Shown here one piece after another: positions 1-46,517 of a stretch of 46,517 nt of DNA. This DNA comes from an uncultured bacterium. Lineage in GTDB: Bacteria; Patescibacteriota; Minisyncoccia; Phycocordibacterales; UBA6065. Both the position numbers and the translations under genes were made by a program. Numbering within the stretch: position 1 is the first letter of the stretch; the number at the start of each line of letters is the position of its first letter. The notes below the pieces were generated by a model. It saw only the letters and a program-made list of their open reading frames with translations, was not told the DNA's origin and did not search any database. The stretch lies in NCBI GenBank assembly GCA_966243015.1, contig CBIMES010000002.1, forward strand, positions 1 to 46,517, given 5' to 3'.

Positions 1-178
1 GTTAAATGTTCTCCACAGCCGTCCGCCCCACCTGGCTTTTTTTTTTACATAACGGCGCTTTTCGGCTTGTTCCCCGGCCACCGGCCGCTTTTCTATACTC
101 AAAACATACGGACACGGGAGAGAATCCAGACCACGACCGAACCGCGGAACGACCATTCACGTTAACATCAGCGCACAT

Positions 179-763
179 ATGAACCGAAAGAAACTGACCT
201 TATCCTCATTTCGGCAATATGCGAGATTTCTTGCGACAGGCATCGTCAACACGGCAATCGACTTCGGGGTGCTCAACACCCTCATCCTCCTGTTCGGACC
301 GATCGTGAAGCCCGTCGCCTACGCCCTGTTCAAAGTCCTCTCCTTCCTCGCGGCAATAACCAACAGCTACTTCCTCAACAAGTACTGGGTCTTTGCCGAC
401 GGGAACCAGAGGGTGAAGGCATCGACGCACAGAGAGAAGATCCTCTTCCTCGGGGTGAGCGTGTTCAGCCTGGGTGTGAACCTGGCCACCTCCCTCCTCG
501 TCTTCAGGGCGCTGGGAAAGATCGGCTTCATGGGCGCAACGGCTCAGGCGAACATCGGTGCGATTGCCGGGACGGCGCTGACGCAGATATCGAACTTCCT
601 TGGTTACAAGTTCCTAATCTTCAAGCGACCTCATGAGCAACATCTACCTTTCGGTGATAGTCCCGGCATACCGGGAAGAAAAGAGGATTCGATCGACACT
701 GCTGGATCTGGAGCGGTACTTCAGGGAGAAGCAGTACCGGTACGAGATTATAGTGGTCAATGA
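179..763 (+). CDS. GtrA-family lipid-linked sugar flippase
   Basis: FARFLATG-like start (YARFLATGIVNTAIDF), SYFLNKYWVF and NFLGYKFLIFK motifs, four hydrophobic segments; hydrophilic tail overlaps the next gene. Confidence 0.85.
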   Translation: MNRKKLTLSSFRQYARFLATGIVNTAIDFGVLNTLILLFGPIVKPVAYALFKVLSFLAAITNSYFLNKYWVFADGNQRVKASTHREKILFLGVSVFSLGVNLATSLLVFRALGKIGFMGATAQANIGAIAGTALTQISNFLGYKFLIFKRPHEQHLPFGDSPGIPGRKEDSIDTAGSGAVLQGEAVPVRDYSGQ

Positions 764-2933
764 CGGGTCGCCCGACGGCACCGCAGACGTGGTCCGAGAG
801 CTCATCCCCCAGATTCCGAACCTCAGCGTGATCGACAACAAGAAGAACAGGGGTAAGGGCTTCGCCGTGAAATGCGGCATGACCTACGCCAGGGGCCAGT
901 ACCGTCTCTTCATGGACGCCGACAACTCGGTGAGGATCGACGAGCTCGACACCTTCATCGCGGACATGGAGAGGAACGGCCACGACATAGCCATAGGCTC
1001 TATCGCCTTTTCATACGCCCGCACCGTCGAGCACAACGGCTGGCACCGGCGCTTCCTCGGCTCCCTGTCGAAGATGATGGTCCGCGTGATCGCCGTGCCG
1101 GGCATCTACGACACCCAGCGAGGCTTCAAGGTGTTCACGGCCCGCGCCGCGGAGATGGTGTTCCCTCGACAGCGCATCAGGCGCTTCGGCTTTGACATCG
1201 AGATCCTCCTCATCGCCCTGACGCACAGCCTCTCGGTCAAGGAGCTCCCCGTGCAGTGGGACAACCCGCCCGGCTCGACCGTAAAGCTCTCCTCGTACTT
1301 CCAGTCGCTCTCCGAGCTCGGCAGGATATTCATGAACAAGGCCCGAGGCATGTACGACCCTGTGTACGGGCCGAAGACCGAATCTCTCCCCCTCTGGCGA
1401 AAGATATTCCGCGAGATGACCTACGTGCCCCGCAGGCTCTGGCGCGAGATATTCGACTCGCGCATGCACCTGCACGTGAAGATATACAACAGAGGCAAGA
1501 GTATCCTCTTCGGCGGCAAGGAGTTTGTGCACCATAGCGGCCTGCACCACTCCGAGTCGGCGCTCTACAACCTCGTGCGCGCCCAAAAGGTCGTACTCGG
1601 CCTCATCGCCGCCGCCTTCGTGGTATTCCTCTTCGTCAACTGGCACGCGACGCTCGTGGCGACGATATCGGTCATCACCTTCCTCTACTTCCTCGACCTG
1701 CTCTTCAACGTGTACCTGAGCGTGCGCAGCATCAGCAGCAACCCGGAGATATCGGTGTCCGAGACGGAGATCCAGACCCTCAGGGACATCGACCTGCCGC
1801 GATACACCATCTTCTGCCCGCTCTACAAGGAGTGGCAGGTGGTACCCCAGTTCGTGTCAGCAATGTCGAAGCTCGACTATCCCGCCGAGAAACTCGAGAT
1901 CCTCTTCCTCCTCGAGGAGAACGATACCGAGACCATCGAGAAGATCCGCGCGGAATCGATGCCCGAGCACTTCAAGATCGTGGTCGTCCCCCACTCGAAC
2001 CCAAAGACCAAGCCGAAGGCCATGAACTACGGCCTCCAGCACGCGACAGGCGAGTACCTCGTCATCTACGACGCCGAGGACATGCCCGAGCCGGACCAGC
2101 TCAAGAAGGCAATCGTCGCCTTCGGCAAGACAAGCGACAGGACCATCTGCGTGCAGGCGAAGCTCAACTTCTACAACACCGACCAGAACATACTCACCAA
2201 GATATTCACGGCCGAGTACTCGCTCTGGTTTGACCTCATCCTGCCCGGCCTCCAGTCCATCGACGCGCCGATACCGCTCGGCGGGACGTCGAACCACTTC
2301 AAGGTAAGCGTCCTCAAGGAGCTCGACGGATGGGACGCCTTCAACGTGACCGAGGACTGCGACCTGGGAATGCGTCTCGCCAAGAGAGGCTACAAGACCG
2401 CCGTCGTCGAGTCGACCACCTACGAGGAGGCGAACTCGGAGCCGATTAACTGGTACAACCAGCGCAGCCGTTGGATCAAGGGGTACATCCAGACGTACTT
2501 CGTGCACATGCGCGCGCCCCAGAATTTCAAGGGAAGAATCCGCGACTTCCTCGCCTTCCAGATCATCGTCGGAGGCAAGATATTCTCCATGTTCATCAAC
2601 CCGATCTTCTGGCTCGTCACCATCTGCTACTTCGCCTTTCGCCTTCAGGTCGGCGACTTCATCGAGTCCTTCTTCCCCGGCATCATCCTGCACATCGGCG
2701 TAGTCTCGTTCGTCATGGGCAACTTCCTCTACCTCTACAACTACATGATCGGCTGCTCGAAGCGAGGCTTCGACAGCCTGGTGAAGTACATCTTCCTCAC
2801 GCCGTTCTACTGGCTGGGCATGAGCCTGGCGGCGTGGAAGGGCGTGTACGAGGTCATCATCAAGCCGCATTACTGGTCAAAGACCGTGCACGGACTCCAT
2901 CTGAAGAAGCAGCTTAACCCTACAAAGATATGA
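633..2933 (+). CDS. Double GT2 fusion: polyprenyl-phosphate glycosyltransferase domain plus cellulose-synthase-like processive GT2
   Basis: N-terminal LSVIVPAYREE, NDGSPD, FMDAD, DTQRGFK; C-terminal YDAED, TEDCD, QRSRW (D,D,D,QxxRW) with flanking TM helices. Confidence 0.85.
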   Translation: MSNIYLSVIVPAYREEKRIRSTLLDLERYFREKQYRYEIIVVNDGSPDGTADVVRELIPQIPNLSVIDNKKNRGKGFAVKCGMTYARGQYRLFMDADNSVRIDELDTFIADMERNGHDIAIGSIAFSYARTVEHNGWHRRFLGSLSKMMVRVIAVPGIYDTQRGFKVFTARAAEMVFPRQRIRRFGFDIEILLIALTHSLSVKELPVQWDNPPGSTVKLSSYFQSLSELGRIFMNKARGMYDPVYGPKTESLPLWRKIFREMTYVPRRLWREIFDSRMHLHVKIYNRGKSILFGGKEFVHHSGLHHSESALYNLVRAQKVVLGLIAAAFVVFLFVNWHATLVATISVITFLYFLDLLFNVYLSVRSISSNPEISVSETEIQTLRDIDLPRYTIFCPLYKEWQVVPQFVSAMSKLDYPAEKLEILFLLEENDTETIEKIRAESMPEHFKIVVVPHSNPKTKPKAMNYGLQHATGEYLVIYDAEDMPEPDQLKKAIVAFGKTSDRTICVQAKLNFYNTDQNILTKIFTAEYSLWFDLILPGLQSIDAPIPLGGTSNHFKVSVLKELDGWDAFNVTEDCDLGMRLAKRGYKTAVVESTTYEEANSEPINWYNQRSRWIKGYIQTYFVHMRAPQNFKGRIRDFLAFQIIVGGKIFSMFINPIFWLVTICYFAFRLQVGDFIESFFPGIILHIGVVSFVMGNFLYLYNYMIGCSKRGFDSLVKYIFLTPFYWLGMSLAAWKGVYEVIIKPHYWSKTVHGLHLKKQLNPTKI

Positions 2934-4543
2934 ACCGAATCACCTCATTCATCCGAAGACTCTCGGTCGAGCATTGGATCGTCATCGGCTCGGCGCTCCT
3001 CGCCGTCGCGGCGACGATCTACAGCTACCTCAACGGCCACATCATCGCCTACGGAGACGCCGAGTCGCACCTAAACATCTCCAAGCGCGTCATCCACAGC
3101 CTGACCCCGGGGCTGGCGCAGCTCGGCGGAATCTGGCTGCCGCTGCCCCACATCATGCTCGTGCCGTTCGTGGCGTCTGACTTCCTCTGGCGCACGGGAC
3201 TGGCGGGATCCATCGTGTCAGGCGTCGCCTTCGTCATCAGCACGCTCTACATCTACAAGTTCGTCCTGCTCCTCACCCGTCACAAGCTCGCGGCGGTGTT
3301 CGCTGCCGCGCTCTTCGCCGCGAACCCGAACATCCTCTATATGCAGTCGACGCCGATGACAGAGCTCGTGCTCATCGCCTTCTTCGCTTTGTCGGGATAC
3401 TACTTCGTGGCGTACCTGTTCGACCCAAAGAGAATCTCGAACATCGTCTTCGCCGCGTTCTTTGGGTTCTGCGCCTCGCTGTCGCGGTACGACGGCTGGG
3501 GCCTCGTGCTCATGGAGGCTGCCGTGCTCGCCCTCTATCACGTGCCGTGGAAAAGGCTCAGGGAGGGCTGGAGCAGGCTCGAGGGAAGGCTCGTACTCTT
3601 CTCGACCATGGCGTTCTTCGGCATATTCCTCTGGCTGACCTGGGGATTCCTGATTCTCGGAGACCCGTTGTACTTTACCCACAGCGAGTTCTCGGCAAAG
3701 TCTCAGCAGAACAGCTGGCAGGCCCGAGGCGAGCTGCCGAGCTATCGCGACATAGGGTCCGCCCTCACCTACTACTCGACGACCAGCACCGTGACCACGG
3801 GAAGCATTGTCACCGTCATCGCCCTCGCGGGCTTCGTGCTCTTCGCCATCGACGGGCGCATGAGGCACAGGCCACTTATCCTGCTCATCCTGGCGGTACC
3901 GTTCATCTTCAACGTGGCGACGCTTTTCCTCGGTCAATCCGTCATATTCATACCCAACCTCACGCCCGACACGTTCGAGTGGAACCTGTTCAACGTAAGG
4001 TACGGGCTCATGATGATGCCGTGTGCCGCCATCGCGGGAGGGTACCTGTTCTACAGGCTCTCGCTCTTCGGCTACCGCAGGGCGTTCCAGGTCGGGCTGG
4101 CCGTGCTCGCCTTCGCCCAGGTCGGTATCTTCGCCCTCGGCAAGGCGCCGGTCATCACCCTCGAGGACGGAACCTACGGCCTCTCGTCGCTCATCGCGAA
4201 GAACCAGGACGCCGAGCGCTGGTTCATCAACAACTACGATCACGGCAAGCTGCTCGCGGACGACTTCTCTCGCGCGATTAGCATCGTGCACTCGCCCATC
4301 GAGATGAAGGACGTGATCTACATCGGAAACAAGCCGTACTGGGAGGAGTCCCTCAAGGAGCCCGAGAAGTACGCCCGCTGGATCATCATTCAGGAGCACG
4401 ACCCTATCTGGAAGAACGTCTGGGAGGACGCCGACACGAGGGCTCGCCTGTTCGCCTACTTCCAGCGAGTCTACACCTCGAGCGAAGTCATGATCTTTAG
4501 GAGGACCGAAGACGCCAATGAAAACACTCTGGGAAAAATCTAG
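2930..4543 (+). CDS. GT-C fold multi-pass membrane glycosyltransferase (PMT/ArnT-like)
   Basis: GDAESH after first TM, WLPLPH, PMTE, SRYDGW motifs; many TM helices; ATGA overlap with the upstream gene. Confidence 0.7.
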   Translation: MNRITSFIRRLSVEHWIVIGSALLAVAATIYSYLNGHIIAYGDAESHLNISKRVIHSLTPGLAQLGGIWLPLPHIMLVPFVASDFLWRTGLAGSIVSGVAFVISTLYIYKFVLLLTRHKLAAVFAAALFAANPNILYMQSTPMTELVLIAFFALSGYYFVAYLFDPKRISNIVFAAFFGFCASLSRYDGWGLVLMEAAVLALYHVPWKRLREGWSRLEGRLVLFSTMAFFGIFLWLTWGFLILGDPLYFTHSEFSAKSQQNSWQARGELPSYRDIGSALTYYSTTSTVTTGSIVTVIALAGFVLFAIDGRMRHRPLILLILAVPFIFNVATLFLGQSVIFIPNLTPDTFEWNLFNVRYGLMMMPCAAIAGGYLFYRLSLFGYRRAFQVGLAVLAFAQVGIFALGKAPVITLEDGTYGLSSLIAKNQDAERWFINNYDHGKLLADDFSRAISIVHSPIEMKDVIYIGNKPYWEESLKEPEKYARWIIIQEHDPIWKNVWEDADTRARLFAYFQRVYTSSEVMIFRRTEDANENTLGKI

Positions 4544-5819
4544 GTTCTGGATAGGATGCGTGCTCGCGGCGATGACAGTGACCTTTACCGCCAACGCGAT
4601 CATCGGTATCTCCGAGGGCACGTACGGCGGCCGCGCCAGCGTAGCGACAGTCTCCGAGGGGGATCGCCGCCTCTTCGATGTCCAGTCGATAGACACCATG
4701 AAGCACTCGCGAGACCTCGCCCGCGAGAAGCTGGCAGACCCCTCGTTCGACTCAGTCATCGAGAGTGAAATGAGACTCGCCAAGGAGGCCGGTGCGACTC
4801 ACGTCGCCGTCGGTACGCCCTACGACGAGGAATTCCTCCCCATGCTCTCGCGCTGGGTGCGCAAGGCACGCGAACAGGGACTGTCAGTCTGGTTCCGCGG
4901 CAACTTCTCCGGGTGGGAGGGCTGGTTTGGGTACCCGAGGATAACTGCCGACGAACACGCTCACCTGCTCGAGCGGTTCATCGAGGGAAACCCCGCCCTC
5001 TTCGAGGACGGCGACATATTCTCCGCATGTCCGGAATGCGAGAACGGTGGACCAGGCGACCCACGAAAAACCGGCGAGAGGGACGAGCACAACGACTTCC
5101 TCAGGCGCGAGTACGGCATAGCCACGCGCTCATTCAAGAAGATTGGCAGGGACGTATCCGTGTACACGTCGATGAACGCGGACATTGCGCGAGACGTCAT
5201 CACGCCCGACGCAGCCGACGACATCGGCGGCACCGTACTCATAGACCATTATCTATCAGACCCCGGCAGGCTGGCAGCCGACGTGGCAAGCATCGCCGAG
5301 GACCTCGACACGCGAGTGGGCATTGGCGAGTTTGGCGCGCCCATCCCCGACCTCAACGGCAACATGACCGAGGGGGAGCAGGCCGAGTTCGTCAGGAGAA
5401 CGCTCGACGGTCTCGCCGCTGCCGAAGAGGACGAGCGAACGAGACTCGTGAACTACTGGGTCATGCGCGGGGGCACCACGGCGCTCATACGCGACGACGG
5501 GACACCCAAGGAGGCCTATGACGTCGTCTCGTCGTACTTCTCACCCCTCGCCCTGTCGGGACGCGTCGTCGACCCTCTGGGAGGGGGCGTGCGCGGCGCC
5601 GAGGTTTCGATAGACGGCTCACTCATACGCGCCGAGACGTCGAGGAACGGATCGTACGAAATCCTCGTGCCGCGTATCTACGACAACGCCACCCTACGCA
5701 AGGACGGTTACGCCGAGCGCACCGTGCCCCTCTCCGAGCTCGCCTCGTCGAGCCCCTCGGAGCTTGTCCTCGAGCCGACCAGGCCGTCTCTTTGGTACAG
5801 GATCAGGTCGGCCTTCTGA
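4518..5819 (+). CDS. Exported putative clan GH-A-like glycoside hydrolase with C-terminal carboxypeptidase-regulatory-like domain
   Basis: N-terminal signal/TM; PECENG and IGEFG as candidate catalytic glutamates; LSGRVVD..GAEVSI..GSYEI beta-sandwich pattern. Confidence 0.55.
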   Translation: MKTLWEKSRFWIGCVLAAMTVTFTANAIIGISEGTYGGRASVATVSEGDRRLFDVQSIDTMKHSRDLAREKLADPSFDSVIESEMRLAKEAGATHVAVGTPYDEEFLPMLSRWVRKAREQGLSVWFRGNFSGWEGWFGYPRITADEHAHLLERFIEGNPALFEDGDIFSACPECENGGPGDPRKTGERDEHNDFLRREYGIATRSFKKIGRDVSVYTSMNADIARDVITPDAADDIGGTVLIDHYLSDPGRLAADVASIAEDLDTRVGIGEFGAPIPDLNGNMTEGEQAEFVRRTLDGLAAAEEDERTRLVNYWVMRGGTTALIRDDGTPKEAYDVVSSYFSPLALSGRVVDPLGGGVRGAEVSIDGSLIRAETSRNGSYEILVPRIYDNATLRKDGYAERTVPLSELASSSPSELVLEPTRPSLWYRIRSAF

Positions 5820-5829
5820 CGGGGAACGT

Positions 5830-5873
5830 GGCCGCGATAAAAGGCTCACCGCGGTGAGCCTTTTATCGCGGCC
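5830..5873. terminator. 44-bp perfect palindrome, likely bidirectional terminator
   Basis: GGCCGCGATAAAAGGCTCACCGCGGTGAGCCTTTTATCGCGGCC between convergent genes. Confidence 0.75.
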
Positions 5874-5889
5874 TTACAGGGCCGTATTT

Positions 5890-7116
5890 TTATTCATACC
5901 TCAGGGCCTCGATAGGGTTCAGCCTCGCCGCCCGTCGCGCGGGATAGTACCCAAAGACGATTCCGATGAATGCGGAGACGCCGAAGGCCATACCGACAGA
6001 CCCGAGCGATATCGACGTCGAGAGCACTCCCGTCGCGCTTATGCCGAAAGAGACAATCGCGCCGAGCAGGACGCCAATGGTTCCGCCGGTCACAGTGAGG
6101 ACAATTGCCTCGAGAAGGAACTGCTTGCTGATGTCGGCGCCCTTTGCGCCGATCGCCTTGCGGAGGCCGATCTCGCGCGTTCGCTCCGTGACCGTGGTAA
6201 GCATCATGTTCATGATGCCGATACCTCCCACGACAAGCGAGATTCCCGCCACCGCGCCGAGGAGGATGGTAAAGGTATCGGTAATACTCGAAGCGGTCTC
6301 GACAATGTCGTTCTGGTTCAGGATGCTGAAGTCGGCCTTTGCGGGATCCGTGATCTTGTGACGCGAAAGGAGGATGGCCGTGACCTCGGCCTGGGCAAGG
6401 GCCATGACTGAGGCGTCCTTTGCCTGAATGCTGATCGAGCTGACGTGATCGCCTCCCGAGAGGAACTGCTGGGCGCTCGTGAGTGGTATGAAAATGGTGT
6501 CGTCCGCATTACTGAAGCCCGAGCCGCCTTTTGCTGCGGTAACGCCGATGACCGTGAACTCCATGCCGTTGATGCGCACGGTCTTCCCCACCGCCGAGGC
6601 GTTCTCGCCGAACAGGTCGTCGCGGGCACTCGGGCCAAGCACGGCGACCTTCGCCTTGGTCCTGAGATGCTGGTCGGAGACGAAGGCGCCCTCGGCGACC
6701 TTCACGTTGCGCACCGCCGGATAGTCGGGGGTCGTGCCCACGACCGAGGTGTTTGTGTTCGTGCCCTTCGCCACGACCTGATAGCGGCCGGATACCTCGG
6801 CTGTGACCGCCTGCGCGCCCGACACGCCATCGGCGAGGGCCAGGGCGTCATCGTAGGTCAGAGTCCTTGTCGATCCGCTCGCCATTCTCACCTGATAGCC
6901 GCCCGCGCCGGTCTGCGCGCCCGGCGACACCATGATGAGGTTCGCGCCGATAGACTGAATGTTTGACTCAATGGTCTTTTGGGCGCCCTGTCCAATGGAC
7001 ACCATGGCTATCACCGAGCTGATGCCGATGATGATGCCGAGCATGGTGAGCCCGGTGCGAACCTTGTTCGCCGACAGGGCCGAGTACGTCTCGTGAAGCA
7101 TGTCGAGTGTGTTCAT
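5890..7116 (-). CDS. MacB-like ABC transporter permease
   Basis: LTMLGIIIGI, GGIGIMNMML..V.ERTREIGLRKAIGA, PIEALRYE. Confidence 0.92.
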   Translation of the reverse strand: MNTLDMLHETYSALSANKVRTGLTMLGIIIGISSVIAMVSIGQGAQKTIESNIQSIGANLIMVSPGAQTGAGGYQVRMASGSTRTLTYDDALALADGVSGAQAVTAEVSGRYQVVAKGTNTNTSVVGTTPDYPAVRNVKVAEGAFVSDQHLRTKAKVAVLGPSARDDLFGENASAVGKTVRINGMEFTVIGVTAAKGGSGFSNADDTIFIPLTSAQQFLSGGDHVSSISIQAKDASVMALAQAEVTAILLSRHKITDPAKADFSILNQNDIVETASSITDTFTILLGAVAGISLVVGGIGIMNMMLTTVTERTREIGLRKAIGAKGADISKQFLLEAIVLTVTGGTIGVLLGAIVSFGISATGVLSTSISLGSVGMAFGVSAFIGIVFGYYPARRAARLNPIEALRYE

Positions 7117-7128
7117 GGTGCGTGGTGG

Positions 7129-7830
7129 TTAGCTCGCCGACCGCCTCTCGTGATGCGAGGTGTCAGAGACAATCTGCCCGTCCTTGATAAAGATGATGCG
7201 GTCAGCGTGCTCGGCGACGTCATGCTCGTGGGTGATGAGAATGATGGTTCTGCCATACTCGCGATTGAGCCTCTGGAAGGTGCCGAGGACAATCTGACCC
7301 GTCTTCGAGTCGAGGTTTCCCGTCGGCTCGTCCGCGAGAATGATCGAAGGGTCGTTCACGAGCGCGCGGGCGATGGCCACGCGCTGGATCTGGCCTCCCG
7401 AAAGCTGATTGGAAAGATGATGGAAATGGCTCTCCACCATGCCCGCCGAGAGCAAAGCCTCCCTCGCCCGCGACTTACGTTCCTCGTCGCTCGCGCCCGC
7501 GTAGATGAGCGGGAGCATGACGTTGCGCAGCACCGTCGTGCGAGGCAGGAGGTTGAAGGCCTGGAAGACGAAGCCGATATTCTGGCGCCTCATATCGGCG
7601 AGCTCGTCGTCGGCCAGTTTCGACACGTCTTTGCCGTCGAGGAAATACGATCCCGACGTCGGGGTGTCGAGCGCGCCGAGGATGTGCATGAGCGTGGACT
7701 TTCCCGACCCCGAAGGCCCCATGATGGCCACAAACTCGCCGTCGCGCACGCTGAAGCTCACGCCCTTGAGCGCCTGAAACGCGGCCGCGCCGCTGTCGTA
7801 GGTCTTCGTGACGTTCTTGATTTCTATCAT
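7129..7830 (-). CDS. MacB/LolD-family ABC ATP-binding protein
   Basis: [25 protein letters not shown]. Confidence 0.93.
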
Positions 7831-7842
7831 GGCGCGCGTGTG

Positions 7843-9522
7843 TTATCGAGATGTCGACCCTCCGACTGCGGGCGCGGTCATAACGCGAACGTTACCGCCG
7901 CCTGTGAAGGCCCTGGTCGCGCCGGCGCCGCCGAAGAGAGATCCCGCCGTCTGAACGGTCGACTGGTTAGCGGAGACGGTCACCGTCGAGACGACGTACC
8001 GCTCGCCCTCGGAGAGGCCTGAGACGATTTCGGTCATATCGTCTCCGGAGAAGCCGACTGTGACAGGAACCAGGCCGCGGTCGATCGTCTCGACGAAGCT
8101 CTGGCTGCCCTGAGTCCTGATGGCGCTCGAAGGTACCGCGATGACTCCCGTGCGGGAGTCAGCGACGATCGAGGCGCTCACCGTCATTCCCGGCTTCACC
8201 CGCGCGTCGTTGGTGTCGAAACTGATCTTCGCGCCGTAGCTCACCACTCCCTGCGACACCGTTCCCACGACGTCGATCTCCGAGACAGTTCCCGTGAGAG
8301 TCAGGCCGTCGATAGCGTCAAACGTGAGGGTTGCCTTCTGCCCCACCTTGAGCTTGGCGGCGTCGACCTCGTTGAACGAGAGCGAGACATTCTGATTCCT
8401 CGTGATGACCGTCGCCACTGAGGTGTTTGACGATGCCTTGTCCCCCACCTCGACGTTCACCTTGGACACGACCCCATCAAACGGCGCCCTGATAGTGTGA
8501 TTCGCGAGAGCCTCCCGCGCATCGCGGAGGGCGTCCTGCTTCTGCGACAGCTCGAGCTCGGCAGACTTGAGCGAGAGCTCGGCACTTGTCGCGCTGTCCT
8601 TAGCGTCCTCGATCGAGGTCTGGGCGTTAGAGATATTTGATATACCGCTGTTCACCTTGCTTATGTACGAGCCGAGCTGACTCTTGTCAGAGGCGAGCTG
8701 CGAGGGTGAGGTCTGGAGACGGGCGTTGATATAGTCGATGGTATTGTACGTGCCCGAGAGCGCGGCGGACAGGTTCCTCAGAAGACCGTACGTCGTGTCG
8801 AGGAAGGTCTCGATGTCCTCTGGGTCGGACGAGGCCGAAAGGCTCTTGTACGTCGAGAAGACCTGATCATACTGCGACTTCGCCTTGTCAAACAAAACAC
8901 CCGCCTGGTATTTATACTCAATCGCGCTCGCTCCGCCGAGGAGGTAGCTGATCTCCTTGTCCGAGAAGTACGGGGAGTGGGTCGGGACGTAGAAGATGTC
9001 GTTAACCTCCATGAAAATCGCAGGAAGGTCGATGAAGACGCCCGTGATGGTGTCATACCCCTTTTCGTACGCCTTTTTGATATCTGATACCGACGAGCCT
9101 TCGGCCTGATTTTCCTTCTGCTTAAGCGCCTTGTCGTAGGCGATCTCCGCGTTTGCGACGGCGAGCTCGGCGTTGCTCACGGCCTTTACCGCGTCCGAGC
9201 TCTCGATACGGGCCAAGGTCTGGCCGCCCTTCACCTCCTGGCCGGCGGTGACGCCGACGTACTCGACGTCGCCCGAGACAGTGCTCGTGACGTCGACCTG
9301 ACTGATTGCCGAAACCTGGCCACTGCCGGTGACTTTTGACTCAACACTTCCCCTCTTGGCCGTAGCACTTATGGTGCGGACCGTGGCCTCGTCGCCGCCA
9401 AAGAGCGAAAGGGCTCCGTACACGCACGCAGACAAGGCGAGAACAGAAAGCAAGGTGGTCTTCTTGTGAGAACGGGACCACGAGACGAGCGAACCGAGCC
9501 TGAGTTTGAGCTTGGATATCAT
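7843..9522 (-). CDS. MacA-like periplasmic adaptor (membrane fusion protein) with long helical hairpin
   Basis: IRAPFDGVV and VKPGMTV motifs; start reassigned to ATG 9522 because the longer ORF overlaps the upstream gene. Confidence 0.85.
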   Translation of the reverse strand: MISKLKLRLGSLVSWSRSHKKTTLLSVLALSACVYGALSLFGGDEATVRTISATAKRGSVESKVTGSGQVSAISQVDVTSTVSGDVEYVGVTAGQEVKGGQTLARIESSDAVKAVSNAELAVANAEIAYDKALKQKENQAEGSSVSDIKKAYEKGYDTITGVFIDLPAIFMEVNDIFYVPTHSPYFSDKEISYLLGGASAIEYKYQAGVLFDKAKSQYDQVFSTYKSLSASSDPEDIETFLDTTYGLLRNLSAALSGTYNTIDYINARLQTSPSQLASDKSQLGSYISKVNSGISNISNAQTSIEDAKDSATSAELSLKSAELELSQKQDALRDAREALANHTIRAPFDGVVSKVNVEVGDKASSNTSVATVITRNQNVSLSFNEVDAAKLKVGQKATLTFDAIDGLTLTGTVSEIDVVGTVSQGVVSYGAKISFDTNDARVKPGMTVSASIVADSRTGVIAVPSSAIRTQGSQSFVETIDRGLVPVTVGFSGDDMTEIVSGLSEGERYVVSTVTVSANQSTVQTAGSLFGGAGATRAFTGGGNVRVMTAPAVGGSTSR

Positions 9523-9547
9523 ATTGTGTGTATGAGGGATAAGTCGC

Positions 9548-10039
9548 CTACTCTTGGAACGGAGGCGGGAGAATCCTGATAAGGCGGGCGTTGATCTGGC
9601 CGGCGTCATCGGGCGAGCCGAGGACTACGACGAAGTCCTCCACCTTGATGTCAGAGGAAGTTGCGGAGTCCCTGAAGCGACGGATGTCAGTACCCCTTCC
9701 TATGACGACGACCTTCTCGACATTGTCAGGCCCCGCGACGACAAACGACGGAAGGCTCACGCTGGCCACGCGGCCCGCGGCTCCGTGCCCGCCGGGAAGA
9801 CTCTCGGTGAAGAGGAATTTCTTTGTCATCACAGGTCGCTCACCTGGCATCGGCATGCCGTCAAATACGCGATAGAAGTTGTTGCCGAGCTGCCGCGAGA
9901 ACGACGCCTTCTTGTAGCCGACCGTCACACCCGCCTGAAAGACGAGCAGCGCGACGACGAGCGACAAGACGACGATAGCGATGACCCTCGCCTTCTTGGA
10001 GGGATTTTCTACGTGCTTAAGGAATGAGTGTATGTTCAT
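9548..10039 (-). CDS. Membrane-anchored protein with predicted OB-fold-like C-terminus
   Basis: Single TM; DIKVEDFVVVLG..INARLIRI resembles DUF5666-type pattern; operonic position. Confidence 0.55.
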   Translation of the reverse strand: MNIHSFLKHVENPSKKARVIAIVVLSLVVALLVFQAGVTVGYKKASFSRQLGNNFYRVFDGMPMPGERPVMTKKFLFTESLPGGHGAAGRVASVSLPSFVVAGPDNVEKVVVIGRGTDIRRFRDSATSSDIKVEDFVVVLGSPDDAGQINARLIRILPPPFQE

Positions 10040-10057
10040 GAGTATGAAATGCTAGGA

Positions 10058-10462
10058 CTAGGCGAACGAGACCAGCGAGCGAGACTGCCTGACGAGACGG
10101 GTCGTGGACCAGCCAAGGGCGAGACCCGCGACGAGCACGGCAGCGGTCGCAAGGACCGGGGCGGACTCGGCGAGGGACAAGGCGAACTCGCGGTAGTAGC
10201 CGACAATGCCGAAGCCCTCGGACAAGGCGAGGCGCGCGTAGCTGTAGAATCCAGACGACTCGAGAGATCTGGATACGTACAGGAACGAGGCGACGAGGGC
10301 GGCGGCCGAGGCGACCTCGGCCGCCGCCGCCAGGACAAAGCGGATGACGAGCGCCCTCCTGCGAGACCTCGCCACGCGCTCGAGAACAGCAACCCGAAGA
10401 GACGCGGGAGCGCTCACCGTGCCGATGTTCCCAAATGGGTTTTTTACTTCGTTAATTCCCAT
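10058..10462 (-). CDS. Putative membrane anti-sigma factor
   Basis: Directly downstream of the ECF sigma; AP..LR..VL.R pattern followed by two TM segments. Confidence 0.6.
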   Translation of the reverse strand: MGINEVKNPFGNIGTVSAPASLRVAVLERVARSRRRALVIRFVLAAAAEVASAAALVASFLYVSRSLESSGFYSYARLALSEGFGIVGYYREFALSLAESAPVLATAAVLVAGLALGWSTTRLVRQSRSLVSFA

Positions 10463-10476
10463 AAAGATATATACGT

Positions 10477-11064
10477 TTAGACGGAGCCTTTTGGTGCACG
10501 CGGCCCGACCCCTTTCTCTAGAAGCCTCTCCCTGAGGGAAAAGACAGCCCTGCGATACCTACTCTTCACCGTATTCGTCGGTCTGTCAGAGAGGCCTGCT
10601 ATTTCCTCGAACGTCATACCCTCGACGTCGTGCAGAAGCACAATCGACCTGTCGATCACACTCAGACCAGCCATGACCTCGTCGAGAACGGTCCTCAGCT
10701 CCCCTGTCGCGACAACGGCATCGGCGAGTGGCGCGTCGTCTGGAATCGACTCGGCAAAGGACGCCTCGCCATCGTCGCCGTCGAGCACGCTGAAAGGAAT
10801 ATCCTTCCTCTTGCGGAGGGTGTCGACCGCCGCGTTGCGCGCGACGGTAAAGAGCCAGGTCTTGAAGGGCTTTGACTCATCAAAGCGCCCCATCCCCTTC
10901 CACGCCTTGATAAACGCCTCCTGCGCGACGTCCTCAGCGAGGGCGGCATCCCTGAGCGTGTGAAAGGCGAACGAGTAAAGCCTGTCGGCATAACGCTCAA
11001 CAAGGCGTCCAAAGGCGTCTGGGTCCCCTGACATATGGGCGCGTATGAGGTCCCTGTCATCCAT
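10477..11064 (-). CDS. ECF RNA polymerase sigma factor
   Basis: AEDVAQEAFIKAW, FKTWLFTVARN, TFEEIA..NTVKSRYRRA; start at ATG 11064, 8 nt after TACAAT. Confidence 0.92.
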   Translation of the reverse strand: MDDRDLIRAHMSGDPDAFGRLVERYADRLYSFAFHTLRDAALAEDVAQEAFIKAWKGMGRFDESKPFKTWLFTVARNAAVDTLRKRKDIPFSVLDGDDGEASFAESIPDDAPLADAVVATGELRTVLDEVMAGLSVIDRSIVLLHDVEGMTFEEIAGLSDRPTNTVKSRYRRAVFSLRERLLEKGVGPRAPKGSV

Positions 11065-11111
11065 TGAGAGGCATTGTACACCACGGAAGGCATTCATGAT
11101 AAACTCAGCCT

Positions 11112-11513
11112 ATGACAACAACACGCAACACGACGACAAAGAGACGCGCGAAGGCCATCGGCGTCTTCGTGGTCGTATTCGCCGCAGCGTTCGCCGTCGG
11201 CATGAAATACAGCTCGACCAAGAACCAGCCGATGCCGGCAAGCGCCAAGCTCAACCCAAACGACCCCGCCTTCACGGTGTACGAGTGCTCTGACGACAAG
11301 AGCATCTGGGCCGCCTACAAGGATAAGGAGGTGTCCCTGTCGCTGAGCGACGGAAGCAACGTCTTCCTCCCCCAGGCAACCTCCGCCTCGGGAGCGCGTT
11401 TCGCCAACGATGACGAATCTATCGTCTTCTGGGAAAAGGGTGGCCTCGCCTTCCTCCAGCAGGATGGAGAGACTACCTACGAAGACTGTGTAAAGAAAGA
11501 TCGAGGAATCTAA
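11112..11513 (+). CDS. MliC/PliC-family lysozyme inhibitor
   Basis: YEC..LPQATSASGARF..FWEKG..C signature with N-terminal TM. Confidence 0.85.
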   Translation: MTTTRNTTTKRRAKAIGVFVVVFAAAFAVGMKYSSTKNQPMPASAKLNPNDPAFTVYECSDDKSIWAAYKDKEVSLSLSDGSNVFLPQATSASGARFANDDESIVFWEKGGLAFLQQDGETTYEDCVKKDRGI

Positions 11514-11525
11514 AGGACCCGAGAA

Positions 11526-11558
11526 AGCAAAAGCCCCGCGCGACGCGGGGCTTTTGCT
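11526..11558. terminator. Bidirectional intrinsic terminator
   Basis: AGCAAAAGCCCCGCG-CGA-CGCGGGGCTTTTGCT between convergent genes. Confidence 0.8.
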
Positions 11559-11574
11559 CGCCGATGCAGAGCGA

Positions 11575-12216
11575 TTATTCAGCCTCTCGGCTCGTTGAAG
11601 CCTGAGCCTCGAGATTCGCCTCGTAGTGAGACCTCATAACAGACCTGACGACGTCTACGATGCGAGTCTTCGTTGACGTCGAGAGCGTCGCGCCACCGTC
11701 AGCGCGCGCGATGGTTCCCGCCGACGCCTCGATGTCAGCCTTGAGGCTGCCCGAGTCGTAGGCCGCGAGGAATCGATACCAAGGGTAGGAAACCTCGACG
11801 GAACCGTCGGCGTTGACGACGGCCTCGGCAGAGACGGTCATCGGTATGAAGCCAAAGAGTCGGGCGCGATCCCTGTACCTGACGGACACGCTGTCATCGT
11901 CCGAGCTCACGCCCGAGAGGTTCTCGTCCTGCTCGAGGGTGATCTGGACATAGGAGTCGAACTCCGCCGCGTCTTCCTCTGTGGAGGTGGCGGTTGTGGT
12001 CGTCGCGACGGTGCTGGTCGATCGCGCCGATGTGCCGACACCGGCGTTCACGCTCGCGTTTACGGACGACGTCGACGATGCCTGGCCAAGCCTGAGGCCG
12101 GCGCCCACATCGACAGACGCGTTCAAGCCCTGGGCATCCACGGAAGGGGCGAACACGAGCGTTCCAAAGATAATGAGTGAGTATGTTCCTAATTTTTTGA
12201 GAGTAGTCATGATCAT
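11575..12216 (-). CDS. Secreted hypothetical protein with Ser/Thr-rich linker
   Basis: Signal peptide ending VDA, low-complexity S/T tract, ARLFGFIP..V.YPWY domain. Confidence 0.7.
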   Translation of the reverse strand: MIMTTLKKLGTYSLIIFGTLVFAPSVDAQGLNASVDVGAGLRLGQASSTSSVNASVNAGVGTSARSTSTVATTTTATSTEEDAAEFDSYVQITLEQDENLSGVSSDDDSVSVRYRDRARLFGFIPMTVSAEAVVNADGSVEVSYPWYRFLAAYDSGSLKADIEASAGTIARADGGATLSTSTKTRIVDVVRSVMRSHYEANLEAQASTSREAE

Positions 12217-12303
12217 GTTTAATTAGGCTACTTGGTAACAAAGAGCGACTCTATATTCAATTATGGGGTGCCCGCTGGGTTATGCACCTTCGTTATCCCC
12301 AAC

Positions 12304-13257
12304 CTAGATGAGACAGGGCCCGCCCGTTCGAGAGCTCTCCACGCGACGCGGCGAGAACGAGACGGAGCCGTCTTTCACGAGCATCTCGAGCACGAGCCCG
12401 ATGCGGACCGAGGCATCCCAGTACTGGTCAAAGATGAAATTGCCGAGGGAATAATAAATCACCCCTCCCCTGTAGCTCTCTGACTCCTGGATAATGTGAG
12501 GGTGAGCCCCTACCACAAGGTCGGCGCCAGCGTCTATGAAGGCACGCGCCGCGACTCTCTGGCCGTCAGTCACGGGCGAGTACTCCTCTCCCCAATGGGC
12601 AAAGACAACTACCTGATTGGCAAGCGACCTTACCCGCCTGACCTCCGCGACGACCGACTCGACGGTGTTGATGCCATAGAACTCGGTAAAGCCGACAAAA
12701 GCAAAGGTTGTCCCCTTGATGTCTCTGACAAGACTCATGCGGGAGGAATCGAGAGGGTCGCCGAAATACCCTACGCCGCTCTCGCCCAGGTACCGCCCCG
12801 TGCTCTCGACACCCTTTCTGCCGAAGTCGAAGATGTGATTGTTGGCGAGGGAGACCGCGCGGACATTGTTGCGCGAGAGCGTGGCAGCGGTCGAGGTCGG
12901 GAACGTGAACGTCGTGTTACCCGCGTCGCCCGGCACGGTCGCCCTGCTCACTGACTGGTATTCGGTGATGGGACCCTCGAGATTGCCGACAACGAGGTCA
13001 AATTCCTTGAGATAGTCAGCCATGCACGAAAAGACGTGATCACTCCCCTCCTCCTCTGACATGGCGAGAATCGTGCGGTCAAACATCATGTCGCCGACGA
13101 AAAGCAGCGTCGCGGAATCGGCGCCCGCGTCAACCGGGATGTCAGGCACAGGGACTGACGAATGGTACGCGCGATCCAGGCGGAGCGGAGAGGCCCAAAG
13201 CGCAATCGCCCCGGCCGCGATTGCAGTGCCGAGGGCGATGAGTGTTCTGCGCTTCAT
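12304..13257 (-). CDS. CapA/PgsA-family metallophosphatase-like protein
   Basis: VGDMM, GNLEGP, LANNHIFDFG, HWGEEY, GAHPH, YSLGNFIFDQ. Confidence 0.9.
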   Translation of the reverse strand: MKRRTLIALGTAIAAGAIALWASPLRLDRAYHSSVPVPDIPVDAGADSATLLFVGDMMFDRTILAMSEEEGSDHVFSCMADYLKEFDLVVGNLEGPITEYQSVSRATVPGDAGNTTFTFPTSTAATLSRNNVRAVSLANNHIFDFGRKGVESTGRYLGESGVGYFGDPLDSSRMSLVRDIKGTTFAFVGFTEFYGINTVESVVAEVRRVRSLANQVVVFAHWGEEYSPVTDGQRVAARAFIDAGADLVVGAHPHIIQESESYRGGVIYYSLGNFIFDQYWDASVRIGLVLEMLVKDGSVSFSPRRVESSRTGGPCLI

Positions 13258-13262
13258 GGGAC

Positions 13263-14180
13263 CTAGAGCTTAAGATACTTGCGGACCGCGAGATAGCTCG
13301 AGAACGCGCCGAGGAGAACACCGGTGCCGAGAATGACGCCGAAGACCTGCGGGAAGTTCGAGAGATAGTACTGAAAGACGTCGAATCCGCTGAAGAAGGT
13401 CTTGGTGATCGACGAAACCCAATAGGTCGCCGGGTACAGAAGGGTCAAGGTTATAAGGGCCGAGACGACACCGTACATGACACCCGAAACCACGAACGGG
13501 CCGCGGATGTACTTGTTGCTTGCCCCCACGAGACGCATGACCGAGATCTCCTCTCGGGCGATGTAAATCGCGAGACGTATGGTATTGAAGGCAATGACGA
13601 TCGAGATGAGCACGAGGACCGCCGTGATGCCAAAGGCAATGGTCGTGCCGCCGGCGATCATCTTCGAGAGCGTATCGATGGCCGTCTTGTTCTGGTAGTA
13701 ATTGATGCGATCGATGAACGAGCCCTGGTTAGTGTTCTCGTCTTCGAGGAATTCGGCGATGCCCTCGTACTGAGACGTCTCCTTTGCCTTGATGTTGAGG
13801 ATTGCGCCGAGAGGGTTCTCGTCCAACTCGTCGAGGGCCGAAAGGGTTATCTCGTCGTTCTGGTGCCGCTCCTTGAAGTTGGCGAGCGCCTGCTCGCGGG
13901 AGATGTACTCAATCTCGGCGACCTCGGGAAGGGCCTCCAGCCTGTTCTGGAGGCTGATGATGTCTTCTTCGGATGCGGTAGTGACGAAGTAGACGTTCAC
14001 GTCCACCTTGGACTGAATCTCCTTGAGCGAAGACCTGAGGAGGGCGCCCGAGAAGAGAATGCCGCCGAGCACGAAGAGCGTGACGGTGATGATGAGCACC
14101 GACGAGAGCGACACGAAGCTGTTTCGCGCGAATGATATGAAGCCCGCCTTTATGATTCTCTTGGTGTTGATCCAGAACAT
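13263..14180 (-). CDS. ftsX: Cell division permease FtsX
   Basis: NTIRLAIY..REEI.VMRLVGA...IRGPF motif; follows ftsE. Confidence 0.92.
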   Translation of the reverse strand: MFWINTKRIIKAGFISFARNSFVSLSSVLIITVTLFVLGGILFSGALLRSSLKEIQSKVDVNVYFVTTASEEDIISLQNRLEALPEVAEIEYISREQALANFKERHQNDEITLSALDELDENPLGAILNIKAKETSQYEGIAEFLEDENTNQGSFIDRINYYQNKTAIDTLSKMIAGGTTIAFGITAVLVLISIVIAFNTIRLAIYIAREEISVMRLVGASNKYIRGPFVVSGVMYGVVSALITLTLLYPATYWVSSITKTFFSGFDVFQYYLSNFPQVFGVILGTGVLLGAFSSYLAVRKYLKL

Positions 14181-14191
14181 GATGGGTGTTG

Positions 14192-14872
14192 TTAGAGCGC
14201 GTACTTGCCGTCCTTGTCGTCCCTGATAATCCTTCCCTTCTCCATGGTGATGACGCGGCGGCCGATGGACTCGATGACGCCCTTGTTATGGGTGGTGAGG
14301 ATGACGGTGGTGCCGAGGTCGTTAATCTTCTTCAGAATCTGCACGATCTCGTAGGTGTTCACCGGGTCGAGGTTTCCCGTCGGTTCGTCCGCGATGATGA
14401 TGTCCGGCTGATTGACGATGGCGCGGGCGATGGCGACGCGCTGCCTCTCCCCTCCCGAGAGCTCGTGAGGGAAATTCCAGATCTTCCTGCCGAGGTCGAC
14501 CAGCTCAAGCACGTGCGGCACGTCGGAGGCAATCTCCTCGTCAGTGCGGCCCGCAGCCTCCATGGCGAAGGCGATGTTCTCGAACACGGTCTTGTTCGGG
14601 ATGAGGCGGAAATCCTGGAAGACGGTGCCTATGCGTCGGCGATAGGCCGGCACGTCCTTTCGGCGAAGCTTGTGCACGTTGGTGGACTCGAAATGCACGG
14701 AACCCCTGGTCGGATGCTCCTCGATGAGCAGCATCTTGATGAGGGTGGTCTTGCCCGCTCCAGAATGCCCCACGATAGACACGAACTCCTTGGGATGTAT
14801 GACGAGGTTCACCTCGTCGAGGGCAACAGAGTCGTCAGAGTAGACCTTGGTTACTTTGTCGAAATGAATCAT
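14192..14872 (-). CDS. ftsE: Cell division ATP-binding protein FtsE
   Basis: [36 protein letters not shown]. Confidence 0.93.
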   Translation of the reverse strand: MIHFDKVTKVYSDDSVALDEVNLVIHPKEFVSIVGHSGAGKTTLIKMLLIEEHPTRGSVHFESTNVHKLRRKDVPAYRRRIGTVFQDFRLIPNKTVFENIAFAMEAAGRTDEEIASDVPHVLELVDLGRKIWNFPHELSGGERQRVAIARAIVNQPDIIIADEPTGNLDPVNTYEIVQILKKINDLGTTVILTTHNKGVIESIGRRVITMEKGRIIRDDKDGKYAL

Positions 14873-14936
14873 GTCTCGTCATTGTACCAAGAAAGGAATA
14901 GGCGCTCAACGGAAGCGGATGGGGCCATGCAGGGCC

Positions 14937-15806
14937 CTAGAGACCCCTCTCCGCCTCGATGAAGGCGTCGAGGTCGCCCTCGAGGACAGCATCGACGTTC
15001 GAGGTCTCCACCTCGGTCCTGTGGTCCTTGACCATCTTGTACGGATGCACGACGTAGGAGCGAATCTGATTGCCCCACTCGATGTCTGTGGTCTTGGAAA
15101 TATACATGCCTCGCTCCTTTGACCTCTGCTCATCCTGCTTCAGCTTGTAGAGCTTGGCCTGAAGGATATCCATGGCCTGGGCGCGGTTGTCCGCCTGAGA
15201 GCGCTCTGAATCGACGTGCACCGATATCTTGGTCGGTATGTGAATGAGGCGCACGGCAGTCTCGCGCTTGTTGACGTTCTGTCCGCCGGGACCGGATGAC
15301 CTGGCAAACTCCACGCGAAGCTCCTCGGGAGGAATGGAAACAAAGGTGAACTTCTCGAACTTCGGAATCACCTCGACGAGAGAGAACGAGGTATGCCTCT
15401 GCTTCTTGGCGTTGAAGGGCGAGATGCGGACGAGCCTATGCACGCCTGACTCGTTCTTGAGCGTGCCGTACGCGTTCTTGCCCGCGAGCTCGAGGGTGAC
15501 GTTGCGATAGCCGCCCCGCTCGTTCTTGTTCTGATGTATAAAGGTCACCCCCCACCCCTTTCGCGCCGCGTACTTGAGGTACATGTCGAGGAGAATGCGC
15601 GAGAAGTCCTCGGCGTCATCTCCGCCCGCCCCAGAGAATATGGTCATGACCGCGTTGCCGCGCTCGTACTTCTCAGTCTCGGCAAGAGCCGACTTGAGGT
15701 CATTGAGCTCGCGAAGTATATTCTGGGCCTTTTCCTTGCTCTCCCAGAAGGAGGCGTCGCTCATGAGATTCTCGATCTCCTCGATTCGTTTTCGCGGATC
15801 GTTCAT
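14937..15806 (-). CDS. prfB: Peptide chain release factor 2, short form
   Basis: GVHRLVRISPF (SPF), RHTSF, GPGGQNVNK, WGNQIRSY. Confidence 0.92.
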   Translation of the reverse strand: MNDPRKRIEEIENLMSDASFWESKEKAQNILRELNDLKSALAETEKYERGNAVMTIFSGAGGDDAEDFSRILLDMYLKYAARKGWGVTFIHQNKNERGGYRNVTLELAGKNAYGTLKNESGVHRLVRISPFNAKKQRHTSFSLVEVIPKFEKFTFVSIPPEELRVEFARSSGPGGQNVNKRETAVRLIHIPTKISVHVDSERSQADNRAQAMDILQAKLYKLKQDEQRSKERGMYISKTTDIEWGNQIRSYVVHPYKMVKDHRTEVETSNVDAVLEGDLDAFIEAERGL

Positions 15807-15807
15807 G

Positions 15808-15880
15808 AGCCACTTCCCGGGATCGAACCGGGGACCTCTACTTTACGAAAGTATTGCTCTACCAGCTGAGCTAAAGTGGC
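15808..15880 (-). tRNA. tRNA-Thr(CGT)
   Basis: Cloverleaf with GCCACTT/AAGTGGC acceptor, TT-CGT-AA loop, TTCGATC T-loop; CCA not encoded. Confidence 0.93.
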
Positions 15881-15899
15881 AGGTACCCTCCACTGTCTG

Positions 15900-16146
15900 A
15901 GCCAACGTCCGGGATCGAACCGGAGACCTCGTCATTCGTTTACACCTCACCTTGCGGGAGGACTAGACTGTATCTTTCTCCTGTTGCGAGGAGACCCTTG
16001 TCAGTCGTTCGGGCGCTGGGCGCCACGGTCTTAACCCAGAGGGTCTTTAACCGTTATTCGGGATTCACTGAGGCGTTACCGCCCCAGTGGGCAGGGTTTC
16101 TTACGAACCCACCAATGACGTGCTCTACCGACTGAGCTACGTTGGC
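15900..16146 (-). tRNA. tRNA-Thr(GGT), intron-containing (exons 16146-16111 and 15936-15900)
   Basis: Joined exons give a canonical 73-nt cloverleaf: GCCAACG/CGTTGGC acceptor, CGTCA-TT-GGT-AA-TGACG anticodon arm. Confidence 0.93.
15937..16110 (-). ncRNA. Group I self-splicing intron, 174 nt, inserted at tRNA position 36/37
   Basis: 5' exon ends in U, intron ends in G; P1 with U.G, P2 with GTAA loop, P4 ACGGT/ACCGT, P7 GACTG/CAGTC, S-element AAGATACAGTCT, P8, P9 with GCAA loop. Confidence 0.9.
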
Positions 16147-16187
16147 TTATTGCTGTTCCAAAAGAACGCCTCACAAGAATAGACTAT

Positions 16188-16781
16188 TCAGCGAATTTTA
16201 TCAATCATCTCACACATTTTCTCCTTTAATCTGACATTATTAAAGTAAACGATAACAACCCCGTGCTGGGACTTATTACGATACGTCCCAGGGCCCCTTA
16301 CGCGAGAAACCACCGGTTTATAGAACTGATCAAGGCCCACGGAAAGCTCATTAGCCCAATATCTAAGGGCTATTTCTGGATTCAAATCCTCAAACACCTG
16401 AACACTGAATCTTAGTCTCGATTTCTCGACCCCGCACATCCTTTCAAGGAATTCCATGAATTTCCTTACGAGGTGAGGATCGGTGTTGGTAAGCCTCATT
16501 CCGCCCCTGCCCCTCTTCAACCCCTCGCCCCAATACAAGCCAAGGCCCAAACCAAGCAATAAACTATCGTCCTGATTCCTTGGCTCTTTTATCAAGAATG
16601 GGTCACCCGAAGGATTTTTAAGCCTGTAAACAGCCTCGGAAATAGACCTCTTTTTGATACCGTGCTTTTCAAGCCAGTAATTGACTTTATTATTCGAACA
16701 ATTCAAAACGCCAGCGATCTGTGATGCTGACAGACCGCCTTCGACATAAAGGTGATTCAGTTCTTTGAACGAAATTTCCAC
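16188..16781 (-). CDS. HTH plus LAGLIDADG-like (homing endonuclease-fold) protein
   Basis: N-terminal LSASQIAGVLNCS..V.YWL HTH; LLGLGLGLYWGEG motif followed by RLTNTDP.LV..F..FL; visibly AT-richer than flanks. Confidence 0.65.
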   Translation of the reverse strand: MEISFKELNHLYVEGGLSASQIAGVLNCSNNKVNYWLEKHGIKKRSISEAVYRLKNPSGDPFLIKEPRNQDDSLLLGLGLGLYWGEGLKRGRGGMRLTNTDPHLVRKFMEFLERMCGVEKSRLRFSVQVFEDLNPEIALRYWANELSVGLDQFYKPVVSRVRGPGTYRNKSQHGVVIVYFNNVRLKEKMCEMIDKIR

Positions 16782-16822
16782 TCAACAAACATAGCAAATC
16801 GACGATAAAGACAGTATAAAAA

Positions 16823-17518
16823 TCAATAGAGGTCAGACTGTCTTTCGACCTCCCCCTCCCTGAACGCGTTCACGAGCAGGTGCGCGAGACGGGTCGGCTC
16901 TGGCAGGCGATACCCCTTGAGGCATCCGGTGACCACGTTCAGAGCGTCGCTCACGCTCACCTTGTGGCCCGGGGAAATGAAAAGCGGGTTCGATTTTTCC
17001 TTTGATTTGTAGACGTACCCAAGTGTCTCCCGCGTCACGGGATCAGCCAGAGGTGAGGCGTCGCCGACGACGCGAGGCTCTGAATGAACACCAAAGAGAA
17101 CCGACTTGGCGCAGCCGACGGTTGGTATGCCGCTTAGTATTCCGAGGTGCGTGGCTATACCGAGTCGGCGCGGATGGGCTATTCCCTGACCGTCTACCAT
17201 GATGAGATCAGGCCTGACCTTGAGCTTCTCGAGGCACTTCATGAGACCAGGGATCTCGCGGAACGAGAGCAGTCCCGGAATGTACGGAAACGTGACCTTC
17301 ATCTTGTGAACAGCGTGACCAAGGGGCCTCAGGTCAGGGTACGAGAGCAGGATAATTCCCGCGAAAAGCTCGTCGCCGAAGCGCTCGAGCGACACGTCAG
17401 CGCCAGCGATGATTTTGACCGTCGAGTCGAGGGACGAGAGGTCCACCCGCTCCCCAAGCGCCTTCTGTATGCGTATCGCCTCGGCCGGCGTCACGTCCCA
17501 TGAGTGAATGTGTGGCAT
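16823..17518 (-). CDS. nfi: Endonuclease V
   Basis: AGADVS, FPYIPGLLSFRE, VDGQGIAHPRRLGIA, GCAKS, RLPEPTRLAH. Confidence 0.95.
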   Translation of the reverse strand: MPHIHSWDVTPAEAIRIQKALGERVDLSSLDSTVKIIAGADVSLERFGDELFAGIILLSYPDLRPLGHAVHKMKVTFPYIPGLLSFREIPGLMKCLEKLKVRPDLIMVDGQGIAHPRRLGIATHLGILSGIPTVGCAKSVLFGVHSEPRVVGDASPLADPVTRETLGYVYKSKEKSNPLFISPGHKVSVSDALNVVTGCLKGYRLPEPTRLAHLLVNAFREGEVERQSDLY

Positions 17519-17546
17519 GGCTTCCTTACTTGAGCCCAGAATAGCA

Positions 17547-17575
17547 CGGAACCCGACACAGCGTGTCGGGTTTCG
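17547..17575 (-). terminator. Stem-loop immediately 3' of tRNA-Asp
   Basis: AACCCGACAC-AGC-GTGTCGGGTT inverted repeat. Confidence 0.55.
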
Positions 17576-17582
17576 TATCCTG

Positions 17583-17656
17583 CGCGAGTGATGGGACTCG
17601 AACCCACGGCCTCTTCCGTGACAGGGAAGCGCTCTAACCAGCTGAGCTACACCCGC
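17583..17656 (-). tRNA. tRNA-Asp(GTC)
   Basis: GCGGGTG/CACTCGC acceptor, CTTCC-CT-GTC-AC-GGAAG arm, G73. Confidence 0.93.
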
Positions 17657-17727
17657 AGGGCTTATATACTTACACAGCTATGCCGTGTACGCAACCATTT
17701 AAGCACGAAACGCCTAAAAAATCACGG

Positions 17728-17801
17728 TGTCGGCGGGAGGGATCGAACCTCCGACCTTGGGCTTATGAGTCCCACGCTCTAACCAACTGAGCTACGCCGA
17801 C
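17728..17801 (-). tRNA. tRNA with CAT anticodon (elongator Met or Ile2)
   Basis: Paired G1-C72 (GTCGGCG/CGCCGAC), CT-CAT-AA loop; Met versus Ile2 not resolvable by eye. Confidence 0.85.
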
Positions 17802-17951
17802 GTGAACCACACGATATCATAATCTGCTTGATTTTCCAAGGAAAATGATGCCCCGAGGGGTAGTTGAAAGAAAACGGACCCCCGCCCCGTATTATCAGTG
17901 TGTAGATAAGTAGTGGACTAGACGTTACGCCGAGCGTCCCCTCCACCCCAC

Positions 17952-17980
17952 GAAAAACGCCCTGAAGCCGGGCGTTTTTC
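17952..17980. terminator. Bidirectional intrinsic terminator
   Basis: GAAAAACGCCC-TGAAGCC-GGGCGTTTTTC. Confidence 0.7.
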
Positions 17981-18047
17981 TCTTGCCCTGGAAAGCGCCA
18001 ATAAAAAGCCCCGCCCTTTCAGGCAGAGGCTCTGTACTCGCGTGACG

Positions 18048-18545
18048 CTATGCAAGGGAGGCTTTGTATAGCCCAAGGTCAAATGCCCCACGAAGCTTAT
18101 AGGCGTCCCTCCAGGCTTTCCACCGCTCGTCGCGCTTCAGCACATTCGGGTCGGGACGGTAACGCCCTGTCGTAAACGCCGAAGTGAAAGCGTCGGAACG
18201 AGGAAGCAGGATCGCCGACAGGCTCAGAGAGTGCATGGGATAAGGGTCAATGATATGCCCAGACCTTGTCTCGAGCCAGGAATGCTGGCCCACCCAATAC
18301 TCATATTCGTTGCCTTTCTTGAGGACCATGCCTCCAAGCTCGCCGTCCACGAGACGGACTGACCCGTCTCGGATTTCCAAGACAAGCGCCCTGCAAATGG
18401 AGTGGCAGTTGAACGGAATACCCTTCAATCTCCTCGTCCTGTCGTCCTCGGGCCTCCTCACCGACTGTAAAAGACCTGTCACCGTTTCCAGGATTTTCCA
18501 GTCTTCCTGAGAGACGGCGCTGTAAACTGCGTCACAGTAAAACAT
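18048..18545 (-). CDS. Hypothetical protein with CH / HSW / IIDP motifs (possible transglutaminase/papain-like triad)
   Basis: ATG 18545 with upstream AAGGA and TTGACA (18611-18616); NCHSIC, QHSWLE, HIIDPY. Confidence 0.55.
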   Translation of the reverse strand: MFYCDAVYSAVSQEDWKILETVTGLLQSVRRPEDDRTRRLKGIPFNCHSICRALVLEIRDGSVRLVDGELGGMVLKKGNEYEYWVGQHSWLETRSGHIIDPYPMHSLSLSAILLPRSDAFTSAFTTGRYRPDPNVLKRDERWKAWRDAYKLRGAFDLGLYKASLA

Positions 18546-18634
18546 CTGTTTCCTTGGTTGAGTGTTTGAATGATCTAACTTGTTTAAGAAATTACAACAA
18601 ATAATCACTTTGTCAATAAACATCCTGTTCCAAG

Positions 18635-18665
18635 AGAAAAGCCAGGCGTTACGCCTGGCTTTTCT
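18635..18665. terminator. Intrinsic terminator after initiator tRNA
   Basis: AGAAAAGCCAGGCG-TTA-CGCCTGGCTTTTCT. Confidence 0.8.
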
Positions 18666-18673
18666 GTTACGTG

Positions 18674-18744
18674 TTGCGGGGGGTGGAATTGAACCACCTC
18701 CTACAGGTTATGAGCCTGTCGAGCTACCGGTGCTCTACCCCGCT
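18674..18744 (-). tRNA. Initiator tRNA-fMet(CAT)
   Basis: 1:72 mismatch (AGCGGGG/CCCCGCA), GAGC/GCTC D-stem of initiator type, CT-CAT-AA loop. Confidence 0.85.
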
Positions 18745-18841
18745 ATCGCCTCCCAGATAGAGAGACTAATAGTATACAACGGCATAAAATTTGATGCAAG
18801 ACCCTCGGGGCCGCAAAGTGCCGGCCGCTGACCCAGCCCGC

Positions 18842-19426
18842 CTAGATATAGTAGAATTCGCTGAAAACCTTCTTGTAGAGGCCTATAATGCGCTTCGCAT
18901 CCCGCTCGTTCAGCTGGAAGTCGCTTCCCTGGTGCGCGATCTGGTTTCGCACCTTGTGGGCCTCCCAGGCATCGTTGAGCGTCAGGAAGTCGCTCGGCTC
19001 CACGCCCTTGAGCTGCTCGCCAATCGAGTCCCCCTGATAACCCATCTTGGTCAGGATGTCGGCGAGCATGATGTCAGCCTCCATGATGGCTAGCCTCCAA
19101 TCCGAAGGATTCGCGGAGTTGATGTGGGCCTCGACGCGCTGCCACTTCTGGTTGAGGACAGGGTCGGCGGCACCCTTCTCGTTCACCGCCTCCTTCACCC
19201 GAAGCGAGTGGAACTTCTGCTCCTGGATCCCCTCGAGCTGCTTCAGTCGAATGCGGGCGTAGACGATAACGTAGAAAAGGAAGAGCGTAAAGACGATGGC
19301 GAACGGAGTGATGATCTCGACGACGCGGATGAGAACGTTGAGCCAGGCGACAATGTCGAACCCCTTGAGGATCTCCCCGAGGCGCAGAAAGATGTATTCG
19401 ATATTAAGGAAGTTTATGGCATCCAT
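18842..19426 (-). CDS. Membrane-anchored protein with HEPN-like RxxxxH motif
   Basis: N-terminal TM; AIMEAD and AHKVRNQIAH. Confidence 0.65.
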   Translation of the reverse strand: MDAINFLNIEYIFLRLGEILKGFDIVAWLNVLIRVVEIITPFAIVFTLFLFYVIVYARIRLKQLEGIQEQKFHSLRVKEAVNEKGAADPVLNQKWQRVEAHINSANPSDWRLAIMEADIMLADILTKMGYQGDSIGEQLKGVEPSDFLTLNDAWEAHKVRNQIAHQGSDFQLNERDAKRIIGLYKKVFSEFYYI

Positions 19427-19447
19427 GCTTCCCTTATTCTACACCCT

Positions 19448-20866
19448 CTAGGCCTTTTCGCCGAGGAACGCCTTGCCGAGGGCGAAGAGGACGTCCTCCC
19501 TGCCCTGGGCGGCGACGAGCTGCATGCCAATCGGAAGCTTGATGCCGTCAACATTCTTCTCGCCCGCCGGGATAGAGATGGCTGGGATGCCCACGAGATT
19601 TGCCGTCACGGTGAAAATGTCCTCGAGGTACATGGCGACCGGGTCAGAGACCTTCTCCCCTATCTTGAAAGCCGGCGCAGGCGCGGTCGGCGTGATGATG
19701 GCGTCGACGCCGGCGAACGCCTTCGCGAAATCGGCCTTGAGCAACTCCCGTACGGCGTTCGCCTTGTTGTAGTACGCGTCGTAGTAGCCCGACGAGAGCA
19801 CGTAGGCGCCGAGCATGATGCGGCGGCGCGCCTCGCGGCCAAAGAGATCGCCTCGGGTGAGGAAGTAATCCTCGGTAAGGTCCTTGCCGTCCTTGTGGGC
19901 GCCGTACTTCACGCCGTCAAAGCGCGAGAGGTTGGTCGACACCTCGGCGAACATGAGCACGTAGTATACGGCGAGCGAGTACTCGATATGCGGGAGTTCG
20001 ATATCCTTCACCTCGAAACCAAGGGCCTTGAATTTCTCGAGAGATGCCTCGAACGCGGACATAACCGCAGGGTCAATGCCGTCACCCTTGAGGAAGGCGC
20101 GTGGGACACCGATGACAGGCTTTCGCGGGGACGCCGGTCGAAGGGCGTCGACGTCAATAGACGTGCTGTCGTACGAGTCCTTGCCTTTCATGGCATTGAA
20201 GAGGATCTCGGCGTCGGTAACGGTCTTGGTAACAGGGCCGATGACGTCGAGGGACGAGCCCATAGCCATGAGGCCGTGTCGCGAAATGGAGCCGTAGGTC
20301 GGCTTGAGCCCGACCACGCCACAGTAGCTCGCCGGCTGGCGAACGGAACCGCCCGTATCAGAGCCAAGCGACGCAATGGCCATGTCGCCCGCCACGGCAG
20401 CGGCCGAACCGCCCGACGAACCGCCCGAGACACGAGAGAGATCGCGCGGATTCTTGGTCACGCCATACGCGGAGTTCTCGGTCGAGCCGCCCATGGCGAA
20501 CTCGTCCATGTTCACGCGGCCGATGAAGACGGCACCCGCCTCCTTGAGCTTGGCGATGGCGGTCGCGTCGTACGGTCCGACGTATCCCTCGAGAATCTGC
20601 GAGGCAGAGCCGACCTTCCTTCCCTTCACGAGAATGTTGTCCTTGACGGCAATCGGAATGCCGGCGAGCATATTGTCTGCAGAGACTTTCTTCTGCGCGG
20701 CTTCCGCCTGGGCCATGACGTCGTCATAGACCTCGAGGTACGCGTGAATGTCGCCGTCCTTTGCGGCAATCGCCTTGAGATGCGCGTCGGCGAGGTCTCG
20801 GGTGGTGAAGTCCCCCTTTACGAGTCCCTCGTGAGCTGAAACGATAGTGAGTTTGGTGAGATCCAT
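19448..20866 (-). CDS. gatA: Asp/Glu-tRNA amidotransferase subunit A
   Basis: NMDEFAMGGSTENS, GGSSGGS, GSDTGGSVRQPA, RRIMLGAYVLSSGYYDAYY. Confidence 0.97.
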   Translation of the reverse strand: MDLTKLTIVSAHEGLVKGDFTTRDLADAHLKAIAAKDGDIHAYLEVYDDVMAQAEAAQKKVSADNMLAGIPIAVKDNILVKGRKVGSASQILEGYVGPYDATAIAKLKEAGAVFIGRVNMDEFAMGGSTENSAYGVTKNPRDLSRVSGGSSGGSAAAVAGDMAIASLGSDTGGSVRQPASYCGVVGLKPTYGSISRHGLMAMGSSLDVIGPVTKTVTDAEILFNAMKGKDSYDSTSIDVDALRPASPRKPVIGVPRAFLKGDGIDPAVMSAFEASLEKFKALGFEVKDIELPHIEYSLAVYYVLMFAEVSTNLSRFDGVKYGAHKDGKDLTEDYFLTRGDLFGREARRRIMLGAYVLSSGYYDAYYNKANAVRELLKADFAKAFAGVDAIITPTAPAPAFKIGEKVSDPVAMYLEDIFTVTANLVGIPAISIPAGEKNVDGIKLPIGMQLVAAQGREDVLFALGKAFLGEKA

Positions 20867-20892
20867 GGAAATGTGTGAAAAATGCGCCGGCG

Positions 20893-21177
20893 CTATGAGA
20901 GTATTTTCTTAACCTTCACGTAGTCACCCTCGTGCTGAGGGGCGCCGTCGACGAGGGTGCGGGTGTACGCGCCGCTCTCGTTCGGATTCGCATCTTCGCG
21001 GAGAACGTTTCGGTTAACCGACATGACGGGGCCGGACTCGGATCCCGTGACCTCCTTGAGCTTGTCCACGTAGGCCAGAATCGAGGACATCTCGCCCTGG
21101 AATCGGGTGATTTCCTCGTCGGAGAGCTTGAGGCGAGAGAGATTCGCCAGCTTCTGTACGTCTTCTTTCGTGATCAT
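20893..21177 (-). CDS. gatC: Asp/Glu-tRNA amidotransferase subunit C
   Basis: V.KLANLSRL, NVLRED, YVKVKKIL; upstream of gatA. Confidence 0.93.
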   Translation of the reverse strand: MITKEDVQKLANLSRLKLSDEEITRFQGEMSSILAYVDKLKEVTGSESGPVMSVNRNVLREDANPNESGAYTRTLVDGAPQHEGDYVKVKKILS

Positions 21178-21217
21178 GGGAGCACTATATCATAGAAAGG
21201 GCGCTCTACATAGCCAC

Positions 21218-21249
21218 AATAAAAGGCTCAGTCCACTGAGCCTTTTATT
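21218..21249. terminator. Intrinsic terminator / palindrome with the same arms as 5830-5873
   Basis: AATAAAAGGCTCAG-TCCA-CTGAGCCTTTTATT. Confidence 0.7.
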
Positions 21250-21288
21250 CTCACTCAAGAGAGCGCACCGAAAGTCGGCCCTTATTAC

Positions 21289-21669
21289 CTAGCGAGCAAA
21301 TCCGAGGAGCGCAAGCCATCCTCTCGAGGCAAACGCGTTTGTCATGGCCGTCTTTGTTATAGACCCAAAGTAACCACTTGCTGGCGAGACACCTATGGCA
21401 GCCTGATACTGAGCGAGCGCCGACTGAGTAAGGCTACCGAAATAACCAAGGGGAACGGAAATTGGAACGTTGAGATAGCCCATTTCGGAAAGGAGACCCT
21501 GAAGGAACACGACGTCCTGTCCCGATGAGCCAAGAGTGAGATCCCTGCCGACGAACACGTTAGGATACACCTGCGCGTGAGCCCGCTGCGGAACAACGGA
21601 AGAAGCGAAGGCGAATAGCAGGGCAAAGGAGATAGATGAGACGAAGAGAAACCGAGTTTTTGTTTTCAT
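21289..21669 (-). CDS. Secreted peptidoglycan-binding domain (PG_binding_1-like) protein
   Basis: Signal peptide (AHA); LTLGSSGQDV..LQ..L, GYFGSLTQSAL..YQ, GYFGSITK. Confidence 0.8.
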   Translation of the reverse strand: MKTKTRFLFVSSISFALLFAFASSVVPQRAHAQVYPNVFVGRDLTLGSSGQDVVFLQGLLSEMGYLNVPISVPLGYFGSLTQSALAQYQAAIGVSPASGYFGSITKTAMTNAFASRGWLALLGFAR

Positions 21670-21795
21670 GGAAGTTATAGATTAGCTCATAACATCCCGC
21701 CTCTCGTGAGACGCGACATACCGCCGAAGAACCCCCAATTTCCATGGTATACCCCTCACCGCTCAGTTCAAGGGGCGATGTTAACACCCTCGCGA

Positions 21796-23829
<2,034 letters not shown>

Positions 23830-24354
23830 TTAGTACGTGATGCGGAGCGCTCGTTCAACCTTGAGACTGTCGGTACCAACGCACTTGTTGGCACCCGCCT
23901 CGCTCGCCACGTACCCGACATTATAGCCACGGGAGATGACGCTCGTAAAATCCTGACCGCCCGAGGAATACTTGCCGACTGAGACGTAGGCGCATGGCAG
24001 GGCGCCCGTGGTGGCGTTGGTCGGCGAGAACGAGAACGTGGTCGTGGCAGCGCCGGACGACCTCGACTCGGCGACCGTCACGGCCTGGCCGGCGCAGCTG
24101 AACGACGGCGACGCGCCAGACTCCGACGACGAGGCGAAAACGGTACCGACCACGTCCCAGTAGAGGGCGCACTCGATGCCGCTGTCCGCGGCGAAGAACG
24201 CGGCCTGGGACTCTCGTCCCGACGAGGAGAGGGCGAGCTCCTTGATGGTGAGGTTGAAGATCGAGAGGCCGATCGAGAGCAGCACGCTCGCCGTGAGTAC
24301 GGCGAAGAGCATCGCGAATCCCCTTTCCTCTCTCTGTGTCGAAATGGTGTTCAT
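23830..24354 (-). CDS. PilX/GspK-like minor pilin
   Basis: Class III signal GFAML lacking Glu5; AFFAADSGIECAL. Confidence 0.75.
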   Translation of the reverse strand: MNTISTQREERGFAMLFAVLTASVLLSIGLSIFNLTIKELALSSSGRESQAAFFAADSGIECALYWDVVGTVFASSSESGASPSFSCAGQAVTVAESRSSGAATTTFSFSPTNATTGALPCAYVSVGKYSSGGQDFTSVISRGYNVGYVASEAGANKCVGTDSLKVERALRITY

Positions 24355-24358
24355 GGGA

Positions 24359-24916
24359 TTAGAAGTTAAAGAGAAGTTCCTTCACCTGAAAGCTCTTCTC
24401 CGGGGCGAAGAGGTTAGTGTTCCAGGCGACGTTCACCGAGAGAAGGACCTCCTTGTTGTCGCTGCCGACAGGTATGATCTGCACGGTGCGCCTGAAGGGA
24501 GTGTCGACCCATGCGCCCGAGGGGTTGTATCCGTAAAGCCCCGAAGGCTTGTTGATGCGAATGCGAGGGCAGCCGAGGGTCGGGCACGGCGTCACGGCGT
24601 CGACGTTCGAAGAGTCGAGATACAGCGCGCTTATGGTACAACCGCTCGACGAGTCGCAGTCGTTTGCCCCATCCTCGATGAGGCCCGTGAGCCACGGCAA
24701 TCCGCCTATCTTGTTGCTGTCGCGCATGTTCCTGACGTACTCAACGGCCTCCTGGGCGAGATACGAGGCAGTGATCTGATCCTTGGAATAGACGGCGGAC
24801 GATATTCCCTTCTGGGCGATGAGGAGCGGGCCCGTGATGGCGAGCGAGAGTATCGAGATCGCCACCATGGCCTCGACGAGGGTGAATCCTGATTGTGTTC
24901 GAATACTTGTTCTCAT
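24359..24916 (-). CDS. PilV-like minor pilin
   Basis: GFTLVEAMVA; A.YLAQEAVEYVR. Confidence 0.8.
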   Translation of the reverse strand: MRTSIRTQSGFTLVEAMVAISILSLAITGPLLIAQKGISSAVYSKDQITASYLAQEAVEYVRNMRDSNKIGGLPWLTGLIEDGANDCDSSSGCTISALYLDSSNVDAVTPCPTLGCPRIRINKPSGLYGYNPSGAWVDTPFRRTVQIIPVGSDNKEVLLSVNVAWNTNLFAPEKSFQVKELLFNF

Positions 24917-24928
24917 GATGTTCTTCGC

Positions 24929-25495
24929 TTAGTCGGCCACGCGCTGCGACACGGTTGTCTGTATGTTGAAGTCCGATCGGGTTGTCGACGTTCCCGAATA
25001 GCCCTGAATGACGATCATGACCTTCGGCTGGCCTCCCACCGACGGATCATGGTAGAACCTGAGGTTCGTGATAGAGATTTCCTGGGCAGTAATAGGCACG
25101 GGAGAGGCGTTGCCCATTGGTCCGCCGCCGAGAATCTGGCGGGTGATGCGCATGTTGGAGAGGCCGTAGCGAACCTCGTCGTCACTGCCGTAGGAACCGT
25201 TTCCGTTCACGTCCCTGTTGGCCCGATACCTGAAGGTGTCTCCGCCCGCGCTCGCGCAGTCCCCGCCGCCGCACTGGTAGTTCGAGCCCACACGCATGTC
25301 TCGTGACATGCTCTCGAGGGCGAAGTTAAGGTTCGTCATCACCGACTTGATCGAATGGGCCTTCTTGTTTGCCTCGACGATGCTGAAGATGGCGCCCGTG
25401 GCGACGAGCATGACGGTGGCGAATATGGAAACCGCCACCATCACCTCGATGAGGGTGAAGGCTCGGGCGACCGTGTGTGATGTTCGTGACGTCAT
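24929..25495 (-). CDS. PilW/GspJ-like minor pilin
   Basis: AFTLIEVMVA; NLNFALESMSRDMR. Confidence 0.8.
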   Translation of the reverse strand: MTSRTSHTVARAFTLIEVMVAVSIFATVMLVATGAIFSIVEANKKAHSIKSVMTNLNFALESMSRDMRVGSNYQCGGGDCASAGGDTFRYRANRDVNGNGSYGSDDEVRYGLSNMRITRQILGGGPMGNASPVPITAQEISITNLRFYHDPSVGGQPKVMIVIQGYSGTSTTRSDFNIQTTVSQRVAD

Positions 25496-25498
25496 GGC

Positions 25499-26077
25499 TT
25501 AGTTGCAGTTAGTCGGATCAGTCGACACGGATATCTGTCCCGTGGCCTCGACGATGACCTTGCGGTAGTCGTTCTTCGGCGAGACGAGGCAGATGATCGT
25601 CGTGCCCCCCGTGTAGATCGGCGTCGTGTTGTCTCGGGAGATGAAGGTGTCGGGGTTCGGTCGCAGGAACGAGAGGGTCAGGCTCGTGAGGTTACACTCA
25701 ATCGTGGTGCTGCCGGCGCAGAGCTTGCCAATCCTGTTTCCCCTGCGAATGGCATAGGTATCGAGCGTCTCGTTCGCCGTCGCGTAGAGGTGGTTTTTGT
25801 TTATGTCCTCGAAGAGCGTGTAGCTCGTCGAGTTCGCCTGGAAATGGACGCCGTATCCTGAATCGAAGTTGCCGGTCGAGGCGCTCTGCTTGACGGTGAT
25901 GCCGTAGAACTGTGCCTGCCTCACCGAGAGGGCGATCTCGTAGGCGAGGTTCGTGAGGGCGACGCTTGAGTTGAAGGAGGCGTAATTGAACACCGACACC
26001 GTGGTGATGACCGTGAAGATTGCCACCGAGACGAGAAGCTCGGCGAGGGTGAATCCAGAGGCGGATGTCGATTTCAT
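25499..26077 (-). CDS. FimT/GspH-like minor pilin
   Basis: GFTLAELLV; EIALSVRQAQ, YGVHF. Confidence 0.8.
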   Translation of the reverse strand: MKSTSASGFTLAELLVSVAIFTVITTVSVFNYASFNSSVALTNLAYEIALSVRQAQFYGITVKQSASTGNFDSGYGVHFQANSTSYTLFEDINKNHLYATANETLDTYAIRRGNRIGKLCAGSTTIECNLTSLTLSFLRPNPDTFISRDNTTPIYTGGTTIICLVSPKNDYRKVIVEATGQISVSTDPTNCN

Positions 26078-26086
26078 GCCTCCCTA

Positions 26087-26893
26087 TTATAGCGCCAAAT
26101 AGGACGCGAGAGCAGGCAGGTCAATGTGCATAAGGAGCGACGCGAGGAAGCCCGCGATGATGAAGGGGCCGAACGGTATCTCGCTCTTCATGCCAAGGCC
26201 ATGCTTTGCGTGGCGAAGCCTCTGGTAGAGCATGACGGGCAGCATGACGAGAGTGCCAATCCAGAAGGCGAAGAGAATCGCGACGATTCCCTGCGAGAGG
26301 CCGAGAATCCAGCCGACCGAGAGGGCGAGCTTGGCGTCGCCAAAGCCCATCCACTTCCCCTTCGAGACTGCCCAGAAGAACCAGAAGAAGGCAAAGAGCG
26401 CCGGACCGGCGATGACTCGGTACATGTCGAGAGAGCCCGTGCCGAGCCATTCGACGCCAATGGCAGCCAAAGCAAGAAACGCGGCAGAATACGAGAAGAA
26501 GTCAGGGATGATCTTGTGCCGGAGGTCGTACGCGCCGATGACGATGTACAGGAAGAGAATCTTCGCCAGGAGCACGAAGAGCGTGATGCTCAAGAAGACG
26601 CTCGACACCGTCGGCGTATAGAGGTACGCCACGACGAGGGCGAGGCCGCCGAGAAGCTCGACGAGCGGGTACTGCCACGAGATGCGGGTACCGCATGACC
26701 TGCACCTCCCCCGCTGGATGAGAAAGCTGAAAACGGGGACGAGCTCGTACCAGGCGAGCAGCTTGTTGCAGGAGAAGCACTTTGACCTCCCCTTCGCTAT
26801 CGACATCCCCGTGTTGAAGCGCAGGATGACGACGTTGAGGAAGCTACCGATAATGATTCCGAAGAGAAAGAGGATGAGAATGACGGGTAGCAT
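26087..26893 (-). CDS. pilD: Prepilin peptidase / N-methyltransferase (A24A)
   Basis: GSFLNVVI.R, two CxxC pairs, YDLRHKIIPD, MGFGDAKL, IPFGPF. Confidence 0.95.
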   Translation of the reverse strand: MLPVILILFLFGIIIGSFLNVVILRFNTGMSIAKGRSKCFSCNKLLAWYELVPVFSFLIQRGRCRSCGTRISWQYPLVELLGGLALVVAYLYTPTVSSVFLSITLFVLLAKILFLYIVIGAYDLRHKIIPDFFSYSAAFLALAAIGVEWLGTGSLDMYRVIAGPALFAFFWFFWAVSKGKWMGFGDAKLALSVGWILGLSQGIVAILFAFWIGTLVMLPVMLYQRLRHAKHGLGMKSEIPFGPFIIAGFLASLLMHIDLPALASYLAL

Positions 26894-26901
26894 ATGTGTT
26901 T

Positions 26902-27327
26902 TTATCTTCCGACCTTATAGTTCGCAACCGAGCCCGTCGTCTTGCTCGTGCACGATGACGAGGTCTGCAGCTCCGAAGGAGGGGTTCCCTCGAACTTCAC
27001 GCCGAAGCAGTAGTTTGCGTTGCCGTTGGACGAGAGATACTCGTAGGCCTGACCCTGCAGCGGGTCAGCGGGAATGGCGGGAAGGTACTTCTGGGTCACC
27101 AGAATGTTGAGGCCACTCGTGTCGGTGCCCGAGGGGTACGCCCTGTTCACGTCAAAGTACAGCGCGAGGGCGAGCTGAACCTGCGCGACATCGCTCGCCC
27201 GGCGGGCGTCCCTCGCCTTCGAGCGGGAGAGGGCCGTCGAACCGAAGATAATGGCGGTCATCACGCCAATGATCGAGATGACGATGAGAAGCTCGACGAG
27301 GGTAAATCCGCGTGACGATAATTTCAT
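26902..27327 (-). CDS. Type IV pilin / GspG-like pseudopilin
   Basis: MKLSSRGFTLVELL; KARDARR.SD...QLAL.LY; start at ATG 27327. Confidence 0.85.
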   Translation of the reverse strand: MKLSSRGFTLVELLIVISIIGVMTAIIFGSTALSRSKARDARRASDVAQVQLALALYFDVNRAYPSGTDTSGLNILVTQKYLPAIPADPLQGQAYEYLSSNGNANYCFGVKFEGTPPSELQTSSSCTSKTTGSVANYKVGR

Positions 27328-27344
27328 ACGCCCATTATAGCAAA

Positions 27345-27370
27345 GAAAAACACCCGCCGAAGCGGGTGTT
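27345..27370 (-). terminator. Pilin terminator copy 1
   Basis: GAAAAACACCCGC-CGAA-GCGGGTGTT on + strand (UUCG loop and U-tract on minus); identical to 27877-27902. Confidence 0.8.
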
Positions 27371-27383
27371 CCCCCAGAAGAGA

Positions 27384-27812
27384 CTAGTCGCAGTCGATGT
27401 TTCCGTCGACGAGAGTGGTGACAGTCGCAAGCCCAGCCTTCGAGTTGGTGCTCGTCGCCGCGCCCTTGTAATCGACGCATGCGTATACCGAGGAGGTCGT
27501 CTTGAGCGGAACCGCGATAACCCACTCGTTAGCGTCCGCGTAGCAGCGGGTTCCCGTGGTTCCTGCCGCGCTCTGAGCGCTCGCGACAGCCGCGGTTATA
27601 GTGGAATTCGAGCAGACTCCCGCGTAGCTGTTGGCACCGTCGTAGACAAGCTCGGCCTGGGCTCGAGTGTTCGCCAGGTTCGACTCGATCGCCGCGTCGG
27701 CGCCCTTGCTTCGGGCGCTGTTGAGCGAAGCAAGGACGACCGAGGAGAGAATACCGATGATCGCGATCACAACGAGGAGCTCGATCAGGGTGAAGCCTTT
27801 TGATTTAATCAT
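27384..27812 (-). CDS. Type IV pilin, paralog 2
   Basis: KGFTLIELLVVIAIIGILSSVVLASL; four Cys. Confidence 0.9.
   Translation of the reverse strand: MIKSKGFTLIELLVVIAIIGILSSVVLASLNSARSKGADAAIESNLANTRAQAELVYDGANSYAGVCSNSTITAAVASAQSAAGTTGTRCYADANEWVIAVPLKTTSSVYACVDYKGAATSTNSKAGLATVTTLVDGNIDCD
27676..27800. repeat. 125-bp direct repeat with 28262-28386 (pilin N-terminal coding region)
   Basis: Manual alignment: 122/125 identical. Confidence 0.9.
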
Positions 27813-27876
27813 GAGAGTTTTATTACAAAAAGTGACATACCGTCACCAAGCAATGGTATCACGATTTGCCGGGAAC

Positions 27877-27902
27877 GAAAAACACCCGCCGAAGCGGGTG
27901 TT
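27877..27902 (-). terminator. Pilin terminator copy 2
   Basis: Identical 26-mer to 27345-27370. Confidence 0.8.
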
Positions 27903-27924
27903 TTTGTTAAACTGCGATACCGAG

Positions 27925-28395
27925 CTATCCGCAAACAGCGTCAGATGCGCCGAGGGTCGTTCCCGTCGTAGTGGTAGCAGAACCAGAGCTGTCAACACAA
28001 GCGTACTGAGCAGAGTTGGTCTTAAGGGGTACTGCGACGGCCCAAGCAGCAACAACGCCAGAAGAAGCAGGGATCGCAACGCAAGCTGCTCCGGCAGATC
28101 CAGATGCGCTCAAAGCGCTACCGATGGCTGCTCGAACAGTTGCGTTCGAGAAAACTCCCGCACCCGCGGCTGAGGTGCAGGCGGTAGCACCGTATGCCTG
28201 GGTTCCGTAGCTATTGTTGTTGTCATCGTAATAAATCTCCGCCTGCGCTCGAACATTAGCGAGGTTCGACTTGATCGCCGCGTCGGCGCCCTTGCTTCGG
28301 GCGCTGTTGAGCGAGGCAAGGACGACCGAGGAGAGAATACCGATGATCGCAATCACAACGAGGAGCTCGATCAGGGTGAAGCCTTTGTTTTTCAT
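27925..28395 (-). CDS. Type IV pilin, probable major pilin
   Basis: KGFTLIELLVVIAIIG; own near-consensus promoter and terminator. Confidence 0.9.
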   Translation of the reverse strand: MKNKGFTLIELLVVIAIIGILSSVVLASLNSARSKGADAAIKSNLANVRAQAEIYYDDNNNSYGTQAYGATACTSAAGAGVFSNATVRAAIGSALSASGSAGAACVAIPASSGVVAAWAVAVPLKTNSAQYACVDSSGSATTTTGTTLGASDAVCG

Positions 28396-28490
28396 ATTGT
28401 AGTGTTAAACCGAATATTAAATTGATTCCCGGAATTACCCGCTCAAATGCTCGATGTTCTCCAAGCGCTTGGGCGGGTACCGGCTCCCCA

Positions 28491-28520
28491 ATTATACAGA
28501 ACAAATATTTTCGGTTGCAA
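28491..28520 (-). promoter_or_regulatory. Sigma70-type promoter of the pilin gene
   Basis: TTGCAA-18 nt-TATAAT on minus strand, just after the pilC terminator. Confidence 0.7.
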
Positions 28521-28548
28521 AGGGGCATGGGGATAACGCCCTCAACGG

Positions 28549-28571
28549 AAAAACCGCCTTTCGGCGGTTTT
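28549..28571 (-). terminator. Terminator after pilC
   Basis: AAAACCGCC-GAAA-GGCGGTTTTT on minus strand. Confidence 0.8.
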
Positions 28572-28587
28572 GGACCATTCCCCCGCC

Positions 28588-29796
28588 CTACGAGATGTTC
28601 GAGGAGATGTTGTAGATCGGGATGAGCACCGAAGCGAGGAGGAATCCCACGCCGAGACCGAGGAGCACAATCATCGCCGGCTCGATGAGGTCGACGAGAG
28701 TGTCAACAGCGTTGATCACCTCGCGACGATAGAAGGCCGAGAGCGTCTTGAGGATCTTGCCGAGCTCTCCTGACTCCTCTCCCACCTTGATCATCTGGAT
28801 CATGATGCCCGGGATCTCCGACCTGTCGGCGAGGGCGTCGGAAACGGACTTTCCTCCCTTCACCGACTCGGTCGCGTTGTCGAGAATGCCTTTGTAGACC
28901 CTGTTCCCCACGATATTCGAGGTCAGCTCGAGGGCGCGCACCATCGGGATGCCAGACACGAGCATGGTATTCATGTTGTCCGCGATGCGCGAGAGATAGA
29001 GCTTCTGGTAGAGGTTCTTCACGAACGGAATCTTGATTTTCACCTCGTCGAGGGACGCCTTGCCCGCGTCCGTGAGGGTGAAGCGCCAGAAGACGAAGCC
29101 CGCGATGATGGCGGCAATGAGGCCGAAGATGCCGTAATCGACCATGAAGTTCGAGAGGCCGATGACTACCTTTGTGTAGACAGGAACCTCCTGTCCCGAC
29201 TCGGTGAGAATCGTCGAGATCTTCGGGATCACGACCGTAAGCATGAGAATCATAACCACCACGAAGGTGAAGATGACGAAAGCCGGGTAGATGAGGGCGT
29301 TTCGGGCCTTGGCGTTCACCTCGTACGTTCGGTCGAGATGGTCGGCGAGGAAGATGAAGACCTCGTCGAGCTTTCCGGACTCCTCTCCCGATCGCACCAT
29401 GTTCACGTAGAAGTCGGAGAAGATCTTCGGATGCTTCGAGAGGGCCTTCGATATGGAAGATCCTGCCTGAAGGTCGTCGGCGATCTCGGTAAGGGCCTTG
29501 TTGAGAAGCGCGTTCTCAGACTCGGCCGCGAGGAGCCTGAAGACGCGGAGCGCGGAGACCTGCGCCTCGAAGAGCGTCGACAGCTGTCGCGAGAGCACCA
29601 CGACCTCCTTTGAGGAGACGTGGGAGAAGATGGCGAAGTCCCTCTCGAGGAACGACTTCTTCTCGGCAGGTTCGACGTTTCGAATGGTCAGCCCCCTTCT
29701 CTGGAGGGACGAGATTGCCACGTCGAGAGAGATGGCGTCGATGCTGCCCTTCGCCTCTGCCCCTGTCTGGTCTACCGCTTCGTAGTTAAAAAGCAT
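28588..29796 (-). CDS. pilC: Type IV pilus platform protein (PilC/GspF)
   Basis: Two T2SSF repeats with GEESGKLD and GEESGELG; ALIYP; LIEP. Confidence 0.93.
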   Translation of the reverse strand: MLFNYEAVDQTGAEAKGSIDAISLDVAISSLQRRGLTIRNVEPAEKKSFLERDFAIFSHVSSKEVVVLSRQLSTLFEAQVSALRVFRLLAAESENALLNKALTEIADDLQAGSSISKALSKHPKIFSDFYVNMVRSGEESGKLDEVFIFLADHLDRTYEVNAKARNALIYPAFVIFTFVVVMILMLTVVIPKISTILTESGQEVPVYTKVVIGLSNFMVDYGIFGLIAAIIAGFVFWRFTLTDAGKASLDEVKIKIPFVKNLYQKLYLSRIADNMNTMLVSGIPMVRALELTSNIVGNRVYKGILDNATESVKGGKSVSDALADRSEIPGIMIQMIKVGEESGELGKILKTLSAFYRREVINAVDTLVDLIEPAMIVLLGLGVGFLLASVLIPIYNISSNIS

Positions 29797-29808
29797 GTGT
29801 GTCTATGG

Positions 29809-30879
29809 TTACAAGAGCCTCTCGAGAATCGACGGATTCGGCGAGAATACGTACGCGTTCTGGGCGGTGATCTCTCCCCTGCGCACGAGGTCAGCGAGAG
29901 ACCGGTTCATGTCAATCATACCGAGCTCGAGACCTGTCTCGATGACGGTATTGATCTCGTGCACGCGCTTCTCGCGAATGAGGTTCTGCACGGCGGCGTT
30001 CGAGATGAGGAGCTCGTACGCCGGGACGAGGCCTCCCGACACGCGAGGGATGAGACGCTGGGAAAAGATTCCCGTAAGGGTCGCCGCGAGCTGGATGCGG
30101 ATCTGGTCCTGTTGGGCTGCCGGGAACGAGTCGATGATTCGGTTGATAGTCTGGGCCGCGTTGTTAGTGTGCAGGGTCGAGAGCACGAGGTGACCCGTCT
30201 CTGCCGCAGTCACGGCAGTGGCCATGGTTTCGATTCCTCGCATCTCGCCGATGAGGATCACGTCGACATCCTGTCGGAAGACGCTGCGAAGCGCCGTCGG
30301 GAAGTCATTGGTGTCGAGACGCACCTCTCGCTGGTCGATGATGCACTTCTTCTGCTCGTAGACGTACTCGATCGGGTCCTCGATGGTAACGATGTGGTCT
30401 GCGCGCGTCTCGTTGATGCGCTCGACCATGGCCGCGAGGGTCGTGGTCTTGCCGTGACCCACAGGTCCCACCACGAGGAAGAAGCCCTGCTGCTTCTCGA
30501 TGAAGGTCTCGAGCACCGGCGGGAGGTTAAGCTCGGCGAAGGTCCTGATCTTCTTGGGAATGAGACGGAACGCGAACGACACAGACCCCTGCTGGAAGAA
30601 TCCGTTTCCTCGGAAGCGCGCCTGGCCCTGGTGATGATCGTAGGAGAAGTCGATTTCCTTCGTCTTGAGGAACACCTCGTGGTCGGCCGGCGTGAGAACA
30701 GCGGCGGCGAAGCCGAGGGTATCCTCCTTGGTGAGCACCCTCCTATTCATGAGGGGTATGAGAAAGCCTCCGACGCGGATGGTCGGATAGCGGCCGCTTG
30801 AGAGATGGAGGTCCGACGCAGACTCTTTGGTCACGGTCTCGATCAGATCCTCGAATTCCTTTTTGTAATCAAGTGGCAT
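29809..30879 (-). CDS. pilT: Pilus retraction ATPase
   Basis: SDLHL, GPVGHGKTTT, TIEDPIE, GEMRG, AAETGHLVLSTLHTN. Confidence 0.92.
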   Translation of the reverse strand: MPLDYKKEFEDLIETVTKESASDLHLSSGRYPTIRVGGFLIPLMNRRVLTKEDTLGFAAAVLTPADHEVFLKTKEIDFSYDHHQGQARFRGNGFFQQGSVSFAFRLIPKKIRTFAELNLPPVLETFIEKQQGFFLVVGPVGHGKTTTLAAMVERINETRADHIVTIEDPIEYVYEQKKCIIDQREVRLDTNDFPTALRSVFRQDVDVILIGEMRGIETMATAVTAAETGHLVLSTLHTNNAAQTINRIIDSFPAAQQDQIRIQLAATLTGIFSQRLIPRVSGGLVPAYELLISNAAVQNLIREKRVHEINTVIETGLELGMIDMNRSLADLVRRGEITAQNAYVFSPNPSILERLL

Positions 30880-30894
30880 GATACGTTGTGCGTG

Positions 30895-31293
30895 TTAGAC
30901 CGTCTTCTTCTTTGCGGCCAGGATCTTCTCTACTTCGCGAAGCACCTCCGAAGGGATCGTCGCCGCCTTGATGACGTACCCGTCGACGTTGAGCTCCTTT
31001 GCCCTGTCGATGTCCGAGGACTGGCTCTGGTTGGTAAGCATGACGACGATGGCGCCCGGGGCGAGATTCTCGTCGCGGATGACCTTGAGGAGCTCGAGGC
31101 CGTCCATGTGTGGCATGACGATGTCGAGGAGAACCACGTCAGGCTTCGCGCCCGCGCGAAGCTTCTCGAGAGCAGCGAGAGAACCGAGGGTCGTGTCTAC
31201 GTCGTACCCGTTGTTGGAGAACTTGAGGGAGTACATGCCGAGCAGGAACTTGTCGTCGTCTACGATGAATACCTTGATGTTTTTCTTTTCCAT
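30895..31293 (-). CDS. Single-domain response regulator (receiver only)
   Basis: IVDDD, LLDIVMPHMDG, MLTN, K; no output domain. Confidence 0.9.
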   Translation of the reverse strand: MEKKNIKVFIVDDDKFLLGMYSLKFSNNGYDVDTTLGSLAALEKLRAGAKPDVVLLDIVMPHMDGLELLKVIRDENLAPGAIVVMLTNQSQSSDIDRAKELNVDGYVIKAATIPSEVLREVEKILAAKKKTV

Positions 31294-31332
31294 GTGAATG
31301 AGTTCGGTAACGTGTTTAGTATATCACGGACA

Positions 31333-33042
31333 CTAGAGTCTATTGACCTCGCTGAACGCGATTTCCCCCTTGAAGGCCTTGATCATGGCGTCCTCGCGCA
31401 TGCTGAGCATGCCCTTGGCTCGGGCCATCTTGTAGATGTCCTGCTCGCTCGCGTTGGCGAGGATGGCGCGCTCGAGGTCCTTGTCCTTCTCGAGAACCTC
31501 CGCGATGGCCATTCGGCCGCGGGTTCCGTTCGGGCAGGTGCCGCTCGGCTTTGGCTCGAGGACGACCTTCGGTATGACAATTTCCTTGCGGAACTCCTCG
31601 GGAAGGTCAGCGAACTGCTTGTCGATGACAGCCTTGATGTTTCCCTCGACGGGAATCTCCTCCCCTCCCTCGCAGATGCGGGACACGAGTCGCTGGGCCA
31701 TCGAGAGGATAAGCGTAGGAGCGATGAGGTACGGGTCGACGCCCATATCCACGAGTCGGGGCACAACGCCGATGACGTTGTTGGTGTGGATGGTAGAAAG
31801 CACGAGGTGACCGGTAAGTGCCGCCTGGATGGCGAGCTGGGCGGTCTCCTTGTCTCGGATCTCTCCCACCATGATGATGTCCGGGTCCTGTCGGAGCGTG
31901 GTTCGCAGTCCCGAGGCGAATGTGTAGCCGATTTCCGGCCTCACCTGCGACTGGCTCACTCCCTCCATGTTGTACTCGACCGGGTCCTCGAGCGAGAGCA
32001 CGTTCTTTGACTCGTCGTTGATTTCCTTAAGCATCGCGTAAAGCGTCGTCGACTTACCGGATCCCGTAGGTCCCGAGATGAGGATAAGGCCGTACGGTCG
32101 CTGCATGGCGCGACGGATGGCGTCGAGGTTTCGCTGGCTGAAGCCGATGTCCTCCAGTGAGCGGACGCCCTTCTCCTGGTCGAGGATTCGCATCACCACC
32201 TTCTCGCCGTAGTACGCCGGGAAGGTCGAGACTCGGAAGTCAATCTTGCGACCCTCGATGCGGGCCGAGAATCGCCCGTCCTGGGGCTTTCGCTTCTCGT
32301 CGAGCTTCATGTTCGAGAGAATCTTGATACGCGCGATCACCGCGTCATGCACCTTGATCGGCAGCACGAGTGACGTGTGAAGGTCTCCGTCCACGCGGAA
32401 ACGCACGCGAACCTTGTCGGAGAGCCGCTCGATATGGATGTCCGACGCGGCGCCCTCCACGGCATAGCGAAGAACCGTCGCCACGATCTTGGTGACGGGG
32501 GCGTCCTCGATGATATGGGTCTTGCCCTCCTCGCCCGCCACCGGCTTGTCCCCCGCGTCAGCGTCGACGTCAGCGATGTCGGTCTCGAGCTCGTCGAGGG
32601 CGCGGGTAACCTCTCCCGAGAGACCCTTGTAGAGATCGACGGCCTGCGCGAAATCCTCCTCGGATATGAGGAAGACCTTGAAGGGCATGCTGATCTTGGA
32701 GGCGATGAAGTTGAGAGCGTCGCGCGCCTCGATATTGTCAGGGTCAACGACGCCCACCTCGAGGACGTTCTGCTTTACGGAAATTGGGACAAACCTATAG
32801 TGCGTCGCGGACTCCTCGGGAATGTACTTGAGGATGTCGAACGGGATGTTCTGATTCTTGAGCGAGCGAACGGGGATACTGAGGTACTCCCCTTTCGCGT
32901 TCAGGATGTCCTCCGAGCTCACGCCGTGCTTCTTGAGCACCTGCTCAGTCGACTCGCCCGTAAGGCGCATCTCCTCCGCGGCCGACGCGGCCTCCTTCTT
33001 GTCCAGCTTTTCGTTTTTGACAAGTATGTCGATGACGCTCAT
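31333..33042 (-). CDS. pilB: Pilus assembly ATPase (PilB/GspE)
   Basis: ASDIHIE, PQDGR, GPTGSGKSTT, LRQDPDIIMVGEIRD. Confidence 0.94.
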   Translation of the reverse strand: MSVIDILVKNEKLDKKEAASAAEEMRLTGESTEQVLKKHGVSSEDILNAKGEYLSIPVRSLKNQNIPFDILKYIPEESATHYRFVPISVKQNVLEVGVVDPDNIEARDALNFIASKISMPFKVFLISEEDFAQAVDLYKGLSGEVTRALDELETDIADVDADAGDKPVAGEEGKTHIIEDAPVTKIVATVLRYAVEGAASDIHIERLSDKVRVRFRVDGDLHTSLVLPIKVHDAVIARIKILSNMKLDEKRKPQDGRFSARIEGRKIDFRVSTFPAYYGEKVVMRILDQEKGVRSLEDIGFSQRNLDAIRRAMQRPYGLILISGPTGSGKSTTLYAMLKEINDESKNVLSLEDPVEYNMEGVSQSQVRPEIGYTFASGLRTTLRQDPDIIMVGEIRDKETAQLAIQAALTGHLVLSTIHTNNVIGVVPRLVDMGVDPYLIAPTLILSMAQRLVSRICEGGEEIPVEGNIKAVIDKQFADLPEEFRKEIVIPKVVLEPKPSGTCPNGTRGRMAIAEVLEKDKDLERAILANASEQDIYKMARAKGMLSMREDAMIKAFKGEIAFSEVNRL

Positions 33043-33055
33043 GGTGCGTTATGTG

Positions 33056-33439
33056 TTATTGAGAGACCGCGGGAGACTGATTGGCCGAGCCTGGGAGAAC
33101 GCCGACAGAGGCAGATGCCCCGATAGGCGCGAACGGGTTAGGACGGCCTGGATCCTGGGGAGTGAGCCTCGTGCCGAAATCCTCGAAGCTTCGGAATGAC
33201 GGGTCGGAGAAAATGGCGCTGTCGAGCTTGATGGTCCTCAGCTCCTGAAGGGCCTTGAGAAGGTCGCCGTCGACGCCTGTGGCCGAAGGGCTCTCGACAA
33301 TGAGAAGCGAGGTGTCATCGACCGCCGCGTCGCGACTCAGATAGGTGTAGCCGATAAAGCCCACGACGGCGAGGGTTCCGATGACTATGACCAGGCTTTT
33401 GAGTGTGTTTCCTCGTTCTTTCATAATTATTTGAGCCAA
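33056..33439 (-). CDS. Pilus-associated membrane protein (PilP position)
   Basis: Single TM, GRPNPFAP motif, between pilO and pilB; start may be ATG 33424. Confidence 0.6.
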   Translation of the reverse strand: MAQIIMKERGNTLKSLVIVIGTLAVVGFIGYTYLSRDAAVDDTSLLIVESPSATGVDGDLLKALQELRTIKLDSAIFSDPSFRSFEDFGTRLTPQDPGRPNPFAPIGASASVGVLPGSANQSPAVSQ

Positions 33440-33963
33440 TAGGTCTTTATCGTCACTTCGTAATCGTACACCTGGCTGGTGTCGCTCGCGCCGAACTTGA
33501 TCGACGAGATATCGAGGATGCGGAGGCTTCTCTCAAGATCCCTCATGAACGCGAGGAAGGTGGTGTAACTTGCCGTGACGTTAAACGACAGGGTAAGGGT
33601 CCCGTACGGAGCCTCGCTTTCGCCGATGACCGCCGACTTCTCGTCAGTCGCGCTCGCGTTGAAGCCGCCTATCGGTATGCCGAACTTGCGGGCCATCTCG
33701 TCGATATCGATGATAAGCCTGACGTTGTCGATATTGTCCGGGAGGAGTTTGAGGAGCTTGTCCCTATCAGACGCCGGGACCGCATTGTACTTCTCGAGGA
33801 ACCTGTCCCTCTCGGCCTGAAGCTGCTTCGAGTTGTCGAGGGCGCGGGTGTAGCTCTGCTTCTCCTCGCCGAGCCCCTTGATTGACTTGTAGGTAGGGTC
33901 AATATAGCCGAAGAACGCTCCGACAGACGCCAATATGAGAATGATAGAGACTATGTTGCTCAT
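33427..33963 (-). CDS. pilO: PilO-like alignment protein
   Basis: TM, coiled coil, KLLPD, Y..FL.F..DLERSLRI.DI, terminal TYW. Confidence 0.8.
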   Translation of the reverse strand: MSNIVSIILILASVGAFFGYIDPTYKSIKGLGEEKQSYTRALDNSKQLQAERDRFLEKYNAVPASDRDKLLKLLPDNIDNVRLIIDIDEMARKFGIPIGGFNASATDEKSAVIGESEAPYGTLTLSFNVTASYTTFLAFMRDLERSLRILDISSIKFGASDTSQVYDYEVTIKTYWLK

Positions 33964-34577
33964 TGAAGTGGTGTTGTAGAAGCCGGCTGGATCTGAGTCA
34001 GAGTCGACGAGTATCGGAGCAGGGCTGGATTCACCTTGCCGGTCACGCTGAACGAGATGTCGCCCGCGTTGCCAAGATCCATGTCCCCCACCGTGACTTC
34101 GGTCAGGTTCTTCTGATCGTTGAGCACGTCAGACTGGAGGGCAACCGATGCATAGCTCTTCGCCTGGCCCGTCATGGAAACCTCGACTTCCTCAGGGCTG
34201 AGGTACGAGAACTCAAAATTATTGAAGCGGACGCTCGGGAGGGTTATGTCCGCGACGAACTGGAAGAGAGGGCCGACGGAAACGTGCTGTTCGATAAGCT
34301 TGCGCGCCGTCTCGATGCGAGTGTCGAACCTGACGATCTGGGCGATGAGCTCTGGATCGAACGCACCCCTCGCCCTCTCGAGCGAAGCCTTGTCAGACTC
34401 GATCTGCTTTGCGAGGACGCGCTCATAGAAGAACGCGGCGCCTCCAACGGCGAGGGTCGTGACGAAGATAACGGTCGCGATGAGGGCGAAGAGATTAATA
34501 TTGGCCGGAGTTCGCACGCTCGACTGCGCGACAATAGGCTTCTTTGGTATGAATGATGTTTGAAATCGAGGATCCAT
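33960..34577 (-). CDS. pilN: PilN-like alignment protein
   Basis: TM, coiled coil, ferredoxin-like pattern (MTGQAKSY); between pilM and pilO. Confidence 0.7.
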   Translation of the reverse strand: MDPRFQTSFIPKKPIVAQSSVRTPANINLFALIATVIFVTTLAVGGAAFFYERVLAKQIESDKASLERARGAFDPELIAQIVRFDTRIETARKLIEQHVSVGPLFQFVADITLPSVRFNNFEFSYLSPEEVEVSMTGQAKSYASVALQSDVLNDQKNLTEVTVGDMDLGNAGDISFSVTGKVNPALLRYSSTLTQIQPASTTPLQ

Positions 34578-34628
34578 CTTCGTTGTTGACTTATTATACT
34601 ACCGCCGGACAGTCAATGCTATCCACAC

Positions 34629-35750
34629 CTACTCTGATTCCTGGAGTTTTCTGAGGGCAATGCCGATCGCGACGGCGAATTCAGGCCCCGCGGTGCGAAG
34701 CACGGGCTCGAGGAAGGCCGGGGCCTCGGTTTTCGAGAACGGGTCGCCAAGGACAACCTCGGTCTGGAACCTCGTGCGAGCGACGTCGAGCAAGCCCTTG
34801 AGAAGAGATCCCCCTCCCGTCAGGATGACTTTGGAAATGCTCCTGTTGTACTTCTGCTGGTAGTTGGAGATAACGCGATTAGTCTCGGTGAAGATATAGT
34901 CGAGGTTGAGCATGGTGATTTCCTTCACCTCCTTGTAGTCAGGCTCCGCGGAGAGACCGACAGTTCGCTTGATGTGCTCGGCGTCTCCGACGGTTTTGCC
35001 GAGAGACCTCGAGAGGGCGAGGGTGATCTCCTGCGACCCGCGGTTGATGGTGTGCGAACTGCGCAGTATCCCCCTCTCGATGATATAGAGCTTGGTCGAG
35101 CCGGCGCCCATGTCAAAGACGAGCTGGGACTCGAGACTCTGGTCAACGACCGATCGCATCGAGCTGAAGATCTCAATCTCGAAGAAGCTGGTGCTGAGGC
35201 CGAGCGTGCCCGAGATCTGGCTGAGACGACCGAGCACGTCGTTGTGTATAACGACGAGCAACACGTCAACAGACCTTCCTGACGGGGCAGCCTGCCCCGG
35301 GGCGGCAGGCTTCTCGAAATCAGAAGAAAAGGCATTCTCGTCCTTTGGCAGGATCCACCAGTCGAGCGCGACCTCGGTAATCGGCACGGGAATATACTTG
35401 CGCGCCTCGATCGGAATCATAGTGGCGAGCTGCTTTTGGTCCATGTCCGGCATGCGGATAAACGACAGAAGGCTCGACGCGGCGGCGATGGAGATGCCCG
35501 CGGACTTGGTGGTCACGTTCGCCTCCTTCATGAGGTCCCTGATCGCCTCGACGAGCTTGTCCTGCGAGAGGCTCGTCGCCCTTCCAATTTCCACGCCGGA
35601 ATACGGCCCGAGCGCAAGCTCGCCGTATGTCTCGAGAATCGCCTTGCCACCCTTCTTGCGCAGCTGAACTACCTTGATCGATGAAGAGCCAATGTCGATG
35701 CCGATGACGCTCTGCCCTTTCTTGCTAAAGAGATTTTCAAAAAATGACAT
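34629..35750 (-). CDS. pilM: Type IV pilus assembly protein PilM
   Basis: IGIDIGSSSIKVV, EARKYIP, DMGAGST, ILTGGGS, AVAIGIALR. Confidence 0.93.
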   Translation of the reverse strand: MSFFENLFSKKGQSVIGIDIGSSSIKVVQLRKKGGKAILETYGELALGPYSGVEIGRATSLSQDKLVEAIRDLMKEANVTTKSAGISIAAASSLLSFIRMPDMDQKQLATMIPIEARKYIPVPITEVALDWWILPKDENAFSSDFEKPAAPGQAAPSGRSVDVLLVVIHNDVLGRLSQISGTLGLSTSFFEIEIFSSMRSVVDQSLESQLVFDMGAGSTKLYIIERGILRSSHTINRGSQEITLALSRSLGKTVGDAEHIKRTVGLSAEPDYKEVKEITMLNLDYIFTETNRVISNYQQKYNRSISKVILTGGGSLLKGLLDVARTRFQTEVVLGDPFSKTEAPAFLEPVLRTAGPEFAVAIGIALRKLQESE

Positions 35751-35784
35751 GGCAGTGAGATGTCATCAGTATATCATGTGTTCC

Positions 35785-36453
35785 ATGACACTCGCCAAAG
35801 CCCTACGGAAAGCCGCACGATACGTGCTCGACACGTTGGCCCCGCCCGACCCAGAGGTGCGGGCAGTCGAGGACATGACCCTATCAATGCTGCGCGACGT
35901 CGTATCGACGCGGGGACATATTGAACGGGTCGACGGCGTCAGGGCCTTCCTACCCTATAGGACAGACGAAGTCCGAAAGGCGCTCGTCGAACTGAAGATG
36001 TATAAAAACGTAAGAATAGTGAAACTCTTTGCCGCGCTGACGTACGAGCACCTCGTCGAGGAACTCTCCGACCTGATGCTGTTCGAGAATTTCTCCGATC
36101 CCCTCCTCGTGCCCATTCCCATGACTGGAAGGGACAGGAGGAAGCGAGGCTGGAACCAGTGCGAGCTTCTGGCGCGAGAGCTGTCGAGGCTTGACCGGGA
36201 CGCTTTTGTAGAGCCGAGATACGACGCGCTCGAGAAGACGCGCCAGACGGACGACCAGGTGGGCAAAGGCCGCGCCGAGCGCCGCGATAACCTCGCCTCG
36301 TGCTTTGGCGTGGCCGACGAATCAGCCGTCCGCGGCAGGAATATTGTCGTAATCGACGACATAGTCACGACGGGATCGACGCTCGAGGAAGCAAGGCGCG
36401 CGCTCCTGCAAGCCGGAGCGCGCGCCGTTCTGTGCGTAGCCGTAGCGTACTAG
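35785..36453 (+). CDS. comF: ComF-family phosphoribosyltransferase-like competence protein
   Basis: LVPIP, RGWNQ, VIDDIVTTGSTL; no N-terminal zinc finger; ATG 35785 lies 7 nt after TATCAT. Confidence 0.85.
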   Translation: MTLAKALRKAARYVLDTLAPPDPEVRAVEDMTLSMLRDVVSTRGHIERVDGVRAFLPYRTDEVRKALVELKMYKNVRIVKLFAALTYEHLVEELSDLMLFENFSDPLLVPIPMTGRDRRKRGWNQCELLARELSRLDRDAFVEPRYDALEKTRQTDDQVGKGRAERRDNLASCFGVADESAVRGRNIVVIDDIVTTGSTLEEARRALLQAGARAVLCVAVAY

Positions 36454-36461
36454 AGGGAGGG

Positions 36462-36560
36462 CTATCGCTTCTTCGAAGTCTTCTTCTTTGAAGCCTTCTT
36501 GGTCGTCTTCTTTACCGCCTTCTTCACCTTCTTGACGACCTTCTTCTTGGTTTTTGCCAT
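36462..36560 (-). CDS. 32-aa lysine-rich, histone H1-like small protein
   Basis: MAKTKKKVVKKVKKAVKKTTKKASKKKTSKKR; repeated AAG codons in frame. Confidence 0.7.
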   Translation of the reverse strand: MAKTKKKVVKKVKKAVKKTTKKASKKKTSKKR

Positions 36561-36732
36561 GTGTATGCACGGAACCGATCCGCGAAAATAAATGATAGAC
36601 ACTTTCCCCTCATCGACCGTCGGGGTACATGCACCTCGGTCGAAAAAATTTCTCTCAAGGTACACCATCATTGTAAACTCTCTCGCGCGATATTCATACA
36701 AAAGTTATTCACTTTTCTCGATTGCGCGCGAA

Positions 36733-36768
36733 AAAAATATTTCCCACCGCGCGGTGGGAAATATTTTT
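36733..36768. terminator. 36-bp perfect palindrome / terminator
   Basis: AAAAATATTTCCCACCGCGCGGTGGGAAATATTTTT at the stop of the 490-aa gene. Confidence 0.75.
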
Positions 36769-38239
36769 ACTGAAGCTCGTATATGTACTCGCTTGTCTCG
36801 ACGTCCGAGATGAAGAGACTCTCGACACCCTGGCTTCTGAAGAACTCGTGGATGACGTCGAGCGCACGTGGCAGGCATCCGTTCGTGCGAAGAGTCACTC
36901 GGTACGAGTAGAGACCCCTGGCCACTGACTCGAGGCCGAAGTCGAGAAGCGTGACAAGCTCGCTGCCGGTAACGCTTATGGGACGAAGGGTCGTCACACG
37001 GAACGTATAATCAATCGAGTTGTCGAGGGGCACGCAGGTATTCCACGGCACCGAGACAGGATAGAAATTGCTGACGAGACGATTCTCCCTGATGACGGAG
37101 TCGACGCTTGTGCCCGCCTCGGTCGGCGGCGTGTACCTGTACACCTTGAGCCCTCCCACCCTGCCGAGCTCAACATAGGCATCATCCGAAAGCGCCCTGT
37201 ACGAGGATACAATTGCCCCTTCCTCCTGGGTGATGGCCACCTTCTCGTAGCGAATCACGCTGATGTTTGTCTGGACCGGGTACCACAGCACCGACGCGGC
37301 GCCGAGGGCGACCAAGATCTTCAAACGCCTCGGCCTTGTCGAGTGAAGGGCGAAATACATCGCGTAGAGCACGACAAAGGCGACGAGAGATCGGTAGAAG
37401 TAGACGAGGGGCGCAATGCTTCCCTCCGCTATTGTCGCGTGAGCGAAGGCACACGAGAGCGCGACGTACGTGAGCGCGCCGAGAGCAAAGCCGTTCCTGA
37501 CGACGACGCCCCTCTTTACCCCGGCGGCAAGCATGAGGAAGAGCGCCGCGGGAAGCACCGCATAGTCAAAGAGCCCGCCGTCGATGATGTTCTTGAGGAG
37601 GACGAAGCTCGTAAGACCGTAGAGAAAGACAAAGAGGACGACGCCCGCCTTCTTGCCCGCCGCGTACTCGGCGACCACCTGGCGGAAGTACATGATCGAG
37701 GCCACGAGGGCGACCGCAAAGGAAACGCCGGCGAGCACGAAGAGCCAGGTCGGCATGAGACCAACGAACGCCACGCCCGCGTCGACGCCTTCGTACACTC
37801 CCCCGCGATAGAACTGCGAGAAGACACCCACGATGCCCTTGAGCACATGACTATGCATGAGCTGCGACGAGGACATGTCGCCGTTGTTCATGGTGATAAC
37901 GAACTCGCTCAACGGGAACCTGTAGACAGCCATGAACCAGATGAGGGACGCAACGTTAAGGGCGTAGGACACGCCGAGGGACGAGGCCAACACCGTTCCC
38001 CACTTCCTGCGGGACGACGACTTGGGCTTGCGGACGGCAAGCCAGACGGTTACGAGACCGAGGAGAATAAGATAGGCAAGGAGAAGGGTCGTCTTCACGT
38101 AGCTTTTCTCACCGGCGAATATCTTCGTGAAGGCGCGGAGAACGTCATCGGCGTTATTCACGAAGAACGGGAGCGCGAGCAGCACGACACACGGCAGTAT
38201 GACGGCGAGCGCGACCTTCTTTTGTATATCCTTTTTCAT
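36767..38239 (-). CDS. Multi-pass membrane protein of unknown function
   Basis: About nine hydrophobic segments plus soluble C-terminal domain; HSHVLKG and KNIIDGG loops. Confidence 0.7.
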   Translation of the reverse strand: MKKDIQKKVALAVILPCVVLLALPFFVNNADDVLRAFTKIFAGEKSYVKTTLLLAYLILLGLVTVWLAVRKPKSSSRRKWGTVLASSLGVSYALNVASLIWFMAVYRFPLSEFVITMNNGDMSSSQLMHSHVLKGIVGVFSQFYRGGVYEGVDAGVAFVGLMPTWLFVLAGVSFAVALVASIMYFRQVVAEYAAGKKAGVVLFVFLYGLTSFVLLKNIIDGGLFDYAVLPAALFLMLAAGVKRGVVVRNGFALGALTYVALSCAFAHATIAEGSIAPLVYFYRSLVAFVVLYAMYFALHSTRPRRLKILVALGAASVLWYPVQTNISVIRYEKVAITQEEGAIVSSYRALSDDAYVELGRVGGLKVYRYTPPTEAGTSVDSVIRENRLVSNFYPVSVPWNTCVPLDNSIDYTFRVTTLRPISVTGSELVTLLDFGLESVARGLYSYRVTLRTNGCLPRALDVIHEFFRSQGVESLFISDVETSEYIYELQ

Positions 38240-38266
38240 GATAATAGACTCTTGTGGTAAATGAGG

Positions 38267-38719
38267 CTAGAACTTACAGAGCGGAGTGTCGGAACCCCAC
38301 CACGTGGTGTCTATGTTCTGACCCGTCTTGCAGTAGGTCCCCGACCTCTCGAGCCAGACGCGGATGCCGTAAGAATCCGTGCCCTGTCTAATGTAGAGAT
38401 AGTTGCCCGGCGCAGACAGGGGCTCTGTCGGCACTCTGGACATGAAGGGGGCGAGAGCCGCCTGGAGAACGGAGATTGACTGCACGGTGTTGTTCGAGCC
38501 AGAGGCGGGATACTGAAGATTGTTCGAAGTCGCGTACAGCTCGAGCGCGGTCTTGAGCTGCTTGACCTCGGAGACGCGCTTCGCGTCGCGTGCCTTCGAG
38601 CGAGCGCTGTTGAGCGAAGCGTAGACCGTGGAGCTCAGCACGGCGATGATCGATATGACGACGAGAAGCTCGATGAGGGTGAATCCCCGTGAACCGGATG
38701 CGCGTGGTGCGTAGTACAT
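38267..38719 (-). CDS. Orphan type IV pilin / GspG-like protein
   Basis: RGFTLIELLVVISII; KARDAKR.SE...KTALELY. Confidence 0.87.
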   Translation of the reverse strand: MYYAPRASGSRGFTLIELLVVISIIAVLSSTVYASLNSARSKARDAKRVSEVKQLKTALELYATSNNLQYPASGSNNTVQSISVLQAALAPFMSRVPTEPLSAPGNYLYIRQGTDSYGIRVWLERSGTYCKTGQNIDTTWWGSDTPLCKF

Positions 38720-38805
38720 TGCAGACCCATCGTATCACAGAGATAAAATAAAAATAAAGAAAAAAAGAGAGAGCTTGGGGCTCAGCCTGGGTATATAATG
38801 GAACC

Positions 38806-39102
38806 ATGAAACCGAGCGAACTTCGCGCAATCCTCCTCAAGGTGCAGAAAACGGGAAAGATCAACACGCCGGCGGACCTCCGCAAAGCGCTCTCCTCTTC
38901 CCCGAAGGCGAAGAAGACGTGGAACGATACCACGGACATCGCGCGACGCGACTGGATACTGTGGGTCATTTCGGGAAGGCTCGAGGAGACGAGGGCGAAG
39001 CGCATCAAGAAAGGCATCGACATGCTGTCGCGCGGGAAGAAGCGCGTGTGCTGCTTCGAGGGATTGGGGTGGCTATTGAAACAGACGAAGAAGGCACAAT
39101 AA
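38806..39102 (+). CDS. YdeI/OmpD-associated family protein
   Basis: PADL..AL..W..T..ARRDWI.WV...EETR.KRI. Confidence 0.8.
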   Translation: MKPSELRAILLKVQKTGKINTPADLRKALSSSPKAKKTWNDTTDIARRDWILWVISGRLEETRAKRIKKGIDMLSRGKKRVCCFEGLGWLLKQTKKAQ

Positions 39103-39192
39103 AAAATCAGCCCTGATTTCCGAATGCCGATTCACCAATGAGTGATACCACCCTGCGCCCAACACGCCAATCAAAGCGGCCCGCTCGGAACA

Positions 39193-39609
39193 TTAGAGCA
39201 CCATGAGGAGCGCGCCCGCGCCCACCAGGACCGCGCCAATTGCCTTAGCCCACGTGAACGACTCGCCCAGGAAAAGCACCGCGAGGACGAACACGAGGAC
39301 AATGCTTGTCTTGTCTATGGCCGCGACGACGCTCGTTGGGCCGGTTTTGAGCGCGAGGAAATAGAAGAGCCAGGATATTGCCCCGGCGACGCCCGACAGG
39401 GCGATGAACGCGAAGGCCTTGCCGCTGAATGTCTCGAAGAGGCTGAACTTCGAGAGCGAAAGGGATACTGCCACAAGGAAGACCGCCATCACAATCGCGC
39501 GCACGGTGGTGGCGAGCGTCGAGTCGACGTCCTTGAGCCCGATCTTGCCGAGTATGGCGACGAGCGAGGCAAACACGGCAGACAGTATCGCGTACGTGAC
39601 CCAATTCAT
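39193..39609 (-). CDS. EamA/DMT-family small transporter
   Basis: W..YAILSAVFASL..ILGKIG, SWLFYFLALK.G, IDK.S, LFLGE. Confidence 0.88.
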   Translation of the reverse strand: MNWVTYAILSAVFASLVAILGKIGLKDVDSTLATTVRAIVMAVFLVAVSLSLSKFSLFETFSGKAFAFIALSGVAGAISWLFYFLALKTGPTSVVAAIDKTSIVLVFVLAVLFLGESFTWAKAIGAVLVGAGALLMVL

Positions 39610-39774
39610 GAACACAGTATATACCCACGCTGGCATGATCGGCGAATCAAGGCGCTCGGGTCACTCCGAAAGAAAGTTTTTGTAGCGGGCATCGTGGGTT
39701 CAGTACCAGAGTGATGAGGCGCCATAAGGGTATTTTAGTAGAGTTTCTGAGTTTGGAATGAGGCATGTGGATCG

Positions 39775-40140
39775 CTAGCGCGCACTCGCTTCATCAAAGG
39801 CATTTATGAACTTTCTTACTTCCTCAGCAAAATCATCGGGTAGGTTATTAAGAAAATATTGGAGCGGCTTTTTGTTCATGTTCTCAAAGAAAGACACAAA
39901 AACCGCATTTTTGACCTCGTCTTCATTTTCTGTATCGCAGCGTAATATAAAATCCTTAATTCGCGCAAAAAGATTTTTTTCATCGCGAGCAATAGCGTCT
40001 TCGGCAAAGCGTCTGAAGTCACCAAATATTAAATGAATACCAATATCGTGATATTCCTTATTACTTTCGTGCAAATCCTTAAATTCAGGAAAGGCTTGAA
40101 GAAGTTCTGCTAAGAATGTTTTTTCATTGATCGTAGCCAT
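39775..40140 (-). CDS. Small acidic helical protein (DUF7674-like, recalled; possible immunity-type)
   Basis: L..FPEF and VKNAVFVSFFENM patterns; very AT-rich. Confidence 0.6.
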   Translation of the reverse strand: MATINEKTFLAELLQAFPEFKDLHESNKEYHDIGIHLIFGDFRRFAEDAIARDEKNLFARIKDFILRCDTENEDEVKNAVFVSFFENMNKKPLQYFLNNLPDDFAEEVRKFINAFDEASAR

Positions 40141-40387
40141 TGTATGTATATTTTAGATTACATATTAAAATTTGGGTAATCAGGTCGTCCTGCTACCGCA
40201 GGCACTTGGGTCATCAAAACTACCAGTTAACTAACGTTGCTGCGGGTCTGAAGCGATTCGAACAGCGTGGATTGCGTGGCCTTAAATATAAAAATATTCC
40301 AAAAAAATCCCGTTCGAATCCCGAGTAGATCATGTTGTATATACAAATAAAAGGTCCGTCACGGTGAAGCAACGGACCCAAGAAACT

Positions 40388-40879
40388 TCAGAGAAACATC
40401 GTGCTATGGGATTCCTTGATGCGCGCATCTTCCGTCCTCCCTGCAAGGAGGTCCATGAGACGAGCATGGTCGTTAACGACCAGTGTCACGACTGACGGCC
40501 CCTTGTCATCTCCCCCAGGGCAACGCACATTCTTCACGTGAACGAAGAGGTGCTTACGCCCATCGTCCTCGATGATCTTCCGAAAGTCATCAATAACCTG
40601 CCGGGCCTTCGGATCACGAATATGAGGGGCTAAATCCTTAAAGGCGCAGAGCATCCAGTCAGTCGGCATATCACCTGACGTCCTGGCATCACTGATCCTC
40701 TTCGCCAATCCCGCAGAGAAGCCCTTAATCGAGAGAACAGCCTTGATTTCCTGAAACAGACTCGCAAGCTCTTGGGCTAAGGCCATGTCGAAGCCATCCT
40801 TTTCTTCCTGATAGTTACAGGACCAGAACAGCTTCGTCAGGCCTTGGTAGAACGCGAGGACTTTTTTGTAGGTATTCAC
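40388..40879 (-). CDS. Hypothetical protein
   Basis: 163-aa ORF with own promoter upstream and GGTCCGT/ACGGACC hairpin downstream. Confidence 0.6.
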   Translation of the reverse strand: MNTYKKVLAFYQGLTKLFWSCNYQEEKDGFDMALAQELASLFQEIKAVLSIKGFSAGLAKRISDARTSGDMPTDWMLCAFKDLAPHIRDPKARQVIDDFRKIIEDDGRKHLFVHVKNVRCPGGDDKGPSVVTLVVNDHARLMDLLAGRTEDARIKESHSTMFL

Positions 40880-41038
40880 TATTCAATGAGCGGTATCGTT
40901 GTCGCTATACGTGTTTTTCTGGAATTACCCCAGACGAAACAGAACGTCCGTGTGACAACCAGAATGGTAGCCACAGCCAACAAAGCCCGTGAGACTCTCT
41001 TGGCTATGGCTAGCTTTTCAATACCTGTATCTATTTAT

Positions 41039-41067
41039 ATTATACATCTGATACAGACATAAGTCAA
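41039..41067 (-). promoter_or_regulatory. Near-consensus sigma70 promoter
   Basis: TTGACT-17 nt-TATAAT. Confidence 0.7.
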
Positions 41068-41211
41068 ATATACGTTTTGGTCCCACCTTACCCGAAACCC
41101 GTCCCTGTATCTAGTCCACTCGCCCACCTGGGATTCGAACGTCTTTTCCTGGCCAATGAAATAGCCGAAATCCGAGGCACTCGGGTCACTCCGAAAGAAA
41201 GTTTTTTGTAG

Positions 41212-41300
41212 CGGAGACGGAGGGATTCGAACCCTCGGTACCTTTTAAAGGGTACACATCTTTAGCAAAGATGCACGTTAGACCACTCTGACACGTCTCC
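41212..41300 (-). tRNA. tRNA-Ser(GCT)
   Basis: GGAGACG/CGTCTCC acceptor, CATCT-TT-GCT-AA-AGATG arm, long variable arm, G73. Confidence 0.93.
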
Positions 41301-41368
41301 AGTGCCTAGAACCATATCATATCGGCCCTATATTTTCTAGCCGACTGGTTCCTGGGCTTTTTCCCGCC

Positions 41369-43147
41369 TTAGCTCTTCCTCTTCCCGTGTAGCAGCATAT
41401 CCACGGCGTGTTCCATAGATCCCGCCTCAACGACCTCTCCCCCGTTGACGAAGAAGATTTCGTCGGCGTTCTCGATGGTGTTGAGACGATGCGCGATGAT
41501 GACGCGGGTGGTTGTCGCGGGCAGCCTCTCGAGGACCAGCTCGAGCTGCTCCTCGGTGATAGTGTCGATGTTTGCCGTCGCCTCATCGAGGATGAGGATC
41601 TCGGGCCTGCGGAGGACGGCGCGGATGAAGGCGATGAGCTGCCTCTGACCGAGGGAAAGGGCGCTGCCGGACGCGACGGGCGTCTCGAGGCCCTTGTCGA
41701 AGCGCTTCATGAGCTGGTCGAGGCCAGACTCCGCGAGCTTCTGCTCGAGCTCGGCGACGGTGAGATTCGCATACTCGGCATTGCCGTAGAGGATATTGTC
41801 GCGGACGGTTCCGGTGAAGAGGAATGGGTCCTGGAGGATAAAGCCAATCTTCTTGGTTCGCTCGGCGTGCTCGTACGAGCGAATGTCGCGACCGTCGAGG
41901 AAGACGTGCCCCGCAGTCGGGTCATAGAGCCTCGCGATGAGGGACGCGGTCGTGGTCTTGCCGCCGCCGGTCGGGCCGACGAGGGCGTACGTCTTGCCCT
42001 GCTCAAACGAGAAGCTGATGCCCTTGAGCACGGTCGATCCGTCCGGGTATCCAAACGAGACGTTCTTGAACTCGATGACAGGAGCGGCCTTCCCCGCCTC
42101 GTGTCGCGGCGCGGTGTCGCCCTTCTCGACGACCTCGAGGTTTGAGGTGAGCGACAGGATGTCGGTCACGCGGTCCCAGCCGGCGAGGGCCGTCTGGAAG
42201 CTCGCCCAGAGTCGGGCGATCTCGCGAAGCGGATCGTAGAATCGGGTGACGTAGATGACGAACGAGACGAGGAAGCCGAGGGCAAGCTCCCCCTTGGCGA
42301 TGAGAGTCACGCCGTATGCAAGCACGATAAGGAGAGCGACGTTGCCCGCAAGCTCGAACACCGGCGTGAAAAGCTCGTTCGCCACACCCGCCTTGACGGC
42401 TGACTTGAAGTTCCCGTCGTTGGCGGCGGAGAAGCGTGACTTGAAATAGTCCCTGCGATCGAAGGCGAGGATAATCCTGAAATTGCCGATTGACTCTTGT
42501 ATCTCGGCAGAGAGATTGCCCGAGGCGGCGGCGCTCGCCGCGTTTCTGCGGCGCGTCCAGCCTGCCACGACGCGAGTGAAGACAACGATGACGAGGGCGG
42601 GCGCAAGGGACGCGAGCGCGAGCCTCCAGTTGAGGAAGATGATGAAGATTCCCGCGCCGGCGATGAGGAAGAAGTTCGCCATGAATCGCATGAGAGCCTG
42701 GGAGAAGAACATGTTGAGCTTCTCGGTATCGTTGTTGATGCGCGAGATAAGGTCACCCGCCTTGTTCTGGTTGAAGAACGCGAGCGGAAGCTCCTGGAGC
42801 TTCTCGAAGAGCATGTTCCTGAGCCTCCAGAGGGTTCGCTGTGCCACGCCTCCCATGACGCGCATCTGCACGTAGTTCGAGCCGAACGACGTGACGTAGA
42901 CGACGAGCAGTATCGCGGAGAACACGAGAACGCCCTGATAGTCGCCCACGCTTATGTACTTGTCGATGACGTATCCGACGGTAAGAGGGCCGATGAGGCT
43001 GAGCACGGACGTAAGGATAACCGCCGCGATGGTGATTGCCATCCTCTTCTTCTCCTCGAGGACGAGCGGCAGAATCCTCTTGAGGGCAGTCTTGGTCCTT
43101 CCCCTCTCTACCTTATCCTCATCGCTCTTTCTAAGAGTGTAGTTCAT
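41369..43147 (-). CDS. ABC exporter subunit B (TMD+NBD)
   Basis: GPTGGGKTT, LSLGQRQ, ILDEAT, IAHRL; start chosen at ATG 43147. Confidence 0.9.
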   Translation of the reverse strand: MNYTLRKSDEDKVERGRTKTALKRILPLVLEEKKRMAITIAAVILTSVLSLIGPLTVGYVIDKYISVGDYQGVLVFSAILLVVYVTSFGSNYVQMRVMGGVAQRTLWRLRNMLFEKLQELPLAFFNQNKAGDLISRINNDTEKLNMFFSQALMRFMANFFLIAGAGIFIIFLNWRLALASLAPALVIVVFTRVVAGWTRRRNAASAAASGNLSAEIQESIGNFRIILAFDRRDYFKSRFSAANDGNFKSAVKAGVANELFTPVFELAGNVALLIVLAYGVTLIAKGELALGFLVSFVIYVTRFYDPLREIARLWASFQTALAGWDRVTDILSLTSNLEVVEKGDTAPRHEAGKAAPVIEFKNVSFGYPDGSTVLKGISFSFEQGKTYALVGPTGGGKTTTASLIARLYDPTAGHVFLDGRDIRSYEHAERTKKIGFILQDPFLFTGTVRDNILYGNAEYANLTVAELEQKLAESGLDQLMKRFDKGLETPVASGSALSLGQRQLIAFIRAVLRRPEILILDEATANIDTITEEQLELVLERLPATTTRVIIAHRLNTIENADEIFFVNGGEVVEAGSMEHAVDMLLHGKRKS

Positions 43148-44840
43148 TGGTGCTTTTCTGTGATTCAACTATCTGCGCGTACTCCGGCGACGTCTCGGCG
43201 AGCTCGGCGTGCGTACCGACCGCCAGGACCTCACCTTCCATGAGAAGGACGACTTGGTCGAAGCGCTCCGCCGACGCCACCTTCTGCGTCACCGAGATCA
43301 TGGTAATGCCCGGGTAATTTCTCTCGATGTTCGCGAGAATCTTCCTCTCCGTCGCGTTGTCGACGCGGGCGGTGAAGTCGTCGAGGAGCAGGACCTTCGG
43401 GTTAAGGGACAGCGCCCGCGCGAGCATGATGCGCTGTTTCTGGCCTCCCGACAGGCTCGTGCCGCGCTCGCTCGCCATGGTCTCGAGACCCTGCGGCAGG
43501 GACCTCACGAAGTCGCCGAGCTCGGCGGTCTCAATCGCCCGATTCACGTCCTCCTCCTTTGCGGAGAGGCTGAAGGCGATGTTCTCGCGGAGCGTCATGT
43601 TGAACATGACGCTGTCCTGGAAGACGATGGCGACCTGCGCGTGAATCGCCCTCTTGGCGTAATCAGTGATGAGCCTGTCATCGTAGCGAACCTCGCCCGA
43701 ATCGGTCTTGAGGAGACCGATGAGCGCGTAGAGCAGCTGGGTCTTGCCTGCAGCCGTGGGACCGATGATCGCAGTCTTGGTTCCCGCCCTTGCCTTGAAG
43801 GAGACGTCTTTGAGGGCAGGCTTCTCGCCGTACATGATGGTCAGGCCGCGAGCCTCGACGTCGCCACGAATCTCCCCGTCGAAAGTCCCCCTCTCCGCCT
43901 CCTCGGGCATGGCGAAGATGTCGGCAATGCGGCCGTACGAGACCTGGGCCCGCGACATAATCTGCGAGACAAATCCGGACATGATGATCGGGAAGATGAG
44001 AAGCATGACGTAGCTGTTGAACGCGGTGAAGTCTCCGAGCGTCATGTCCCCGGCGATGACGAAATGGCCTCCGAGGGAAAGGATGATGAGCGAGGCGAGG
44101 TTGGCGATGAGGCCGACGAACGGGATGATGACGCAGAAGAGCCTGAGCATGGCAATGCCGTTGTCACGAGCCTCGCTGTTCTGGATGCGGAACTTGTTGT
44201 TCTCGAGACTGCCCGAGTTGAAGACGCGGATGAGGGCCGAGCCGAGAATGCTCTCATTGATGGTCGAGTTGAGCCTGTCGACAATCATCTGGGCCTTGCC
44301 AAAGAGCGGTCCCAGGCGCTTGAAGACGAGCATGAAGGCTACGCCGATAAGCGGCAGAATGGCCAGCACAGCGAGAGCGAGCTTCCAGTCAATCGTGAGG
44401 AGAAGCACGGAAGCGCCGACAATGAGCACGAAGGACGAGATGATGATTACCATCGCCTGCGCCACGAACGCCTTCACGGCGTCGATGTCAGAGGTGAGGT
44501 TGGTGAGGAGCTTGGCGGGAGTCTCCTGCTCGAGGCGTGCGAAGCTGAAGCCCGCGATTTTGTCGGCAAGCCTGTTTCGCAGGTCGCGCGACACCCTCTC
44601 GCCCGCATAGGTCTGGGCGATCGCCTGAAGATACGTGAAAAGGAACACGGCAAAGGCGACGAGCGAGAACCACGTGACCACCGAACCCATGACGAAAGTG
44701 CCTGCCTCGTAGGCATCGATGCCGCTCGAGATGAGCTTCGGCACGGCCAGGTTCGCGGCGTTGGCCACGAGGGTAAAAAGGGCAAGCATGGCGACCGTCG
44801 CACGGTACGGCCGGAGTACGGAGAAGAGATTGTGCTTCAT
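43131..44840 (-). CDS. ABC exporter subunit A (TMD+NBD, degenerate site)
   Basis: GPTAAGKT, LSGGQKQR, LLDDF (Walker B E>D), VTQK (H-switch to Q), as in heterodimeric exporters. Confidence 0.9.
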   Translation of the reverse strand: MKHNLFSVLRPYRATVAMLALFTLVANAANLAVPKLISSGIDAYEAGTFVMGSVVTWFSLVAFAVFLFTYLQAIAQTYAGERVSRDLRNRLADKIAGFSFARLEQETPAKLLTNLTSDIDAVKAFVAQAMVIIISSFVLIVGASVLLLTIDWKLALAVLAILPLIGVAFMLVFKRLGPLFGKAQMIVDRLNSTINESILGSALIRVFNSGSLENNKFRIQNSEARDNGIAMLRLFCVIIPFVGLIANLASLIILSLGGHFVIAGDMTLGDFTAFNSYVMLLIFPIIMSGFVSQIMSRAQVSYGRIADIFAMPEEAERGTFDGEIRGDVEARGLTIMYGEKPALKDVSFKARAGTKTAIIGPTAAGKTQLLYALIGLLKTDSGEVRYDDRLITDYAKRAIHAQVAIVFQDSVMFNMTLRENIAFSLSAKEEDVNRAIETAELGDFVRSLPQGLETMASERGTSLSGGQKQRIMLARALSLNPKVLLLDDFTARVDNATERKILANIERNYPGITMISVTQKVASAERFDQVVLLMEGEVLAVGTHAELAETSPEYAQIVESQKSTNELHS

Positions 44841-44866
44841 AGATACTTAAGGATATAGTACCTTCC

Positions 44867-45697
44867 ATGAATTCTCAAAGGCTCAGGGCCTTCAGGAAAA
44901 CCGTGCTCGACCACCATGCCCGACATGGACGCCATTCCCTGCCCTGGCGACAGACGCGAGACCCCTACCGCATCATGGTCTCCGAGATCATGCTCCAGCA
45001 GACCCAGGTCGCCCGCGTGCTCTCTAAATACGACGAGTTCCTCAGGGCATTCCCAACCGCCGAGGCCCTTGCCCAGTCGTCGACGGCCCCGCTGCTCGCT
45101 GTCTGGAAGGGACTCGGCTACAATCGCCGGGCCCTTAACCTCAAGCGAGCTGCCGAGGCAATCGTCCGCGACCACGGAGGCTCGTTCCCCCGCGATGCCA
45201 AGGCCCTCGAGGCCCTGCCGGGAATCGGCCAATCGACGCGGGGAGCAATCATGGCCTTCGCCTTCGGCATACCGACGGCGTTCATCGAGACCAACATCCG
45301 AGCAGTCTACATCCATCACTTCTTTAAGGAAGCAGAGGGAAAGACGGCCGTGCACGACAGAGACCTTATCCCCCTCATCGAGGAAAGCGTCCTTGCTGAT
45401 GACCCGCGCACATGGTATTACGCTCTTATGGACTACGGCGTCCATCTGAAGGCGACGATGCCAAACCCATCCCGCCGCAGCGCCCATCACGTCCGCCAGA
45501 GCCCCTTCAAGGGCTCGAATCGCGAGCTGCGCTCCCAGATGCTACAATTAATACTGGAAGCTCCCCGGAAGCGAGAGGCCGTCATCAGGCACTTCGCGAC
45601 CGCGGGCAAGGACCCGGCCCAGATAGAGCGGAACCTGAGGGAGCTCGAGAAAGAGGGTTTTGTCTCGACTAAAAGAAACATTATCAGCATTGCGTAA
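44867..45697 (+). CDS. mutY: MutY-like HhH-GPD adenine glycosylase, short form
   Basis: LPWR, PY.I.VSEIMLQQTQV, W.GLGYNRRA, LPGIG, ETNIR. Confidence 0.8.
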   Translation: MNSQRLRAFRKTVLDHHARHGRHSLPWRQTRDPYRIMVSEIMLQQTQVARVLSKYDEFLRAFPTAEALAQSSTAPLLAVWKGLGYNRRALNLKRAAEAIVRDHGGSFPRDAKALEALPGIGQSTRGAIMAFAFGIPTAFIETNIRAVYIHHFFKEAEGKTAVHDRDLIPLIEESVLADDPRTWYYALMDYGVHLKATMPNPSRRSAHHVRQSPFKGSNRELRSQMLQLILEAPRKREAVIRHFATAGKDPAQIERNLRELEKEGFVSTKRNIISIA

Positions 45698-45705
45698 TAA
45701 CTTAT

Positions 45706-46017
45706 ATGAACCCAACAACATCAGCATCGACGACAAAGATAGTACTGTGGATCCTCGGCATCATCCTCGTAGGAGCAGCGGCAATCACCTTCTTCGTGAG
45801 CCGAGGCGACAGCGAGGCCACCGACGAGAACGCCACGAGCACCGCGGGCGTCATCTGTACGATGGACGCAAAGATGTGCCCAGACGGAACCTACGTCGGA
45901 CGAACCGGCCCTAACTGTGAGTTCGTCTGCCCTACCGCCGGAACCTCGACGGGAACCGCCGGCTCAAACGCCGGAACCGGGGCAAACGTCTACTACCCAG
46001 CAGACATCGCGAAGTAA
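45706..46017 (+). CDS. Small membrane-anchored protein with four-Cys motif
   Basis: TM then CTMDAKMCPDG..VGR.GPNCEF.CP. Confidence 0.7.
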   Translation: MNPTTSASTTKIVLWILGIILVGAAAITFFVSRGDSEATDENATSTAGVICTMDAKMCPDGTYVGRTGPNCEFVCPTAGTSTGTAGSNAGTGANVYYPADIAK

Positions 46018-46035
46018 GACCTCATCGGCAAAAAA

Positions 46036-46063
46036 AGAAAACCCCGCACGTGCGGGGTTTTCT
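46036..46063. terminator. 28-bp perfect palindrome, bidirectional terminator
   Basis: AGAAAACCCCGCACGTGCGGGGTTTTCT between convergent genes. Confidence 0.8.
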
Positions 46064-46078
46064 CATTCCTGACGCGAC

Positions 46079-46516
46079 CTACTCCATGCGGCACACCGAC
46101 TTGAGCGCCGCCGTGTCCGCCTGCGAGAGCACAATGCCCTCTCCTTCGTTCAGATAGTACATGACCGACGACGGGTCGTTCACGTGCTCGATGCCGAGGG
46201 CGTGGCCAAGCTCGTGCGCGAGGACGCGAACAAGCCGCTCGCGGTTCTCGAACTCATAGACGACGATGGTCTCGTCCCTGCCGTCATGTATGTACTCGCC
46301 CTGCTCGAACTCCCTGTCAGACGACGAGTTGATCACGTCGATGTCGGAGTTGATCGTGCGGACCAGCGCGTTGTACTGGGCGACGAGAGTCTGCGACTGA
46401 TCGGCGAGGCCGTTCACCGAAAGACGCTTTGACTCGAGGGTGCGATACGACTGGTCGAGTTCCGCCTTCTGGCGGTTGAGCTTCTCGTACTCAGCCTTCG
46501 GCGCGCCGCCCCTGCC
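46079..46516 (-). CDS. Matrixin-family (M10-like) zinc metalloprotease, 5'-truncated by window edge
   Basis: HELGHALGIEH and SVMY Met-turn; frame stays open to the window end. Confidence 0.85.
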   Translation of the reverse strand, partial: GRGGAPKAEYEKLNRQKAELDQSYRTLESKRLSVNGLADQSQTLVAQYNALVRTINSDIDVINSSSDREFEQGEYIHDGRDETIVVYEFENRERLVRVLAHELGHALGIEHVNDPSSVMYYLNEGEGIVLSQADTAALKSVCRME

Positions 46517-46517
46517 G

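Follow-up and report, generated by a model that had tools for sequence, protein, structure and literature searches.

Group I introns in phage genes are well documented, and bacterial tRNA genes are known to carry them as well, the intron of tRNA-Leu(UAA) interrupting its gene within the anticodon. The closest described counterpart of the intron reported here is that of the Azoarcus pre-tRNA-Ile(CAU), a subgroup IC3 ribozyme of 205 nt inserted right after the third anticodon base. In the description of this intron in PMC2813881, P2 and P9 are capped by tetraloops and the receptors lie in P5 and P8. The classical bacterial tRNA hosts are Leu(UAA), fMet, Ile(CAU), and Arg(CCU), and the available portions of the two sources for this set (PMC8450103, PMC5733544) do not name Thr(GGU). 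PMC8172020 mentions in passing that group I introns occur in CPR tRNAs, and PMC12641178 cites a 2025 preprint about such introns in the tRNA genes of Patescibacteria, which may cover the Thr(GGU) family. Thr(GGU) is unnamed as a group I host in the literature searched, which included passages of PMC8450103 and PMC8172020; File S5 of the former and the supplements of the latter may list intron-bearing tRNAs. Group I introns in the tRNAs of bacteria and of the CPR are thus already known, and the novelty of a Thr(GGU) family is moderate. What stands out is its small size, the blind spot it exposes in both tRNA and intron models, the co-variation of one of its loops (L2) with helix P8, and its link to phages.

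The intron lies in the window, that is, the whole stretch of 46,517 nt that was analysed. It is like the Azoarcus intron in being a compact, ORF-less intron in the anticodon loop of a bacterial tRNA, and the insertion point is the same as in Azoarcus. The host differs, being Thr(GGU), and the guide is accordingly GCC instead of a sequence that pairs with CAU. The length differs as well, at 174 nt within a family that ranges from 171 to 246 nt. Compared by description, the window copy has GUAA and GCAA loops with plain helices, not GAAA loops with elaborate receptors. A further difference is that RF00028, the group I model of Rfam, is blind to the intron in the window.

A tRNA gene split after its anticodon

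The gene for tRNA-Thr(GGU) runs from 16146 to 15900 on the minus strand and is split after U36 by an insert of 174 nt (16110 to 15937, minus strand), the last base of which is a G. The 5′ exon (16111–16146, minus strand; 36 nt, tRNA positions 1–36) comprises the acceptor, the D arm, the anticodon stem, and the loop up to UUGGU, so that the gene sequence ends in TTGGT with the anticodon GGU. It is 100% identical to the uninterrupted genes of five genomes (G002, G003, G005, G007, and G011). The 3′ exon (15900–15936, minus strand; tRNA positions 37–73) begins with AATGACG. The boundaries of the insert are fixed, with no sliding, because the flanking bases differ at each junction. When the exons are joined by these coordinates, the product is called as tRNA-Thr(ggt) and is an exact 73-nt match to the uninterrupted genes in five of 16 intron-less loci (L020–L024), all five from genomes of the same genus. 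The first-pass annotation had placed a group I intron at position 36/37 of this tRNA, following U36 and ending in G, and had claimed that a tRNA is restored by removing 15937–16110; the restored gene and the junctions confirm its reading of the exons, and the evidence set out below supports its reading of the insert.

The insert (15937–16110) is without an ORF, and the strand opposite it has small chance ORFs only. The gene for tRNA-Thr(CGU) (15807–15880, minus strand) adjoins the split gene, and relatives retain this Thr(GGU)-Thr(CGU) tandem whether or not they have the intron. Some 30 nt before the 5′ end of the tRNA is a promoter-like site, TTGATA-17-TATTCT (16176–16204, minus strand), from a consensus scan that gave two sites compared to 0.6 expected, a weak signal. 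One weak RNA run (share 0.05) yielded only short tRNA-like pieces from other organisms, along with one spurious joint between the two Thr genes (side 20), and so speaks neither for nor against splicing.

As the first-pass annotation had anticipated of standard callers, the split gene is missed both by ARAGORN in its default mode and by the Rfam tRNA model. With its intron search turned on, ARAGORN reports tRNA-Thr(ggt) i(37,174) at c[15899,16146]. The labels of His, Arg, Pro, Leu, and Phe that the program gives to some members of the family are mis-parses, since the exons are those of Thr.

Fold and covariation

When RNAalifold is run without a prior on 14 homologues, it gives the arms of the tRNA together with P1, P2, P4, P5, P6, P7, P8, and P9, and the minimum free energy of the single sequence has a z-score of −3.7. 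An explicit group I structure, including the P3/P7 pseudoknot and P9.0, was then scored on 86 distinct sequences. In this structure 95.3% of the cells are paired, compared to 33–43% when the partners are slid by 1–3 columns. Double changes are seen at 45 of the 72 pairs, and the P1 extension, P2, P5, P6, P8, P9, and P9.0 all have them. The observed values are reached by 0 of 500 shuffles, a count that overstates independence because the sequences are kin, and there is far more support for the structure than expected by chance. P3 (3 bp), P4, and P7 are 100% paired in the 86 sequences yet are invariant or changed on one side only, so that covariation has nothing to say about the catalytic core; moreover, in 72 of these sequences the search pattern itself had dictated P7 and the 3′ strand of P3. 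The helices that had been drawn by eye in the first-pass annotation (P1, P2, and P4–P9) are all recovered by the two approaches, with P4 and P7 among the invariant parts, and the P3 that it had called imperfect is indeed a helix of 3 bp only.

The features that follow all lie on the minus strand. The 5′ strand of P1 (16109–16113) consists of exon bases G34, G35, and U36 and the first two bases of the intron, and the 3′ strand (16090–16094) holds the internal guide sequence GCC at 16092–16090. The two G-C pairs and the U·G pair at the 5′ splice site are invariant in 86 of 86 sequences. The extension of P1 covaries, its first pair being GU in 41 sequences, AU in 29, UA in 9, and GC in 6, and its second GC in 47 and AU in 32. 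P2 (16066–16089) is a helix of 10 bp closed by the GUAA tetraloop L2 (16079–16076), with compensatory changes at 10 of 10 pairs.

In P3, the 5′ strand CCC (16060–16062) changes on one side from C to U in five cells, and the 3′ strand GGG (15995–15997), which forms the pseudoknot with P7, is invariant. P4 (6 bp) with J4/5, P5 (5 bp and a 3-nt loop), and J5/4 occupies 16025–16054; P4 is invariant bar one one-sided change, and P5 has double changes at four of its five pairs. P6 (16012–16024; 5 bp and a 3-nt loop) likewise has double changes at four of five pairs, for example GG..CC to CC..GG, AG..CU, or UC..GA. The invariant 5′ strand of P7, GACUG (16002–16006), pairs with CAGUC (15966–15970) in both RNAalifold and the covariation alignment, and by analogy G 16006 with C 15966 is the candidate guanosine-binding pair. 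P8 (15977–15994) is a plain helix of 6 bp with double changes at all six pairs, and the J8/7 segment that follows it, AAGAUA (15971–15976), is nearly invariant.

At the 3′ end, P9 (15945–15961) carries the GCAA tetraloop L9 (15955–15952) and has double changes at four of the four pairs counted. P9.0, placed by the covariation alignment, is formed by GU in J7/9 (15962–15963) and AC (15938–15939), the two bases that precede the terminal G. It is 98.3% paired, with GC in 51 sequences, AU in 28, GU in 5, and UA in 1 at one pair and CG in 42, UA in 36, and UG in 6 at the other. The terminal guanosine, or omega-G, at 15937 marks the 3′ splice site; in 89 of 89 parsed genes the intron ends in G and the 5′ exon in GGT.

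Nearly every copy has a GNRA loop at L2, and the type of this loop goes with the form of P8. In 36 of the 38 copies with GAAA at L2, P8 starts with NNGCU and has an asymmetric motif like CUAAR...UAUG. All 44 copies with GYRA at L2, among them the window copy with GUAA, have a plain helix as P8, and the 'GCU..' motif is found in 0 of 44 (Fisher test, 3e-21, a value that overstates independence since the sequences are kin). The 'GCU..' motif of P8 resembles the 11-nt GAAA receptor. This co-variation looks like the signal of a tertiary contact, with a receptor-like motif in P8. The GNRA loops L2 and L9 and the L2–P8 co-variation, set beside the loops and receptors in the description of the Azoarcus intron, therefore point to the same layout. 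Membership of subgroup IC3 is a tentative assignment by analogy, the resemblance being the L2 and L9 GNRA loops.

A family that the general intron model does not see

RF00028 does not match the intron in a search of the window at the gathering cut-off (50 bits), in a search of 15700–16400 (701 nt) at E ≤ 10, or in a search of the whole genome. It also gives no match on seven homologue loci plus L036 at E ≤ 1. The first-pass annotation had counted a miss of this kind against its own reading. Here the miss is judged to be a false negative, a sensitivity gap of one operational model and not the failure of a class-defining feature, because RF00028 and R1, a covariance model of the intron core built from the Thr(GGU) family, agree on the same bridging introns. 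The core of the window intron gives 134.8 bits with R1. Two introns align with this model over its full length, in register and with each helix matched: one in a tRNA-Tyr(GUA) gene (L162:1792-2002), which adjoins a Thr intron, at 23.4 bits (E 7.5e-7), and an ORF-bearing one in L167 at 24.8 bits (E 2.7e-7), the E-values of R1 being rough. On these two introns RF00028 scores 47.0 and 42.5 bits (E 6e-10 and 1e-8).

The bridging introns come from the same phylum, have tRNA hosts, and share the core layout. They belong to a different family, however, with 23–25 bits from R1 compared to 113–139 for the Thr copies, and their P7 is GACUA/UAGUC in place of GACUG/CAGUC. The ORF of the L167 intron has no Pfam match. 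The window intron also has the same helix order as RF00028, yet is unmatched at any threshold tried. The sequence AAGAUACAGUC, which spans J8/7 and P7, differs from the RF00028 consensus AAGAUAUAGUC at one of 11 bases, and that mismatch is compensated by a change of A to G on the other strand of P7; the P7 'GACU' is common to both. The J8/7–P7 match, the bridge made by R1, and the phage relatives described below outweigh the RF00028 miss. Direct observations are the anatomy, conservation, and covariation, the exactly restored tRNA, and the homology to recognised group I introns. The insert is very probably a group I intron that is removed by the group I route.

The intron is no one-off. A scan of a species collection with the core pattern matched at least 120 stretches. 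Eighty loci were retrieved out of these, nearly all from Patescibacteria/CPR MAGs of many named lineages, and also from Niastella populi and a Pedobacter MAG. The cultured strain N. populi CCTCC AB 208238 has a member of 181 nt and, in addition, a Thr(GGU)-like gene that is uninterrupted. Seventy-six of the 80 parse, with Thr exons ending in TGGT in 76 of 76; the four dropped (L038, L058, L091, and L093) are at locus edges. In all, 86 distinct copies were collected, every one of them in tRNA-Thr(GGU) at position 36/37, 171–246 nt long, and mostly from Patescibacteria (CPR). One locus (L099) is without an automatic size parse, four duplicates were removed before alignment A2, and L045 was excluded from A3. 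At 174 nt the window copy is smaller than the 205-nt Azoarcus intron, but it is only the second smallest member of its family, one copy being 171 nt. In an even sample of the phylum, R1 matches nine of 150 other genomes; eight of these matches are strong (113–139 bits) and all have Thr(GGU) exons, and the ninth is weak and is to a different intron.

Closer to the window, a BLAST search of 61 related genomes, G000 among them, finds the complete split gene in 14 and abutting exon halves in many others. ARAGORN verifies 16 empty sites, where the Thr(GGU)-Thr(CGU) tandem is again present and its Thr(GGU) gene is uninterrupted. Among the 22 genomes of the window's genus, eight have the intron, 11 have an empty site, and three have no match. 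Such a mix within one genus means that the element has been gained or lost recently and precisely. Identities to G000 are 81–94% in genomes of the same genus compared to 77–84% in those of other families, ranges that overlap and are suggestive only.

Relatives in phage genes

Relatives of the Thr(GGU) intron on phage contigs score 95–119 bits with R1. In L172, a copy of 188 nt follows codon 5 of the gene for a major head protein (phrog_9953, E 2.3e-46, with the first 12 profile positions alone absent), and its guide GUCCG pairs with the exon sequence CGGAU. A single gene located between the portal and tail genes is interrupted three times in L174, by copies of 196, 190, and 184 nt, and L176 shows the identical arrangement. 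In these copies the guides are GGCC, GCCC, and GCCC, opposite exon ends GGUU, GGGU, and GGU, respectively. Each of the phage guides forms a U·G at the splice site. Excision at the U and the G gives open frames of 320 aa and 440 aa with 0 internal stops, compared to a stop at codon 41 in the unspliced frame of L174; for the first L174 intron, three neighbouring U's could serve, and the choice between them was made by the reading frame. A working P1 predicts just such a change of guide along with the exon. As for the 5′ exon ends, that of the tRNA is TTGGT, and those of one phage gene are TTGGTT, GGGGGT, and CTTGGT.

The interrupted gene of L174 has no match in PHROG or Pfam or by tblastn in phages, and no similarity to the head protein of L172. 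Three other viral loci (L171, L173, and L175) were rejected, since coding DNA there fits part of the pattern by chance (model positions 68–113 only, 25.1 bits). In comparison with the introns of phage structural genes, the Thr(GGU) family has close relatives in a phage gene for a major head protein and in a second gene of the head module, but the window copy is in a cellular tRNA gene. The literature searched yielded no description of a shared family spanning tRNA and phage protein genes, and no usable statement on the size of the smallest group I intron. A tentative proposal, less likely than not, is that the 171–177-nt forms could be the smallest self-splicing natural group I ribozymes, well under the 205 nt of the Azoarcus intron, and that the family, which has no homing endonuclease, could pass from phage head genes to the anticodon loop of tRNA-Thr(GGU) and back, with short sites ending in GGU as the targets of recombination or reverse splicing.

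Proposed splicing and the need for the tRNA

The established group I mechanism suggests how the gene would be spliced. Transcription would yield a precursor of 247 nt, in which the guide GCC would pair with the anticodon GGU to form P1, with the U·G wobble at the 5′ splice site. The P3–P9 core would fold round P7, the GNRA loops on P2 and P9 would brace it, and L2 would dock on P8. A free guanosine bound at P7 would attack after U36, and P9.0 would then swap the terminal G (15937) into the guanosine site. The freed 3′-OH of U36 would attack after this terminal G, joining U36 to A37, and the ligation would give a normal 73-nt tRNA. P10 has at most 1–2 bp, and it is therefore probably the anticodon stem of the tRNA that holds the 3′ exon.

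A sub-case of the group I reading is that an RNA so pared down folds in this way but needs a protein helper from the cell to splice. The RNA is very small, its P3 is of 3 bp, and its peripheral loops are minimal, and many group I introns need cofactors, for example bI3 with Mrs1 in PMC2813881. However, the GC-rich helices and the two GNRA loops resemble the self-folding design of the Azoarcus intron. The family also occurs in many CPR lineages, in one Bacteroidota genome, and in phages, and hosts so different argue against a dedicated host cofactor. A requirement for a helper is thus possible but on the whole unlikely.

The group I reading fits with what the cell needs from this gene. The host genome (730,383 bp in four contigs, 57% G+C, 99.86% complete) has Thr tRNAs with the anticodons CGU and UGU and the split GGU gene only, according to ARAGORN. 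Neither ARAGORN nor a search with the anticodon-arm pattern of an uninterrupted Thr(GGU) gene finds a second Thr(GGU) gene in the genome, which settles in the affirmative whether the split gene is its only one. In 232 ORFs of at least 350 codons, ACC makes up 51.1% of the Thr codons and ACU 11.4%, together 62%. With a sole Thr(GGU) gene and this share of codons, the cell therefore needs tRNA-Thr(GGU). R1 finds one copy of the intron in the genome. A match of RF00028 inside the 23S rRNA gene of the same genome (36.8 bits) is another intron candidate and shows that the model is functional on this genome. A call by ARAGORN of tRNA-Pro(ggg) with a 1398-nt intron was rejected, since the supposed intron takes in a pair of ordinary ORFs (245 and 280 aa) and is without an Rfam match.

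Could the gene be a decaying pseudogene and the insert the remnant of a dead intron, with tRNA-Thr(UGU) taking over ACC and ACU by relaxed wobble? A small genome may make do with fewer tRNAs, a gene for tRNA-Thr(UGU) is present (C1:417180-417253), and spliced RNA was not observed. Set against this, ACC alone is about half of the Thr codons, and the exons have remained 100% identical to the intact genes of relatives. Moreover, the 86 distinct copies keep every helix by means of compensatory changes, with the U·G and the terminal G invariant, a pattern that amounts to purifying selection on the fold. Decay is thus very improbable.

The idea that the insert is a bulge-helix-bulge intron of the archaeal type removed by protein, or an insertion other than a ribozyme, such as a miniature mobile element, can draw on the RF00028 miss and on the design of ARAGORN's intron mode for protein-spliced introns, but it is scarcely credible given that the tRNA-splicing endonuclease PF01974 has 0 matches in the 99.86% complete genome (the control matched in four archaea), that the position is 36/37 and not the usual 37/38, that the helix order, P9.0, the terminal G, the U·G, and the J8/7–P7 sequence all fit group I, that R1 cross-matches RF00028-positive introns, and that a repeat element would not be expected as a single copy.

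What the family means for Patescibacteria and their phages

As a group I intron, the insert hides a tRNA that reads 62% of the genome's Thr codons from default tRNA callers and from the Rfam group I model. The same annotation gap is found in many genomes of Patescibacteria, so calls of a 'missing tRNA-Thr(GGU)' in this phylum may be artefacts. For work on folding, structure, and engineering, the family also provides 86 or more different natural versions of a highly compact group I ribozyme (171–246 nt), and within it there is a natural swap of GAAA/receptor and GYRA/helix contacts. Finally, an endonuclease-free family is common to the same cellular tRNA gene in many CPR lineages, one cultured Bacteroidota genome, and phage head genes, which makes the mobility of introns without a homing endonuclease directly testable.

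Related introns in phages and in a cultured bacterium

Near kin of the 174-nt group I intron in tRNA-Thr(GGU) split protein genes in phages, scoring 95-119 bits (L172, L174, L176) with R1, the covariance model of the family core. For example, one copy (L172:3099-3286, IMGVR_UViG_3300002917_000010) lies after codon 5 of the major head protein gene. Three more (L174:6274-6469, 6746-6935 and 7569-7752, IMGVR_UViG_3300020570_000137) are held by a single 440-aa gene that is flanked by portal and tail genes, and L176 has a segment identical to this intron-bearing one. In every phage copy, the guide (the internal sequence that pairs with the 5' exon end in P1) fits its own exon, and removal of the introns in silico regains the open frames.

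The family is also found in a cultured member of the Bacteroidota, Niastella populi CCTCC AB 208238 (NZ_LWBP01000002.1), where a 181-nt copy resides inside a Thr(GGU) gene (G211:C2:13232-13371, fetched as L082/L168; 138.8 bits). A second Thr(GGU)-like gene of this genome is uninterrupted (G211:C199:3322-3341), and the 80 further genomes sampled from the same taxonomic family gave 0 matches. The Niastella populi intron looks like a copy gained horizontally.

Other introns and tRNA calls

Some Patescibacteria loci carry other tRNA introns. In genome G078, a tRNA-Tyr(GUA) gene called by ARAGORN (L162:1748-2022) has a 192-nt insert at position 37, scoring 47.0 bits with the Rfam model RF00028 (Intron_gpI), slightly below its 50-bit gathering cut-off, and 23.4 bits with R1. 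It is a second tRNA group I intron, distinct from the Thr(GGU) intron that it adjoins in the same tRNA cluster. In G086, a tRNA provisionally labeled Asn(gtt) by ARAGORN (L167:1107-1683) has a 502-nt insert in that call and carries a group I intron (RF00028, 42.5 bits) containing a 105-aa ORF, whose Cys/His motifs look HNH-like; a Pfam search of this ORF gave zero matches.

The genome of the window, G000, has a likely rRNA group I intron outside the window, a sub-threshold RF00028 match within the 23S rRNA gene (C4:14797-15019, equal to L157:1501-1723; 36.8 bits, E 2.5e-8; R1 just 9.0 bits). Also outside the window is an ARAGORN tRNA call with anticodon UUA (C2:160272-160345), which would read the stop codon UAA; the anticodon stem of its cloverleaf contains a single C·A mismatch. 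Since TAA remains the terminator of 106 of 292 long open frames, G000 is not recoded. A tRNA-Ile(UAU) call lies outside the window (C2:51595-51669), and two CAU-anticodon tRNAs lie inside it (17726-17801 and 18673-18744). An ARAGORN "tRNA-Pro(ggg)" with a 1398-nt intron (C1:447705-449199, L036) is an intron-mode false positive; the span covers two ordinary ORFs of 245 and 280 aa on the opposite strand and has zero Rfam matches.

Variation in P9

In the alignment of distinct family sequences, an internal loop rich in AUAA/GAAA is common to the longer copies; it lies in the region of P9, a helix near the 3' end of the intron. Across the P9 columns (314-352) there are two unrelated minimal hairpin forms, the CCUCCCGCAAGG..GAGG type of the window's intron and the CCCUUAGGUAACUAUGGG type of L060, L064 and L079, and thus shrinkage seems to have occurred more than once in this family.

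Follow-up and report, generated by a model that had tools for sequence, protein, structure and literature searches.

How group I introns move among bacterial tRNA genes is unclear because these introns usually come without an endonuclease gene. The locus considered here raises that question in a concrete form. Within the window (the whole stretch of DNA that was analysed, 46,517 nt), the gene for tRNA-Thr(GGU) is split by a short intron, and directly upstream lies a free-standing gene for a putative DNA-binding protein with a LAGLIDADG-like motif. Does this gene mobilise its neighbour, help it to splice, regulate the tRNA, or merely share its address? A co-occurring, neighbouring endonuclease would be a testable answer to how such introns move.

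The split tRNA gene and its upstream neighbour

The features of the locus are as follows, listed in the direction of the minus strand.

16823..17518, minus strand: nfi, the gene for Endonuclease V, next upstream of the ORF (Pfam PF04493, E 1e-67)
16788..16796, minus strand: extended -10-like string TGCTATGTT, read directly from the sequence; 6 nt follow, then GTG
16188..16781, minus strand: free-standing gene for a predicted HTH + single-LAGLIDADG protein of 197 aa; begins with GTG, ends with TGA and is richer in AT than its flanks
16617..16781, minus strand: N-terminal helix-turn-helix region (about residues 1-55), from weak Pfam and structural matches
16191..16604, minus strand: putative LAGLIDADG-fold domain (residues 60-197), domain model with pLDDT 92.2, compared by VIA-align
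16521-16574, minus strand: motif helix (residues 70-87), with E86 invariant
16176..16204, minus strand: promoter-like TTGATA-17 nt-TATTCT ahead of the tRNA, 9/12 matches, with the -35 inside the ORF's final codons
16111..16146, minus strand: tRNA-Thr(GGU) 5' exon, 36 nt, last base anticodon U36
15937..16110, minus strand: group I intron of 174 nt that encodes no ORF; helices P1 (U.G at the 5' splice site) and P2 to P9, with a G as last base
15900..15936, minus strand: tRNA-Thr(GGU) 3' exon, 37 nt, CCA not encoded
15807..15880, minus strand: tRNA-Thr(CGU), the next gene downstream, given for context

This layout agrees with the original prediction. The stop codon of the ORF ends at 16188 and the tRNA begins at 16146 on the same strand, leaving a gap of 41 nt, and the two exons (16146-16111 and 15936-15900) enclose an intron (16110-15937) whose strand carries no ORF; the protein is thus encoded outside it. 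The gene is also AT-rich as claimed, with a GC content of 0.41-0.485 over 16100-16799 and 0.565-0.59 in the flanks. The extended -10 proposed for it fared less well: the string is present 6 nt ahead of the GTG, but a scan for two-hexamer consensus promoters called none there, and we therefore treat TGCTATGTT as a pattern only. No terminator was found between nfi and the ORF, which occurs once in this genome. G023, the closest relative, has a split tRNA of 94% identity and lacks both nfi and the ORF at the corresponding site, where about the last 11 codons of the ORF are all that is left.

A TTGA..TA..CT block similar to the promoter-like site lies ahead of the tRNA in relatives, whether or not they have the ORF. 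Since the tRNA appears to have its own promoter-like site, the two genes may be expressed separately and joint expression need not be required. We considered whether the ORF lies in a tRNA 5' leader that RNase P removes; this idea is rejected for the locus at 16188-16781 because the conserved promoter-like site separates the ORF from the tRNA. Where ORF and tRNA overlap, as in some paralogs, such removal is possible.

The intron interrupts the tRNA after position 36. In an alignment of 35 homologs, 54 pairs in 10 helices are paired at 95.9%, and 33 of the 54 change on both sides (matched by 0 of 500 shuffles; slid controls, 34-46%). The P3 pseudoknot has two compensatory cells, the U.G pair of P1 (columns 12/33) is invariant in all 35 introns, and the anticodon stem is formed by exon bases on either side of the intron, with both-side changes in 4 of its 5 pairs. 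All 38 introns extracted end in G, and the present one is the shortest of them. Judged by this covariation, the element is a group I intron with a complete, covarying core. It is nevertheless easily overlooked: ARAGORN misses the split tRNA-Thr(GGU), Rfam at E<=1 over 15000-19500 finds neither intron nor split tRNA, and a narrow Rfam scan gives RF00028 (Intron_gpI) 9.7 bits (E 5.5), below the cut-off of 50. The split gene is the single tRNA-Thr(GGU) copy in this 730-kb genome (99.86% complete), and for annotation this means that the sole tRNA-Thr(GGU) of such genomes escapes standard tRNA and Rfam scans. A 221-nt contig from one DNA run (X3) joins across the intron and raised the possibility of an intron-less allele in this strain. 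With a likeness of 90-95%, it was assigned to another organism's intron-less tRNA-Thr; the four DNA runs otherwise gave the strain's own contigs.

Fold and predicted dimer of the protein

The original prediction gave the 197-aa protein an HTH and one LAGLIDADG-like motif, and structural comparison bears out both. At the N-terminus, HTH_23, Sigma70_r4_2 and GerE match weakly at residues 11-38 (Pfam), several paralogs exceed the HTH_23 cut-off, and residues 1-45 resemble HTH DNA-binding domains with a structural Z of about 5-6.4. The rest of the protein was assessed on structure models, as had been proposed. The AF2 model of the whole protein is confident (pLDDT 91.4), and when the domain model was compared by VIA-align with 48,161 PDB representatives, 9 of the 10 top matches were LAGLIDADG-fold proteins. 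The best is the TliVMA intein endonuclease (7qsu_A; Z 8.9, rmsd 2.5 A over 86 residues), a value barely above the best Z of 7 to 8 that is common by the tool's own scale. It is followed by WhiA (6.8 and 5.5-5.6), I-DmoI (6.7), E-DreI (6.3) and I-Tsp061I (6.0), with I-CeuI, PI-PfuI, I-MsoI, I-CreI and PI-SceI lower down (Z 4.0-4.4).

Other searches gave less. Foldseek, run with the whole-protein and domain models, returned no LAGLIDADG match at E<=1e-3. It placed an OmpA/YfiB/MotB-like fold first, which we rejected: its TM is 0.28-0.43 at an rmsd of 6-7 A, its VIA-align Z is 4.5-4.8 compared with 5.5-8.9 for LAGLIDADG proteins, and it fits neither the motif nor the dimer. At E<=10 the protein has no match to Pfam LAGLIDADG_1/_2/_3 or Hom_end, although one paralog matches Hom_end at E 0.11, and an NCBIfam search of the protein gave no match. 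A profile of orthologs and paralogs weakly matches the motif region of I-DmoI (PDB chains, E 0.08-0.1), while one built from orthologs only matched none of the LAGLIDADG chains in the PDB. PF14528 and PF00961 match nowhere in this genome, which consequently offers no canonical LAGLIDADG protein for comparison. Because Foldseek did not rank LAGLIDADG proteins, support for a LAGLIDADG fold (alpha-beta-beta-alpha-beta-beta-alpha) in residues 60-197 is moderate.

The motif itself is strongly conserved. GLYWGEG occupies residues 81-87 and TNTD residues 98-101, and the motif helix reads GLGLGLYWGEG at residues 77-87, placing the acidic residue E86 ahead of G87. Among 36 ortholog sequences (46-68% identity) there are 27 invariant columns, and G77, G79, G81, Y83, W84, G85, E86 and G87 are invariant in all 36. 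The equivalent of E86 is present in 27 of 27 Thr-type copies; two paralogs at tRNA-Arg(UCG) (L014 and L016) have lost the acidic motif residue.

A single LAGLIDADG domain raises the question of a partner. The homodimer prediction scores 0.79 as against 0.10 for the best control, a mark that 20 of 30 solved one-chain pairs attain, as does 1 of 23 single-chain structures; the score may, however, reflect resemblance to solved LAGLIDADG dimers. The dimer runs share at least 95% of their contacts, the partner has a pLDDT of at least 83, and the predicted interface (residues 67, 69-82, 84-86, 99, 103-107 and 196-197) runs along the motif helix. These models suggest that the protein most likely acts as a homodimer.

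Distribution of the gene, the intron and the wider family

A query with the single protein gave only three related loci; 593 homologs were collected at E<=1e-3, all of them lacking a recorded Pfam domain, as well as 7486 cluster representatives at the same threshold. In related genomes, a tRNA gene adjoins the 3' end of the ORF at 24 of 25 homolog loci (20 co-oriented, 4 convergent), and at the 25th a tRNA lies 77 nt upstream of the ORF start. As background, 15 of 590 crude ORFs in this genome have a tRNA at their 3' end. A tree of 26 members carries 11 tRNA labels with 10 changes, the minimum possible, and 0 of 200 shuffles came as low. The family is a large superfamily of Patescibacteria in which each clade abuts one particular tRNA gene, usually intron-less. 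The expected association of homologs with tRNA or intron loci holds in its first part: family-wide, the tie is to tRNA genes generally and not to introns, the adjoining tRNA being intron-less at all 19 non-Thr paralog loci. Among openly accessible articles, our search returned no paper on endonuclease genes beside CPR tRNA genes.

The Thr-type clade is sporadic. It occurs in 21 of 401 genomes of the class (20 of 283 genera), in 4 of 29 genomes of the family and in 4 of the 22 in the same genus. In the class sample, 16 genomes have both gene and intron, 5 the gene only, 20 the intron only and 360 neither, giving an odds ratio of 57.6 over 15 or more genera; this figure is uncorrected for relatedness and overstates the link, since related genomes are not independent. 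An intron-containing tRNA-Thr(GGU) adjoins 21 of the 27 Thr-type copies, with 36 to about 180 nt between gene and intron, and all 20 intron-only loci are tRNA-Thr(GGU) genes split at the same position.

Several copies of the gene are in decay. Fragments survive of the N-terminal part in G079 and of the C-terminal part in G145, G181 retains a 3' remnant, G201 has a TAG within the frame, and the copy in G027 is truncated at its N-terminus. Gene remnants adjoin 3 of the 20 intron-only alleles of the class sample and, within the family, that of G023. Patchy distribution and decayed copies are as expected for a selfish element, and together with the co-occurrence beyond chance they sustain part of the earlier proposal of a two-part, tRNA-targeted selfish module. 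Against a strict pairing, 5 of the 21 class-sample carriers (and one further locus, L002) have the gene beside an intron-less tRNA-Thr(GGU). At least three of those five gene copies look intact. One is in G096, whose intron-less tRNA has the same anticodon arm as most intron-containing alleles have once their exons are joined; the D-arms of two other intron-less carriers are unusual. Because seemingly intact copies adjoin intron-less tRNAs, the sequences argue against the intron as an obligatory protection.

These exceptions bear on the first alternative, which we consider unlikely, if the least so of the rivals: that the endonuclease gene homes alone to the 5' edge of tRNA-Thr(GGU) while the intron spreads or persists separately, the two meeting through a shared target gene and joint inheritance within lineages, with neither aiding the other. 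The intron-less carriers and the non-Thr paralogs would be natural under such independence, as would the 20 of 36 intron carriers that lack the gene, and in G221 the gene follows the split tRNA instead of preceding it. Yet two unconnected tenants would hardly co-occur so strongly across so many genera, break repair that copied one of two elements lying this close would usually copy both, and the remnants beside intron-only alleles point to a former association.

A domesticated DNA-binding factor, nuclease-dead or with its nuclease irrelevant, that regulates or protects tRNA genes in the manner of WhiA is a less probable reading still. WhiA stands among the top structural matches and likewise joins a LAGLIDADG fold to an HTH, the conservation of the orthologs would also fit a host function, each clade keeps to one tRNA, and the -35 of the promoter-like site ahead of the tRNA falls within the end of the ORF. 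WhiA, however, is a conserved regulator in which a pair of degenerate LAGLIDADG domains is combined with an HTH at the C-terminus, whereas the present protein has one domain, an N-terminal HTH and the acidic motif residue in every Thr-type copy. Moreover, a host factor would not be expected to be so sporadic even within one genus, to have a foreign-looking, AT-rich composition, or to turn up truncated, interrupted by stops or deleted.

Some LAGLIDADG proteins are maturases, and it had been suggested that this one assists the splicing of its minimal intron by binding the RNA and aiding its folding. The adjacency of gene and split tRNA and the record shortness of the 174-nt ribozyme speak for such a role, but it is very improbable because intron-only genomes exist: the gene is missing from those 20 of 36 carriers in the class sample and from 4 of 8 in the family, and in G023, G016, G019 and G028 the one tRNA-Thr(GGU) copy that was found contains the intron. 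The paralogs, in addition, adjoin tRNAs with nothing to splice, and the intron core is complete and covarying. Just as poor a candidate is a relic, a former homing endonuclease now inactive in this genome and awaiting decay, since the single copy and the many relatives at various stages of decay are set against a full-length frame, all 27 invariant family residues and a confident model.

A homing model and its counterparts in known systems

On balance, the gene is probably that of a free-standing, homodimeric homing endonuclease that spreads with the intron by break repair; nuclease activity and homing are what we infer from the data above. In this model, the LAGLIDADG helices of two subunits would form the interface, E86 of each subunit would together make up the metal-binding catalytic pair, and the N-terminal HTH would supply extra DNA contacts. 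The protein would cut tRNA-Thr(GGU) loci that lack the element, and repair from the carrier chromosome would copy the gene and, because only 36 to about 180 nt separate them, the ORF-less group I intron along with it. Self-splicing of the intron from the pre-tRNA, to which the lack of a second tRNA-Thr(GGU) gene in so complete a genome points indirectly, would keep the sole copy functional, and later decay or deletion of the endonuclease gene would leave intron-only alleles. Two candidate cut sites are about equally likely. The enzyme could cut where the intron is inserted, in the anticodon loop, as in classical collaborative homing with intron immunity, or it could cut the 5' part of the tRNA or its 5' flank, where the ORF docks, with the intron merely co-converted.

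To our knowledge, the pairing of a free-standing endonuclease with an ORF-less intron has been described so far only in phages. It is conceivable, though we would sooner expect otherwise, that this locus represents the first collaborative homing in a cellular chromosome and that an HTH-LAGLIDADG superfamily homes into bacterial tRNA genes, one clade per tRNA. If true, this would carry collaborative homing beyond phages into cellular chromosomes, explain the spread of ORF-less tRNA introns among bacteria and offer a ready-made range of endonucleases specific for tRNA genes. The thousands of clusters without Pfam domains, and the ties of clades to tRNAs, suggest that in Patescibacteria homing endonucleases have a major, undescribed niche at tRNA genes; the family might also yield compact nucleases with sequence specificity.

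The nearest counterparts are the trans-homing pairs of phages. The free-standing F-CphI of cyanophage S-PM2 is reported to adjoin an ORF-less psbA intron, and mobE of phage T4 to collaborate with the defunct I-TevIII intron (PMC2790892, PMC6083498). As there, a free-standing endonuclease-like gene sits beside an ORF-less intron, and here the two co-occur beyond chance. Unlike those pairs, the host is a bacterial chromosome and the invaded gene a tRNA, the protein is predicted to combine a LAGLIDADG fold and an HTH (F-CphI resembles Endo VII, and mobE is of the HNH type), and intact-looking gene copies also lie beside intron-less alleles. T4 SegB and other Seg/Mob enzymes of intron-less homing resemble the present case in placing a free-standing endonuclease gene in a tRNA gene region. 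SegB-type genes reportedly spread through break repair, taking neighbouring DNA with them (work cited in PMC3984707; see also PMC13096335), and an endonuclease aimed at the tRNA anticodon region has precedent (work cited in PMC3984707). SegB, however, is a GIY-YIG enzyme of a phage, whereas the present family is LAGLIDADG-like and chromosomal, with one clade per tRNA identity.

In its expected biochemistry the protein resembles I-CreI, I-MsoI and I-CeuI, sharing one LAGLIDADG domain, a predicted symmetrical dimer of motif helices and a helix that ends in an acidic residue. A study of CPR rRNA insertions reports that these mostly encode single-domain LAGLIDADG enzymes, of which I-ShaI cuts its own insertion site and forms homodimers (PMC11270868); the words tRNA, HTH, helix-turn-helix and free-standing are absent from its main text. 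Compared with all four enzymes, the present gene lies outside the intron and its product has an extra N-terminal HTH and no Pfam LAGLIDADG match. Finally, the intron itself resembles known bacterial tRNA group I introns in being small, in interrupting the anticodon loop and in its exon pairing in the anticodon stem; it differs from them in its host tRNA, Thr(GGU), in its insertion after position 36, in its length of only 174 nt and in the endonuclease gene that accompanies it from outside.

Locus layout and the split tRNA-Thr(GGU) gene

The 197-aa ORF and the split tRNA-Thr(GGU) gene lie on the minus strand of the window, in the following arrangement.

Features of the locus, in minus-strand order
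16823-17518, minus strand: endonuclease V gene, nfi (PF04493, E 1e-67)
16188-16781, minus strand: 197-aa ORF, GTG start
41 nt: spacer between the ORF and the split tRNA
15900-16146, minus strand: split tRNA-Thr(GGU)
15807-15880, minus strand: tRNA-Thr(CGU) (ARAGORN)
14937-15806, minus strand: release-factor gene

The GC content of the ORF is 41-48.5% versus 56-59% in its surroundings. The window contains every sequence element named in the original prediction: the GLYWGEG and TNTD motifs and, 6 nt ahead of the GTG, TGCTATGTT. The promoter scan of the locus made no call at TGCTATGTT; it called TTGATA-17-TATTCT (16204-16176), immediately before the tRNA and with its -35 hexamer within the final codons of the ORF. 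Elsewhere in the window, an AT-rich 191-aa ORF (18048-18623, minus strand; GC about 0.43-0.47; no Pfam match at E<=0.01) starts about 50 nt past tRNA-Met (18673-18744) and may be another tRNA-gene insertion, of a different kind.

The split gene was missed by ARAGORN, and Rfam gave no more than 14.7 bits for the tRNA 5′ half and 9.7 bits for Intron_gpI. Direct reading identifies a 36-nt 5′ exon ending with the anticodon GGU, a 174-nt intron that begins with GGGUUCG and ends with G, and a 37-nt 3′ exon with which the anticodon stem is complete again. The 38 homologous introns that we extracted measure 174-243 nt, the window's being the shortest. RNAalifold, applied to 35 of the 38, predicts 51 pairs, 32 of them with compensatory changes. 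Recounting after the P3 pseudoknot had been entered by hand (35 introns) gives 54 pairs in 10 helices, 95.9% pairing and two-sided changes in 33 pairs. These values were reached by none of 500 shuffles, and sliding of the pairing partner left 34-46% paired. The U.G at the P1 splice site is invariant, and P2, P4, P5, P6, P7, P8 and P9 were all found. Judged from sequence comparison, the element is a genuine compact group I intron between tRNA positions 36 and 37. The 730-kb genome is 99.86% complete, and a second tRNA-Thr(GGU) is not among the 40 tRNAs that ARAGORN lists for it; hence, the split gene should be functional.

Two further features of this genome lie outside the window. Contig C4 (14797-15019, minus strand) carries another intron, group I-like and also ORF-less (RF00028, 36.8 bits, below cut-off), in what, with flanks judged by eye, looks like a 23S rRNA gene. 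On contig C2 (160272-160345), ARAGORN reports a tRNA with anticodon UUA ("tRNA-Stop"), which may be an erroneous call, a suppressor or some atypical tRNA; tRNA-Lys(UUU) is absent from the ARAGORN list.

Domains and predicted fold of the 197-aa protein

Pfam places HTH matches, all sub-threshold, at residues 11-38, and the NCBIfam search returned no match. Among 90% clusters there are 593 matches at E<=1e-3, none with a Pfam domain on record; wherever the source names them they are "hypothetical", apart from one DNA-binding Lrp-type protein. The 50% clusters hold 7,486 representatives at E<=1e-3 and 2,199 at E<=1e-10. In 36 orthologs (46-68% identity), 27 columns are invariant, including G77, G79, G81, Y83, W84, G85, E86, G87, R96, N99, Q128, W142, K170 and G174.

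The AlphaFold2 models are confident, with pLDDT 91.4 (full-length protein) and 92.2 (residues 60-197). LAGLIDADG proteins were not among the Foldseek matches at E<=1e-3, which ranked OmpA-like domains top with poor TM. The ranking by VIA-align of residues 60-197 against 48,161 PDB representatives is different: the best match is the TliVMA intein endonuclease (Z 8.9, rmsd 2.5 A, 86 residues), followed by WhiA (6.8), I-DmoI (6.7), E-DreI (6.3), I-Tsp061I (6.0), WhiA again (5.6 and 5.5), an intein endonuclease (5.5) and I-Vdi141I (5.5), so that nine of the top ten are LAGLIDADG-fold proteins. I-CeuI, PI-PfuI, I-MsoI, I-CreI, PI-SceI and I-WcaI follow at Z 4.0-4.4. Residues 1-45 resemble HTH DNA-binding domains (Z 5-6.4). 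A paralog-inclusive profile matches the I-DmoI motif region weakly (E 0.08-0.1), and one paralog matches Pfam Hom_end at E 0.11. The HTH and single LAGLIDADG-like motif of the original prediction are thus borne out, and we conclude from the model that the protein probably consists of an N-terminal HTH and one LAGLIDADG-fold domain with an intact acidic motif residue, outside current Pfam models.

For residues 60-197, the prediction is a symmetrical dimer of two copies in contact via the motif helix (score 0.79 versus 0.10 for the best control; at least 95% of contacts common to runs; pLDDT >=83). Among solved structures, 20 of 30 pairs of one chain came up to that mark, as did 1 of 23 single chains, and the pass may be owed to likeness with solved LAGLIDADG dimers.

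The N-terminal HTH module of the family, about 50 residues long, also occurs in 5-14 tandem copies in proteins of about 260-820 aa (P0132, P0135, P0145, P0149 and others). The LAGLIDADG domain has no match in these proteins, and they look like an HTH-repeat architecture.

Docking at tRNA genes and association with the intron

Matches occur in 13 of the 29 genomes of the window's family. A close ortholog is limited to four (G000, G022, G024 and G027), and the others are paralogs with 22-37% identity, often several per genome. Besides the window's locus, 25 were examined: 22 came from the family search and three from public contigs. A tRNA gene lies at the 3′ end of the ORF in 24 (20 co-oriented, four convergent), within about 105 nt and frequently with an overlap of 10-38 nt; in the 25th, it lies 77 nt upstream of the ORF start. 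A tRNA at that position accompanies only 15 of the 590 crude ORFs (at least 150 aa) of the window's genome. In a maximum-likelihood tree of 26 members (one row trimmed of read-through residues), Thr-GGU, Ile-UAU, Gln-UUG, Trp-CCA, Arg-CCU, Arg-UCG and Tyr-GUA each correspond to one clade, and Gly, Val and Met are single rows. The 11 tRNA labels require 10 changes, the minimum, and none of 200 shuffles was equally low. The tRNAs adjoining non-Thr paralogs are intact and intron-less, and therefore the family is tied to tRNA genes rather than to introns. This family-wide context lay beyond the original prediction, which was made from the sequence alone.

In many Thr-type copies (e.g., loci L060, L061, L065, L069, L071 and L072), the TAG stop coincides with tRNA nucleotides 8-10, and the tRNA acceptor stem therefore encodes the last codons of the protein. 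In two Arg(UCG) paralogs, L014 and L016, the acidic residue of the motif is gone (LFWAHGSK, LCLVGGVK); these paralogs show both orientations relative to the tRNA, which makes them candidate inactivated or domesticated members.

BLAST with the split gene found the intron-containing allele in eight of the 29 family genomes (G000, G016, G019, G022, G023, G024, G027 and G028) and contiguous exon halves, hence no intron, in 14; one more matches the 5′ half only. Four of the eight intron carriers have the Thr-type gene, which no intron-less genome has. In G023, the split tRNA is 94% identical to the window's, and the ORF and nfi are both missing at that site; about the last 11 ORF codons persist directly behind a tRNA-Asp terminator, a remnant that by its sequence is a deletion footprint.

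The class was sampled evenly with 401 genomes: 21 of them, from 20 genera, carry the gene (E<=1e-30), and 36 carry an invariant 15-nt intron-core stretch once each (reversed control, none). Sixteen genomes have both, five the gene only, 20 the intron only and 360 neither, an odds ratio of 57.6 (Fisher p 7e-15) that is overstated since kinship is ignored. Each of the 20 intron-only loci is a tRNA-Thr(GGU) with the split at the identical position, and three of these loci have gene fragments upstream: residues 1-68 (G079), 84-193 (G145; E 1.6e-29, narrowly missing the cut-off) and 166-196 (G181). With the window's locus excluded, 14 of 20 gene loci lie immediately before the intron-containing tRNA and five before an intron-less tRNA-Thr(GGU). 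In the remaining one (genome G221, L059/L094), the order is split tRNA-Thr(GGU), endonuclease gene, tRNA-Thr(CGU); this gene, docked before tRNA-Thr(CGU), is still about 100 nt from the intron-containing tRNA. Among the five genes at intron-less tRNAs, one has an in-frame TAG (G201), one has an invariant Lys replaced (G150) and three look intact. In the intron-less carrier G096, the anticodon arm is the one that most intron-containing alleles would have with their exons joined; the D-arms of G302 and G150 are unusual.

Two loci, L005 (at about 2083-2187) and L074 (at about 2101-2240), have a tandem array between the endonuclease gene and the genuine tRNA. It consists of two to three degenerate copies of roughly the first 30 nt of tRNA-Thr (acceptor and D-arm) and may have been left by recurrent insertion or repair events at the 5′ end of the tRNA. 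At L106 (G247, about 334-700), an intron-containing copy with a seemingly degenerate 5′ exon is immediately preceded by an intact tRNA-Thr(GGU) that has no intron; a new copy may have taken the place of the split gene.

A putative two-part mobile module

The locus pattern most likely reflects a homing-endonuclease life cycle, since the gene is sporadic across genera, congeners differ, its composition is foreign, and a conserved catalytic motif in full-length copies is accompanied by a series of truncated, interrupted and deleted ones. By analogy with phage systems, the locus is most likely a two-part mobile module of gene and intron, as the original prediction proposed. The homodimeric enzyme would cut naive tRNA-Thr(GGU) loci, break repair would copy gene and intron together, self-splicing would keep the sole tRNA-Thr(GGU) functional, and subsequent gene loss would leave intron-only alleles. 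The anticodon arm is an attractive candidate cut site for a homodimer because its stem forms an inverted repeat centred on the point of insertion. However, apparently intact genes adjoin intron-less tRNAs and all paralogs dock at such tRNAs, which argues that the intron is dispensable for self-protection. Just as good a candidate is the edge at which the gene is docked, the 5′ end of the tRNA.

A serious alternative is that gene and intron are independent tenants with no functional collaboration. A domesticated regulator of tRNA genes would fit in part, with the conservation of the protein and the overlap of the ORF with the -35 site, but the sporadic distribution and the decay series of copies speak against it. 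A maturase, the splicing helper also suggested originally, is unlikely, because in some genomes that have the intron but lack the ORF, no tRNA-Thr(GGU) besides the split one was found.

Free-standing homing endonucleases, collaborative homing and tRNA group I introns are already known. In CPR bacteria, PMC11270868 documents LAGLIDADG enzymes in rRNA introns (the words tRNA, HTH and free-standing are absent from its main text), and PMC8172020 mentions only that group I introns occur in some tRNAs. Our full-text literature search brought up no account of bacterial tRNA genes with endonuclease genes docked at them, nor of collaborative homing in any cellular chromosome. The review PMC3984707 describes collaborative homing in two phage systems, in which a free-standing enzyme targets the intron insertion site, and the close physical and statistical tie of the present gene to an ORF-less intron matches that arrangement by analogy. 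The present analysis adds a quantified gene-intron link for tRNA-Thr(GGU).
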